A stretch of DNA of 64,000 nt from Carcharhinus amblyrhynchos. Its lineage: Eukaryota. The notes beneath the pieces were generated by a model. The model did no database searches, was not told the DNA's origin, and saw only the letters and a list, made by a program, of their open reading frames with translations. Of the stretch, positions 1 through 64,000 are shown one piece after another (position 1 is the first letter of the stretch; every line of letters begins with the position of its first letter). A program made the position numbers and the translations under genes. The stretch covers positions 12,834,001 to 12,898,000 of the forward strand of contig OZ336905.1 of the NCBI GenBank assembly GCA_965287045.1, in the 5' to 3' direction.

Positions 1-423
1 GAGAAATACACAGGTTTCTTTCCGGAATAAAGACCTTCTTCATTTGAGGACTAAGGAACATGATTTAAGCCCAAGTCACATAATAAGCATTTATATTGCC
101 TTTAATGCGGTTAAAATGTCCCAGATATACATTTTAAGAGTGTTATCAAAGAAAATTTGTAGAATCATGGGATGAAAGTCTCCATTATCTCCCAGCTTTT
201 ATGACCCTACATAAAATGACTAAGGAGCGTCTCAACCCTGTTAATAACGGGCATGGGCGCAATGCAGCGGCCTTTAATCAGCACATACTATCATTCCCAA
301 TCAGCAGATCAGAAAGATCTGAGAATACACAACACTCCCTGACAAAAAGAAAATGTAATCTGAACTCAAACTTTAGTCATAGCATTTTATATCCAACTAC
401 CAGAAGGAATGTTAAGAGTGCAA

Positions 424-1345
424 GATCATAAGAAACAGGGGCGGGAGTAGGCCATTTGACTCATCGAGCCTGCTCTGCCATTCAATAAGATTATGGCCGT
501 TCTGACCGTGGCCTTAATTCCACTTCATTGCTCACCCTCCACCCCCTAATCCTCAACTTCTTTTAGATCAGAAATCTGTCGAACACAGCTTTGAATGTAT
601 TGAATGACTCAGCCTCCACTCTCTGGGAAAGAACATTCCAAAAACTAACAACCCTCGGAGAAGAAACTCTATTTTTAAAATTTTATTTATAGAATGTTAG
701 CGTCACTAGTTAGGCCAGCATATATTGCCCATACCCAAGTGTGCTCGAGAAGGCTGTGACGAGCTACCTTCTTGGACTGCTGCATTCCTTATGAAGTTGT
801 TAGGGAGTTCCACAATTTTGACCCAGCAACAGCGATGTAATGGCGATATAGTTCCAGGATGGTGTGTGGCTTGGAGGGGAAATTGCAGGTGATAATGTTC
901 CCAAGTATCTGCTGCCCTTTCCTTCTAAGTGGGTTGGAAATATGCTGTCAAAGGAGCCTTAGTGAGCTTCTGCAGTACATCTTGTAGATGGTCCACATTG
1001 CTGCATTGTGCATCAGTGGAGGGAGTGAATGTTTAAGGTGGTGGTGGATAATCAAGTAGGGCTTTGTCCTAGATGTGTTGGAGCTGCACTCATCCAGGCA
1101 AGTGGAGAGTATTCAACACTTCTAGTGCCTTGTAGATGGTGAACAGGCTTTGGAGAGTCAGGTGGTGAGTTAGTTGCTGCAGAATTTCCAGCCTCTGACA
1201 CGGGCAGCTTCAGTATCTGAGGAGTCGCAAATGGTGCTGACCATTGTGCAATCAGCAGTAAGCATCTCATTTCAAACCTTAAATGGCAGATCCTTTATCT
1301 TTAATCTGTGCCCAGGAACCATCTTCTCAGAATCTATCCTGTTTT
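424..1345 (-). mobile_element. CR1 3' end (424-670, resuming 1281-1345) with a nested second LINE 3' fragment (approx. 675-1280)
   Basis: cataagaaacaggggcgggagtaggccatt is a CR1 tail in reverse. The inner piece encodes RSVEYSPLAWMSAAPT, the same family as 25200-25920. Confidence 0.75.
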
Positions 1346-1497
1346 AAGTAAGGGAAGTGAGAGCTGCGGTTTTAAAAATGCATATAGAAATTCTTCATTC
1401 AAACATTAGAAGATTTCCAGAATACGATTCTACAGTGCAATCTCATTCCAGAGTTTCTAAATTATATCAAGGTTTATTTAAAATCGCACACTGGTAC

Positions 1498-1650
1498 CTG
1501 TTGCAACTGCTTCATAAGAGCATCTGTACTTTTTATTCCTTCATCCTTTTTGCTTTTCTTTCGAGAGTTGCTGCCTCTGTCGTTTGCCTTTTGTGTCCTT
1601 TTCGTTTTCGGGCCCAAGTTTTTCTTGCTAATTTCCTGAAGTTCCTTTAC
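1498..1650 (-). CDS. KMT2D: KMT2D coding exon (approx. human exon 40); the gene continues beyond the window's left edge
   Basis: Donor CAG|gtacca at 1497. Reads ...KKNLGPKTKRTQKANDRGSNSRKKSKKDEGIKSTDALMKQLQQ (human KPLTPKPKRVQKASDRLVSSRKKLRKEDGVRASEALLKQLKQ). Three in-frame acceptors are possible (exon start 1650, 1644 or 1635). Confidence 0.9.
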
Positions 1651-2233
1651 CTTGTAAGCAAAAACCAAAGGATTTAATTTAAAAAAAAAGGCGATTTAAG
1701 TACATGGCCCTTGAATTTTCTTTGCATGTTGTACACATGCGCAACTCAACAGGGGCCGACTTTTGGGTTGCTGAGAAGCTTCGAAGGAACAGTGATTGGG
1801 ATCACAAAAGGAGCTTCCATTATTCTTGGCGGATCACAAATTGCCAAAAAATTAGTCAGGAACATTCTACTGGGCCAATATTCTTTTGAAATCACAGGAA
1901 CCCTGGGATAAGATACCAAATAAGAGTAAAAATGAAGGGAAGTTTGGGGATAAAATATCTTTTGCAAAACGTGGATGGGTCATTTAAAAATTACATCTAA
2001 TTTACTGCTCGCTACACAGCCCCAGAGATTCCACTCCTTTCAGGCTAATGACAGTAAAGAAGCTACAACAAGGTAGGCATTTCTTTTAAAGCACACCTTC
2101 TCGCCTGGCTCCCCCTCATCCCAACCATCAAACTAGCAGGCCAAAAAAAGCCTTGTGATTACTTCAGACCCACTCTATTAACTGCTTGTATAGGTTTCCA
2201 CAATTTTACCGAGAGTAAGATTGTTACCAGATT

Positions 2234-2545
2234 GGGCAGCAGAGTGGCACAATGGCACAATAGTTAGCATTGCTGCCTCACAGTGCCAGGGACTCAGGTT
2301 TGATTCCCGGCTTGGGTCACTGTCTGTGTGGAGTTTGCACGTTCTCCCCGTGTCTGCGTGGGTTTCCTCCGGGTGCTCCGGTTTACTCCCACATTCCAAA
2401 GATGTGCGGGTTAAGTTGATTGACCATGCTAAACTGCTCCTTAGTGTCCCAAGATATATAGGTTAGGGGGATTACAGGAGTATGAGTCAGTGCAGACTCA
2501 ATGGACCAAATGGCCTCCTTCAGCACTGCAGAGATTCTATGAATC
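2234..2545 (+). mobile_element. HE1-type (V-SINE) tRNA-derived SINE, near full length
   Basis: tRNA-like head with A/B boxes (tggcacaatagttagc; ggtttgattccc), V-domain gtggagtttgcacgttctccccgtgtctgcgtgggtttcctccggg and CR1-type tail gattctatga. Confidence 0.9.
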
Positions 2546-2990
2546 CTTCTATACAACACATGGACTTTGAATTTCTGGCTTAAAATGTTAAGCTGCCAAT
2601 GTGACCCCAATGCTGACTATCCTGCTTTTTTGTTCTCACCATTTTCACATTTTACTTGCAGAAAAACCTTTCTACAAACACAAGATTTTGCAAACAACTA
2701 CATGAATGAAAAGATCAAATTAATTTACAATAGACATCTTTTCTAGTGTCCTAATAGAATTGCTTTTAAAGTCAGCAACTCAGGATTCGAGGCTCGATTT
2801 AAATTAGAAGTGGAGAAACAGCATTGGAGTGGCATAACTCCATTAAGAGATTAAACTTGCTGTGAGTGGTTGCCTATGAACCTACTTACGTATTTCATGC
2901 AAAGTCTGATCTTCATGCGTGAAACATTGATATGGTAAGGGCACTATACAAAGATTGCGATCTCAACGTAAACTATGATTTTTAACTAAC

Positions 2991-5900
2991 CTCTGAATTT
3001 CCAGTTGCACCTTGTAGTTTTCGATCTATCATCACAGCTTTGCTTTCAATGTGACCTTTTACAGTTAAATGCGTTCCATCTCCAGAGCGTTGTGCCACAA
3101 GCTGCAAGTTCTTAGTGCGTAAAAGTTTCTGGAGAAGCAGCTGTCCAGCCTCAGACCTTGGAGCAAGAAAAGAATGATCCCCTGCATTCAAGGCATTGAC
3201 AGAGTCAGTATTTGACTCGTGCTTTACAGCTCCTTCTGGAAATCCACAGCGAATTACATCAATGCTTTCCTGTTTCACTAAGTGACCTATACCTGCTGTG
3301 TTGGTGTCTTTGGTAGCACTCTCCTGTAGTGTAGGACAGCTGCCCTGTCTTCCTATGACTTTCTGTGTACACTCCTCTTGTCCATTGGTCTGATTCAACA
3401 ATGACGACTCTGATCTCAGCCCAGTGGATTCCTCCTTTGTTGCATGACTTGAGGGAGATATTGGGAAGTCAAACGTACAAGGTTTCTTCAAGTCACTTTG
3501 TTCATGGATCTCAACATTCATTCTGGCTTGAGACTCAGTTACTGAACCTGCTTTTCCAACAGTCTCATGTGGTTTTATTACCAATGTATCAGGCTTCGAA
3601 TCAGGTATCTTTTGAGGTATAATTGCTAGCGTGTCTGTCATGCAAGCACTACTTTCTTTGGATTCATGGTCTTTAAACAATTCTGGTTGTGACTGCATTA
3701 TTGTTTCCAAAGTTTCACCTTGTAGTGCCACATCTCCCAAGTTTGTTTTATTTAACTCTGGATGTGACATTTGTGAACGATTGCAATGAGCTTGGCCAGA
3801 CACCAATTCACTTCCTGACCCCATGTTCTGCCTTGCTCGTTTGTTTTGAATTGGATGGGCCATCTCTTGTGGCTTTCCGCCATGTTCGGTTTTTACCTGC
3901 TGAACATATACCATTCCTGGACGAAAGTGGCCTAAGCCAAGCTGTTGGCCAGTTATATGAACTGAACGCAGCCCTGCCTGCTGTTGCTGAAACGACTGTG
4001 AATTCATGATGTTTTGTACTCCCGGTCTTGGATCTCCCGTAGTTCCATGCTGCTGAGATGTTGCTACTCGCACCACTCCTTGTAAACTGAGACCATTATT
4101 CTGTTGTAGACCTGTTACAGCTTGTTGCTGTACACGTCTCATTAACTGACCCTGCTGATTGATAAGTCGCTGCTGTCCTGCAATGCCTTGTTGCATTGGT
4201 TGTTGTATTGATGTCACTGCTCGTGTTTGTAAATTCTGATACATCATACCTTGAGGTTGTCCCAGTCCTGCTCCATTCTTAGACAGCTGCTGCTGTCTCA
4301 TCATATTCTGAGTTAGAGGCTGGTTACGGTCTTGTCCCGATATGCACTGGGTAGGCAGCAGAGATTCTTGTTCCATTACAATTTGGCCTTGCTGCTGCTC
4401 CTGCCTCACTATGCCTGTAGGTGTTTGTTCCTGTTGCTGCTCCTGCTCCTTCTCATGTCCCACCATACCTGAAACCTGCAGGGGTTGCTGCCCACCAACT
4501 GTGCCCAAGTTCTGCATCTGCTGCCCATGGCCCACTGTACCTGGAGATTGCCTCTGCCCAGTTAGGTTCTGCAATTGTTGCTGTCCCTGACTTTGCCCCA
4601 ACATGCCTTGTGGATGTGGCTGCTGCTGTCCCTGCTCTTGACCTATCAAGTTCTGTGCCAGCTGCCCCTGCCCCATCAGGCTTTGTGGTTGCCCCTGCCT
4701 AACTACACTCTGAGGCTGCAACTGCCACTGCCCCATCAGGCCCTGTAGCATTTGCTGCTGCCCTTGTCTCATCCCAACCAAACCTTGAGGCTGCTGCTGT
4801 TGCTTTACATGTCCCAATGGACCCTGAGGCTGGGGCTGTCCCACTCCTATCATGGCCCGAGGCTGTGGTTGCTGCCCCATCCCCACTGTGCCCTGAGGTT
4901 GGGGCTGCTGCTGTCCAACTCCGATAATGCCCTGAGCCTGGGGCTGCTGAATAATCCCCACTGTGCCCTGAGGCTGCTGCTGTCCAACTCCTACCATGCC
5001 TGGAGGCTGGGGTTGCTGTTGTACCATGCCTGGAGGCTGGGGTTGCTGTTGTCCCATCCCTATTGTACATTGGGGTGACTGCTGTTGCTGTCCCATTCCC
5101 ACAGTGCTCTGCGGTGACTGCTGTTGCTGTCCCATTCCCACAGTGCCCTGCGGTGACTGCTGTTGCTGTCCCATTCCCACAGTGCTCTGCGGTGACTGCT
5201 GTTGCTGTCCCATTCCCACAGTGCTCTGCGGTGACTGCTGTTGCTGTCCCATTCCCACTGTACTCTGCGGTGACTGGGGTTGCTGCCCCACAGCCACTGC
5301 GCCCTGCTGCTGCCCCACAGCCACTGCGCCCTGCTGCTGCCCCACAGCCACTGCGCCCTGCTGCTGGGGTTGCTGCCCCACAGCCACTGCGCCCTGCTGC
5401 TGGGGTTGCTGCCCCACACCCACCGTGCCCTGCTGCTGCCCCACACCCACCGCGCCCTGCTGCTGGGGTTGCTGCCCCACACCCACCGTGTCCTGCTGCT
5501 GGGGTTGCTGACCCGCGCCCTGCTGCTGGGGTTGCTGCCCAACACCCACCGCGCCCTGCTGCTGGGGTTGCTGCCCCACACCCACCGCGCCCTGCTGCTG
5601 GGGTTGCTGCCCCACACCCACCGCGCCCTGCTGCTGGGGTTGCTGCCCCGCGCCCTGCTGCTGGGGTTGCTGCCCCGCGCCCTGCTGCTGGGGTTGCTGA
5701 CCCACAGCCCCCGCGCCCTGCTGCTGGGGTTGCTGACCCACAGCCCCCGCGCCCTGCTGCTGGGGTTGCTGACCCACAGCCCCCGCGCCCTGCTGCTGGG
5801 GTTGCTGACCCACAGCCCCCGCGCCCTGCTGCTGGGGTTGCTGACCCACAGCCCCCGCGCCCTGCTGCTGGGGTTGCTGACCCACAGCCCCCGCGCCCTG

Positions 5901-8900
5901 CTGCTGGGGTTGCTGACCCACAGCCCCCGCGCCCTGCTGCTGGGGTTGCTGCACCGCGCCCTGCTGCTGGGGTTGCTGACCCGCAGCCCCCGCGCCCTGC
6001 TGCTGGGGCTGCTGACCCGCAGCCCCCGCGCCCTGCTGCTGGGGCTGCTGACCCGCAGCCCCCGCGCCCTGCTGCTGGGGCTGCTGACCCGCAGCCCCCG
6101 CGCCCTGCTGCTGGGGCTGCTGACCCGCAGCCCCCGCGCCCTGCTGCTGGGGCTGCTGACCCGCAGCCCCCGCGCCCTGCTGCTGGGGCTGCTGACCCGC
6201 AGCCACCGCGCCCTGCTGCTGGGGCTGCTGACCCACAGCCACCGCGCCCTGCTGCTGGGGTTGCTGACCCACAGCCACCGCGCCCTGCTGCTGGGGTTGC
6301 TGACCCACAGCCACCGCGCCCTGCTGCTGGGGTTGCTGACCCACAGCCACCGCGCCCTGCTGCTGGGGTTGCTGACCCACAGCCACCGCGCCCTGCTGCT
6401 GGGGTTGCTGCCCCGCGCCCACGGTGCCCTGTTGCTGGGATTGCTGTCCCATACCCACTGTGCCTTGAGATGACTGCTGTTGCAGTCCCATACCCACTGC
6501 ACCTTGTTGCTGGGGTTGCTGTCCCATACCCACTGCACCTTGTTGCTGGGGTTGCTGTCCCATACCCACTGCGCCTTGAGATGACTGCTGTTGCAGTCCC
6601 ATACCCACTGCGCCTTGTTGCTGGGGTTGCTGTCCCATACCCACTGCGCCTTGTTGCTGGGGTTGCTGTCCCATACCCACTGCACCTTGTTGCTGGGGTT
6701 GCTGTCCCATACCCACTGCACCTTGTTGCTGGGGTTGCTGTCCCATACCCACTGCACCTTGTTGCTGGGGTTGCTGTCCCATACCCACTGCACCTTGTTG
6801 CTGGGGTTGCTGTCCCATACCCACTGCACCTTGTTGCTGGGGTTGCTGTCCCATACCCACTGCACCTTGTTGCTGGGGTTGCTGTCCCATACCCACTGCA
6901 CCTTGTTGCTGTCCCATACCCACTGCACCTTGTTGTTGGGGTTGCTGTCCCATACCCACTGCACCTTGTTGCTGTCCCATACCCACTGCACCTTGTTGCT
7001 GTCCCATACCCACTGCACCTTGAGATGACTGCTGCTGCTGCTGCCCCATACCCACTGCACCTTGTTGCTGGGGTTGCTGTCCCATACCCACTGCACCTTG
7101 TTGCTGGGGTTGCTGTCCCATACCCACTGCACCTTGTTGCTGTCCCATACCCACTGCACCTTGTTGCTGGGGTTGCTGTCCCATACTCACTGCGCCTTGA
7201 GATGACTGCTGCTGCTGTCCCATACCCAGTGCACCTTGTTGCTGTCCCATACCCACTGTGCCTTGAGATGACTGCTGCTGCTGTCCCATTCCCTGCCCCA
7301 ATGGGAGCTGCTGTCCCATTGGGCCCTGGGTTATCTGCTGTCCAATTGCTTGCTCCACTGTGCTCTGGGGCTGGGATGGTGTTTGCTGTCCTACTGTACT
7401 CTGGGGAAGAGATGGTGGCTGTGACTGCTGTCCTATCATGCCTTGGGCTTGACGGAGTTGTTGCTGTGGCCCGACTCCCATCGTAGCATGGGGCTGATTT
7501 TCTTGTCCCTGTCCAATAGTGCTCTGGGGCTGATGTGGCTGTCCTTGATCCATTGCTCCCTGAGGCTGGGATTGCTGCCCTTGCTCCAGTGAGACTTGGG
7601 ATGGATGCTGTTGCCTCATACCCTGCCCCATCATGCCCTGAGGCTGATGCTGCTGCTGTCCCTGTCCTATTATGCCTGGCAGTTGGTGCCTGATGACTTG
7701 CAGTGGAGCTGGCTGTCCCATTATGCTTTGTGTTGCTAGGTGTTGGCCCAAAACATCCTGAGATTGCTGCCTCATTATACCCTGCATTCTAGTTTGATGC
7801 CCTATTGTGCTTTGCTGCTGGCCTTGGAAGGGTGTGGAAAGTCTCAGAATACTGTTCTGTCTGATAACACTTTGAGAGTGGAGTTGTCCTGACACAGTTT
7901 GAAGGTGATGCTGTTGCAGTGGTGTCATTGTTCCCAACTGCTGACTCTGGGAAGCAACCCCTTGTTGATGCCCTATGAGTCCTTGCTGTTGCAAAGGAGC
8001 ACTGGATGCCTGTTGTTGTAAAACCAGATTTTGCTGTTGCTGTTGAGAGGTGAGGATTTGCTGTTGAACTGTAAGACCTTGTTGATGGACCAACTGCTGC
8101 GCCATAAGACCTTGCTGGGGCCGCGGAGGTTTTGGATGACTTGTAAGACCCTGTTGGTGGGGTTGCTGATGCCCAAGGAGGCCTTGCTGTTGACTCATCA
8201 GCCTTAAATGTTGCTGCTGTGGTGCCAGACTCTGCTGGTGTTGTGTTGCTGGCTGTGCCTGACCCATGTTGCTGTGCTGTTGGGGTAGTTGCTGCCCTGC
8301 AAGAACTTGCTGCTGCTGAGCAGATTGGTGCTGTGACTGGACAACAATCCCTTGCTGTTGTCCAATGAAGCCTTGCTGCTGTTGACCCATGACACCCTGC
8401 GGTGTTGGTTTGTTACCCACAATATTTTGCTGAGTTGTTGGCTGAAGCTGTCCAATGATACCTTGTTGCTGCAGCTTGCCCATGATGCTTTGCTGCTGAG
8501 ATGGCCCTACAAGTCCTTGCTGTTGAATAAGTTGCATTCTTTGCTGCAGTTGAAGCTGTCTCTCCTGCAAGAGTCTGCTTTCATTTGTAAGAGTTTGAGC
8601 AGCAGAATTTCCAGGAAAAAAACTGGCTGAGGGAGCAGAAGATACAGTTCCTGAGGCAGAGGGATATTCCTGCTGCTGAGACACAGCTGAGGCTAAGAAT
8701 GTTGGTCCCTGTTGCAGCGGTACTGTAGCCCCGATTTGTGGCACTCTTATATTTCCTGCATGTCCTATTAGTGTATTTGGTTGCTGAGCTATTGCTTGAG
8801 ATCCAAGGATTGCCCCTCCTTGCTGGGCTAATGCTGCTGATAACATAGGTGTTGAAAGTTTGGGCATTACTCTCGGATTCTGGGATGAAGTTGTCGCCAT

Positions 8901-8990
8901 CATCCCCGAGGGGGATAAAGAACATTTCTGTTGCTGTTTATTCCGATATTCTGTCATAAGGTTTGTATGCTCTTTTTGCTGTTTACGGAC
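2991..8990 (-). CDS. KMT2D: KMT2D giant Q-rich exon (approx. human exon 39), 6000 nt / 2000 codons, phase 0-0
   Basis: atatgttttag|GTCCGTAAACAG (VRKQQKEHTNLMTEYRNKQQQ) ... AATTCAGAG|gttagt. Uninterrupted ORF; C-terminal conserved RSEAGQLLLQKLLRTKN LXXLL block. Confidence 0.96.
5040..7290 (-). repeat. Coding minisatellite (27/36/39-bp units) within the KMT2D Q-rich exon
   Basis: Directly visible tandem units, e.g. ccatacccactgcaccttgttgctggggttgctgtc (36 bp; GMGQQPQQQGAV). Roughly 60-65 units, all multiples of 3; degenerate copies extend to about 4480 and 7660. Confidence 0.98.
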
Positions 8991-9184
8991 CTAAAACATA
9001 TGTATTAAAAAAAAACTTAGAGAACTGAAATATAGTGGAGATTAGACAAAAAGTCAGTACAATTTTATAATGAACCACCTAACTGGCACATACCAAATCA
9101 ACACTAATTTCAGTGGGATTAGTTAAATACAGTTGATTTGTTTTGCAACCAATTTCACAATATTAACTGTACTGCCATACTATA

Positions 9185-9600
9185 AAAAAGATAGAGGCAC
9201 GGGAGAGGATGCAGAAAAGATTTTCAAGGATGATACCAGAAATGTGTGAGTTTACACATTCAATCAGCAAAGGATTTGCAGGCTGGGTCTCTTTTCTCTT
9301 GAATAAAGGCTAAGGAGTGACCTTACAGAGGTGTTCAAAATTATGAAAGGTTTTGATAGGCATTTTTGATAGGCAGAGACAATGTTAAGAGTAGTGAAAA
9401 TGTGGAACTCACTATCATGGGGAACAGCTGGAGTAAATAGTATAGAGGGGAGCTACACAAGGAAATGAAGGAGGTAATAGAGGGTTATGATGATAGATTG
9501 AGATGAGAAAAGATGGGAGGAGACTCGAGTGAAGCATACACACCAAGATGGACTGGTTGGTCCAAATGGTCTGTTTCTGTACTGTATTTTGAATGCAATC
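9185..9600 (+). mobile_element. CR1 3' end fragment
   Basis: gagaggatgcagaaaagattttcaaggatgataccaga...atggactggttggtccaaatggtctgtttctgtactgta. Confidence 0.75.
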
Positions 9601-10160
9601 CTGTGTAAACTTATAGAACAGGTGAGGATAAATTCAAAAGTTTAATTTCATGGCTTATTCTACATAAGATTTGGTCAAAAGTTCTCATTAGGGAGGCAGT
9701 TTTAACAGGAAAACATTTTTCTTCGCTGAAGACAACAGCTGAAGCAGTTCGATGAGCTGAAAAATTACGTTTTTGATATACAAAAAATAAAAGCCCAGAG
9801 ATTATGTAGAATTCACGAGGAAAGGAAAAACAATAAAAAGGAAACTCAAGTCAAAATTTCTTTCATAAATCACCGGTACTGAAGTTTGATCCATATATTG
9901 GAAAGAAAACTTCCAGAGGGGTTTTGAAAAGAAAAGACATGGCATCCAAACATGCACATATGTATGGAGCTGTCTTATCAGGAAGAATGGGATTAATTGG
10001 ATGAGCAAGCTAGCTGGTCCATCAAGATCAATGGATGGTTTTCTCCCATGTGTAATAGATTACTATGGTAGCTGCACTACTACTTAAGGTAAAATAAAAC
10101 TGAGGTACTGCAAGTAGTTTTATTAGACAACACCAAGGTTGGGTCCTGAGAGCATCCTAC

Positions 10161-10393
10161 CTGATCAAGTTGTTTCTGGATTTTACTTTGTTGCTCTGTA
10201 ACTCGCTTAAGTTTTTCTGCATCAGCCTCCGGAAACTCACGCCCCGCCTTCTTGGCTGTCCGCTGTTTGGCACATAATGCTTTTCTAGACTTCCTATGGA
10301 CACCAATCTGATCTTCTAAAAATTTCAGCTGCATTTGAAGTAGCTGTTGTGTGTGGAGCAGCCATTCTTCATATTGACGGTGTTCTGCCTCAT
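10161..10393 (-). CDS. KMT2D: KMT2D coding exon (approx. human exon 38), 233 nt, coiled coil
   Basis: tcttgtgctctag| ... CAG|gtagga. Reads NEAEHRQYEEWLLHTQQLLQMQLKFLEDQIGVHRKSRKALCAKQRTAKKAGREFPEADAEKLKRVTEQQSKIQKQLDQ. Confidence 0.97.
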
Positions 10394-10465
10394 CTAGAGC
10401 ACAAGAACCAAACAATACAACTGACATATCCAAAATATTAAAATCTTCGTGTGCAATTTTTGAAC

Positions 10466-10663
10466 TAGAATCTCTACAGTGCTGGAGGCGGCTATTCGGT
10501 CCATCAAGTCTGCACCGACTTTCCCAAAAGAGCATCTTATTAGCCCAAAACACACACACACACACACCCCTCCACGCACTTGCCACGGCCAATTTACCGA
10601 ATCAGCACATCTTTAGACTATAGGAGGAAACCCACATGGACACGGGAAGCATGTGCAAACTCC
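10466..10663 (-). mobile_element. Partial HE1-type SINE with internal (CA)n microsatellite
   Basis: Tail tagaatctctacagtgc..., V-domain remnant aggaaacccacatggacacggg..atgtgcaaactcc, and (CA)n near 10551-10567. Confidence 0.75.
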
Positions 10664-11504
10664 GGAGAATATGCAACCATCACTTGAAAACAGTTATACA
10701 AGTCTTAGGTTTAGTTCCTTTAAATTAACATGTAATAGCTAAAAGATTAAATATGGTTATACAATAATATTTTTCCTGTTTGTAAAATATAAACAACGAA
10801 AGGTCATTATTGAGGCAGAAACTCCCACATCAATGCAATCATCTCCAGAGCTGTCTCCATGAACTCAGTGCTGCTCTTTTAGGACTGATGCTGGAGAGAT
10901 GTGAACTTTGCTAACTGCACCAATTTATCATTTTCCGTGCCAGTTTCCCTTGACTTGATTCAGCAGTACTTTAGTGCTGATTCTGAGTTGGGTTGAGTGT
11001 GTCCACATTGTATCTCCTATCTTCCACCTTTGAGACCATTGTTATCCCATCGCTGGGACTGGAGTGAACCCAAAAAGGGCACGGTGGTGTGAATCCACTG
11101 CCTCCTGGAATCCAGGAGACTGAAGCTTTATTAAACTTGACAACTGAAATATTTCTCCAGATAAAATGAACATATTTTAAGAGGAAATTTCCCAGCTATT
11201 TTCACTGGTTTAATTTCTGTAGTCTAAGCATTATTACTATAAAAGAAAACAGAGCCATATCGCTAAAACAACAGCCTAGCAAACTAAACTAATACGTTTG
11301 TTCCCAAACAGAATGATAACTATGGTGATAAGATGTAGTCAATTTTGGCAATCAGAAATTACAGGTTTGTCAGTAGATTTGTAGAACAAGTATACTGTAA
11401 ATTCTAGTTCAAAGCTCTAAGCTAAAATAATTAGTGAGCTTTGGACAAGGATCAGAGAGAACCATAGCATGAAATCAACAGCAAACATTATTGCCCATCA
11501 GGTG

Positions 11505-11680
11505 GTGGTGAGATTGTTAGAAAAACCCATCTGGTTCACTAACGTCCTTTAGGGAAGGAAATCTGCCGTCCTTACCTGGTCTGGCTTACATGTCACTCCA
11601 GAGCCACAGCAATGTGGTTGACTCTTAGCTGCCCTCTGAAGTGGCCTAGCAAGCCACTCAGTTGCAACAACCGCTATAAA
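11505..11680 (+). mobile_element. Shark interspersed repeat (SINE body / LINE 3' UTR fragment)
   Basis: aaacccatctggttcactaacgtcctttagggaaggaaatctgccgtccttacctggtctggc... is a stretch I recognise as a high-copy chondrichthyan repeat; family not assigned. Confidence 0.55.
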
Positions 11681-11689
11681 ATATGGAGA

Positions 11690-13578
11690 TGCAGCTGTAC
11701 GGTGACCAGGGCTGCAAACTGAAAGTTAAAGGGCGTTTAGGAGAGATAGGCAAAAAGGTAAAGGAGGTGGTGTCATACTATTGGGATCAGTGCATTATTG
11801 AGACAGGATCTTAGACTGGAAGATGTAGAGTCAGTTTAGTGGAACAAAGAAAAAGCAAACTTAGTTGCTTATAGGGTGGTGGTAAAGTGGTACAATACAA
11901 TATACTGTTAGCAATAGAGGGGACATCAGGGCTTCATGGAACAAAAGGTAATTAATGGATGGATGACTTCAATCCTCATAGACTGGATAAACCTAATTAA
12001 CACTAATATGAAGGATGACAAATTACTGAAATGTATACACAATGGTTTTCTAGAACAGTATGTTGAGGTATCAACTAGAGAACAGGCTATTTTAGACCTA
12101 ACACTGTGTAATGAGAAAAGACTAATTAATAATCTTGCTGTAAAGAAGCCTTTAGGGAATATGATTGAATTTTGCATGAAGTTTTCATCTAGGTTTGAGG
12201 TAGATTGGGGAACTACATTACTTGACAGTCGAAAGGCACTGGCTCACATTTAGTGAGTTAATATATGGTTTGCAACAAATTTATATTCCTCCAAGACACC
12301 AAAAAGCAGTAGGAAAACTAATCCAACTATGGCTAAGAGAAGTTAAGGATTCTACCAGATTGAAGGAAGAAGCATATAAAGTTGCTAAAAAGGTAGTAAG
12401 TCTGGGTGACCTAAAAATTCAGTAAAGGACAACCAAGAACTTGATAAAGAAAGAGAACCAGCAGACGTGGTGTATTTGAGTTTTCAGAAGGCTTCCAATA
12501 AAGTCCAACACACAGGAGGCCAGTAAGCAAAATCAGAGCTCATGGGATTGGTAATGTACTGGCACAGATTGAGGATTGGTTAACAGACAGAAAACAGTAG
12601 GGATAAACAGATCATTCTCAGGTTGCCAGGCTGTGACTAGTCAGATACCATTAGGTCACCGTTTGGGCTCCAGTTATTCACAATCAATTTCAATGATTTG
12701 GATGCAAGGACTAAATGTAATATTTCCAAGTTGGCTGTTGACACAAAACTTGGTGGGAATGGGAGTTGTGAGAAGGATGCAAAGAGACTCCAAGGAGATT
12801 TAGACACACAAAGTGAATGGGCAAGAACATGACAGATGGAATATAAAGTTTTTCCCTTTGGTAGGGAAAACAGAAATACAGAGTATTTCATAAATGTGGA
12901 GAGATTGGGAAGTGTTGCTATCCAAAGGGACATGGGTGTTCTTGTTCATGAGTCACTGAAAACTAACATACAAGTGCAACAGCAATTACGAACGGTATTG
13001 AAAGGGATCCGAGTACAGGGGAAGAATGTTTGGCTGTAGTTCTATGGAGCCTGGTGAGACCACACCTAGAGTGCAGTATTGCATGCAGTTTTGGTTTCCT
13101 TACCTTCCGGAAAGATATACTGGCCATTGAGCAAGTGCAACAAAGGTTCAACGGATTGACCCCTAGGATGGTGAAATTGTCGCGGAAAGTTTGAGGACCT
13201 GTATTCTCTAAAGAATGAGGTGACATGTGGAAAAATTTCAACAGGGCTCTAGGGTAGATGCAGGAAGGATGTTTCCTTGGTTGTGGTTGGGGCAAGTAGT
13301 GTCTAGAATAAGGGGACACAGTCTCAGAATAAGGGCCAAGATGCGGAGGAATTTCTTCAGGCAGAGGCTGGTGAATCTTTGGAATTTTCTACTCCGGAAG
13401 GCAATGGAGGCAAGTATTTTCAAAGCAAGAGATGAGCGAGATTTCTAGGTACCAATGGCATAAACAGATACAGGGATGGTGCAGGAAGGTGGCATTGAGG
13501 TAGATGATCAGCCATGATTTAGTTAAACGGCAGAGCAGGCTTGAGGAGATGAACGACCATGCTCCTATATTCTTTAGG
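11690..13578 (+). mobile_element. CR1-family LINE, heavily deleted and decayed
   Basis: FLEQYVEVSTREQAILDLTLCNE, an RT-region relic and a CR1 3' UTR (gatcagccatgatttagttaaacggcagagcaggcttgagg...gctcctatattct). Confidence 0.85.
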
Positions 13579-13917
13579 TTAAAAAAAATTCTGGAAGGAA
13601 ACCCGTGGCAACAAAAAAGATTTCTTTTGTCTAGTTGACTTGGTGACTGTTCCATTAAATTCAGTCAACAGCAGTTAAAATCTTCATCTCTAAGCTGAAC
13701 TAACATCAGGAAGAGCAAAACAAATACAAGTGATTTGTCCAACTACATTTAATGCAACTGTTAGTTTTGAATCAGTTGAAATCTGCAACCATTGGGAAAA
13801 TGTATTTCTGCTTGAACTGTCTTGGGTAAAATCAAATTGACATGGAAACATTTAGAATCCTAAAGAATTAAATTGGGTTGGTTCAGCTTCTACAATTCTA
13901 GCAATTACAAGAATCAC

Positions 13918-16900
13918 TGTATAGGTGAATGGGTGGCTTAAGAGTCGGTGCAGGAGGGAGGGTTTTAGATTCCTGGATCACTGGGACCATTTCTGGGGAA
14001 GGTGGGACCTGTACAAACGGGACTGTCTACATCTGGACAGGACGTTTTGCGACTGCTGTTGGGAGGAGTTTAAACTAATTTAGCAGGAGGAGGGGACACA
14101 GGCTGTTAGCAGAATAAGGGCACAGAATCATAGAGCAAAGCAAGTCAGAGGGAGTGCAGCTATATTAAGTTTCAAGGAAGTCAGCTAGGCTGGATGGGCT
14201 ATACTTTAACTCCAGGAGTATTGCGGGTAAAATGGATGAGTTGAGGGCAATGATTGACACGTGGAAGTGTGATATAGCAGCCATCACATAGACATGGTTG
14301 AATGAAGGACACGATTGGCAGCTCAACATTCCGGGATACAGAATCTTCAGGCCAGACAGGGAAGGTGGTAAAAGAGGAGGAGGCATTGCATTATTAGTTA
14401 AGGAGTCAGTTACTGCAGTAAGGAGAGATGGTATCTTGGAGGGGGCATCAAATGAAGCTTTGTGGGTAGAGCTTAGGAATTAAAAAAAAGGGCAGCCATA
14501 TTGTTAGGTATTTATGATAGAGCCCAGATATTCAGAGGGATATTGAGGAACAAATACATGCTCAATTTGTGGAGATGTGTAAAAACAATATATTAGGTGA
14601 TTTCAACTTTCCCAACATTAATTGGGATATACATACTGTTAAGGCCTTGGATGGAGTAGATTTCTTGAAATATGTACAGAAGAACTTTTTAGATCAATAT
14701 GTCGAGGGTCCAACAAGGGAAGGAGCTGTGCTGGATCTAATTCTCAGGAATGAAGCCAGGCAGATGGATGAGGTGGTGGCGGGGAACATATCAGCTATAG
14801 CAATCACAACATGGTAGAATTTAGGCTTGCTGTGGACAAGGAAATAAGATGAGCTGCAAAAAATAATTTTGGATTGGGGGAAAGAGTAGATTTTAGTAAA
14901 CTAAGATCAGATAGACTGGGAACAGCTACTAATGAGGAAATTTACAGAAGAGTGGGGGGGGGGGGGGGGTGGGAGGGGGCGGGGGTGGTGGTGGGGCATT
15001 CAAAAAGGAAATGGGGAGGGTGTAAGCCCAGCATATTCCTTCTAGGGTGATAGGAAAGATTAACAAGCCCAGAGAACCATGGATGACCAGAGATATTCAG
15101 GAAACAATGAGAAGGAAAAGAAAGGCTTTTAAAAAGTACAAGAGGAGCAAATCACTGGAGGCATTAGTGAGGTACATAAAGTGAGGGATGGAGCTTAAGA
15201 AAGCAATTAGGAAAGCAAAAAAGGGAATATGAGAAAGCTCTGGCTGGTAAAAGTAGGGAAAATCCCAAGATATTCTATAAGTATATTAATGGGAAGAGGA
15301 TAACCAGGGAAAGAGAAGGACCCATTGGGGACCAAAGGGGCAATCTGTGGGTCAGGTCAGAGGACATTCAGTAGAATGCTGAACAGATACTTCACATCTG
15401 TCTTCACCCAACAAAATGAGGACGATGGTATAGCAGTCAAGGAGAGAGACTGAGGTTCTTGAGCAAATTGACATAGGGACAAGGTACTGGAAGTGTTGGC
15501 AGCCTTAAAAGTGGATAAATCTCCAGGTCCGGAAGAACTGTGTCTGAAGCTGCTGTGGGAGGCAAGGAAGGAGAGATTGCAGGGGCTCTGATCCAAATTT
15601 TCAATTCCTCTCTGGCCTCAGGGGGAGGTGCCAGACAACTGGAGAACAGCTAATGTGGTTCCACTATTTAAGAAGGGTTGTAGAGATAAACCAGGGAACC
15701 ACAGACTAGTGAGTCTCACATCAGTGGTAGGGAAACTATTGAAGAAACTTCTGAAGGAGGGCATTTATCTGCACCTGGAGGGGCAAAGCTTAATAAGGGA
15801 TTGTCAGCATGGCTCCGTCAGAGCGAGGTCATGTCCAACAAATTTGATTGAATTTTTTTGAGGTGGTGACCAGGTGTGTAGGTGAGGGTCGTGCAGTCGA
15901 TGTAGTTTATATGGATTTCAGCTAAGTCTTTGACAAGGTCCCACACGGGAGACTTGCAAAGGTAAATGCATATGGGACAGAGAGTAATTTTATAAAGTAG
16001 ATTCAAAATTGGCTCAGTTGTAGGAGACAGAGGGCTGCTTTAGTGACTAGAAGCCAGTGTTTAGTGGTGTACCACAGGGACCTATGTTGGGCCTTCTATT
16101 ATTTGTCATTTATATAAATGACATAGATGAGTTTGTGAAGGCTAGGATTAGTAAGTTTGCAGATGACGCAAAGATTGGCTGGGTGGTTAACAGTGAAGCG
16201 GTGTCTTGAGCTAAAAGAAGATATTGATAAAATGGTCAAATGGAATTTAACCCTGAATTGAGGGAGGTAATACACTTTGGAAGACTAATTTGACAAGGAA
16301 CTATTCAATGAACGGTAGGACACTAGGAAGTTTTGTCAAACAAAGGGACCGTGGCAGATTTGTCCACAGATCTCTGAAGGCAGCAGGGCATGTTCATAGG
16401 GTGGTGAAAAAAAAGGACACTTGCCTTTATTAATTGAGGCATAGATTACAAAAGTAGGTAAGTCATGTTGGAGTTGTATAGAACTTTGGTGAGGCCACAG
16501 CTGGAGTACCATGTGCAGTTCTGGTCACCACACTATTGGAAGGATGTAATTTCACTGGACGGGGTGCAAAGGAGATTCAGCAGAATGCTGCCTGGGATGG
16601 AACAGTGAAGTTATGAAGAGAGATTGGGTAGGCTTGGATTATTTTCGCTGGAGCAGAGAAGACTGAGGGCCAACCTAATTGAGGTGTACAAGATTATGAA
16701 GGACATGGACAGAGTGGATAGGGAGCAGCTGTTCCCCTTAGTTGAGGGGACATAGGTTCAAGGTGAGGGATTAAAGAGGACGTGAGGAAGAACTATTTTA
16801 CCCAGAGGGTGTTGACAGTCTAGAATGCGCTGCGTGTGAAGGTTTCCGAGACAGGTTGCCTCACATCCTTTAAAAAGTACCTGGATGAGCACTTGGTACA

Positions 16901-17024
16901 TCATAACATTCGGGGCTACGGGCCAAGCGCTGGCAGAGCAGATTAGATGGGAATTCAGGTGTTTCTAATGTGTCAGTGCAGACTCAATGGGCCAAAGGGC
17001 CTCTTCTGTATTGCATGATTCTAG
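13918..17024 (+). mobile_element. CR1-family LINE, decayed (ORF1 esterase end + ORF2 APE/RT + 3' UTR)
   Basis: Fragments translate to IPGYRIFRPDREGGKRGGGIALLVKE, ILGDFNFPNINW and PDNWRTANVVPLFKKG..PGN.R.VSLTSVVGKLL; aagtttgcagatgac encodes KFADD; 3' tail atgattcta. Many stops and frameshifts. Confidence 0.93.
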
Positions 17025-17347
17025 ATGAAAAGCTTTATTTGCCACTTAGGAAGTAGCTCCTTTTTGAAACCTGACAAGTGAAACTTTAACTAGAGGAAAT
17101 TAATTCTAAAAAGTAAGACAGCCAAAGGCAGTAAAACTAAATAGAAAACTTGCAAGTGAGTACAAAGGTGTCTGAATTAGATCCACATATTTTTCTGCCC
17201 ACAACAAGAGCTGTCGTTTTCAAAACGAACATGCTTAGTCATACAGCATTGCATCAACATTAAATCTAGATTTCAAAAAAGATCTAAGCAGCAAAGTCTC
17301 TAATTGACCCACAGCCAGTTCACAAATAAAACAAGCTGAAGACTTAC

Positions 17348-17414
17348 TGATAAACCCTTGGACAAAGGTTGGTGGATTTGGCCGAGTCTGCATCTGCTCA
17401 CTATTAGCCTCTTG
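17348..17414 (-). CDS. KMT2D: KMT2D coding exon (approx. human exon 37), 67 nt
   Basis: ttttctgtcttccag| ... A|gtaagt. Reads QEANSEQMQTRPNPPTFVQGFI (human RPNPPTFAQGVI). Confidence 0.93.
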
Positions 17415-18808
17415 CTGGAAGACAGAAAATGTTACAATTAAAGGATTCAGACTGACATAAAATTACTTTACACACGAACACATTTAGGAATTAATATCTG
17501 TCATGTCTCACTGCAGCGCAAAGGTTTTTTTTTTACTTTTTATACAAGTCTCTCATCTTTCTTTTCTTTCTACAGCTGCAACACATGTTTTAAAATTACT
17601 ATACAATCATTTTTCAACCGGTTCTGTCTTATTCTCTCTAAGTCCAAATATCTTGACTAATGTATTGAATATCCACCTTTTAACACAATTTTGTAAAATT
17701 ATTTTTAAAATAAAATACTGGGAGATTCAGAATGATAGAAAGCAATATTTGAGGATTGGTGTGGGGGTGGGATTAGACTGTTGGAAAGATGTTGCACGAT
17801 GGGTTATTGACAGAACGTGAGGCAGAGGGGCAGGCTCGGAGAAATTTGGATATTGGGTGAAAGGTGCACTGTGGGCCAGAAGAAAGGAGCTGAAGTTGGA
17901 TTGTGAAAGGGGGCAGGTGGGCTGTGATCTAACAGCAGAAGTAAGGCATTTAGGGTTGGTGCATGAAGGCGGCATAGTCCTGGGGCACATGAAAACGCAA
18001 GGAGTGACAAAAGAGAGAGAACTTTTGCATCTCCTACAAGGGGCTGCTGCTGGAAATACCCCATATTAGATGAATGAAATCCCTAAAAACTCTGGAGCAA
18101 AAGCACAGATTTTTAAAGCCCACCTTCCCTGGCATTTTTCAAGCAAAACGTCCATGCTAATATTACCATAAACTATACAAATAAGTTTAGTTCTCTCTTG
18201 CCCACACCATTGTCTGTCTGATAACACTTCTCTCTCTCCCCCTACAACACAGCCCGCCTCTCTCACTCCCAAGCCACTGTGTGCTGTCTTTCTGCCCTTG
18301 CCACTGTCTCTGTACTCCATCTGCTGCAGTTGCTCTTGCCCATCTCACACACCTTGTGTTTTTCTCTTTCCCCCTCCATCCCATCTTAAATTTTATCTTG
18401 AGCTATCACTGTCTAAGGTCCTTCCTCAGTGATGCCTTTATTATAAGCTGTTAGTTTTTGGCTCAACTGTATGAGAGACACAATTAGAAATATACCGAAG
18501 AAATGAAACAACAGTTTAGAAAACTGTGGATGGGAAAAAATTCCAAGTAATTTGGAGATATTACAGTGGGAGATTATAGGTGGGTTGGGGCAGATTGAAC
18601 TGCCAAAGACTCTGGGTAGGATGGAGCAAGGCCATTGAAGCGAGTGGATGAGGTCAGCAGAGCTTAAACACAGTTACTAAAAGCATCAGTATAATGACTA
18701 GCAAGCCTGCAGAATTCCAGGTTCAGAAGTCTGTGCTGTGCCACAAACATTCCACAACATTTACTTTTTGTAAACACTCAATACAGAATTCAGACAGTTT
18801 TAAAGTAC

Positions 18809-18896
18809 CTGACTGTTTCCAGGTGGCAATTTAGCCTGTGCCTCATTTGGTCCTGGAGCACCAGCCAACCTTTGTGCCAACAACGAAACCTGCTGT
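18809..18896 (-). CDS. KMT2D: KMT2D coding exon (approx. human exon 36), 88 nt
   Basis: ggatgtttag| ... CAG|gtactt. Reads QQVSLLAQRLAGAPGPNEAQAKLPPGNSQ (human QQVSLLAQRLSGG...). Confidence 0.93.
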
Positions 18897-19149
18897 CTAA
18901 ACATCCATTAAAAATAGAACATTGATTAATCATGAACATCTGACAAATGACGTTTCGTCTACTACAGTTAGCTAATTTTAAAATTAAAAACACAAAAGTC
19001 ATTTCTGTTTAAATCTGAATTTCACCAATTCACAATTCCCACTCTGGATTATGTATAGTATTTTCATTTGCCTGGATTACCTTTATCTAAATCTCTGTTT
19101 TCCAATTACTTTGTACAAAATCAATGAAAACAACGATAGCAAAACCTAC

Positions 19150-19273
19150 CTATTCATGCCTGGTGCCACAGTGATGTTTCCTTGTGCCATGACTTTTTTA
19201 ATTCCCTTCAATGCCACCATTTTTGCCTTGGCAATGGGATCCATGATATCATCGGCTGCAAATTTATCCAAAT
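19150..19273 (-). CDS. KMT2D: KMT2D coding exon (approx. human exon 35), 124 nt
   Basis: tctctctctctgtag| ... AG|gtaggt. Reads DLDKFAADDIMDPIAKAKMVALKGIKKVMAQGNITVAPGMNR, a highly conserved KMT2C/D block. Confidence 0.97.
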
Positions 19274-20734
19274 CTACAGAGAGAGAGAATCTGGTGAAAC
19301 TGTTCAAAATGCCGCGCCTAGAAATTTTCTTAGAAAATTGAGCCCTCAAAATAAGAAGCAATTAACAAGTTTAATTCTGTCACTTGGCTTCAAATACATA
19401 TTACTATATTGCAGATGTTCTGTTGTGAAATTTGGTGCTTTGCACAATTTGCAAATTTCAAAGAAAATACTATCAAAGGGGAGAATTAAACATCATGGAA
19501 ATATAATTGTCAAACTTTGAACTTATGCAGGTGAAAAGCAGATTTAAGATTTGGGATGTTAGGCTTTTCAACCTCAGATGATACATCCATTGAATGAATA
19601 GAGATTAGCAGATTTCCCACTCTGGGGATTAATCTTGATGCTTTCAACCAAGTTTAAATTTTTACTACTGATCAGGTTTGTTCCAAACTGTACAACACAC
19701 CAAGTTTAAACATGCTTCAATACATCTATAATCACACAGTAGAGGGACATCATTAATTTACTACTGAATTAAGTTTGTCAAAACGAAAGTACACGTAATT
19801 GCCCTACAACTGAGATAAAGTACTGCTAATGGGCTCACATTCAAAATGTGTCCTAGCAGAGAAAAAGAGAGGGAGGAGGAGGTGGCCAAGATCAAGACAG
19901 ATTACCTACCTGCGATCATCTTCATTGTTTGAATGGCGTTCATCCTTCACATACAATAGGAGTATAGCCTACCTTGATATGTTCTGAGGAAACCACATGC
20001 TGGACAATCACATGAAAATGTTGTCATAATGTTGTAGATAGGTGGTGCTGCAGGCTACCTCTTAATTCCACATTGAATATAACACTATGGTTTGTGCAAT
20101 TGCACCAATTCATTTAAATCTGAAGCCAAAATAAAACTGATTAAACCCATTGATAGCACTCCCACCACCAAATTTAGTCTTTTGTGGATAGATGGGCGTA
20201 CGTAAAGAATGAAGATGCTCCTACCAAGTGAACAAGCTACCTTCTTCACTGCATTCCTCCACACACCACAGAAGCATACCCAAGTGGAAATGATTCAGGA
20301 TGAGCCTGCACAAGAACCATAACACGAGCTATCAGCATTAGTTGCCATTCTTGGCAGCTGAACTTTAATAGCCATGTTTAGTAAATGTGAGAAGTGCAAC
20401 AGGTGGTAATTTTGCATCTGTCATAATTTGAACCCAATTGAGAAATATCAAGGAAGCAGCTAAATAGGTAAAATTACATTTAGCTTGCCACCTTTTATAT
20501 AGTCTTTTATGTCATTCAGAAACGCTCCCAATTTTTTTTTAAACAACATAGAATTGCCATAAAGTACCTATACATGAAACCCATTTGTGAAAGACACTTA
20601 GCACACAGCAAAACCTTAGAAACAGCACAATTATTCTGTTTTTGGTGGTGGTATGGAGGAATGTTGCCAAGGCATCAGAGGACTCCTTGCTCTTCACAGG
20701 ATCTTTTAACACCCACCTCAACCACCAGACAGGC

Positions 20735-21400
20735 CTTCATGGACAGTAACTCAACCATCCATTTGCTTTTAATTCTTGATCCATAAGTCACTGTTGGACT
20801 GTTTAAATTGCTAGGTGAGATTTGTAAGCAGATGTGTGATTGGAAACAACATTCCTGTTCTGTCACAGGTATGAGAACAGTGTCTACCCCCCTAACTATA
20901 CTATCTTGTACTACATTTCTTTTTGCTCCCTTCCACTTGAATGGCCCCCTGCACCATGGTGCTGCAGTCAGTTTGTTTAACCTCACTATGATCCCTGTTC
21001 TCATCCACACAAATTGCAAGAATCGCAAACCTGTTGGTCAATCGCAAGAGCTGACGCTTCTCCTTTGCTACCTTCTGGATCCCCATACCTGCCTTCCTTG
21101 TAGTCATCCCCTTCAGTTCTTGACCACAGACCAAATCAGAAGTACCTAATCTAAAGATGTGAGTGCCTCCTGGAATAACTGTTCAGGTAACTTTTGTTCT
21201 CCCTGATGCAATGCAATGCAATGCAGCAAGCTTGGTCTCCAGCTCATCAACTCAGAGCCAAAGCTCCACAAGCTACAGACGCTTAGTGCAAATGTAGTTG
21301 CTGTGGATCACACAGATCTCAATCAGAATCCATATCCTACAACTGCAATACATCACCTGCCCAGATTGAAGCCACTGCTCCAGTTAAAAGGGGGAATGAA
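20735..21400 (-). mobile_element. CR1 ORF1 fragment (same type as 44700-46530)
   Basis: Minus-strand frames give LRLTNRFAIL and RNVVQDSIVRGVDTVL. Confidence 0.7.
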
Positions 21401-22414
21401 AACGCACCAATTGCTTACTGAAACATCTAACGAATGCCTCCATCATCCAGTTCTCAGGTCTTGCCATCTCTGGCTCCCTCCTTTTTCCATAAAATGCCAG
21501 ACCAGTATCTCATCCCTCATTTACCAAATTTGCAAATTTAATTATTCAGTCTCATTCCACTCCATCCCCGTCTGCCACCTTTTACAACTACAGGAAATTC
21601 AGTAGTTGCACCCAGTGACAGAAAGCAGTTCAAACTAGCTACCTAATTAACTGCTGTGTAGCTGCCTCTAAGCAGAGACTGAAATAAACTACATTTCACC
21701 GTGACAGTTAAATGCTAACTGCAAATTTGACAACAACTTGGAAGAGAGCAACCATGAAAACTTCCTCACTTAGCAAATTCCCAAATTTAAGCAGTCTCAA
21801 AAATCCTTCACCTTTAAATCATTTAAAATCAATTAAAGGTGCATTTCTGTTCCTCAATGCAAGGTTTTGCATTTTCTGAGTTTAAGTAGCATCTGCCTGT
21901 CCAGTTAAGCTTCTGATATAAAAAATTCAGAGGTGTAACCAAGAGTTCTGTCATGCAACAGTTTACAAGCCGAATTCACTTCCACTATCTTTTCAAGTCA
22001 TGCACTCCAACAACTTTCAAAGAAAATTAGATATATACTTCGAAAATGAAATATTTGCAGAATTATGGGGAAAGAACATGGGGTGGGGCTAACTGGATAG
22101 CTCAAAGAGCTGGCAGAGACTAGATGAAAGGGAGCAGTGAGCTATCCTTGACTCAGGGCACTGTGAGGATCTGATTCATCTTTGGTGTACCTGCTTCTCT
22201 ACTGTAAAAAATATAATGTGCAGTTGTTTCTCAACATTTCATTTCCTTTGTACCATCCTGTGTTTTCCTTTTTGCCATTCATATTGGTTATTGGATAGGC
22301 ACATGAAGCACACCAGAATGAGAGGGAGTGGGATAGCTTGATCTTGGGTTCGGACACGGCTCGGCACAACATCAAGGGCCAAAGGGCCTGTACTGTGCTG
22401 TACTGTTCCACGTT

Positions 22415-22700
22415 CATAAAATCTCTACGGTGCAGGAGGCGGCCGCCATTCAGCCCATTGAGCCTGCACCAACAACCACACCCACGTCATATCCCCGCAA
22501 CCCCACATATTTACCCTGCTAGTCTCCCTGACACTAAAGGGTAAATTAGCATGGTCAATCAACCTAATCTGCACATCTTTGGAGTATGGGAGGAAACCGG
22601 AGCACCCAGAGGAAATCCACACTGACAGTCACCTGTGGTTGGAATCGAACCTGGATCCCTGACAATGTGAGGCAGTAGTGCTAACCGCTGTGCCACCCGT
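22415..22700 (-). mobile_element. HE1-type SINE, tail-to-tail with a plus-strand CR1 3' end (approx. 22285-22412)
   Basis: Reverse-complement V-domain (gggaggaaaccggagcacccagaggaaatccac) and head (ggcagtagtgctaaccgctgtgccac). Confidence 0.85.
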
Positions 22701-25194
22701 GATGGGCTAATGGCGACGGGGACAACAATAGCTGATGGAAGTCTTTATTCACAAACCAAAGCACACAAAGGTACAAGTCATTGGTTAGTTTGCACTGGGA
22801 TTTCAAAGCAGCAGCACAACCTGGCAACAGCTCGTATACTGAGCAGCCCGCTTCAGGATCTTCTTGTCACACATACAGCGTGCTCAAGATTGTTCCCGAA
22901 AAATAGCTTGCCTTGGCTGATAACCACAATCAACAAGATGATCCATACTGGCAGGTGCAACAAAAATAAGTACAACACTTAACTGTTGTGACCTTGAGCA
23001 TGAGAACCCCAATTGGGATTACCACCATGCTCTATCGGTGGGGTTAAATGTCACAAAGATGGCTGTTGGACTATTATTAAGCTTTTCAGGACAAAACTAT
23101 CCAATCTCTTTAAATAAGCTTTGTAAAACCATTAAAACAGGGAGAAAGCTAAATGCAAAACTTTTCAAAGCTGAGAATAAAGGAAATGAGTTCCAATAAT
23201 GTTTAAGAGCCATGCATCAATGAGTGCCACAAAATGCTATTTTCACGCCAGTATGTCAGCAAACAAATTTGTATTTCCAACAAAAAGCAGATTAATTTTC
23301 TGAAAATGATCAGCCTATTAAAGGTTAAGCCCTACTTATTAGTTAACTGCCAGACCCATCCTAACTAATGGACAAAGATAAAATAGAGTAACATTTCTGT
23401 TAGCTATCACTCTTAACCAGAATTTTGGGGTTGGGTCTTTTTTTTTTAAATTGAGACGTCAAAGTCGCTGGTGGTTATTAGAGGCCTGTCCTTGCTCCGG
23501 CCTCAGCATCCCATTGCTCTGCAGCAGCATATCCCCTCAGTGCTGCTCCTCAATTTGCACACTCCTGCATCATCGCTCTACAGCAGATGAAAGTAAGGAA
23601 GTCACCCACATCGCTGTTAACTGGCGTATTTGATTAACCAGCATCTCCCATTCCTAGAGCCTGCCCACGAACAGATGTTTCCCTGTACTACTGTCAACAA
23701 GTTTAAGCGCAGTGCTAGCTTTGTTCAAAAACGAGCTGATGGATAAAGATAGCCTAAAATATGCTGATGTCGTAAGACAAGTGAAATTTTTCAATGCCAT
23801 TAAAGCTATCTACTAGAACATGCACTTCCCTTTGGGGAGGTCCAAAGAGCTGTCAAGCAAATATATAATAGTAAAGCTACTGGACCTGATGACATTCCAA
23901 GTGAAAGAGAGGGAGCAAGGCAGTTCCCATCAATCTCCACCTTCTGCAAAGAATCTTGCATTTGAAAAAAAGTGTGCAATCAGTTTGCAATTACAGTGGT
24001 GCGTGGTTTTCAATAGCAGGAACTCTAGCTAGAATTCTGCTTGAACGCTAACATCTACTCAAAAGGATTTTTCCAGAAACCCTGATTTTAGGCCCAGTGA
24101 GGGTATGATGTGATATCTTTAAAGTGCCAGTTACAAGAAAAGTGCCAAAAGCATCACTGAGATTTACACCTAGCATTTATTGATCTTGCAAAGATGTATG
24201 ATTCAGTGAAGAGGTTCCAAGTTAAGTTTCACCACCTCAATGGTTTGTCTCAATTGGCAATTTAATGACAAGATTAAAATGAGACCTGAGTTTCAATTTG
24301 AATCCTTTCCCACAAAAACCATTTAAACAAGGATTACAGCCGCCCTGTTTGCTAATTACTTTCCAGCATTTTTATCCCAAGTTTCTGTCAATCTGTGGCA
24401 TAGGTTCAACAGCTAGCCATCTAGAAGGTGATTTCTAAGGCACTAAAAAGGCAAGATGAAAGTTTTTGCCATCAGCATCAACGATGTACATTATACTGAT
24501 AACATAAAAGAGTAGGCCATTCAATCCTTCAAGCCTGTTCACTATTCAACAAGATTATAGCTGATCTTCAATCTCAATTTCACCTTCCTGCCCTGTCCCC
24601 GTATCACTTAATTCCCTTAATTTTCAAAAATCTATCATTCCCCTTGAATACACTTAATAACTCAGCATCCACAGCCCTCTGGGGTGTAGAATTCTGAAGA
24701 TTCACAATCAAAAAATAGGCAGCCTCTTATTCTGAGGTTGTGACCCTAAAAATTATAGACTCCCCCAGCATCTATCTTATCAAGTCACTTAATTTTGGTT
24801 ACCACATCCCTAATAGATTCTAGTATTTGCCCTGCTACTGATGGAAAGCTAATTGGCTTATAGTGCCAGTTTTCTCACTCCCTCTCTTCTTGAATAGCAG
24901 GGTTACACTTCCTATGTTCCAACCCATGGGGACTGTTTCAGAACTTGAGGGAATTTTGAAAGATCAAAACCATTGCATCCGCCATCTCGGTAGCTATCTC
25001 TTTAAAAACCTCAGATGCAAGCCACCCGGTCCAGGTGATGCCCTCTATTCCTATTAATTTCATCAGTACTTTTTTTCTTTACTAGTACTCATTTCATGAA
25101 GTTCTTTGCTATTCTTTCTCACATAACTGCAGATCTGTCAGCCATTTTTAAACTATCTCAAAAGCTGTTTGAAGCCTTATACTTGAACTCGATT

Positions 25195-25925
25195 AATTTT
25201 TTTTATTCATTCGTGGGACATGGGCATCGTTGGCTGGCCAACATTTATTGCCCATCCTTAGTTGCCCTCGAGAAGGTGGTGCTGAGCTGCCATCCTGAAT
25301 CGCTGCAGTCCATGTTCTGTGGGTTAACCCACAATGCCGTTAGGGAGGGAATTCTGACCCAGTGACACTGAAGGAACGGCTGATATATTTCCAAGTCAGG
25401 GTGGTGAATAGCTTGGAGGGGAACTTGCAGGTGGTGGTGTTCCCAGGTATCTGCTGCCCTTGTCCTTCTAGATAGAAGTGGTTGTGGGTTTGGAAGGTGC
25501 TGTCTAAGGGTCTTTGGTGAATTGCTGCAGTTCATCTTGAAGATGGTCCACACTGCTCCTGAGCCTCGGTGGTGGAGGGAGTGGATGTTTGTCAGTGTGG
25601 TGTCAAGCAAGCTGGCTGCTTTGTCCTGGATGGTGTCAAGCTTCTCAAGTGTTGTTGGAGCTGCACCCATCCAGGCAAGCGGGGAGTATTCCATCACACT
25701 CCTGACTTGTGCCTCGTAGATGGTGGAGAGGCTTTGGGGGATCAGGTGGCGAGTTACTCGTCCCATTATTCTTAGCCTCTGACCTGCTCTTGTAGCCACT
25801 GTGTTTATGTGGCGAGTCCAGCTGAGTTTCTGGTCAACAGTTATGCAAAGGATGTTAACAGTGGGGAATTCAGTGATGGTAAACACCACTGAATGTCAAG
25901 GGACGGTGATTAGAATGTTTCTTAT
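25195..25925 (-). mobile_element. CR1/L2-clade LINE 3' region (RT C-terminus + UTR)
   Basis: 214-aa ORF ...LSWTRHINTVATRAGQRL...IYEAQVRSVMEYSPLAWMGAAPTTLEKLDTIQDKA... Confidence 0.85.
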
Positions 25926-26705
25926 TGGTGCAGAGGAGATGTCAGGGGTAAGTTTTTCACTCAGAGGGTGGTGAGTGAGTGGAATCAGCTGCCGCCGGTG
26001 GTGGTAGAGGCGAACTCGCTGGGGTCTTTTAACAGACTTCTGGATGAGTACATGGGATTTAATGGGATTGAGAGTTATAGATAGGCCTGGTAGGTATGGA
26101 TATGATCGGCGCAACTTGTGGGCCAAAGGGCCTGTTTGTGCTGTAATGTTCTATGTTTTAATACAGATACATAATTCCCTAAATTATGACGTCACAGGTA
26201 GATAGGGTCATAAAGAGTGCTTTTGGTACATTGGCCTTTATAAATCGAAGTATTGAGTATAAGAGTTGGAATGTTATGGTGAGGTTGTATAAGACATTGG
26301 TGAGGCCAAATTTAGAGTATTGTGTGCAGTTTTGGTCACCTAATTAAAAAGGATATTAATAAGGTTAAAAGAGTGCAGGTCCAATTTGCTGATCCAATTT
26401 ATCATGTTATCATCCAGATCATTGATATAGATGACAAACAACAATAGACCCAGCACTGATCCCTGTGGCAGACCACTAGTCACAGGCCTCCACTACCACT
26501 CTCTGGCTCCATTGAACCAATGGCTAATCCAATTTACTACTTCTCCATGTATACGTAGCAACTGAACCTTCCTAACTAACCTCCCATGTGGGACCTTGTC
26601 AAAGGCCTTACTGAAGTCCATGTAGACAACGTCCACTTTCCTGGTAACCTCCTCGAAAAACTCTAATAGACTGGTTAAACATGACCTACCACGCTCAAAG
26701 CCTGG
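25926..26705. mobile_element. Mosaic of CR1 pieces: plus-strand 3' end (approx. 25930-26160), plus-strand ORF2 piece (approx. 26190-26378), minus-strand RT piece (approx. 26380-26705)
   Basis: GRSCLTSLLEFFEEVTRKVDVVYMDFSKAFDKVPHGRL on the minus strand; ttggtgaggccaaatttagagtattgtgtgcagttttggtcacc on the plus strand. Confidence 0.8.
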
Positions 26706-29589
26706 TAACAACAATCAAAGAATGCAAACATCAATGAGGAAAGTCAGCAAGGCGTTAACAGTGCCTCAGTAACTTTTGGCTGCTGGAGGATAACTGCCTT
26801 TCAAACGTAAAAATACTGAATGATCTACAAGCCTTTTTTCTCCCAACTCTACTCTATGGCTCCAAATTCTGGGTGACTTGTGGAAGGTATCTGCAGCTCT
26901 TAACGTTCCTGTTGCAAGATCCTTCAAATTCACTCAGAACATCATAAAGCCAATGTACTGGTCTTCTCAAAAGCAGGTTTACCAGTACTGAAGTGACAAT
27001 TAAAGGTCAGCTTCACTGCTCTGACCATGTATATTGAACAGGTGATTCCAAAGTCTAGCACTACATTCAGAACTGAGCTCCAGCAAATTAAGTGCCGGTA
27101 GTCAGAATCCAAACCTGAGGAAATGCGACATTAGCATCAATGCATGGGAGGAAAAAAAGTCTGTAAACCATGGCACAATATACACAGGCATGGAGTAACC
27201 ACTTGGAACACACTGGAATTATCAAAGAGGAGAATCAGAGAAGAAACAGTGACAGCCCATGACTGCACCATCAACTGGGCTTTGCGGTAAATTACATTTC
27301 TCGAGGGTTGACAGCCACACAAGTGTTAAAGACATGGCTAATGTCTTTAACACTTGCTGAGAAGCAATCTTCTCAGACTACTCAGATTGTCAATTTCCTG
27401 CCATGCCCTCCTGCAGTTTGTCACAAACTGTTTTAATCTGTTATGTTTCCAATTTTATGCCATCAGCAAATTTCAATATTGTTCCCTCAATTGCCAAGTA
27501 CAAAATATTTCTGTATACAGCAGTTCCCTGTGGATTATTGTTTGCTGTATCTTTACATTTCAAGAAACTTGCATGTACTCCTACATCTGTCAACTGACCA
27601 TTGAGCAAGACTAATTGGATACCACTATCAAACAGCAGGCACAGACGATGGGCACATTGCCACTTTTGTGCTCCACTATATTGAAAGGGAAGAGAATTTG
27701 GGTAGACACAGGGAGTGTCCATGGATCTGAGGAGAGCAAACAAGTCAGGACGCTCTGCGGGTCTGATCTGATCAATTGCTTCGCCAGTAACAAAGATGAC
27801 CTATTTGCGAGCAGATGCTTAACTTCGAATGTTATCTCACCAATTAATTTATGCTATTGTCCCCATTTGTGTTATACGAGGACCTGCCAGTACTCTTGTT
27901 CTGTCCATGTCAACGATTGCCTGCATTAACTACCATCTGCCCAACATCTAATCAGTAATATTCAAACTTGTCAACATTGGATGAGTGGGGAGTTTGTAGT
28001 AGTCATCAAAAGCATTGGAACACGGCATAAAATCAACCAGCTAGGCTTGTAATGTAGCTGATATGACAGCTTGGTGATTGTATCTTCTTATCTTAGCGCT
28101 GTCTTCTGGCTCTGGCTGGTTAGCAGCTCACATTTCTACCAGTTAAGCAGGTCAAACGTGACATATATGACAATCGGTCCACCCAGCTTGACCATTTTCT
28201 GCAGAGTGCCTTTAACCATATTATTAGACACAACCTGACATGAAGTGCAAGAGGCAAAAAGAAAAATCAATCTCATTTTTGGGTGATAATCACACTCGCA
28301 CGTTGAAAACAAAATGCAATTTAAATAAATAAATAAGCCTTAACAGGAGAAAGGTTTTGATGGAGAGAGATGCAAGCGCATTTGAGGGGCTTAAACACCA
28401 GCATGGGTTAGTTGGGCCAAATGGCCTGTTTGTGTTCTATATTTTAAAAAAAATGATACGACCAATCTTAAACTCCCTTTCTGCATTGAGAAATAATCTT
28501 CCTCAATCAGACTGTCAAGTCCCAGCCACACCTTCCTGCAGTTGTCACAATTCTCATCATAATCCATCATGATTCCAGTTTAACACAACTTGCAAATTTC
28601 TATACTGTTCCCTCAATTGTCAAGTACAGTGCCACAAGCATGGTGCCATAGCAAATCTTTGGAAACCCTCATAAATAACATGAAGCTTTCTTTATCCTAT
28701 TTATTCATAGAATGCTATAGAGTGAATTTGTCAAGCACAACCTGTCTTTTCGAAATCCCAGTTGACTAGACCTACTTAACACACGTTTTCCCTAGTGAGT
28801 CACTTAATATGATAAAACTGACATTTGGACGTTCACTGAAGGGTAACTGCTAATGGAACCAGAGCTTCCCCTTTTTTCCCTAACTATCTGCAACATTACC
28901 GGTTTCTTTGCAGATGCTTACTGACCAGAATACTTCCAGCATTTTGCTTTTATTTCAGATCCCCAGTATCTATAGTATTTTGTTTTTTTATATTTAATGC
29001 ACATTTTTACAATTAGCCATTTCAAAAATATCCCATTGTTTAACAGCTTTTTGCTAATTTTTCCTTTCACTTGACCTCAGCATAATGAATTTTTTATCAC
29101 GGTTAATATTTGCTATTTTCGCATCAAGAATTTTTTGCCTCAATTTTTCATATACTGAAATTAATATTGTGATTAGCTTTTTAAAAGTTCGATACCTTTA
29201 AAATATCGACTTGTTATATTCCATTACCCAGAATTAAGTCAAATTGGCGCTCGAAAAGTGAAATCCCTGGATTCTGTATTTTTTCCTTTCTACCTCCCAA
29301 ACTCTTTTGCTTATACCTGTTTTCAAACAGTTGTTTCTCTCAACTCCTCAACCTACTATACACCTAAAGTTTGATTGGCCTTCCCAGCTGCAAACTGTAC
29401 TCTGTTGCTTTTACTTTCCCCGTCATTTTAATTTAGACCACAGTTCTAACTAACCACATGGTGAATATATTGGCATTAGCTTCTGCTCAACTATCTGCCA
29501 GTCTGCCAGTGCAACTCACTTCTGCCCAAAGAATTTGTACTTTTCTCTTCTGCAAAATGCCTCTAACCACCATTTTCTTTACTCACCGT

Positions 29590-30165
29590 CTTTTCCTGCA
29601 CTGATTAGCTCATGGCACTGGAAGCAATTCTGAGATTACCACTGAATTCAATGGGAGGATTGCTGAACAAAGGCTGGTATCCTTCTTGAAGCCAGGTTCA
29701 CAAGCATTCAGGCACAACTCCTGCAAAATGAACTTTGATGGACTGTGTTCAGATTGTTGAAGAACATCTCCTCCACCAGGTCCTGTTCTCTCCACTTTCA
29801 AGTGGTCAGTGTTCCAGGGGAGGGAAAATACCACTTCAAGGACACTGAATTCTTCCTGAAGTGCAGTGAAATTGACCTTAATGACTCGGAGAAGCTTTCT
29901 ACCAATCACTCAGAATGGCAACAACTTGTTCATCAAGTTGCAGCATGCTTCGAAACCCACTTTCTTAACGATAAGGCAGAGGGGCGGCAGCAAAGAAAAG
30001 GATGCAAATCCTGCACTCCCGATCATGCTATCACATGAAGTGTCATGCTCCAAGTGCCTAAAGATCTGCAGTTCAAGAATTGGCTTGGTCACGTGCTTGA
30101 AGAGCCATGGCAGAAACGTGCAACACTGAGTAGATGTCATCCTCAGATTGAGTAATAGCCAGCAA
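29590..30165 (+). mobile_element. RTE-clade LINE 3' region, decayed
   Basis: GEGKYHFKDTEFFLKCSEID...HSEWQQLVHQVAACFE followed by C-terminal CSKCLKICSSRIGLVTCLKSH, typical of the RTE/BovB-like ORF end. Confidence 0.65.
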
Positions 30166-32487
30166 CAATTCCTGAAATTCTATTTCTAGCTCCTCATTTC
30201 GAGAACTCTTTGCAATGCCTGAAATTTATTTCCCCCCATATTGTTTGTTATGATACTCCCGCCATTCCTTCTTCTCACCAACATCCCCTCCAAAAACTCA
30301 TGCACTGCTCTGTTAAATACCCTACACCTGAAATACAACACAGAATTCAAACAACTATCAACTCCAGTATTGAATCACCATCGACACTGCATTGGAATTA
30401 CAGAGAATTCCTTAAAAGTCTACAGTACGTTCCATTTAGCCCAACAGGTCTATACCAAATACATATATTTTTATTCCTTTACCCATTAAATACTTAGCTA
30501 GCTTCCCCTTAAATGTAACAATGCTATTGTCTCAATTACTCTATTTGGTCGCAAGTTGCAGGTTTTAACCGCTCTTGAATTTCTTATTGGCTTTATCAGA
30601 GATTATCGTGATTGACCTGGCCCATAGTTTTGGACTCCCCACAAGTTTAAACATTTCCTTCATATCTACCCTATCAAACCCGTACATAATTTTAAGATAA
30701 TCTCTTTTCTTAGAGGAGAGAGCATGAGCCTATTCAGTCTTTTCTGATAGTTGCACATCAGTTCTGGTATCTTTTACTTTCTCCAGCGTGTCTGCAGCCT
30801 TATAAGGTGATAGCCACGTCTGTGTGCAATAGTGTGGTCTAACAGGGGCTTAACATCTCAGAGTCATAGAGGTTTACAGCAGGGAAACAGGCCCTTCAAC
30901 CCAACTTGTCCATGCCATCAAGCTAACCCCAATTATTCTGTAGTTAAATTCCCTTTCTGTACAAATGAAATCAATGCCTTGATTGCACTTTTATCCCCCA
31001 AGGCCTTGTTAACTCGTTACTTTGAATCATTTGTGAATCTGTGCCCCTAGATCACTTTGTGCTTCTAAGACATTACTTTCCCCTCAAGTAGATAGTCTCT
31101 TTATTCTTTGCACTGAAAAGCAATACTTCATGCTTATCCATATTGAAACTCATTTGCCATTCACACTTCCATTCTGCATCTTAACATCTTCTTTTATTTT
31201 GCTGCTATGCAGCAAGACCTGGACATCATCCAGGCTTGGCCTGATAACTGACCAGTAACATTGATGCCACACAAGTGGCATCAAATCATCTCCAACGGAG
31301 GGAACCCTTGTCCCTTGATGTTCAGCAGCATACATCATCCTAGAGCCAACTCAATGCCAAAGAGACTATTTTGTTCCTCCATAATTGGTCTTATTGCCTT
31401 AATTTTAAGCAACTTAGAAGAGCCAAATACACTGCTCTGTTGACCACTTGCCAGCAGGTTCCCATGCAATTGGGTGTCGTGTGCTATGGCAGTAAAAGGG
31501 GATTGCATTGAGCTGCTGTGATCATGGGAGAGTCAAACCCTGATCCACTTTTACTGGCTGGGCAAGAGGCTCTGCCGTCCAGGGGTGCAACTGAAAGTCA
31601 TGCTTTGGGAACTGTAATGATGGCTGTTGCCGATAGTCTTAAAAATCTGAACCAACATGACTCATTGAAAAGAGGATGATCAGAACCACGAATACTTTAA
31701 ATCTGTTGAATTGTACATAATTCCCTAAAAGCATTTGCTCTGACTTCAGTTGTAGCTGGGATAGCTCATGGTTGATATCCAAAGTGTGAGACTGCATTTA
31801 GCGCAGGATTGTGCTGTCAAACCTCAGGCGTTGGTACTTAAAAAACTAATTCTCCAAGCTCATGGAGTTGCACTGCAAGCACACACATGGGGAAGTGTGC
31901 TATACTGCTAAGTTTGTCACTTGAAGTTGCTTGTGTTAGGAATCAACGCTGCACTTTGCGATTAAGTTCGGGTGTTTAGTTTTAACAAAATACGTGCAGA
32001 AGACAACTGCTCCCTCCTAACTGGGGTACACTCTTGCCATAATCCACAATGGAAGCCATTTGTCTCTCCTTGCCTGGCATCAGAAGTGTACTTCTGAAAT
32101 TGAGTAACTCTCCTCGATAGTCTCGGAACCATGTCTCTTCATAAAGCCAGAAATTTCTGCAAGTAGCTCCGAAGGGAATGCAGCCCATATGCACTACAGG
32201 ACGCCCAGGAGTGGATACTGTTCATATGTTGAAGAGCACTCTTGGACACAATGCAACAGTTGAAGCTACAATGGGCGTTTCTATACCCTCTCAGTTCAGG
32301 AAGGGAGCTCAATAAAAGGAGTCTACCTTTTCTTAGTCACCGTGTTCTGTCAACTTTTGCTGTTAAATCAGATTCCACTTACACCTCAAAAATCTCCATG
32401 GGACAATTTCAGAAGTACACCTCTGATGCCAGGCAAGAGGAGATATTTACTGTTAGCATATCCAGTGGAATGACACCAAATGCAGTT

Positions 32488-32796
32488 AGAATCATACAGT
32501 GCAGAACAAAAGTCATTCGGCCTATTAAGCCTGCACTGACGACAATTCCACCAAGGCCCTATTCCCGTAACCCCATATATTTACCCTGTTAATCCCTTTG
32601 GCACAAAGGGCAATCTACCATGGCTAATTCATGTAATCTGAACATCTTTGCAGCGTGGGAGAAAACTGCAGCACTGGAGGAAACCTATGCAGACATAGGG
32701 AGAATGTGCAACCTCCACAGTCACGAAGGCCAGAACAGAACCCGGGTACCTGGCATGAAAGGCAGCACCGCTAACCACTATGCCACCGTGTCACCC
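32488..32796 (-). mobile_element. HE1-type SINE
   Basis: Reverse-complement V-domain and tRNA head (gcaccgctaaccactatgccaccgtg). Confidence 0.85.
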
Positions 32797-32807
32797 TAGT
32801 TATGCCA

Positions 32808-35037
32808 ATCTATTGCTGGAGAGAGAGACACAAATGATAGTTTTTCAACTTGCACTCACCAGGTCAAATGCAAGAATGTCAAATTTCAAACGATTGCAAC
32901 AATTTATACTAGAACATAGAACCCTACACTGCAGAGAGGAGGCCCATCAAGACTGCACCGAACACAATCCCAATCAGGCCCTACCCCCATATCCCTACAT
33001 ATTACACCCACTAATCCCTCTAACCTACACATCCCTAGATACTAAGGGACAATTTCTTGGCATGGCCAATCAACCTAACCCACACATCTTTGGACTGTGG
33101 GAGGAAACCAGAGTACCCGGAGGAAACCCATGCAGACACGAGGAGAATGTGCAAACTCCACACAGACAGTGACCTGAGCCAAGAATCGAACCCAGGAACC
33201 TGAAGCTGTGAAGCAGCAGGAGAACTACAGGAGAAAAGGGTGCTGATTGGTTGTCAAGTTGATTCTGATTGGCCAAGTGTTGCCATGAAGGAAGCAACAG
33301 GGAACTATAGGCTCCTCAAGCTTCTGAGTAATTTTAAAAACGAGCAAGGCTCAAATACATTCCTTTTGTTTGCAGAGAACAGGTCCCTGTCTGCGAAGGT
33401 ATGTCACTTTTAGCAAGCGTAAAGGAGCCATGTTACATGCTGCACTGATGATCTTAAATTGGTTGTTAATGTAGCTATTAATGCACTCAGGACTGTTCAC
33501 CAAGTGCTGCCGAATCACAGAATCACATCTAACAGTAGACGTTTTGCTTAGGTTTTGAAAGCACGACTGAGTAGTCTGCCTACTGAATCCTTTGCAATCA
33601 GCCAATCATTGGGAAACAGGTTTACACTTCGAGCATCATACAGGCATTGCAAGCTTATTTACAAACAGGCTGCTGCAAGAAGCCATCAACATTTGCACCA
33701 CATCATTATCACAGCAATATAGACATGCCACCATTTTCTGAATTTGTATTAGTTGAACTTATGAACTTAGCAACTCAAGCAATTGAGCTCAGTTTCAATG
33801 ACACTATGAATGCCCAAATAGATGGCATAGTTGTGGGATCCCCTCCAGGTTCAGTGCTGAGACATTTTTTTGTTGGTTTCAATGCAAAATGTGTTTTTGA
33901 CAGAATGACCAACCCTCCCATCCCATGCATATTTCCAATATGTAGATGATAAGCTCATAATACTTGAATCTACAACCACATGTAATGGTTTCCTCACACA
34001 CACACCCACTTTTGAAATGGACAGCCTGATGTGCTCCCTCTCTTTTTCATATTAGTTGAGGAATCTACTAATGGCTTCTCCACTATTGTGTATCTCAAGC
34101 CTACCTTCACTGGTCAACGTATACACATTGAGATTTGTATAGCTCCATGCACTGCAAGATTGGCCTCATGTGGAGAAATAGAGCACATCAAAAATCTATC
34201 CTGTGGGTCAATGGCTATCTTGATCAGAACATTACAGGTTTGCACGTTATACAGTGAACAAATAGGTCAAAGACTTCCACTTCCAAAACTGAAAAGTGCC
34301 CTGTCTATCTCAAATTACATGGAAAGGCAAATCCTCTCAAAAAAATTGAACAAGTTAAGCAAGCTGCTTTACGCTGCTACTATGCAATGGCTGCGCAAGT
34401 GGTATTTTCTACTGACAGGATGCTGTTGGTTCAAATAAAAAAGACCAGTCTGCCTACCACACAATTAAGCAAAGACATGTATGGATTTCAGTGCCAGAGC
34501 AATGCCAGGTAACTTGCTGTACAATTGGCTGATCAAATCAAATAGCATGTTCCTTTGGTTGCTTAAATCAGGCAGGATACAAATCAGATTCCACCAAACT
34601 GCACAAAACAAAACATCTACTGTTAGATGCAATTCTGCAATTGGGCAGCATTTGCTAAACAATCCAGAGTATGCTAATAGCTACACTAACAACCAATTTA
34701 AGATAATCAGTCATACTCATAACATAGCCCATTTATGCTTACCAGAAGTGACATGTATTTATACATAGGAACTGGTTTTCTGCATCCAAAAGGACTACGT
34801 TCAACACATGCTGCTTTTTTGAATTATCTGGGAGCTTGGGGAGCCTATAGTTTTGCTTGTTTTATCCATGGCAACACCTTGGCCAGAGTCAACTTGCCAT
34901 TCAATCAGCATCCTTTTCTCTTGTAGTATAAATTGTGGCAGTTTGGTATTCTTGTGCTTGTTGATGAGCGGAAGATGAACAGCTTTAGCAACATATCTCT
35001 TTTTAGCAATAATAAAGTTCAGTACTACCAACCGATT
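32808..35037 (+). mobile_element. Older, degenerate Penelope-like element with inverted arms; left arm interrupted by an HE1 SINE
   Basis: RT relics (LSFNDTMNAQIDGIVVGSPPG...; nucleotide ...caatatgtagatgat = YVDD) and a GIY-YIG C-terminal relic (SAIGQHLLNNPEYANSY). About 32810-33600 is an inverted, diverged copy of about 34480-35012. A 9-bp direct repeat gttatgcca lies at 32799-32807 and 35038-35046. Confidence 0.8.
32911..33219 (-). mobile_element. HE1-type SINE inserted in the left arm of the old Penelope-like element
   Basis: Reverse-complement V-domain. The flanks (...aatttatact / actacaggagaaaagg...) rejoin to match the element's right arm. Confidence 0.85.
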
Positions 35038-38000
35038 GTTATGCCAGTTTGTGGATCAATAAACCAAAGTCATAGATTTCAGTGCTGAGACCACAGCAGA
35101 TTGCTGCTTCTTCCTGTAATACAGCAGCCTGCATTTGGTCCTCAATCAGATGCAGTGGACATAAAATGCTGCCATTTGTTTCAGAGACTGCTTGAATAAA
35201 CTTTGCCCAATGGGTTGTCCTCTAACCCAATTAGATCACGTTGGTACATTTGGTGATAATGGTCAAGACCTTTTTGATTGTACCCTGTAAGAATGCAGCC
35301 ACGAAGAATCCATGATAGAACTATATGAGATCTAAACGGAAGGCTCCAATTCACATCAAGTACCCTGGAACCAGTACAGTCAGGCATTGAACAACCTGTG
35401 TTAAATGCTTTTGTGTATTTGTAACTGGCTCAACATGTCTGATCAGTTTATCATTTATTATTTCATTTCACGAGAATCAGATTCCTATTTATCTGTAGAC
35501 CAATGGGCTGTGGAGGGATTATGGCAGGATCATGGCTCGTGCCAACTTACTGTTTGTCTTATTCAAACAGTTAAATTGATTATTGCTGCATGCTCCGTTC
35601 TCCATATAAAGTTGAGGGAATGGTGTCAGATATACCCTTGAATCACTGTTTCCTCAAAGACGTGGCTTAAATGGATAAAGAGTAAAAATGGTGCAGTCAG
35701 AAATCATCACATTCAAGATGGGCTTATGCTTTATTTACTGCAGTTTTGTGCGACTAACGTCTTGTATACCATACTCCTGGTGCCAATGATATCTGTATTG
35801 AGAAATGAAAGATTCTTATAATCAATGGGTGCCAGCAAATTCTTGACTAGGGTTCCAAGTTTTAATGTGCTGTTCTGACTCGTGGCAAATACTGTTCAGC
35901 TGTTCCTTACAAGTGTATTTTGTGTACCAGTCAGATTTAACATACTCATTGTAATTTGCTGGACAAATATCTGATGTGGAAACCCAGCACTGTGCTCAAG
36001 TCTCCACAGCAAGTCAAAAAAACCCAAACAGCAACAAAAGGTAGAATTTCTACTAATATGGTCTCATACTCTCCCCATAGGAACATATCCCACTCAAGTT
36101 CAGAGAGCTTGTATCAAGTTGACAACAACGAAAGCTTAGGAATTTCCAACAGCAAGTGCCAGACTTGAACCAGTTAAAATTATACAGCACTGAAAAGCTC
36201 CCTGCCCCTTGTCCACGTAGAATCATCTTAACCATTAGGGTAGTGCAGAGATATTAAGAGCTGAGTACAGCCTCCCATGACAGGACAATCCTCAATTCAC
36301 ATTAATAAACCAAGCTAGCTTGTTAACCATCAATAATAGCCTGGAGTACTACAGTGAACAGTCTTTCTCAAGTACTGAATTGTGGAGTCTGTAAAAGAGG
36401 ATCAATTTGATTGTCATTTTCTTTTTCCAGTTCACCATCTTCAAGGTAATTCAACTCAAACAAAAAAATACCCTGTTCATAGCATCAGCTGTTGGGTTTT
36501 CTCTCAGAGGTATACTCGTCCGGTAACCAGTCTTTGCACACGGGTCACATTCAAATAGGCCTCTTTAAAGTCTACGTGTACCTGGCTACACAAAGAATGT
36601 AAAAGGGTCTCACATTTAAATACATTGCCCACACACTTCAAGCTGTGTCATGTTACTCAGTGATCAGAAAAATTTGAAAAACGTGAAAGGCATTTTACAG
36701 AGATTTCAAAGGCTGTTGTAGCTATGGTAACATAGAACAATTATGACTTTATTTTGATGCACAGCCTTCACTGTCAGCCAACGACAAAGGATGACCATGG
36801 GTAAATGAAAATACTTTAATTGCTCACAATACATGGCAGCAGGAGCACTTGATTGCTCACTGATGTTACCATATAACCTGAACAGGGAGAGAGCCTTTCG
36901 TTTCGTCATAGCATGCCTGCCTTACAATCAGAAGACACAAGGTTCACATCCAACTCTAGTTCCTGAATTCTGGGAATACATCCAGCAGGATACTGTTGCC
37001 TGGTGGGTATAGGTATCCCCACAATCATCATATGGATTGTAAGAGGTCATAAAACCCTTCCATTATATGGGAATAACCAGTCTATCAACTGGTATAAAGA
37101 TGGTTACAGCTACAGAAGGAACATTCATATTAAAGCTGGTTGGACTTTAAAGAAAAATCAATGTGTGAATAGTCCTACTATGAAAACAATCTAAACATCA
37201 GAATTCTACTTTCTTTTGTATGTTGCACCTGAAAAGAATAGCACAAGTTTAACTTGTTTTAAAGCTTGATACATCTACCTTAAGTGTCCTGAAAAGGACA
37301 TTACAAAAATAAGGACAGGCTAAATTAACATTACAAAACACTGTCTCATCAGAAGAATCTAGATCGGAAGAAAGGGTTACTCAAAATTTTTGTTGACAAG
37401 AATATATGATATGAAGAACAAAGAACTTTTAGCTGGGGGATGAGCAGTACAGTGACAAATAATGGGGGGCAGGGGGAGGGGGGGTGGTGTCCATAAGTTG
37501 CAAGAGGAGGAGATCACATGCAGCTTCACCTATCTGCAACACCATGACAACATTTTTCACATGAAGACACAGCACATTGTTACCTGTAATATATCAAGAT
37601 AGGCAATACTCAAAAGTGTATGGAAGATGAGGAGTGAAAAAAAACTTACGTTGACCAAAATTAATTACTTTCACTGACCTGCAGTGGGTCCAGAATAAAC
37701 GTAACATTAAACCTGCTGGCTTTCAGCAATTAGTCCTAATTACTCCAAAAGAACATATAGTTCTGGTTTTGATGCGAACTGACCCCTTATATATTTTCCA
37801 GCATTTGCAGTTTTCTTTCTATTTCTGAAGTGTTCTGATTGTAACTGCTGCATCCATTTGTTAATGGTAACTTCTTCAAATTCTTATCAAATTTCATCAT
37901 TTTCATCCCCAAAACAGATGTGAAACTTGATTAAACAGCAATGCAAAGCACAAGTGCAGTTTGAATAAATTATAGGAAACTGATGGGTTAACAGAACAGC

Positions 38001-38104
38001 AATGGTGGAAACATAAAATTGCCTTTAAAAATAAACACAAAATCCCATCTTAATCCACATGATGCATGACTACAAATTGAAATTAATGAAAAATGCAAAC
38101 ATAA

Positions 38105-38365
38105 AATGATTTGCATTTATATAGCACATTATCACATCTCTCAAATGTCTCAAAGCACTTCACGTACAATGAATTACTTTGAAGCACAGTGATAATAAAT
38201 GTGACAGACATTTTGCGCACACCAAGGTTCCATAAACAGCCATGAAATCCATGACTAGTTATATCCTGTTTTTTTGGTGCCGCTTACAGGAATAATGTTG
38301 GCCAAGATGCATGGAAAATTTACTTTCACAGTGCTGTAGGATCTTTACTGCCCACCTGAACTACA
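38105..38365 (-). mobile_element. Deu-domain SINE (SacSINE1/AmnSINE1-like), decayed
   Basis: Reverse complement resembles the Deu domain and the L2-type tail (...aagtgctttgagacatttgag..gtgctatataaatgcaa). Confidence 0.65.
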
Positions 38366-38486
38366 GGTACAGGAAGAAGCTTCCTATTCCTGTAGCTCAG
38401 GCAGGCATCATTTGGTGCAGCAACCAATACTGGCTAACCAGGAAGAATGCGATATTATCTGCAAGTTTGCCCATCACCTACTATAC

Positions 38487-40861
38487 CTGTATCTGGGAAG
38501 AAAGCATTGGCTAATTGTTGCTGCTGTTGCATCACAACTTGCTGTGTCTGCTGCATGATGCCCAATTGCGATACAGCCAACTGCTGAGTTGACAGCAATT
38601 GCGGTGAGGTCATATGTTGACTCTGCTGTGAAGCCACTATCTGCTGTGAAGCCACTATCTGCTGTGGTGGATGTTGCCCTGTTGCCACATGCTGCTGCTG
38701 TTGGGACATGACTACATGCGGTGAGGCTCCAAGCCGTTGTTGCGATGCTGTCAACTGTTGCTGCTGTGAAGATGGAAGAGATCGTGGGATTCCCAAGTGA
38801 TGATGCTGTATCACTCCCAAGATATGTTGCTGTGGCAGGTTTAGACTCTGTGGTGGCCCTTCAAGGTGCTGAGATTGCTGTGTCGTTGGAAGGTGTTGGG
38901 AAAGTCCTGGATGACTCTGTTGATGTGAAACCTCAAGTTGTTGCTGCTGTTGCAGAACTGGAAGGGCCTTTGGTCCTGAATGCTGTTGCTGTGCAGGTAC
39001 ACACTGTGATCCTCCCAATTGCTGTTCCATTTTCTCTTGCTCAAGTAAATCGTGCAGAAGTAGTGGAAGCTCACTTGCTTCCAAAGAACTTTCTACTTTG
39101 ACAAGGTCATCCACAGATCGACGTTTAGGCTCCATACTGGGCACATGATGGCACATCTCATCTAGTCCTAGTTTACCCAACGGCGGCCTAGACTGGACAG
39201 CCAGAGGCATCTTGGACACTATCTGAGCTGAAGATGTGCAGGGCATACTTTCTAAATCTAAGTTAGAATGCCCATTGCTGGGAACGCGTACAGTTCGATG
39301 GCCACTTGAAGCAATTGTACTACTTTGAGTAGTAGTTTGTGTTCCACTGGTAGTACATGTAGATGTCTGACACAGTGCTACACTTGTGTTAACACTAAGC
39401 CCAGTTCCAATACCGAGGAGCATCGACACTGCTCCCCTTTCATCATCCCCCTTTGGTGGACTTTCTGATTTTATCAAAACTGTCTGTGCGTTGGACGTAT
39501 TTGCTACAAACTGGCAAGCTGAATTTTGGGAAATGTTCTCTTCAACCTTTAGTACTAAATCAAGAGTAGGTTTAGGAGAATTGTCAGTAGATGGGGCTCT
39601 GCTGACGGGATCACTGCACTGACTGCCAGTATTAGTCTCTGAATTGACGTTATTCACTGTCTCACACATAACCCTATCAGAAGTAGACAGAGCATCAGCA
39701 ATGACATCTGATTTAGCCATTGCTTTTTCATGCTCCTCTCCCTTTTCTGTCTTTTCCAAATCAGATTTGTTGACTTTATCATTTGTACACTTAATCGCTG
39801 GGTCGACAGCACCTTGATCAGTCAATATACACTGACCCTCTTCTGCTTTCTCATTTGCAGATTCCACTAAACGCAGCTGCTCTGTAAAGATGTCTTTTTT
39901 ATCTCCGGTGTCTAGCTCAGGGTCAGTATAAGCCAACAGATCAAATTCTTCACACTTCAGAAGATCATCCAGATGGGGGTCATTGGTTTCCAGGTTATCA
40001 AGGTTACCAAGCTCATCATCTGTCTTACTGTCTGGGTCAAGACTCAGATTGGCAAGGTCATCTTCTTCATCTAGCTCTTTAGGTGAATCAAGTTCCTCAT
40101 CTAAGGCTTTTTCTACCGAGTCATGACAAGGAATCTTGCGAGGATCCAACTCTGCATGCTCTGTGACTACATTGGAGATTGATGGGACAGAGTTAAGTGG
40201 AAAGGATACCGAGCTGTCCTTCAAACTATCTGAACAGCAACTAGAAGTGGATGATGTTGTCGAAGTTGTCTGAAATGTCTGTTGTGATTCAGCTTGTACG
40301 GTGGAATCTAACGGCTCTTTTGTTTGAACATGCTGATGAGCGCTTGATACTTCCACTGAATGAGGTGAAGATGGCAACGGAGTGGAAATATTCTGCTGGG
40401 GCAAGAGCGTAATCCCAACTGGTGACTGCGGCAAAGACGTACCTGGACCTCTTGACATCACCTTGCACCCCTGCATTTGATGGGCAAACGGGCTGATTTC
40501 TTGATTTGGTATTGGAAGGCGCGGTCTTGATTGGGGATTTCGCTGTGCCAACTGGGCAGCAATGGGCAAGCGCTGGGAATTATGTCTCAATTCTATATAC
40601 TGAGGACTCACAGGAATTGGTGAAGCCACAATTTGTTGCTGTGCATTCTGAAAAGTGATCTGAGTGGCAATTCTAGGATTAAGTCCAGCTGTGCTGTTCA
40701 CTTGCATGGTCATTGCAGGCCTGTTTACATGCAAAACTTCAGGTTGCTGAAAACGAGTCTGTCCAGGAAGTCTCTGCACCAACTGCTGCTGCCATTGTTG
40801 CTGTTGAGCAGTTGGTAAGCTTCTTGGGTGAAATCCTTGTGGGCTACCAACTCCTGATTGT
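38487..40861 (-). CDS. KMT2D: KMT2D large exon (approx. human exon 34), 2375 nt, phase 2-1
   Basis: ttttaccatctag| ... G|gtatag. Lies in the 831-aa ORF frame; contains YIELRHN, DDELGNLDNLETNDPHLDDLLKCEEFDLLAYTDPELDTGDKKDIF, SELPLLLHDLLEQEK and LANAFFPDT. Confidence 0.96.
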
Positions 40862-41249
40862 CTAGATGGTAAAAAAAAAATGGAATTGTGAATAGAAGTA
40901 GTGTAATATTTCCAACGGGGTAATTTTAAGACAAAACAAATTCTAAACATCCCATAAACTTGGCTATATTTAAAAAAATTGGTGTCAAATTATTTCAAGC
41001 ATTGAAAGTGGGAAGACACATTCTACACCAAGACCATTACAAAATGCAAGTGATCATACTGATGAAGACAGTTCATTACCATAATGGGCTTTAACTTCTA
41101 ATGACTTGAGCTTCCCCATGATCTAATATCATAGGTGTGATTCCCTGAGATCTATTAACATTTCAAAAATCTTCAATTTGATCACCAATGAAGTAGAATT
41201 TCAACAGAAAAGACCATAGTCAGAACAGGACAGGAGAATGTTTTATCCT

Positions 41250-41375
41250 GTTCTGATGAAAGGTTGCATTTTACACATTAACTGTTTCTCTCCACAGATG
41301 CTGCTCAACTTGAGTATTTCCAGCTCATTTTGTTTTTAATTTCAGATTTCCAGAATCTGCAGTATTTTGCTTTCA
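41250..41375 (+). mobile_element. Solo Penelope-type pLTR remnant with decayed hammerhead core
   Basis: ctgatgaaagg...ttaactgtttctctccacagatgctgct...ttcagatttccagaatctgcagtattttgcttt. A related remnant lies at about 28835-28990; the GAAA half of the core is lost. Confidence 0.55.
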
Positions 41376-41399
41376 TAAAAATATTTTGTCCTGTTAATA

Positions 41400-41708
41400 G
41401 GGATGGCACGGTGGTTAGCACTGCTGCCTCACAGCACCAGGGACCCAGGTTTAATTCCAGCCTCGGTCACTGTCTGGAGTTTGCATGTTCTCCCCGTGTC
41501 TGCGTGGGTTTCCTCCAGGTGCTCCAGTTTCCTCCCACACTTCAAAGATGTGCAGGTTAGGTTGACTGACCATACTAAATTGCCCCTTAGTGTCAGGGAG
41601 GTAAATAGGGTAAATGTGGTTACAGGGATAGGGCCTGGGTGGGATTTGTCAGTGCAGGCTTGATGGGCTGAATGGCCTCCTTCTGTAGGGCTTCTATGAT
41701 TCTATGAA
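41400..41708 (+). mobile_element. HE1-type (V-SINE) SINE
   Basis: Same head, V-domain and (ttctatga)n tail as 2234-2545. Confidence 0.9.
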
Positions 41709-42813
41709 TTTCACACATATAGCCAATTACATGCTAATGCTCAGCAATCATATCAGCAGTGTCAAAACTTATTCCACAACCCCTTTCATATCAAAAACAA
41801 GATGTCACTGCTTGGTGGCTGCACAGCACATGCCACGAATTATTTGGGTGAAATCAGCCACAATAATGTTTTGAATTGGAAGCTGCTCGAGGTCTTAACC
41901 CTAACATATGCTGCAACTAAATAATTATAATGGGTGCCACAAAGAGTTCTGACTTGGGAAATCTAACCACCAAAACACCTTTTGTTATATGCTCTGGCAG
42001 ATCTTCTGTGGAGTAACTCAGAGTCAGATATAATGCTGCTGATACAAAGAACTCATCAAGTATTTTAGCCTTGCTCTGCACCTCTCAGCAAATTTCATCC
42101 TCTCTGTACCTAATAGGACCCACTCCACCTCTGACTACCCATTTGCCATTTAGATGCTAGTTGAAAATTTTTGGGCACCCTTTTATGCTGGCTGTGTCCT
42201 ATTTGCCAGTCCTACTTTCCTCTTCACCTCCCTTCTCAATGTACTGTATGTTTCACTTGAAGAATTCACCTGACACACATCTCACACCCTCTTCTTTTGT
42301 TTTATCATAGTGTCTATCGCCTGCCTCTTGCAACAAGCCCCGTTTTTGGCTCCCTTACCTTTTGCCCTCATTAGAACGTACCTAGCCTGTGTCTAAAGTA
42401 CCCCTTCCTCAAAAATCACCCGTTGCTGTGTTACAGATTTGTGTATCAGTCTCTGGTTCCATTTTACCCTGGATAGATCACGTGTTATATTGAAATTAGT
42501 CCATTTCCAATTTAGAAGTTGTACATTATTGTTCTTCACGCTTCTCCTTTACTGATCTAAAACTTACGATACAATGATCACTCTTGCCCAAATGCTCCCC
42601 CATGGACAGTTGGTCCACTTGTCTCACCTCATCTCACCTCATTTCCCAGCACTAGATCCAACAATGCTTCTTTTTTAATTGGGCTAAGCACATACTGACC
42701 AAGAAAGTTTTCAACACTCAGCCAGCTACACATGCTTTAACTGACTACATTACTGAATCAACCGCTAGGCAAGGCCATTTTGATGCAATAGATGTTGCTT
42801 AAATTGTACTTAC

Positions 42814-42971
42814 CTAGGAGCATTTACTTCACCAGTGGGGGTATTGCCTGGTTGTGGAGGCCGACATAGACTCTCATCCTGAGGAAACAATCGCTGTTTA
42901 TCTATTACCACTGGATTTATTAATCTTCCATTTCCAGAGCCTGGGATTAGCCCTCTCAGGCCAGAACGGTC
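42814..42971 (-). CDS. KMT2D: KMT2D coding exon (approx. human exon 33), 158 nt, phase 0-2
   Basis: ttgtttattgcag| ... AG|gtaagt. Reads DRSGLRGLIPG...FPQDESLCRPPQPGNTPTGEVNAPR; phases fit both neighbours. Confidence 0.9.
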
Positions 42972-43769
42972 CTGCAATAAACAAAATAAAGATCTACAAA
43001 AAAAAATCTTAACTTGTGTCAAAATGGTGCAAATTAATGCAGTTTGAATTGCAAAACCATTGCATTATAAAATACCCTATTTACAAATATCTAGAAAGGT
43101 TAGATTAGGGTACAGCTAACATTTGCCTTCAATTAGCACTCCCAAAAACAGGTTAACTGGCAATTGGCTATTTGTGGGATCATGAGGTGCACATAATGGT
43201 TGCCACAATGGTCCAAAAGCACTTCACATGAAGTCAGCTAACGTCCTGTGACTTTTTTCTTTAACATGGAAATGAGAGTTGTGACAAGATGGCATATAAA
43301 TCCAAGTTTGTCTCGTCTCACCAAACTGCATGGAAGGTTGAAATGCCTAATAACTGCAACATGACAACACTGAGCTTCAAACTCAAAGTACACAGCATTT
43401 GAAACCTGGTTACATTCATCTCAGAGAGCAAATCTACCAACCACAGCCAGGTGATTAGTGTTTGGGGCACAACGTGGCTGCAGAAAGATCTGAAAAAGAG
43501 CATTCGCACAAGTGCAAGATTCTACCCTTTTAAGAGGGTGCAGAGTAGATATTGGAGAGGAATGAAAGACAAGTGGTGATAAGGGAAATATAACTCTTTT
43601 GAAACTCTTACACATGGAAAGTGGTTATGTTAACTATACAAATAGTTAAGAATCAGTTAACTCAGGTAGTAAAACCAAAGCGCAATCCATACATTAGCTG
43701 ATGAAAAGCTCTACAGGAGAAAATTTGGAAAATTGTTTATAATGCCAGACATCCAACATCAATAGGTAC

Positions 43770-43949
43770 CTGGGAGATGGGGTATGGAGGTGGTGCCCTT
43801 GTCTGTAGATCATGGGACTGGCTTGAACTTTCTTGTGACCAACTACTTGTTGTAGTGCCACCCCCGCATGCAGCTGCCTGTTCCTTCTCTTGTCGCAAGT
43901 TATTCCGCTGTATTTGCTGACGTATCAAAAGTTGACGCAACCTCTGCCG
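43770..43949 (-). CDS. KMT2D: KMT2D coding exon (approx. human exon 32), 180 nt; LXXLL and PPxY motifs
   Basis: gtcttttcag| ... |gtacct. Reads RQRLRQLLIRQQIQRNNLRQEKEQAAA...TRAPPPYPISQ. Confidence 0.94.
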
Positions 43950-44265
43950 CTGAAAAGACAATACATGAAGAAACTGCATTTCAACACAAGTTCTTCTGTT
44001 ATATGCTTGCAGCTAAGTTCCACTGTATGGAGATCTAAGCTGTAGCAATAGTTTACAATTCAGAGATTAAGGAAGTCAAATTCTAAGCCTGCCCCACAAT
44101 ACTACTTTCCAAAGCAACTGTTAAGTTTGGTCAATGCTCAAAATTAGATTGCTTAGATCATCTCAACCCACACCAGACTGCACAAAACTATGTTTCGAAT
44201 TCTACAAACAAGAATCCAACGTCAATTACTTAACTGTGTGAAGCTACTCAACAGAGAAAAAACAC

Positions 44266-44660
44266 TTCCATTCACATAGCACCTGGTGACCTCTGGATCC
44301 CAAGACAATTTAGGACCTATTAATTACTTAACCTTTTGAAGTTCAGTCACTGCTGAAACACATGAAACATGGCAACTATTTGCACAAAGGTCCCACTGTC
44401 AGAAACGCGATCATGAAAGCTAATCTGTTTTAGTGATGTTGATCGAAGGGTAACTACTGACCAGAACATCAGGAAGAACTTGCCCGTTCTTTTTCAAAAT
44501 TGAGTTTTTTTTATGTCAACAGAGAATGGAAACAGGACCATGGTTTAACGCCTCAGCCAACACGCAGCACCTCAGGCAGTGCAACAATTCCGAGATGCAA
44601 CTTGTACCGACAACCTCTGACCTAGAGGAAGAATGCTGCCCACTTAGCCACAGTTAGCAC
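44266..44660 (-). mobile_element. Deu-domain SINE, decayed, with tRNA-like head
   Basis: taatctgttttagtgatgttgatcgaaggg...ccagaacatcaggaagaact...ggtttaacgcctcagcc...cagcacctc matches the reverse Deu-SINE core. Confidence 0.65.
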
Positions 44661-45403
44661 TGCAGACTGGTCATTTTCAATTTTTCTAATCAAATGCAGA
44701 AGTTTGGTGAGAAGGGGAAGTTCAGTGAGAAGGGGAGGGAGGCATTCCCTTGCCTTTTCTAACTTTTTCACCCTGTAGTAATTGGATTTTGCTCCATTAC
44801 AGGGGAGGAAGTGAGCTGTTGCTAAGTATCTGGTGAATATCCAGTAAGCGGCAAAGGTTTATTTTCCAAAGGTTTAAAATAGTACTGGAGTTTGTGATAA
44901 GATTAATAAATATCTAAAAGAAAAAAATGAATGAAATAGTTAATTAATTAAAGCTCATAATGGCAAGACAGGTGATGTGCCAACGCTGCAACACATGGGA
45001 GCTCTCAGATACCAATTTATCCAGGGCAAGCACGTCTGCAGTTAAGTGCCTGTGGCTTCAGAAACTTCAGTTCAGAGTCACTGAGCTAGAGGCTGATCTA
45101 CGGACAATGCGACACATCAGGGACAGCGAGAGTTACCTGGACACTGTTTCAGGAGGCGGTCACACCTTTAGATAGGATCTTTTGGTTTGGAAAGTTATCA
45201 GGAGCAAGAGGGTGTGACTGCAGCTCAGGGAGGCAAAGGGAACCAGTGTCAACCTCTGCAATTGTCCAACAAGTTTGAGGTTCTTTCAGCTTGTGTGGGT
45301 GAGAGTGGGGGCTGCAGGGTGGATGAGCTGAATGACCATGGTACAGGATGCCATTCAAGTGAGGGGAGCACATAAGAATGTAGTGGTAGTAGGGGACAGT
45401 ATA

Positions 45404-46137
45404 TGTGATGACACAGTGCCTTTAAGAAATGTATTTGTAAAACATTTGAAGGGTTCATTTAAAATTTAGCTGTTTTACACAGTGCCAATTTGTCTGCAAA
45501 CTAGGCAGCTCAAGTTGAGAATGCAGGCTAATGACTTATTTTAGCTAGGGATATGTTTGTATTAATTTGAGTTCATGCATTTTTGTTTATTTGGGTTTTC
45601 CTCTGGGGTTTCAGAGTAAGGTTTTGATTAGGTTGATTAACAAAGACAATCGCGTGCTTAATGATAGGAGCTAAGCTAACAGGGAAAGGCAGGCAGTTAC
45701 TGCCAGGTTCTGAAAGAAGCAACAGGTGTTTCTGTTTGTCTCTCTCTGGAGGCTGCTATGTGGGATCTGCTAGGAGAAATAGGTCTGTGTGTTTCTCTCT
45801 AGAGGCTCAAGAACTGGCAGTTCAAGTACAAGAACGTAAGCCATGTGTTGTGAACTGATTTTGAAGAGAAATTTAAGTCTATAAGAGGAACATTGCTTGA
45901 ATTGGAACTAATAGAGATAGGTTGGCAAAGTATTTCAAGTGGTAAAAGTTAATCCATTTGTTATAGTTAAACTTGAATTGTTAAGTAAAGTTTGTTTTGA
46001 TAAAAGCTTCCGAGTGTGTCAATAGAATCACACCTGGAGTAAAACCCTTATCCTCACGCAAATGCCAAAATAGAAAAACTGCTGGGGTCTAGCCGGGCTT
46101 CATAACAGACTTTGGGATTTTGATCCATACCTTAACA
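45404..46137. mobile_element. Solo LTR (734 bp, TG...CA) inserted into CR1 ORF1
   Basis: Begins TGTGATG and ends TAACA. Removing it restores the CR1 frame ggggacagtata|gtgaggggga (GDSIVRG), with at least an ATA duplication. Compare the uninterrupted copy at 20740-21400. Confidence 0.7.
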
Positions 46138-46533
46138 ATAGTGAGGGGGATTGACACTGCTCTCTGTAGCAAGGAGCAACAGTCCAGATGGCTGTGTTGC
46201 CTTCCCAGAGTGCCAGGGTTCAGGACATCTGCTCAGGGCTGGACAGAAACTTTCAGTGCGAGGGGGAGGATCCAGTGGTTGTGGTTCATGTAGGTTCCAA
46301 CGACATAGGCAGGATGAAGAAGATGGGTCTGCATAGTGAGTGAGTGGAGCTAGCACCAAATTAAGTAGCAGAATGTTGAAGGTAATTCTGGATTATTACC
46401 TGAGCCACGTGCAAAATTGCATAAAAACAAATTAGATTACAGAAACAAGTATGTGGCCCATAGACTGATGTGGGAGAAATGGGCTCTAATTTGTGGGACA
46501 CTACAACAGTACTGGGGAAAGTGGGATCTGTAC

Positions 46534-46713
46534 TTTCCAACAAAGGTCATCACCTTGGAAAAACTCAACAAAAAACTGTTGAGACACTTCAAAGTAATTC
46601 AGTATATGAAGTGCTTCAACACACAGGTATTAATCAGGGACAATCTGAAGCTGCAAGTATTGCCTTTAATAACATGAAAATCAAAGACATTTCACTTAAT
46701 TTCAGTTTCCCTC
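46534..46713 (+). repeat. Local direct duplication of intronic sequence 49139-49332
   Basis: Shared blocks tttccaacaaaggtcatca / caaaaactgttgaga.acttcaaagtaattcagtat / acaggtattaat.aggga.aatctgaagct / gtattgcctttaataaca / aagacatttcacttaatttc.gtttccctc. Confidence 0.9.
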
Positions 46714-46851
46714 CAACTAAAACAGCATTGGAAGCAGAGTCTTTAAATATTTCTAAGGCAGAGCCAGGTAGATTCTTGATTAACAAAGCGATGAAATTTG
46801 ATTGGCAAGTATATGTAATCACAAGCTTAATTCAATATTACAGATGCTAAC

Positions 46852-48795
46852 CTGTCGCTGTTTCTCCAGCTCTGTCTGACTGAGATTTCCAGCTTGTGCT
46901 CCCCTGTTAAATGGAAGTTCGTGCAAGTCTCTGCTGGGAGATGCCGGAGGATGGACCTGTGCAGCACTCTCACTGCTCCTTTCTGACGGTGATGAATCAC
47001 TCACTGAGCGGCTGCTAGCGGAAGTCTGATATGAGCAATCTTGCTGTAAAGGTAGTGCATCCTGCTTGATCAAGGATGGCCGTAAAGGCATGTTGGTGAA
47101 AGTTTCATCTCTTGCAATAGATGCCGTATCTGGAGGTCCTGACTGATTACTGGCATTCAGTTGAGAACAATGAGCATCACTTGCATTGAGTTGACTGCTC
47201 ATCAAGTGACTTTGTGGAAAATTATTTGCTCGCGGCATCTGGGACACTGACTGCTGAGAATGGGTTTCTTTAACAATATCACCTGGTGATGAAGTAAATG
47301 GAAATGGACTTTGTGGCTGACCACCGGCAAATGTCTTGGCGCATGGGTCAAAAGAGTGAGGCCTTGGAGATTGAGGCTGTATTACATAAGCTGTTTTTGA
47401 ATGTGGATCACTGTGCTGAGAAAACATTGCTGAATGCTGAATGGTACCAGTTGGTTGCCCGTGAGGTACTGGTGAGGATTTGAAACTGCCGTCAACCATC
47501 TGGGGTCGCTGCGGTTTGTGAAGCTGAGCATAAGGATCTCTTGAAGGTGGCCGCGAATAAGGGTCTGGTGACTGGAATCTGGAAGCAATGGGAGACTGAG
47601 AAAAAGTCTCATTGGAATGTGGCCTGGGTGTCAATGGTGAACTGCACTGAGACTGTGGACTCATGGGTACCCTGGAGAGGGAGTCAGAAGGGAGGGATTT
47701 AGGAGGTAGTGGAGAGCAGCTGTCACTAGAAGATGGTCGTGGTGCCAAGGGAGGTTGATGATATGGATCAGAAAATTGTGTTGAAGGAGATTGCCGGTAC
47801 AAATCAGTCGGAGTCTGTGGTGAGACACCCTGAGATTGAGGATGCAGTTCCTGAGAACGCTGAGCAGGTACTATGGGTGTTTGGTCCACATATGATGATC
47901 TAGGAGTTAAAGGTGCTTTGAAGATATCTCTGTCCCTCCCATCAGAGAGTGACCGTACATTCATACTTGGATCCAACATTGCAGCTCTGTAAAGGGAGGC
48001 CAAGGAATTTGCACTCAAATCTTGCCTCATAACTCCTGTATACTGTTCATTTCTGGGGTGCTGTGCTCCAACTTCTGGATCAGAGAGTCGTCTTAATTGT
48101 TCCCCAGTTGATGATGGCAATGTTAAAGTTTCAGGTGGTTTTGTGTAACAGTCTGTTGACTGTGATGATCGAAACCCTGGACTTCCTAAAGACTGATCAA
48201 CTGTGTGGTTATCATGTGACTCACCAAGCACTCTAGATCGGAGGAAAGTGTCTGGAGTTAGAGAATGCTGATGGTGCGACATCCCTGGTGTGGCGGAATG
48301 CAGTTCTGAAGAGCTAAGAAGTTGCAGTCGGCCTGGAACAACAGGACGAGGTACACCTGACTGGTGATGGGAACTGTTCCATGCTGGTGCTTGAGTAGGA
48401 TTACTGGAAGACTGAATGTTGGGTTCCTGAGGGTACGATGTAAGTGTATGCCCAAAAGGATCCTGGGCTACAATTCCAGTTGGAGACTGCATGTGCAGTT
48501 TTGGGAACAAGTCACTACTGGAGTCTGTAGATGTTGGGCTTGCTGACTGCAGTTTGACAAATTCATTAGTCGAGGTAGTAAATGATTTGTTACCATGTAA
48601 TGAAGCATTCTGGCCTAAACCTTCAATCCTCAATTCTGCTGGGGGACAAGAATTCCCCCCAACTAATGTTGCCGGAGCGAGACTGGTCACTGTAGTATTC
48701 TGAGCCAGGGCTTGCAGGTGACGGGGCGGCTTACGATCCTGTTTTGCATCTTGTCTCTCAATTTTTGGCTGCCTGTTACCTTGCATATCAACTTG
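46852..48795 (-). CDS. KMT2D: KMT2D large S/P/Q-rich exon (approx. human exon 31), 1944 nt, phase 0-0
   Basis: tattttcacag|CAAGTT ... CGACAG|gttagc. Lies in the 655-aa ORF frame; contains conserved IFKAPLTPR, RFQSPDPYSRPPSR and LSQTELEKQRQ. Confidence 0.95.
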
Positions 48796-49403
48796 CTGTG
48801 AAAATAAATAAAAACATGCTTTGTATTTTTTATGAATGCTTTCTTGGGAAAGGAGAGAACAGAATATTCATTAGTACAAGTCAACTTGGTTTTTGAATAC
48901 AAACAAGGATACTGCGGTGAATACCGAAAGAGATCGAAGAACACGTTTAAACACAACCTCAAGTTTACAAAATCAGTTCGTAGTTGGGAAAATCTAGCAG
49001 TTAAATACATGTTATTGCCAGTAAATACAAGAACCAATGCATTGTTTTCCTTAAATAGCAAAACCAGAAACATACACAGCAGCAGTCTTTAGAACAACTG
49101 AAGAAAGTTTGGGCCTATAAAATATGGGACAGATTCATTTTCCAACAAAGGTCATCATCTTTGAGTACAAAAACTGTTGAGATACTTCAAAGTAATTCAG
49201 TATGTGTAGTGCCTCCAACAGGTTCAACATACAGGTATTAATAAGGGAGAATCTGAAGCTTCAAGTAAATAGGTATTGCCTTTAATAACACTTGAAAATC
49301 ACAAGACATTTCACTTAATTTCTGTTTCCCTCTAAATAGACCAGTCAATTAATTTAAGAGTGTTTCAGGTAAAGGCTCAAATTAGAGTTCCAAGCTAATC
49401 TAC

Positions 49404-49454
49404 CTTCTGTGCCTTGTTGATGCGCTGAGCTGCCCTGTTGTCTTTGGCCTTTTG
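49404..49454 (-). CDS. KMT2D: KMT2D coding exon (approx. human exon 30), 51 nt, end of HMG-like box
   Basis: cttgcttttcag| ... |gtagat. Reads QKAKDNRAAQRINKAQK. Confidence 0.95.
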
Positions 49455-50344
49455 CTGAAAAGCAAGAAAGATTCTGAATTAGATGCAAAATAATGTCTTG
49501 AAGATTAAAACAATATTTATCATCTTAAGTCTGTGGTGGCCTACAGTTGATCTCAGCCATGTAATCTTCTTTCTCGATCTGTGAAGTGAAATTCATGTCA
49601 AAGACTAAATAGATCTCCAACATGACACACAAAAATCAGACTGTATGCACCATTTCAAGCCTGTTTGAGCTCTCAACTATGTTGCACTTTTTAAACTACA
49701 TCTGCTGCAAGGCACCTGAATTTTACATAATGTTAATTAATTGCTTTAATAGAGCATTTTTTTGTGTCTGTGCAGGGCCTTCTGGGCAAAATCACATCAG
49801 TGCACTGGTAAGAATGGCATCTGCTTTAGAATAGAAGTAGCTACTACCATACATTCCACAGTGACTGAATGGAGCTCTCTTGAGCCCTCCACTGAATTCT
49901 GCAGTCTTAAATGATCAGTCATTGATTAGGATGCATAAAGCTGCAGTCTGCGTTCCCTGCACAGCCCTGCTTGTGCCGCTTTGTTGCACAAAGGCCTTGG
50001 CCAGTGTAGAAACGTTTCAGAAGTGCCCAATGTTGACATAACAAGTTGAAGCCAATTAGGCTATGGAATCTCTGATGAGTAAGTGGTTTTTAACTGGTGG
50101 ATGGCACATTGGTTGCATTCCTGCTGCCATTGGGCCGCTGCTGTTATTCCTTGGCATGATGGGAGGCAAGCAGCAGGTGGATTGCCAAGGCCCTTGTGTA
50201 GAGGCAGGCTTTGGTTGATGTAAACCTTCTCCAGGAGCTTTCTTGTTTTAATCTCCCTCCTTGTGTGAGGAATGGGCTGTTGCTCAGGAGTGGGAGACCT
50301 GGTGAGATTTCAAGACAATATGCCAAAGGGAGAGAAGCACTTAC

Positions 50345-50418
50345 CAGAAATGGTGCTTTATCAGTTGCTGGGACTTTCCTCCAAATCTTAGTGATCTGTT
50401 TACAACGACTTGCCCAGT
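50345..50418 (-). CDS. KMT2D: KMT2D coding exon (approx. human exon 29), 74 nt, HMG-like box
   Basis: ttttctccag| ... |gtaagt. Reads DWASRCKQITKIWRKVPATDKAPFL. Confidence 0.96.
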
Positions 50419-50615
50419 CTGGAGAAAAAATATTTTAAAAATCAAGGAAACCTCTACACAGCCACAAGATTGCCAGCAATTAAAATTACAATTAGCGAAT
50501 ACAAGAATAAAAAAATTCCATAATTCTTAAGATGCCTAAAACCACAATACATTGAGTCCATGCTTTTCACTCATGAACTCATCCTATAAACTGGAACCTA
50601 TGCCAGATGTCATAC

Positions 50616-50866
50616 CTGGGTAATCATGTTTTAGGTTCGGGAAGTTGATATTTGCGTAGAGAACAGGTGATATGGTTGATAATTCTCCCAAAGCCTCATC
50701 TTTTTCCCATCTCAATATACTTCGCTGGTTGTAGGAGAGCCCATCTCCTTCTCCCTCTGTCGGAGTGGTAGGGGTAGTTGGAGTGGTAGGGGTAGCTGGG
50801 GTGGCTGGGGTTGTCCATGGACTCTGTTGCTCTCCACTGTCTGGACTGAAAGGTATACTCCTTTCC
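50616..50866 (-). CDS. KMT2D: KMT2D coding exon (approx. human exon 28), 251 nt; TP-repeat and start of HMG-like box
   Basis: tttgtttttcag| ... |gtatga. Reads ...TPTTPTEGEGDGLSYNQRSILRWEKDEALGELSTISPVLYANINFPNLKHDYP. This is diagnostic of KMT2D rather than KMT2C, which reads DTMSNAQRSTLKWEKEEALGEMATVAPVLY. Confidence 0.96.
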
Positions 50867-51770
50867 CTGAAAAACAAAAAATTTTTCGTATCAAACATAA
50901 TTTCAATGCTTGGCACTTTACAAGCAGTCCTGCAGCGCACTGAAAGCAATTAATCAGTTGTATAACTTTTAAAGGACTTGGAATAGCAGCTACTGGAAGC
51001 TGGATGAGAAGAGCACTTCTCATATCCAGGATTCAGTACTTGCCAATGATTTGCAAACACTCACTGCTGTAGCTCTGCTTTGCCAATTGGTGGAATGGCT
51101 GTTAGATAGGATTATCTTATATGTTCAACTGTAGTCAAGCAGACTGTAGCAATGCACATGCTTCGGTCAGTTGTGTTTCCCATCATACCACTCATGAGGA
51201 ACTCCTGATACTGTGATGCACCCAGCAAAGGCTGAACATCTACAATGTACTGATTAACTTGTCACTATCCACCTGGAGAAAGGGGGTTGAGGAGAACAGT
51301 CTACTTGGGGCCGATGTGGCTCCAAGATAACAACGCCGGGGAAGGAAAAACCAACCTAATGCTTTGTTACATATTCTAATCCAGGATGGTATCGCTGACT
51401 ATCTAGGCAACTGCTCTCATTTTTGGAACTCGGAGGGGTAGACCAGTTATTTGGATTTTTCTCCATTCAGCTCAAACCAACCTACAAAGCCAGTGCTACT
51501 AAAGGTAATGTGCCATTAGGGAAACAAGCAGCAGGAAATGATCAGTATACTAAGCTAGCAGATTGCATCTTTTAGTTAGTTAGTTTCCAATCGTACTTCT
51601 GCACACACTTGGTGAAGATGCCTCATAGCTCTTGCAAACCAGCACCTAAGGTCTTAATTTTAATTTAAATTAAAACCATCTACCGTGGTGGAATTTGAGC
51701 CAGTGACCTCAGAGTATCACCCTAAGTTTGAGGTTTATCAGTTCAGTTCATATTTCTAGGCCACAGGAGG

Positions 51771-51887
51771 AAGCCAGTCGAATGCACCTGGTATTCCCAG
51801 CTGTCTCCCATCCAAGTACTAACCAGTCTGCTTAGCTTCCGGGATTAGACAAGATCAGGCATTTTGCAGACTAGCATGGCTATAGGC
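51771..51887 (-). pseudogene. 5S rRNA pseudogene (degenerate, near full length)
   Basis: Plus strand gcacctggtattcccag..tctcccatccaagtactaaccag..ctgcttagcttcc..gat.agac.agatc.ggc..atggctataggc matches the reverse complement of vertebrate 5S rRNA, with substitutions and small deletions. Confidence 0.88.
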
Positions 51888-51942
51888 TACAACAACGTTT
51901 CTGCAAGGTGTTCAGACATTTATTATAGAACTAAACCTGCCT

Positions 51943-52168
51943 TACATCAGATGGGACTCGAACCTGTAATCATAGAATCTTACCGTGCAGGAGGCCATTA
52001 GACCCATTGAGTTTGCACCAACCATAATCCCATCCAGGCCCTATCCCCATAACCCCATGCATTTACCCTAGCTAGTCTCCCTGACACTAAGGGGTAATTT
52101 TAGCATGGCCAATCCACCTAAATGCCTGGCTCCGGAGGCTAGTGTCTTATCCATTAGGCCACTGAGGT
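51943..52168 (-). pseudogene. tRNA-Arg(CCG) pseudogene split by an HE1 SINE fragment
   Basis: 5' half (52168-52125) CCTCAGTGGCCTAATGGATAAGACACTAGCCT-CCG-GAGCCAGG and 3' half (51971-51943) GATTACAGGTTCGAGTCCCATCTGATGTA join into a vertebrate tRNA-Arg-like sequence. The anticodon and acceptor stems contain mismatches. Confidence 0.8.
51970..52123 (-). mobile_element. HE1-type SINE 3' fragment inserted in the tRNA-Arg pseudogene
   Basis: catagaatc tail plus ctgacactaagggg...tagcatggccaatccaccta, as in the other HE1 copies. Confidence 0.8.
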
Positions 52169-52824
52169 TGTTAATTTATAAGCAAGTACAGTCTTGTTAA
52201 TGGCATGTTAACCACATTAGGATATACAGGTGAAGGACAAGTGCCTAGAGCACTTATGAATGTGCCCTTTTAAGAGGCCATCAATTTAATTTAACTTAAT
52301 TTAATTGATCAGTCCACTTTATTTTACTGGTCACTCAAGGGAGTATAACAAAACACTGCTAGGATACAGGTAGTTGGGGGACAGCATGGATGTGTAATAC
52401 AGCATTCTGTAAATAAAGTGATCAAGTACTTCATACTTCACTAACTAGCTTGGGATCAATTTAAGAGATCTGTCTTTTTGGGGTGGTGTGTCCACTCTGC
52501 ATTGGACAAATTCAACCAGCATGATTTTGCAATAGCTTAGTTTAAGAGACTCCAAAATAGCAATACATTTTTACGACACACCCAGAAGGTTGAAAAAACA
52601 TTTCAGTAACAATAGTAAGGTGGCTTTGTAAATCAGATAGTAAATTTGTTTCCATTGATCCAACTGGAGTTTTCAAGAGCCCTTTCTGGCAGCACATATA
52701 GGGACTAAGATGAGGGTTGGGAGGAGGGGAGAAACTGATAAAATGGACCAATTAATAACTTGAAATCTTTGAAAACAGCCAATGCACTTGTATTTGAACC
52801 CAAAAAAAATTGCAAAGAGTTTAC

Positions 52825-52927
52825 CTGTTTTCCAGAAATGGTGACTGACAAACATTGGGAAATGACTCGCTAGCTGTGCCAGAAGGCTGTACCATAGGGC
52901 CACCAATAGCAACTGCCATTGTCCCTC
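52825..52927 (-). CDS. KMT2D: KMT2D coding exon (approx. human exon 27), 103 nt, phase 1-2
   Basis: ccctttggttctgtag| ... |gtaaac. Reads GGTMAVAIGGPMVQPSGTASESFPNVCQSPFLENR, matching human ...DSYPGLCQSPFLDSR. Not shown in this frame by the ORF track; its phases bridge the neighbouring exons exactly. Confidence 0.9.
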
Positions 52928-54679
52928 CTACAGAACCAAAGGGAAGGAAACAAAAACAAACTTCAATATAAAGATGCACAAGACAATCAGAAAATAAGTG
53001 GCAAATGTCTCTATTAAAATGCAGATTGCATGACCAACTGTTAACATTTTACTTTCATTAATTAACCTATTATAAACAAACCCTGAAGCAGCAGCTTCTG
53101 TTACCCACGGCAAGCTAGGATTATTTCCCTCCAGGTCACAGTCCATCCTGCATGTGAAACAGATTTAACCAGTTTTGTTTAAATTCTATCAACTTCTTCC
53201 AGAATTCTAGTAACAACAGGAAGAATTATTTCCTTTATTTACAGTCAATTTGCCATTCTTTTAAACACTTCAATCAGATCATTCCTTAAGCTCTGCATCT
53301 CCAAATGATTTAACCCATGTTTGCTCAGTCCCATAATTACTTATCCTGGTGAATTTCCACTTTTCCAAAGCCAGCACATTCATCCAAAGGTGGGTCTCCC
53401 AACACAGAAATCAATATTCTCAGTAAGGTCTAATTGGAGCTCTACGTAACTGCACCAATACTTCCTTGCTCATATATCCTCTGCTTTCTCAATAGTCTTT
53501 TCAAAACTCTTTTTTGCATAAGCTTCTTTTTGTGTAACATAATCCCAAAAAATCAGTTATGTTTGCCTACCTTTTCCTTCCACATTTAGACCTTACTCCA
53601 ATGCTCCATTCTGGCATCCCAAATGTACCACCTCATACTTTTTTAAATTACATCTGCCATTGTTATGCACATATGGTTCATCTACATAATTTTGTAATGT
53701 TTTATTTGCTCCTTTACGTGACTGTTGACTATGCCACCTAATGTAGTAGCATAAGGTAAAGCCTGATGGTTGTGCAGCACAAAGGACAGTAGTGCAGGAG
53801 TCAAGAGATTGAAACCAGTGCCAAAGAATAGTTAGGAATGGGGAGCAACCTGGAGAGAACTGAAAGGTGTGCGCATCGGGAGGGGATTAGGTGCCTCCAA
53901 TGGGGGCAACATTATATCCTGAAGTCCAGGAACAGAGCCAAGAGGTAGCATAGTAGTGGGTAAGGAAAAGCAACAGTGGGAAAATGCCATTCCAGAGGAG
54001 GAAGGGTTGCCCAATGGTGCTGCTTCTCACTTGCTGCAGAAGTCATTTTCAACGGGGTACAGATGAATGCAACATATATGTGGCAGTGCCATTAAGGTGT
54101 TGCCAACACACCTCTTAGTAGGGCTAGGAGGAGGAGGAAGCTATTTTTGTTTTATATTTTAAGCTTCCAGTTTGCCTGTCCACCTTTGACAATAACCACT
54201 CTACTAGATTCTGGACTTCATACTTGTGGGAATCAGTCCACAAAAATAAGAGTCATCCGTACCATACTAGCTAAAGTGACTGGCGCTGATAAGTTCAAAG
54301 CAATCTCCCCCCCTCCCCCCCCCAATACTTCACTTCTTCTAATTTTAGGTTTTCTTTCACTCATTTCAATATTTCCCCACTCTCCTCTTTCATATTCTGG
54401 TAGATGAGAAAGCACTTATGCAGACAAAACAGGAGGCACTGTCGGTCCATTAACAGCATTTTATATTTAAAGAGCACATTTAACAAAATAGGATGCTCCA
54501 AGGCATTTCACAGGAGTGTTAAAAAACAAATTTGATGCAAAGCCGCACGGGAGAGGTGCAGAGGGGGAATTCCAAAGCTTAGGGCCTAGTAACTGAAAAC
54601 ACAGTCACCAATGGTAAAGTGCTTAAAATCAGGGCTATTCAAAAGACCCGATCAGATGAGCAGATATCTGAAGGCTGTA

Positions 54680-54900
54680 GGCAAGTTTAGTGACAATAGA
54701 AATACTGTTTTTACCAAAAGGAAAGCATTCAAGGCATTTCATAGAGGTGTCATCAGCCAAACATGGACACTATGTCAAGGAGGAAGTACTAGGAAAGGCA
54801 AGTCAAAGATGTTGTTTTAAGCAAGGCCTTAAAGGGAAAAGGGAGGTGGAAAGGCAAAAGTGTTTAGTGAGGGAATCAAATTTCACTTTCAATGTTAAAA
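54680..54900 (+). repeat. Local direct duplication; second copy at approx. 56935-57156
   Basis: ggcaagtttagtgacaatagaaatactgtttttaccaaaaggaaa...gggaatcaa.tttcactttca.tgttaaa occurs in both, colinear over about 220 bp. Confidence 0.9.
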
Positions 54901-55549
54901 AGAGGATTGTAGAGATGTGAAGGGACAAGGTCACAGAGGGGTATAATGAGAATAAAATTATAAAATCAAGATGTTGCTTAACCAGAATTCAATGCAAGTC
55001 AGCAAGCACAGGGGTGATAGGGGAATGGGACTTGATGTAAGTTAAGACATGGAAAAGAGAGTTTTAAAATGCAGAAGAACTATCAAGGCTGGCAAAGGAC
55101 CATACAGTAAAACTCTGCAACCTGGCTCAGCATGCCCAAATGCCCCCTCAGTTTGGCACACCCATAGGCATCCAACTGCAGCAAAACCACAATATCCCAA
55201 CCCAAGTCCTTCCCAATCTATAGTATTCTATTTGGTTATAGCTGTGCCTGGCACACTTTCACTGCATTGCTAACTTTAATTGTGAAGACAATTTGAGGAC
55301 AGGTGGATCACAAGCACTTTTGGCAGGGAAGGGCAGGGTCAGGCTAAGGTTCAGAGAACATCCTAATTGGTGGGGGCTTGCCACAATTAACAAGAATGGC
55401 AAATAAAGTCAAGCCATATTACAGGGGAACAAAAAGGGCAGCAAAGCCCAAGCCAATAATTCAAGTTCCAGCCATGTACTTTTTTTGAATGACCTGATGC
55501 AACTTGCTAGACACGAGACTTTATTGTTTAAAAAAAAGTATTTTCTTAC

Positions 55550-55738
55550 CAGGAAGGAGAGATCGCTGGCATATTGAAGGTCTGATAAGTTCTCCCAACC
55601 CATGGGAAGTGAGAAGGTGGCTTTCTGAGGCAGGTCTAATGCCACCCAATGCTGGCTCTGAAAGTGGAGGATTTCCCTGTGTTCCCAGAACGTCAGTGAA
55701 GAGTTGTTGTACGTCTTTACTCTCCATGTGTGCTAGTT
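55550..55738 (-). CDS. KMT2D: KMT2D coding exon (approx. human exon 26), 189 nt, phase 1-1
   Basis: ttttcattcag| ... |gtaaga. Reads ELAHMESKDVQQLFTDVLG..., matching the KMT2D motif ELPKMESKDLQQLFKDVLG. Confidence 0.92.
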
Positions 55739-55814
55739 CTGAATGAAAAAAAAAGATTTTACTTATTGATTAATTAATTAAATAAGTTCTTAACCGTCAA
55801 CATACTGCAAGCAT

Positions 55815-56670
55815 AAGAAACATAATAAATTAACCTGTTCAAACGTTCACTCAGATCACAGCTGATTAGAGAACTAACTCCAAACCCATCTTTGTTCCAT
55901 GTCTCTTAATACCTTTGGATAACACACATTTTAAACACTCAATATTAAAATTTACAATTGATCCAGCAATCATCATTTTCAGGAGAGTTGCAAACTTCAT
56001 GCTTCCTAATTTCACCCAAAGGTCTAGCTTTAAATTTCAGACTATGCATTCTAATCCCAGACTCCCCACAAACAAAAATAGTCTCCCTTAATATTTTGAA
56101 AACTTAGATAAAAATCACCCCTTAAACCTTCTAAATTCTAGGGAACGCAACCATAGTTTGTGTACCATCTCCTCATAATTTAACCCTTGGAGCCCAGGTA
56201 TCATTCTGGTAAATCTATGGTGCATGCTATCCAAGACCAGCATGTCCTTCCTAAGGGTGTGTTAATACTAAATGCGTTTAATTGTACATAGTTAGTGGGC
56301 ATTAACTAGATACATAAAACGGATACAGATTAAATCTGTGCTTTTTGGGTGAGGAGCTATATGTTTGCAATGTGCACGTTTATCATTAAGAATCGAAGCG
56401 CGAAAAGGCTGATTCCAGTTCTATTCTTCACCAATTGGCTTCCTAGAATAGAACAAAAGTGGTCCAACCAAGATTTGTACAACTGTAGCAACTTGTATCC
56501 ACTTGTATTCTAGTTGCATAGTTATGAAGGACAGCACACCATTAAGCCTGTTTGATTATTTTCTGTACCTCACCATGGCATTTTAATCATTTATGCTCCT
56601 GGACCCTCAGATTTCTTGACTTCTACTGTTTCTAGCTTTTCACCATTTCGAAAGCACTTTGTCTATCTTT
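55815..56670 (-). mobile_element. CR1 3' region, decayed
   Basis: cataagaaacata tail and ...ggtatcattctggtaaatctatggtgcatgc (reverse of the ERVQRRFTRMIP-type motif). Confidence 0.7.
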
Positions 56671-56939
56671 GAGTGAAGCAATGGGGAGTTTTCTTAAATG
56701 CCTAAATGAATGTATTTTTTCAGCCATCAACTCTTCATGGATTTTCAAAACTACAGGGCTGTTCAAGTATGACATGGGCATTCACAATCTGCTTTTAGCT
56801 GGCAAGCAAAGAAAAGCAACATTGCAATTCCCTCTCAAATGGTGGAAAATTCCAATTTGGAATACCGCAGCATGCCAGTAGCTTTGACGGAGAAGAGGAG
56901 ACAGCTGGCCAAAAGATTCCTTAAAAATTACAATGGCAA

Positions 56940-58290
56940 GTTTAGTGACAATAGAAATACTGTTTTTACCAAAAGGAAAACATTCAAGGCATTTCATAGA
57001 GGTGTCATCAGGCAAACATGGGCACTATGTCGAGGAGGAAATGCTAAGAAAGGCGAGTCAAAGAGGTGGCTTTAAGCAAGGCCTTAAATGGAAAAGGGAG
57101 ATGGAAAGGCAAAAGTGTTTAATGAGGGAATCAAGTTTCACTTTCAGTGTTAAAGAGATAGGGAGGGGCAAGGCCATGAAAAGATTTAAACACAAGGCCG
57201 AGACAACAGAGACATTGGTGGACCAGAAACCACTGCAGGCCAGCAGGCAAACTTCTGATGGGTAAGAAGTACTTGATATACAGTAGGATTAAGGCAGAGG
57301 TTTTTTTTTGCATGAGCTAAAGTTTACAGAACATGGAGAATTGGGGAAATGCAGGTCAGCCCTGAAACATTTGAGTCTAGGGCTCACAAAAATACAGACA
57401 TGGGATTCAGCAGCAGATACACTGACAGATGTAATGCAGATGGAAGAAGGCAGTTTTTTTTATTTGTGGGAGAATGGGGTTGGTAGGTGAGCTTGGATTG
57501 AATCTGAAGACAAAGTTACAAACACAGTCTGGTTGAGGAAAAGACAGTGACTACAGAAGGGGATGAAATCGGTTACAAGATTATGGTGAGAGCTGAAGGC
57601 AATAGTTTTGGTCGTCCTAATGTTTAACTGGAAGAAAGTGTGGCTCATCTTAGATTGAAGATCAGGCAAGCAAGAAAGTTGAGGAAGATATCAAATGATA
57701 ATACACCACAGTCACAGAGAATGTCATTTGTAACTTTGATTGCTGTTTTTCGTGCTATTACAGGAAAGAAGGGAAGTTAGGGCATGAAGTTGTGCAAAAA
57801 GAATGGCACAGATTTGGGAAGTGATAGCACCGTTTAAAAACTTGAGGGCAGAGGGAGACTGGAGATGGAACAGTAGTTTCCAAAGAAGGGTCAAGAGCAG
57901 GTTTGTTTTTGAAGGGAAGGGTGAGCCTAAGATGAAGAAATGTAACCATCTGTCAGGTGGCATGGAAGCCAGAAAGGCAAACTGAGTGATAAGTGACTGT
58001 GTGGAAAGAGTCGAGGATCAGAAGGTGGATCTCAGACAGTGTGTGCATCTGGACAGGACACAAGGAGAAGACGAGAAAAATTAAAGATGTCAGTTCAGGG
58101 TTGAGTGGGCAAGGAGGAGAAGGGGGGCAGTTGAATGGGTGGACTCAATCTTAAGTGATAAGAAATCCACAAACTCTTTGCACTTGAAGGCAAGGATAAA
58201 GGGGAAGCAGTTTTAGAAGGCAATTGATAGTAGAAAAAACAAGTTGGGATTATGTTTGCTCACCAATATGATCCTGGAGTGAGTGGCATT
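56940..58290 (-). mobile_element. L2-clade LINE, decayed (host site of the Penelope insertion)
   Basis: Minus strand gives LQWFLVHQCLC..LVFKSFHGLAPPYL and FFQLNIRTTKTIAF, typical of the L2 ORF2 C-terminus. Confidence 0.65.
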
Positions 58291-58383
58291 GATGTGGATG
58301 TGCCGGTGTTGGACTGGAGTAAACACAGTAAAAAGTCTGACAACACCAGGTTTTAGTCCAACCGATTTATTTGATAGTAAACG

Positions 58384-58416
58384 CACAAGCTTTCGGGTTA
58401 GTCCCTTCATCAGGTG
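58384..58416 (-). ncRNA. Minimal type-I hammerhead ribozyme motif in inverted pLTR (sense to KMT2D pre-mRNA)
   Basis: Reverse complement reads cac-CTGATGA-agggactaaccc-GAAA-gctt-gtg. Confidence 0.75.
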
Positions 58417-59812
58417 AATGGAGAGTTCTGGCCTCAGACAGAGCATATAAAGCACAGATAGTTTACAGATTACTGATTAGAATACGAATCCTTACACCTA
58501 ACCTGCTGTTCAAGACCTGAAGTGGCTGACAATGTGAGTGGAAGGAGCACTGATCACAGGTTAAAGAGATGCGTATTGTCTCCAGACAGTACAGTGAATG
58601 AGGTTTTGCAAACCCAGGCAAGTGTTGGCAAATCAGTTGCATTCTTGGACACATGCATCTCCATTAAGGACGGTCACCTCAGCACCTCACTGTACCGCAA
58701 GCCCACAGACAATCTCACAATGCTCCACTTCTCCAGCTTTCACCCTAAACATGTTAAAGAAGCCATCCCCTATGGACAAGCCCTCCATATACACAGGATT
58801 TGCTCAGATGAGGAGGATCGTGACAGACACCTCCAAACGCTGAAAGATGCCCTCTTAAGAACAGGATATGGCGCTCGACTCATAGATCGACAGTTCCGAC
58901 GTGCCACAGCGAAAAACCGCACCGATCTCCTCAGAAGACAAACACGGGACACAGTGGACAGAGTACCCTTCGTCGTCCAGTACTTCCCTGGAGCGGAGAA
59001 GCTACGACATCTTCTCCGGAGTCTTCAACATATCATTGATGAAGATGAACATCTCGCCAGGGCCATCCCCACACCCCCACTTCTTGCCTTCAGACAACCA
59101 CACAACCTCAAACAGACCACTGTTCGCAGCAAACTACCCAGTCTTCAGGAGAACAGTGACCAGGACACCACACAACCTTGCCACAGCAACCTCTGCAAGA
59201 CATGCCGGATCATCGACACGGATACCATCATCACACGTGAGAATACCATCCACCAGGTACACGGTAAATACTCTTGCAACTCGGCCAACATTGTCTACCT
59301 GATACGTTGCACGAAAGGATGTCCCGAAGCATGGTACATCGGGGAGACCATGCAGACGCTACGACAACGGATGAATGAACGTCGCTCGACAATCACCAGG
59401 CAAGACTGTTCCCCTTCCTGTTGGCGAACACTTCAGTGGTCACGGGCATTCAACCTGACCTTCGGGTAAGCATTCTCAAAGGCGGCCTTCACGACACACG
59501 ACAGCGCAGAGTCGCTGAGCAGAGACTGATAGCCAAGTTCCACACACATGAGGACAGTCTCAACAAGGATCTTGGGTTCATGTCGCACTATCTGTAACCC
59601 CCAACACTTGCCTGGGTTTGCAAAACCTCACTCACTGTACTGCCTGGAGACAATACACATCTCTTTAACCTGTGATCAGTGCTCCTTCCACTCACATTGT
59701 CGGCCACTTCAAGACTTGAACAGCAGGTTAGGTGTAAAGATTCGCATTCTAATCAGTAGTCTGTAAACTGTCTGTGCTTTATATGCTCTGTCTGAGGCCA
59801 GAACTCTCCATT

Positions 59813-59845
59813 CACCTGATGACGGGACTAACCCGAAAGCTTGTG
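59813..59845 (+). ncRNA. Minimal type-I hammerhead ribozyme motif in Penelope pLTR (right arm)
   Basis: cac-CTGATGA-cgggactaaccc-GAAA-gctt-gtg: conserved core, ggg/ccc stem II, palindromic AAGCTT at stem III, cac/gtg stem I. Confidence 0.75.
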
Positions 59846-60354
59846 CATTTACTATCAAATAAATCGGTTGGACTAAAACCTGGTGTTGTCAGACTTTTTA
59901 CTGTGAGTGGCACTGGCAGAGGAGAGTGAGGCCTGATTCTGTCTAATATGGTCCAGCTAGATCCAGTGAGGGATGGCTAAACAAAATGCATGTAGGGAGA
60001 TGATGACATTGGGGCTACGTCACTAGAGGCCCAGGCTCTGGGGACACGAGTTGAAATTTAATTCGGTTAATAAAATTTCGGAGTTGAAGTGTTGCTGAGA
60101 AGGGAATGATTGAACAAATCGTCACCTTGAAAGTGCAGCAACAGGTGACTTGAGAGAAGATTTTACTTCATAGAGTAACGGAAAGAATACCACAGCATAG
60201 CTATACTCTGATCCGGATGTACATGAAAAATCAAACCATAGATGAGACACACCTCTGTAATCACCCTTAAGAATCAAAGCTTCAGCAAAAACCCAGAAGC
60301 AATCCTCACTATTTCCACTTCATCATTTCTTACACACAATGCTTTTTGACCTAC

Positions 60355-60492
60355 CTTCTGTTACAATCTTGTCAAGATCTGAGCTGAGAGCACCCTCCAC
60401 TGGAACATCGCTGAAAGGCTGATTTCGCTTTGAGCTCTCGTTAGGATGATTAGCTGAAAGCTCATCCGTAACAGATGAGATGTCAATCCCAG
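60355..60492 (-). CDS. KMT2D: KMT2D coding exon (approx. human exon 25), 138 nt, phase 1-1
   Basis: Acceptor ctttctttaag| and donor |gtaggt. Reads GIDISSVTDELSANHPNESSKRNQPFSDVPVEGALSSDLDKIVTE, resembling human KMT2D ...EGMLSSDLDRISTE, and splices in frame to the 55738 exon (G+AA = E). Confidence 0.85.
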
Positions 60493-61081
60493 CTTAAAGA
60501 AAGGAGCATTGTGATAAGTTACCAAACAAAATTTTCAGCAATTGTGACGAGTTGATTTCAATCACACAAAACAGAAGGGAACAGGGGAAGCAATTTTCAG
60601 GTTGCCTGTTCAAACTAAGTCTACATGATTTTCTTTCTCAAAGGAAAAATAGAATTTTTTTAAAATTACCTATTTGCAGGAAATTAGTCAAATGACAAAT
60701 ACGAACCTAAAAAGTCAAACATGACTGGTAGTGGGAACATTGACAACCAACCAAGTAATGTTGACATTCACAACCAAGCAATGATGGATTTCAGTATTCA
60801 ACCCGCTCATCAATTAAATTCAATCACGGATCTGAGTTTTGTTCCTACTCAACTGCAAGATGGAACACAACACAATAGTGAGACATCCTTTGTTTATGGT
60901 TGAGGAAACATAGACTATGCCCACATCATGTTGCAACAAACACTGCTTCCGGTTAGACACACCACGGATATTTGATGGGCTCACTTGCTTTTGATTGTCT
61001 TTTGCAGCCCATAAGGGCACACAATTCACAAATGATAGTTGTTTGTAATCATGAAGGTCATTCTAAGGAGTGAGCTAAAGA

Positions 61082-61320
61082 TCTCCCAATGGCTCAGTTG
61101 GTAAAGGCAACGTGTAACAGCTATGCAGACCAGAGATCCCACAAATCATACATGGCCTCGTAGTTGAGATGTTATAATTGACATCAGTGGCTGCAGACAT
61201 TCCATGCCAATGGAATTTGGTGCTAATGTTGACACGATCATGTTCAAAAATTAATGAAGGTCACTTAGATTAAGTACTGGAGAGCACCAGGCCCCCTTCA
61301 GCTCAGGAGAAAAGTGTCAA
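61082..61320 (+). mobile_element. LF-SINE-like ancient SINE remnant
   Basis: Head cccaatggctcagttggtaaagg...ctatgcagaccagagatccc and 3' part ggtcacttagattaagtactggagagcaccagg resemble my recollection of the LF-SINE consensus. Confidence 0.4.
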
Positions 61321-64000
61321 GTTAAAATCAGCCAAGATTTCCATTTATAATTATTTTCTTAATTTTAGTGAGGTTTGGATACTAGCAGTTAAATAATTTG
61401 CTATTTAGATTTCAAGAAGGAATTTTGTTTAAATAAAGATCTGCCCATTTTCGATCTAGTGATGAATCAAAGCTAAACATTTTCAATACTCCCCCCAGTA
61501 TGAGTTAAATTTAGGGACTACTTGGTGATAATATTAGCTTTTAGAGCTCAAGTTCCACCCCTCACAACGATTGCTTTGTATAAGCCAGTGAACTAAAAAG
61601 GGGAATGTACTTGAGAGTACAGTCCATAAGAGGAGAGTACCAGTGGGCAATAAACTGCCAGTACTCAAACCAGACTAGTGACCGCATATTCACCAGGGTC
61701 AGGGCCTGTCAGGGAGGTGGACTTTACAATACTGGCATGTCAATATTCAGACTTAATCTATAATCTCTGCAGAGTACCTGCAAAGTGTCAATGCTGTTCC
61801 ACTTGCCTCTGGAACGTGTAACATTATTTGAAGCTTGTGTTTTGTACGCAAAAGTTTAAATACAGGACTAGCCATTACTTTTTGAAACAGGAATGGAATT
61901 GTGCAGTCTAACTTTGTTTAGCACAATTCTCACCAACTTTCTGAGGAAGTAACAAATTGGGGCCAATTTTATCATAGACTTGCCTTTTCGTCACAACATA
62001 GAAAAACAGCATTATTAATCTCAATATATAATTTATCAATAAATTTAATTTATCTTGTGGTGAGAAAGAAGAAGTGCTATGTAAGTGGCTCTGGCTAAGT
62101 CCACAACTGGAAACAACCTGTCCACACAGTGAAAGGTGTATGACTGAAAGCAATCAATTTTTTAAAGCCACACATTAAGAAGCCAAGCAACAAAAACAAA
62201 CATAAAAAATAAACAGCTCAACTCTAGAATAGGATCTCCCCCCGCCCACCACCACAAACACTTCCTTCCCTATTTAACCCTTTAGAGTGCCACACATCCT
62301 TCTTGAGCTAGGAATGCAGAGTTGTCTCTAGCCATTTCCACATTGGTTGGCTGGAGTTACATTCTGCAAAGCACTTTACAGAGCTATCTCCAACAGAACT
62401 TAGCACACCCAAGACATATGGCTGTCCTGGTAAACTTAAGTCTGCTAGATTGCGAAACAAAGGTTACTTCACTTTTTCCTCAAACCTTTTTTCAAAAATT
62501 TGCCTTTACCTACTAAAAAACAGGTTGAAAATTAATAGATCATTGAGTCTAATTCTTTGTGTGCACATTTCTTTCTTAATGCTTTAGTTCTACTTCAAAC
62601 AATCTGCCAGTTCTCAACAGTTTATCGCACTCTAACTAGTACCCCAGTTGAGCATGCTATTTTCACACACGCTGGGAAACCTTTACATGAACTGTTAAAG
62701 ATTTTGCAGGTTACTTTGAAGGAAAATATGAAAAAGAAATCCAACAAAAAACCCACTTGCACTGAAACTATGATAAAAATTCGAAAGAAGATATGCACCG
62801 TGCCACCATACTCCACAGAAACCATGCACAGGGCAACAGTCAACACAAATTCTACTGAAGCTCTGCACTAATCACAATTAACACAATTTCACCTTAATTT
62901 TTACAACCATGACGCCATCTCATTGGCACACAACAAATAAATCACTTGCTAATTACTGGGAATTTCAATTAACAGCTGCCAATTCAGTTCCTTGTGCCTG
63001 GCTTGGCTGGGATACAATAGCATCAACTCCCCAAACGCATTAATATACTTTGTTCTGTACCAGTGATACTGATCATTCTTACATGCCCAATAAAAACCTC
63101 TTATAACCCAGTTTTCACCCTCCTCTGTTGACAGCACTTCACATTTGCTGGTTTACAGTATTTGGATGCTGACAACCCTCCAGTAATTCATTCCAAGCAG
63201 CCATTGTTCATACTAAAGTTCTGCAGACAATTCAACATTAGAGCTGATTACAATGTTGACCTCACTCAAAATCTGCAAGTACACACTTTCCACTGGGGTT
63301 GAGAGCTACTGGTGGTGATCAGCAGCGAGAATAACGTGGAACCAACTGCAACCCACCTGAGGTCAGCTTAGTAAGCACAGGCCAGACATTAAATTTATGG
63401 CCCATTACTCTGTAAGACTCAGGATCACACCACAGGGTGTTGCATTTATCAACGTGGACATCAGGAACCAACATAATACTTTTTACATAGCAGACTGGAA
63501 ATCTTTTGAACAAGTTGTTAAGTCAGTTACAAATATATATTGAGGAGCAAACAAAATTCATCTTTTGCAGATTTTGCCACTTGTCACCACAGATGGAATT
63601 TGGTTCAAGAATCAGTGACGTGCATTGTACATGCTTAGACTACCAATAGTCACTGGGAAAACGCCCACGCCTTAACATATTTTTATTCTAGTTACTACAC
63701 CTTCATAACAATACAAATATTTGACTAAGTATAAAATATGACGCAGGACAATCTGTGGTCACGATTGTTACTTTGGAGATATTTTGTGAATGCAAACTGA
63801 TTTTCACATGCATTTTACAGATAAATTTCAGAAAATTAAAAAGGCAGGAAAGTAAAAAAAATCTTCATTGGTTTTTATGTTCACAAATGCTAAAAATATT
63901 TAGCACTTGACCAGTAACCTGCTGAATAGACTGGTGATGTCATGTGAATATCTTCTACGAAAACGCAAGCAGACATACAAGCACCCAGGTACAAACTACT

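Follow-up and report, generated by a model that had tools for sequence, protein, structure and literature searches.

What is the long periodic array in the glutamine-rich exon of KMT2D in the shark Carcharhinus amblyrhynchos, and does it act as a tuned module or as additional disordered chain? In the window (the whole 64-kb stretch of DNA analyzed, which contained no N), an exon of exactly 6000 nt (8990-2991, minus strand), flanked by AG/GT, was read as 2000 stop-free codons; we take it to be the counterpart of exon 39 of human KMT2D. The features were as follows.

10161..10397, minus strand: conserved exon 5' of the giant exon, in the coiled-coil region and spliced to 8990
2991..8990, minus strand: Q-rich giant exon of KMT2D, 6000 nt and 2000 aa, 5' splice junction in contigs X5 and X19
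7872..7964, minus strand: NPQLRHL landmark, probable remnant (exon aa 343-373; weak profile match)
5061..7292, minus strand: coding minisatellite, 64 units and 744 aa
6420..7292, minus strand: 5' block of the array, GMG-type units, GC 58%, GC3 0.44
5295..6419, minus strand: middle block of the array, derived AVG/AAG/GVG units, GC 76%, GC3 0.80
5061..5294, minus strand: 3' block of the array, six 39-nt (13-aa) units
4822..5060, minus strand: degenerate repeat tail detected by TRF, part of it alignable to the bamboo shark
1498..1650, minus strand: exon further downstream, its junction a prediction based on AG/GT and homology

By homology, the gene is KMT2D: its exons were collinear with those of KMT2D from the bamboo shark and a caecilian, those apart from the array exon were 81-98% identical to the bamboo shark gene, and nearly all named matches for the region (among the matches listed) were KMT2D rather than KMT2C. 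A stretch of the array's flank was single-copy in this genome, and the bamboo shark protein contains the C-terminal PHD/FYR/SET. The gene, exon, and frame proposed in the initial annotation were correct, as was its description of a 6000-nt open exon with approximately 60-65 tandem units.

The array (7292-5061, 2232 nt) consisted of 64 in-frame units, of which 41 measured 36 nt, 12 measured 27 nt, 10 measured 39 nt, and one measured 42 nt. The unit lengths of 27, 36, and 39 bp reported earlier therefore held as in-frame multiples of three, apart from the single 42-nt unit, and degenerate units extend past the earlier bounds (5040..7290) to about 4822. Thirty-one units were distinct at the DNA level and 26 at the peptide level, and there were four runs of 4-7 identical units (longest, 252 nt), including runs of 4, 6, and 7 in the middle block. 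TRF independently detected the array (period 36, score 1749), and no periodic cover was found in 50 of 50 shuffles. Two further frames were likewise stop-free through the array, such that an open frame by itself is weak evidence; the ORFs at 4699-7788 (minus), 4955-7486 (plus), and 5060-7186 (minus) were rejected as by-products of the repeat.

The composition of the array was Q 40.6%, G 22.8%, A 11.3%, V 9.1%, P 6.9%, and M 4.0%. Its near lack of charged and aromatic residues, already pointed out in the initial annotation, was borne out by one Asp and no aromatic residue (and three Leu) in 744 aa. The longest Q run was 5, only 33 of the 302 array Q were in runs of at least 4, and the long uninterrupted Q runs of a polyQ tract were not found in the array. 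The motif [MVIL]GQ was also enriched outside the array (23 vs 6.5 expected), suggesting that the array amplifies a local motif. The conserved NPQLRHL landmark scored 12.5 bits here (best score in 200 shuffles, 11.5) and 12.1 bits at the same place in the bamboo shark, a weak match. With the profiles for three other landmarks (LRLS, SPQEPK, and KQE), no score in the exon exceeded the best shuffles. Since the array follows the (weak) NPQLRHL landmark and the main polyQ cluster of the pika precedes it, the polyQ tract of mammals is probably upstream of the array position, and the earlier proposal that the array had replaced polyQ was not supported.

A homologous array of 604 aa was found at the same site in KMT2D of the bamboo shark, Chiloscyllium punctatum (GCC20758.1, with the database name 'hypothetical protein'); the flanks were 81% and 73% identical, and the boundary units and composition matched. 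The bamboo shark array mostly comprises more diverged 13-aa units, the inner ones differing from those here, whereas the array here, 140 aa longer, mostly comprises recently homogenized 12- and 9-aa units with a GC-rich block. The 13-aa period of the 3' block is that found throughout the bamboo shark array. Thus, the array is not particular to this lineage as had been claimed, and the "added ~750 aa" is valid against bony vertebrates, but is reduced to a difference of 140 aa against the bamboo shark. The retention of an array of approximately 600-750 aa with a near-equal composition (Q 35-41%, G 21-23%, P 7%) despite differing units suggests selection on length or composition, and counts against the explanation favored below.

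The comparison within cartilaginous fish comprises two sequences, this shark and the bamboo shark. The latter was the only cartilaginous-fish orthologue (one match) among 606 candidates of up to 5000 aa; the best 120 of 604 included no other named cartilaginous fish, no further orthologue was present among 8000 scored sequences, and the 10 matches of a representative search were bony-vertebrate-like in sequence. These outcomes are not evidence of absence in other cartilaginous fish. Among 114 bony-vertebrate records, the total length of the KMT2D Q-rich region was 361-1631 aa (median 925), and 28 had at least 150 periodic residues in this exon. Shorter periodic Q/G/M arrays occurred in birds, sea turtles, tarpons, and a caecilian, while the region of the frog and newt, up to 1631 aa, was aperiodic by the periodicity measure used here. 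The bird, sea turtle, and tarpon arrays (150-280 aa; 11-, 14-, and 7/14-aa periods) are in the same exon and consist of hydrophobic-G-Q units plus short Q runs, but immediately follow an RMQL motif and thereby precede the NPQLRHL landmark; this different site points to probably separate origins. An ESM Atlas search gave no match at 0.9 or above, and no description of a shark KMT2D array was found in literature searches.

The pattern of unit divergence suggested how the array changes. Among the 36-nt units, 9 of the changes present in at least two units went from A/T to G/C (W>S) and 0 went in the opposite direction (S>W), with 2 being neutral (binomial p 0.002 for a 50:50 expectation), although the nine are non-independent, several riding on one amplified unit, and their polarity assumes that the GMG unit is ancestral, synonymous sites not being polarizable by a protein outgroup. 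Of the singleton changes, 6 were S>W and 2 were W>S. Four spread changes altered residues (M>V, V>A, V>G, and G>A), three of them GC-ward. The middle block had a GC3 of 0.80, and values for the flanks, 5' block, and three other exons were 0.36-0.44. The 9:0 ratio suggests that repeats turn over with a GC bias in a disordered region under loose constraint, rather than that residues are tuned.

We favor, with moderate confidence, a coding minisatellite shared with the bamboo shark, which likely undergoes GC-biased turnover and is predicted to add a disordered, weakly cohesive Q/G chain, not an elastic or structured module. A 13-aa ancestral unit may have been amplified before the split of the two sharks, and its 12- and 9-aa derivatives would then have spread in blocks, likely by GC-biased slippage and unequal exchange. 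Selection would purge frameshifts and stops, because these cut off the SET domain, and leave the G/A/V/M residues and length to drift. Q runs of up to 5, interrupted by Gly and Pro, are predicted to prevent polyQ helices, and greater chain length is predicted to favor condensate formation modestly. The prion-like composition pointed out initially was supported by the 1423 residues in prion-like windows (289 in the pika; PLAAC-like score), and disorder was supported by an AlphaFold model of 395 aa of the array (from a single sequence, and thus weak), with a pLDDT of 31.8, no secondary structure, and values below 50 at 395 of 395 residues.

Among the alternatives, the array as a selected, length-tuned modulator of the material properties of KMT2D condensates survives best, but appears unlikely. 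PMC13584762 supports the link to MLL4 condensates made in the initial annotation: the human domain drives mechanosensitive condensates, which are weakened by polyQ deletion. The large excess of prion-like residues over the pika and the composition retained between the two sharks are also consistent with tuning. On the other hand, residue changes track the GC direction, the array is without elastomer motifs, and the aperiodic 1631 aa of the frog and newt indicate that a long domain is possible without periodicity.

KMT2D likely lies on the X chromosome of this shark, in which case males would have one copy. The gene is haploinsufficient in humans, in which the single-copy state causes Kabuki syndrome. 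The contig carrying KMT2D (C36, 17.3 Mb) also bears NRAMP2-like, IGFBP5-like, and POU6F1-like genes, the first two being among five genes on the X in all 13 species of Lee et al. Among those of the five that were searched for, two were found on C36; a keratin-head search gave no match anywhere in the genome, an activin-receptor search gave four matches with none on C36, and CNPY-type matches were on C2, C4, C44, and the unplaced C1321, with none on C36. HoxC is a pseudoautosomal marker, and three posterior Hox homeoboxes that probably belong to it, being separate from the three assembled clusters, were on small unplaced contigs, not C36. The linkage depends on two markers only, NRAMP2-like and IGFBP5-like, and a listing of KMT2D on the elasmobranch X was not found in a literature search. 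Elasmobranchs lack chromosome-wide dosage compensation, and their X genes are approximately 1.5-fold female-biased (PMC12318234). It is doubtful that the longer prion-like domain buffers a halved dose of KMT2D on the differentiated X, with more cohesive chain per molecule letting condensates form at the lower concentration of males; the frog and newt regions are nearly as long without an elasmobranch X. If buffering were true, long-term male hemizygosity on an uncompensated X would be offset within the protein (dosage buffering by condensate valence), a self-renewing minisatellite doubling the prion-like domain such that enhancer condensates still form. If X linkage is true, male sharks would carry a single copy of the human Kabuki-syndrome gene, which is noteworthy whatever the array does.

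Over-expansion of a shorter repeat by the assembler is improbable, even though identical units form four runs of 4-7 and no record spans the array: the 31 distinct units are in ordered blocks, no run of identical units exceeds 252 nt, and the independent assembly of the bamboo shark has its 604-aa array. Contigs X5 and X19 were taken as RNA solely on account of their splice junction. Spliced X5 extends 33 nt into the array and stops at a branch point created by unit 3, X9 (for which no splicing was demonstrated) stops at one created by a unit near 6470, and contig ends in three runs coincided with branch points that arise from units as deep as 800 nt within the array. X19 has 62 letters beyond the compared stretch; if these are collinear, its end falls at 7231, where no branch point is predicted, and since it is ~2% divergent, its end counts neither for nor against the array. 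X4 continues through the branch point where X5 stops, a weak hint, from short-read contigs, of copy-number variation. Removal of the array from mRNA as an exitron is very improbable, even though a donor-like TGG|GTATGG is present 23 times, the array length is a multiple of 3, and no RNA contig bridges the whole array (contigs enter and then end at predicted branch points): X5 and X9 reach unit 3 and ~6470, and the purine-rich array has at most 9 of 15 pyrimidines ahead of any AG.

Across vertebrates, the KMT2D exon provides naturally occurring versions of a single domain that forms condensates. In mammals, the exon encodes polyQ punctuated by leucines, whereas birds and turtles have short periodic arrays, amphibians have long Q polymers without periodicity, and sharks have periodic arrays of 600-750 aa. 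Domain swaps would test whether KMT2D needs a polyQ helix (as in human MLL4) or merely enough Q-rich chain.

Among known systems, the closest is the prion-like domain of human MLL4/KMT2D (aa 3561-4270, polyQ tract 3898-3974; PMC13584762), which is in the same exon and is Q-rich, nearly without aromatic or charged residues, and predicted to be disordered. The shark region differs in being approximately twice as long, periodic, and Gly-rich, with Q runs of up to 5 and without the interspersed leucines of the mammalian polyQ tract. The partner PAXIP1 has no expansion matching the array in this genome: its Q-rich exon has 30 Q in runs of at least 4, and human PAXIP1 has 55 Q in total (PMC8121095).

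The likeness to glutenin and silk, suggested initially, held for composition but not for motifs. Both HMW glutenin (PGQGQQ hexapeptides and Tyr-bearing nonapeptides) and the spidroin MaSp2 (GPGXX motifs plus poly-Ala blocks) are Q/G-rich periodic polymers as here, and GQQ occurs in 61 places and GAGA 13 times in the array. However, the array contained no PGQGQQ, GPGQQ, GYY, GPG, AAAA, PG/GP, or Tyr and only 6.9% Pro, and a Pfam search of it gave no glutenin, the sole match being Drf_FH1 (E 0.017, below its cut-off). KMT2D also acts as an enzyme in the nucleus, whereas glutenin and spidroin are structural proteins that are cross-linked. A Pro+Gly threshold for elastomers, with glutenin in the coexistence zone, is described in PMC5424786; the array has 6.9% P and 22.8% G. 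The zinc-finger array of PRDM9 (PMC3890296), an example of a coding minisatellite that evolves in concert, likewise consists of in-frame tandem units homogenized in blocks, whereas the shark units, without a sign of positive selection on residues, are disordered and of low complexity.

The exon consisted of exactly 6000 nt, preceded by AG and followed by GT, and zero stops were found in its 2000 codons. Since exons across the window and a further 10 kb beyond it matched bamboo shark (Chiloscyllium punctatum) and caecilian KMT2D collinearly, the host gene is identified by homology as KMT2D. The features concerned are as follows (window coordinates).

8990-2991, minus strand: Q-rich exon of KMT2D
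7292-5061, minus strand: in-frame array of 64 units (744 aa; exon residues 567-1310)
7292-6420, minus strand: 5' block of the array, GMG-type units
6419-5295, minus strand: middle block of the array, GC-rich AVG/AAG/GVG units
4699-7788, minus strand: other-phase open frame, 1029 aa
4955-7486, plus strand: other-phase open frame, 843 aa
5060-7186, minus strand: other-phase open frame, 708 aa

The initial annotation of a 6000-nt open exon with approximately 60-65 in-frame tandem units was reproduced, as was the near absence of charged and aromatic residues (one and zero, respectively; Q, 40.6%; G, 22.8%). The proposed unit lengths of 27, 36, or 39 nt applied to 63 of the 64 units (12, 41, and 10, respectively), the remaining one being 42 nt; 31 units were distinct at the DNA level. 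Periodicity was lost in 50/50 shuffles. Since two further frames were also free of stops across the array, the open frame by itself is little proof; the other-phase frames were rejected as genes and regarded as by-products of the repeat. Elsewhere in the window, repeats with an 18-nt period (2-3 copies) were located at 38622-38666 (within another KMT2D exon), 44699-44736, and 50762-50811, and intronic open frames at 25245-25895 (minus) and 58477-59469 (plus) had the appearance of retroelement remnants, presumably of the LINE and Penelope types, respectively.

The closest protein was GCC20758.1 from C. punctatum ("hypothetical protein"), with an equivalent region of 1807 aa. The flanks were 81% and 73% identical, and between them was an array of 604 aa, consisting mainly of 13-aa units, with matching boundary units; the array was therefore not particular to the C. 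amblyrhynchos lineage, contrary to what was previously supposed. The array of C. amblyrhynchos was 140 aa longer, and its 13-aa units were mostly near the array ends. In a survey of the best 120 of 604 matches, which included isoforms and related species and thus non-independent records, both anchors were found in 115 (five were dropped). The region between them was 361-1631 aa (median 925) in 114 non-shark regions, versus 1948 in C. amblyrhynchos and 1755 in bamboo shark. Periodic residues numbered 150 or more in 28 of these 114 (bird-type, 18; sea turtle, 6 from 2 species; tarpon, 2; caecilian, 1; unnamed, 1); one frog and one newt region, up to 1631 aa, showed no periodicity by the same measure. 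The regions of pika (840 aa) and sengi (790 aa) were roughly consistent with a human exon size of ~2.8 kb. No ray, skate, or chimaera KMT2D was among the homologue-search matches listed. The array is the longest periodic case among those compared of a tendency recurring in the KMT2D exon, and is common to the two sharks. Bird, sea-turtle, and tarpon KMT2D (P0003-P0038, P0052, and P0062) carried periodic hydrophobic-G-Q arrays of 150-280 aa directly behind the RMQL motif, tortoise and alligator records were under the periodicity threshold, and in amphibian KMT2D (P0043, P0044, P0014, and P0133) the region measured 1282-1643 aa and was expanded by Q-rich sequence downstream of the NPQLRHL motif.

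An NPQLRHL profile built from 66 bony-vertebrate variants had its top score at residues 343-373 of the exon in each shark (12.5 bits in C. amblyrhynchos, 12.1 in bamboo shark; best of 200 shuffles, 11.5), suggesting, weakly, that this is the landmark. If so, the array would be located downstream of it, similar to the frog, newt, and caecilian expansions, while the main polyQ cluster of pika is upstream, as are the arrays of birds, turtles, and tarpons; the array would then not have replaced polyQ, which was one option (replacement or extension) in the initial annotation. The array itself is not polyQ: the longest Q run was 5, and 33 of 302 Q were in runs of at least 4.

On balance, we favor GC-biased minisatellite turnover within a tolerant disordered domain of KMT2D as the explanation of the array. 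The GMG unit was assumed to be ancestral because it is shared with bamboo shark and present at both array ends. With this inferred polarity, changes found in at least two 36-nt units comprised 9 A/T-to-G/C, 0 reverse, and 2 neutral, singletons ran oppositely (6 G/C-to-A/T versus 2 A/T-to-G/C), and the changed sites were not independent of one another. GC3 reached 0.80 in the middle block, compared with 0.36-0.44 elsewhere (5' block, flanks, and three other exons). GC-biased conversion predicts that new changes lean toward AT and spreading changes toward GC, a pattern that the array appears to fit. Since amino-acid substitutions (M>V>A, V>G) go in the GC direction, the unit sequence looks loosely constrained. 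Array length and composition were similar in both sharks, which counts against pure drift; beside the loose constraint on the units, a selected dial on KMT2D condensate properties seems unlikely.

The chromosomal context of KMT2D (contig C36, 17.3 Mb) was as follows.

C36, 6.33 Mb: NRAMP2-like gene
C36, 6.39 Mb: homeobox gene, which we take to be POU6F1-like
C36, 9.06 Mb: IGFBP5-like gene
C36, 12.84 Mb: KMT2D
C1379, C1178, and C865 (unplaced contigs of 23-60 kb): three posterior Hox homeoboxes (L008, L009, and L010), presumably HoxC10, C11, and C12

The NRAMP gene on C36 scored 88 bits with NRAMP2 versus 78 with NRAMP1, and the copy on contig C11 scored the opposite. A further NRAMP2-like gene on an unplaced 175-kb contig (L006, C355) may be a duplicate, pseudogene, or sex-linked copy, and another NRAMP match was found on C1097. 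Two additional kinds of X marker (keratin-head and activin-receptor) were sought and gave no match on C36. According to Lee et al. (10.1101/2025.02.26.637739), nramp2-like and igfbp5-like are two of five genes located on X in 13/13 species, and, according to PMC12318234, elasmobranch X has small pseudoautosomal ends with HoxC and ~1.5-fold female-biased expression. Since the NRAMP2-like and IGFBP5-like genes are on C36 and the presumed HoxC homeoboxes elsewhere, KMT2D at 12.8 Mb probably lies in the differentiated X; the pseudoautosomal end may be unassembled. With such a location and expression bias, a role of the array as an X-dosage buffer might be considered, and we regard it as improbable. 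The array was not found described among the papers listed on KMT2D polyQ/prion-like regions, tandem repeats, and shark/elasmobranch X and HoxC, nor was KMT2D on shark X among the same papers and searchable supplements; the X gene tables of Lee et al. may list it.

A 501-base stretch of the flank had a single match in the 2.9-Gb genome. Four sets of short-read contigs (X5, X4, X9, and X19) were compared with the 5' flank (7293-9040). Contigs of X5 and X19 ceased to follow the genomic sequence where the exon begins and carried on into the upstream exon (junction 10161 to 8990), and those of X5, X4, and X9 entered the array, ending at 7260, 7248, and 7239. To predict contig branch points, a graph with k=31 (presumably the value used for these contigs) was built from the assembled exon. 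Its first three branch points were exactly 7260, 7248, and 7239; they came from 30-mers that recur in unit 3 and in units near 6479 and 6470, and disappeared once inner units were deleted. Since the contig ends are branch points made by inner units, unit 3 appears to be present in the spliced X5, and deeper units in X4 (DNA, possibly from the study that produced the genome) and X9 (presumably RNA). No contig in the four sets, compared at the 5' flank, crossed the whole array. X4 and X9 ran past earlier predicted branch points, possibly because of other alleles or cleaning of the graph, and the end of X19 (~2% divergent) fit none. The array is real, and over-expansion of its length in the assembly is very unlikely. 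Removal of the array as an exitron, with unit 3 in a spliced contig, is the least probable of the explanations considered.

The array scored as prion-like (PLAAC-like composition score), in agreement with the prion-like character initially proposed, and had no predicted fold (pLDDT 31.8, single sequence). The likeness to glutenin or silk held for composition and failed for motifs: PGQGQQ, GPGQQ, GYY, PG, GP, and poly-Ala were all absent from the array, no family match exceeded the cut-off, and no ESM Atlas match was found at 0.9. The hydrophobic-G-Q motif was enriched in the flanks (23 versus 6.5 expected), as in 32 of 116 regions, and at the sequence level the array amplifies this motif. The Q-rich exon of the presumed PAXIP1, a partner of KMT2D, was ordinary in C. 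amblyrhynchos.

L025:7281-7808: Q-rich exon of a PAXIP1-like gene (a name we assume from a BRCT match), ordinary Q/H/L tract with 30 Q in runs of at least 4

In primates, KMT2D and PAXIP1 polyQ lengths co-vary (PMC8121095). Residues 3561-4270 of human MLL4, its prion-like domain, assemble into mechanosensitive condensates in cells; these are weakened by polyQ deletion, and Leu-to-Ala changes abolish the domain's confinement response (PMC13584762). Compared with this human domain, the shark array has three Leu and is without a long Q run, and would be a long, disordered, weakly cohesive chain.
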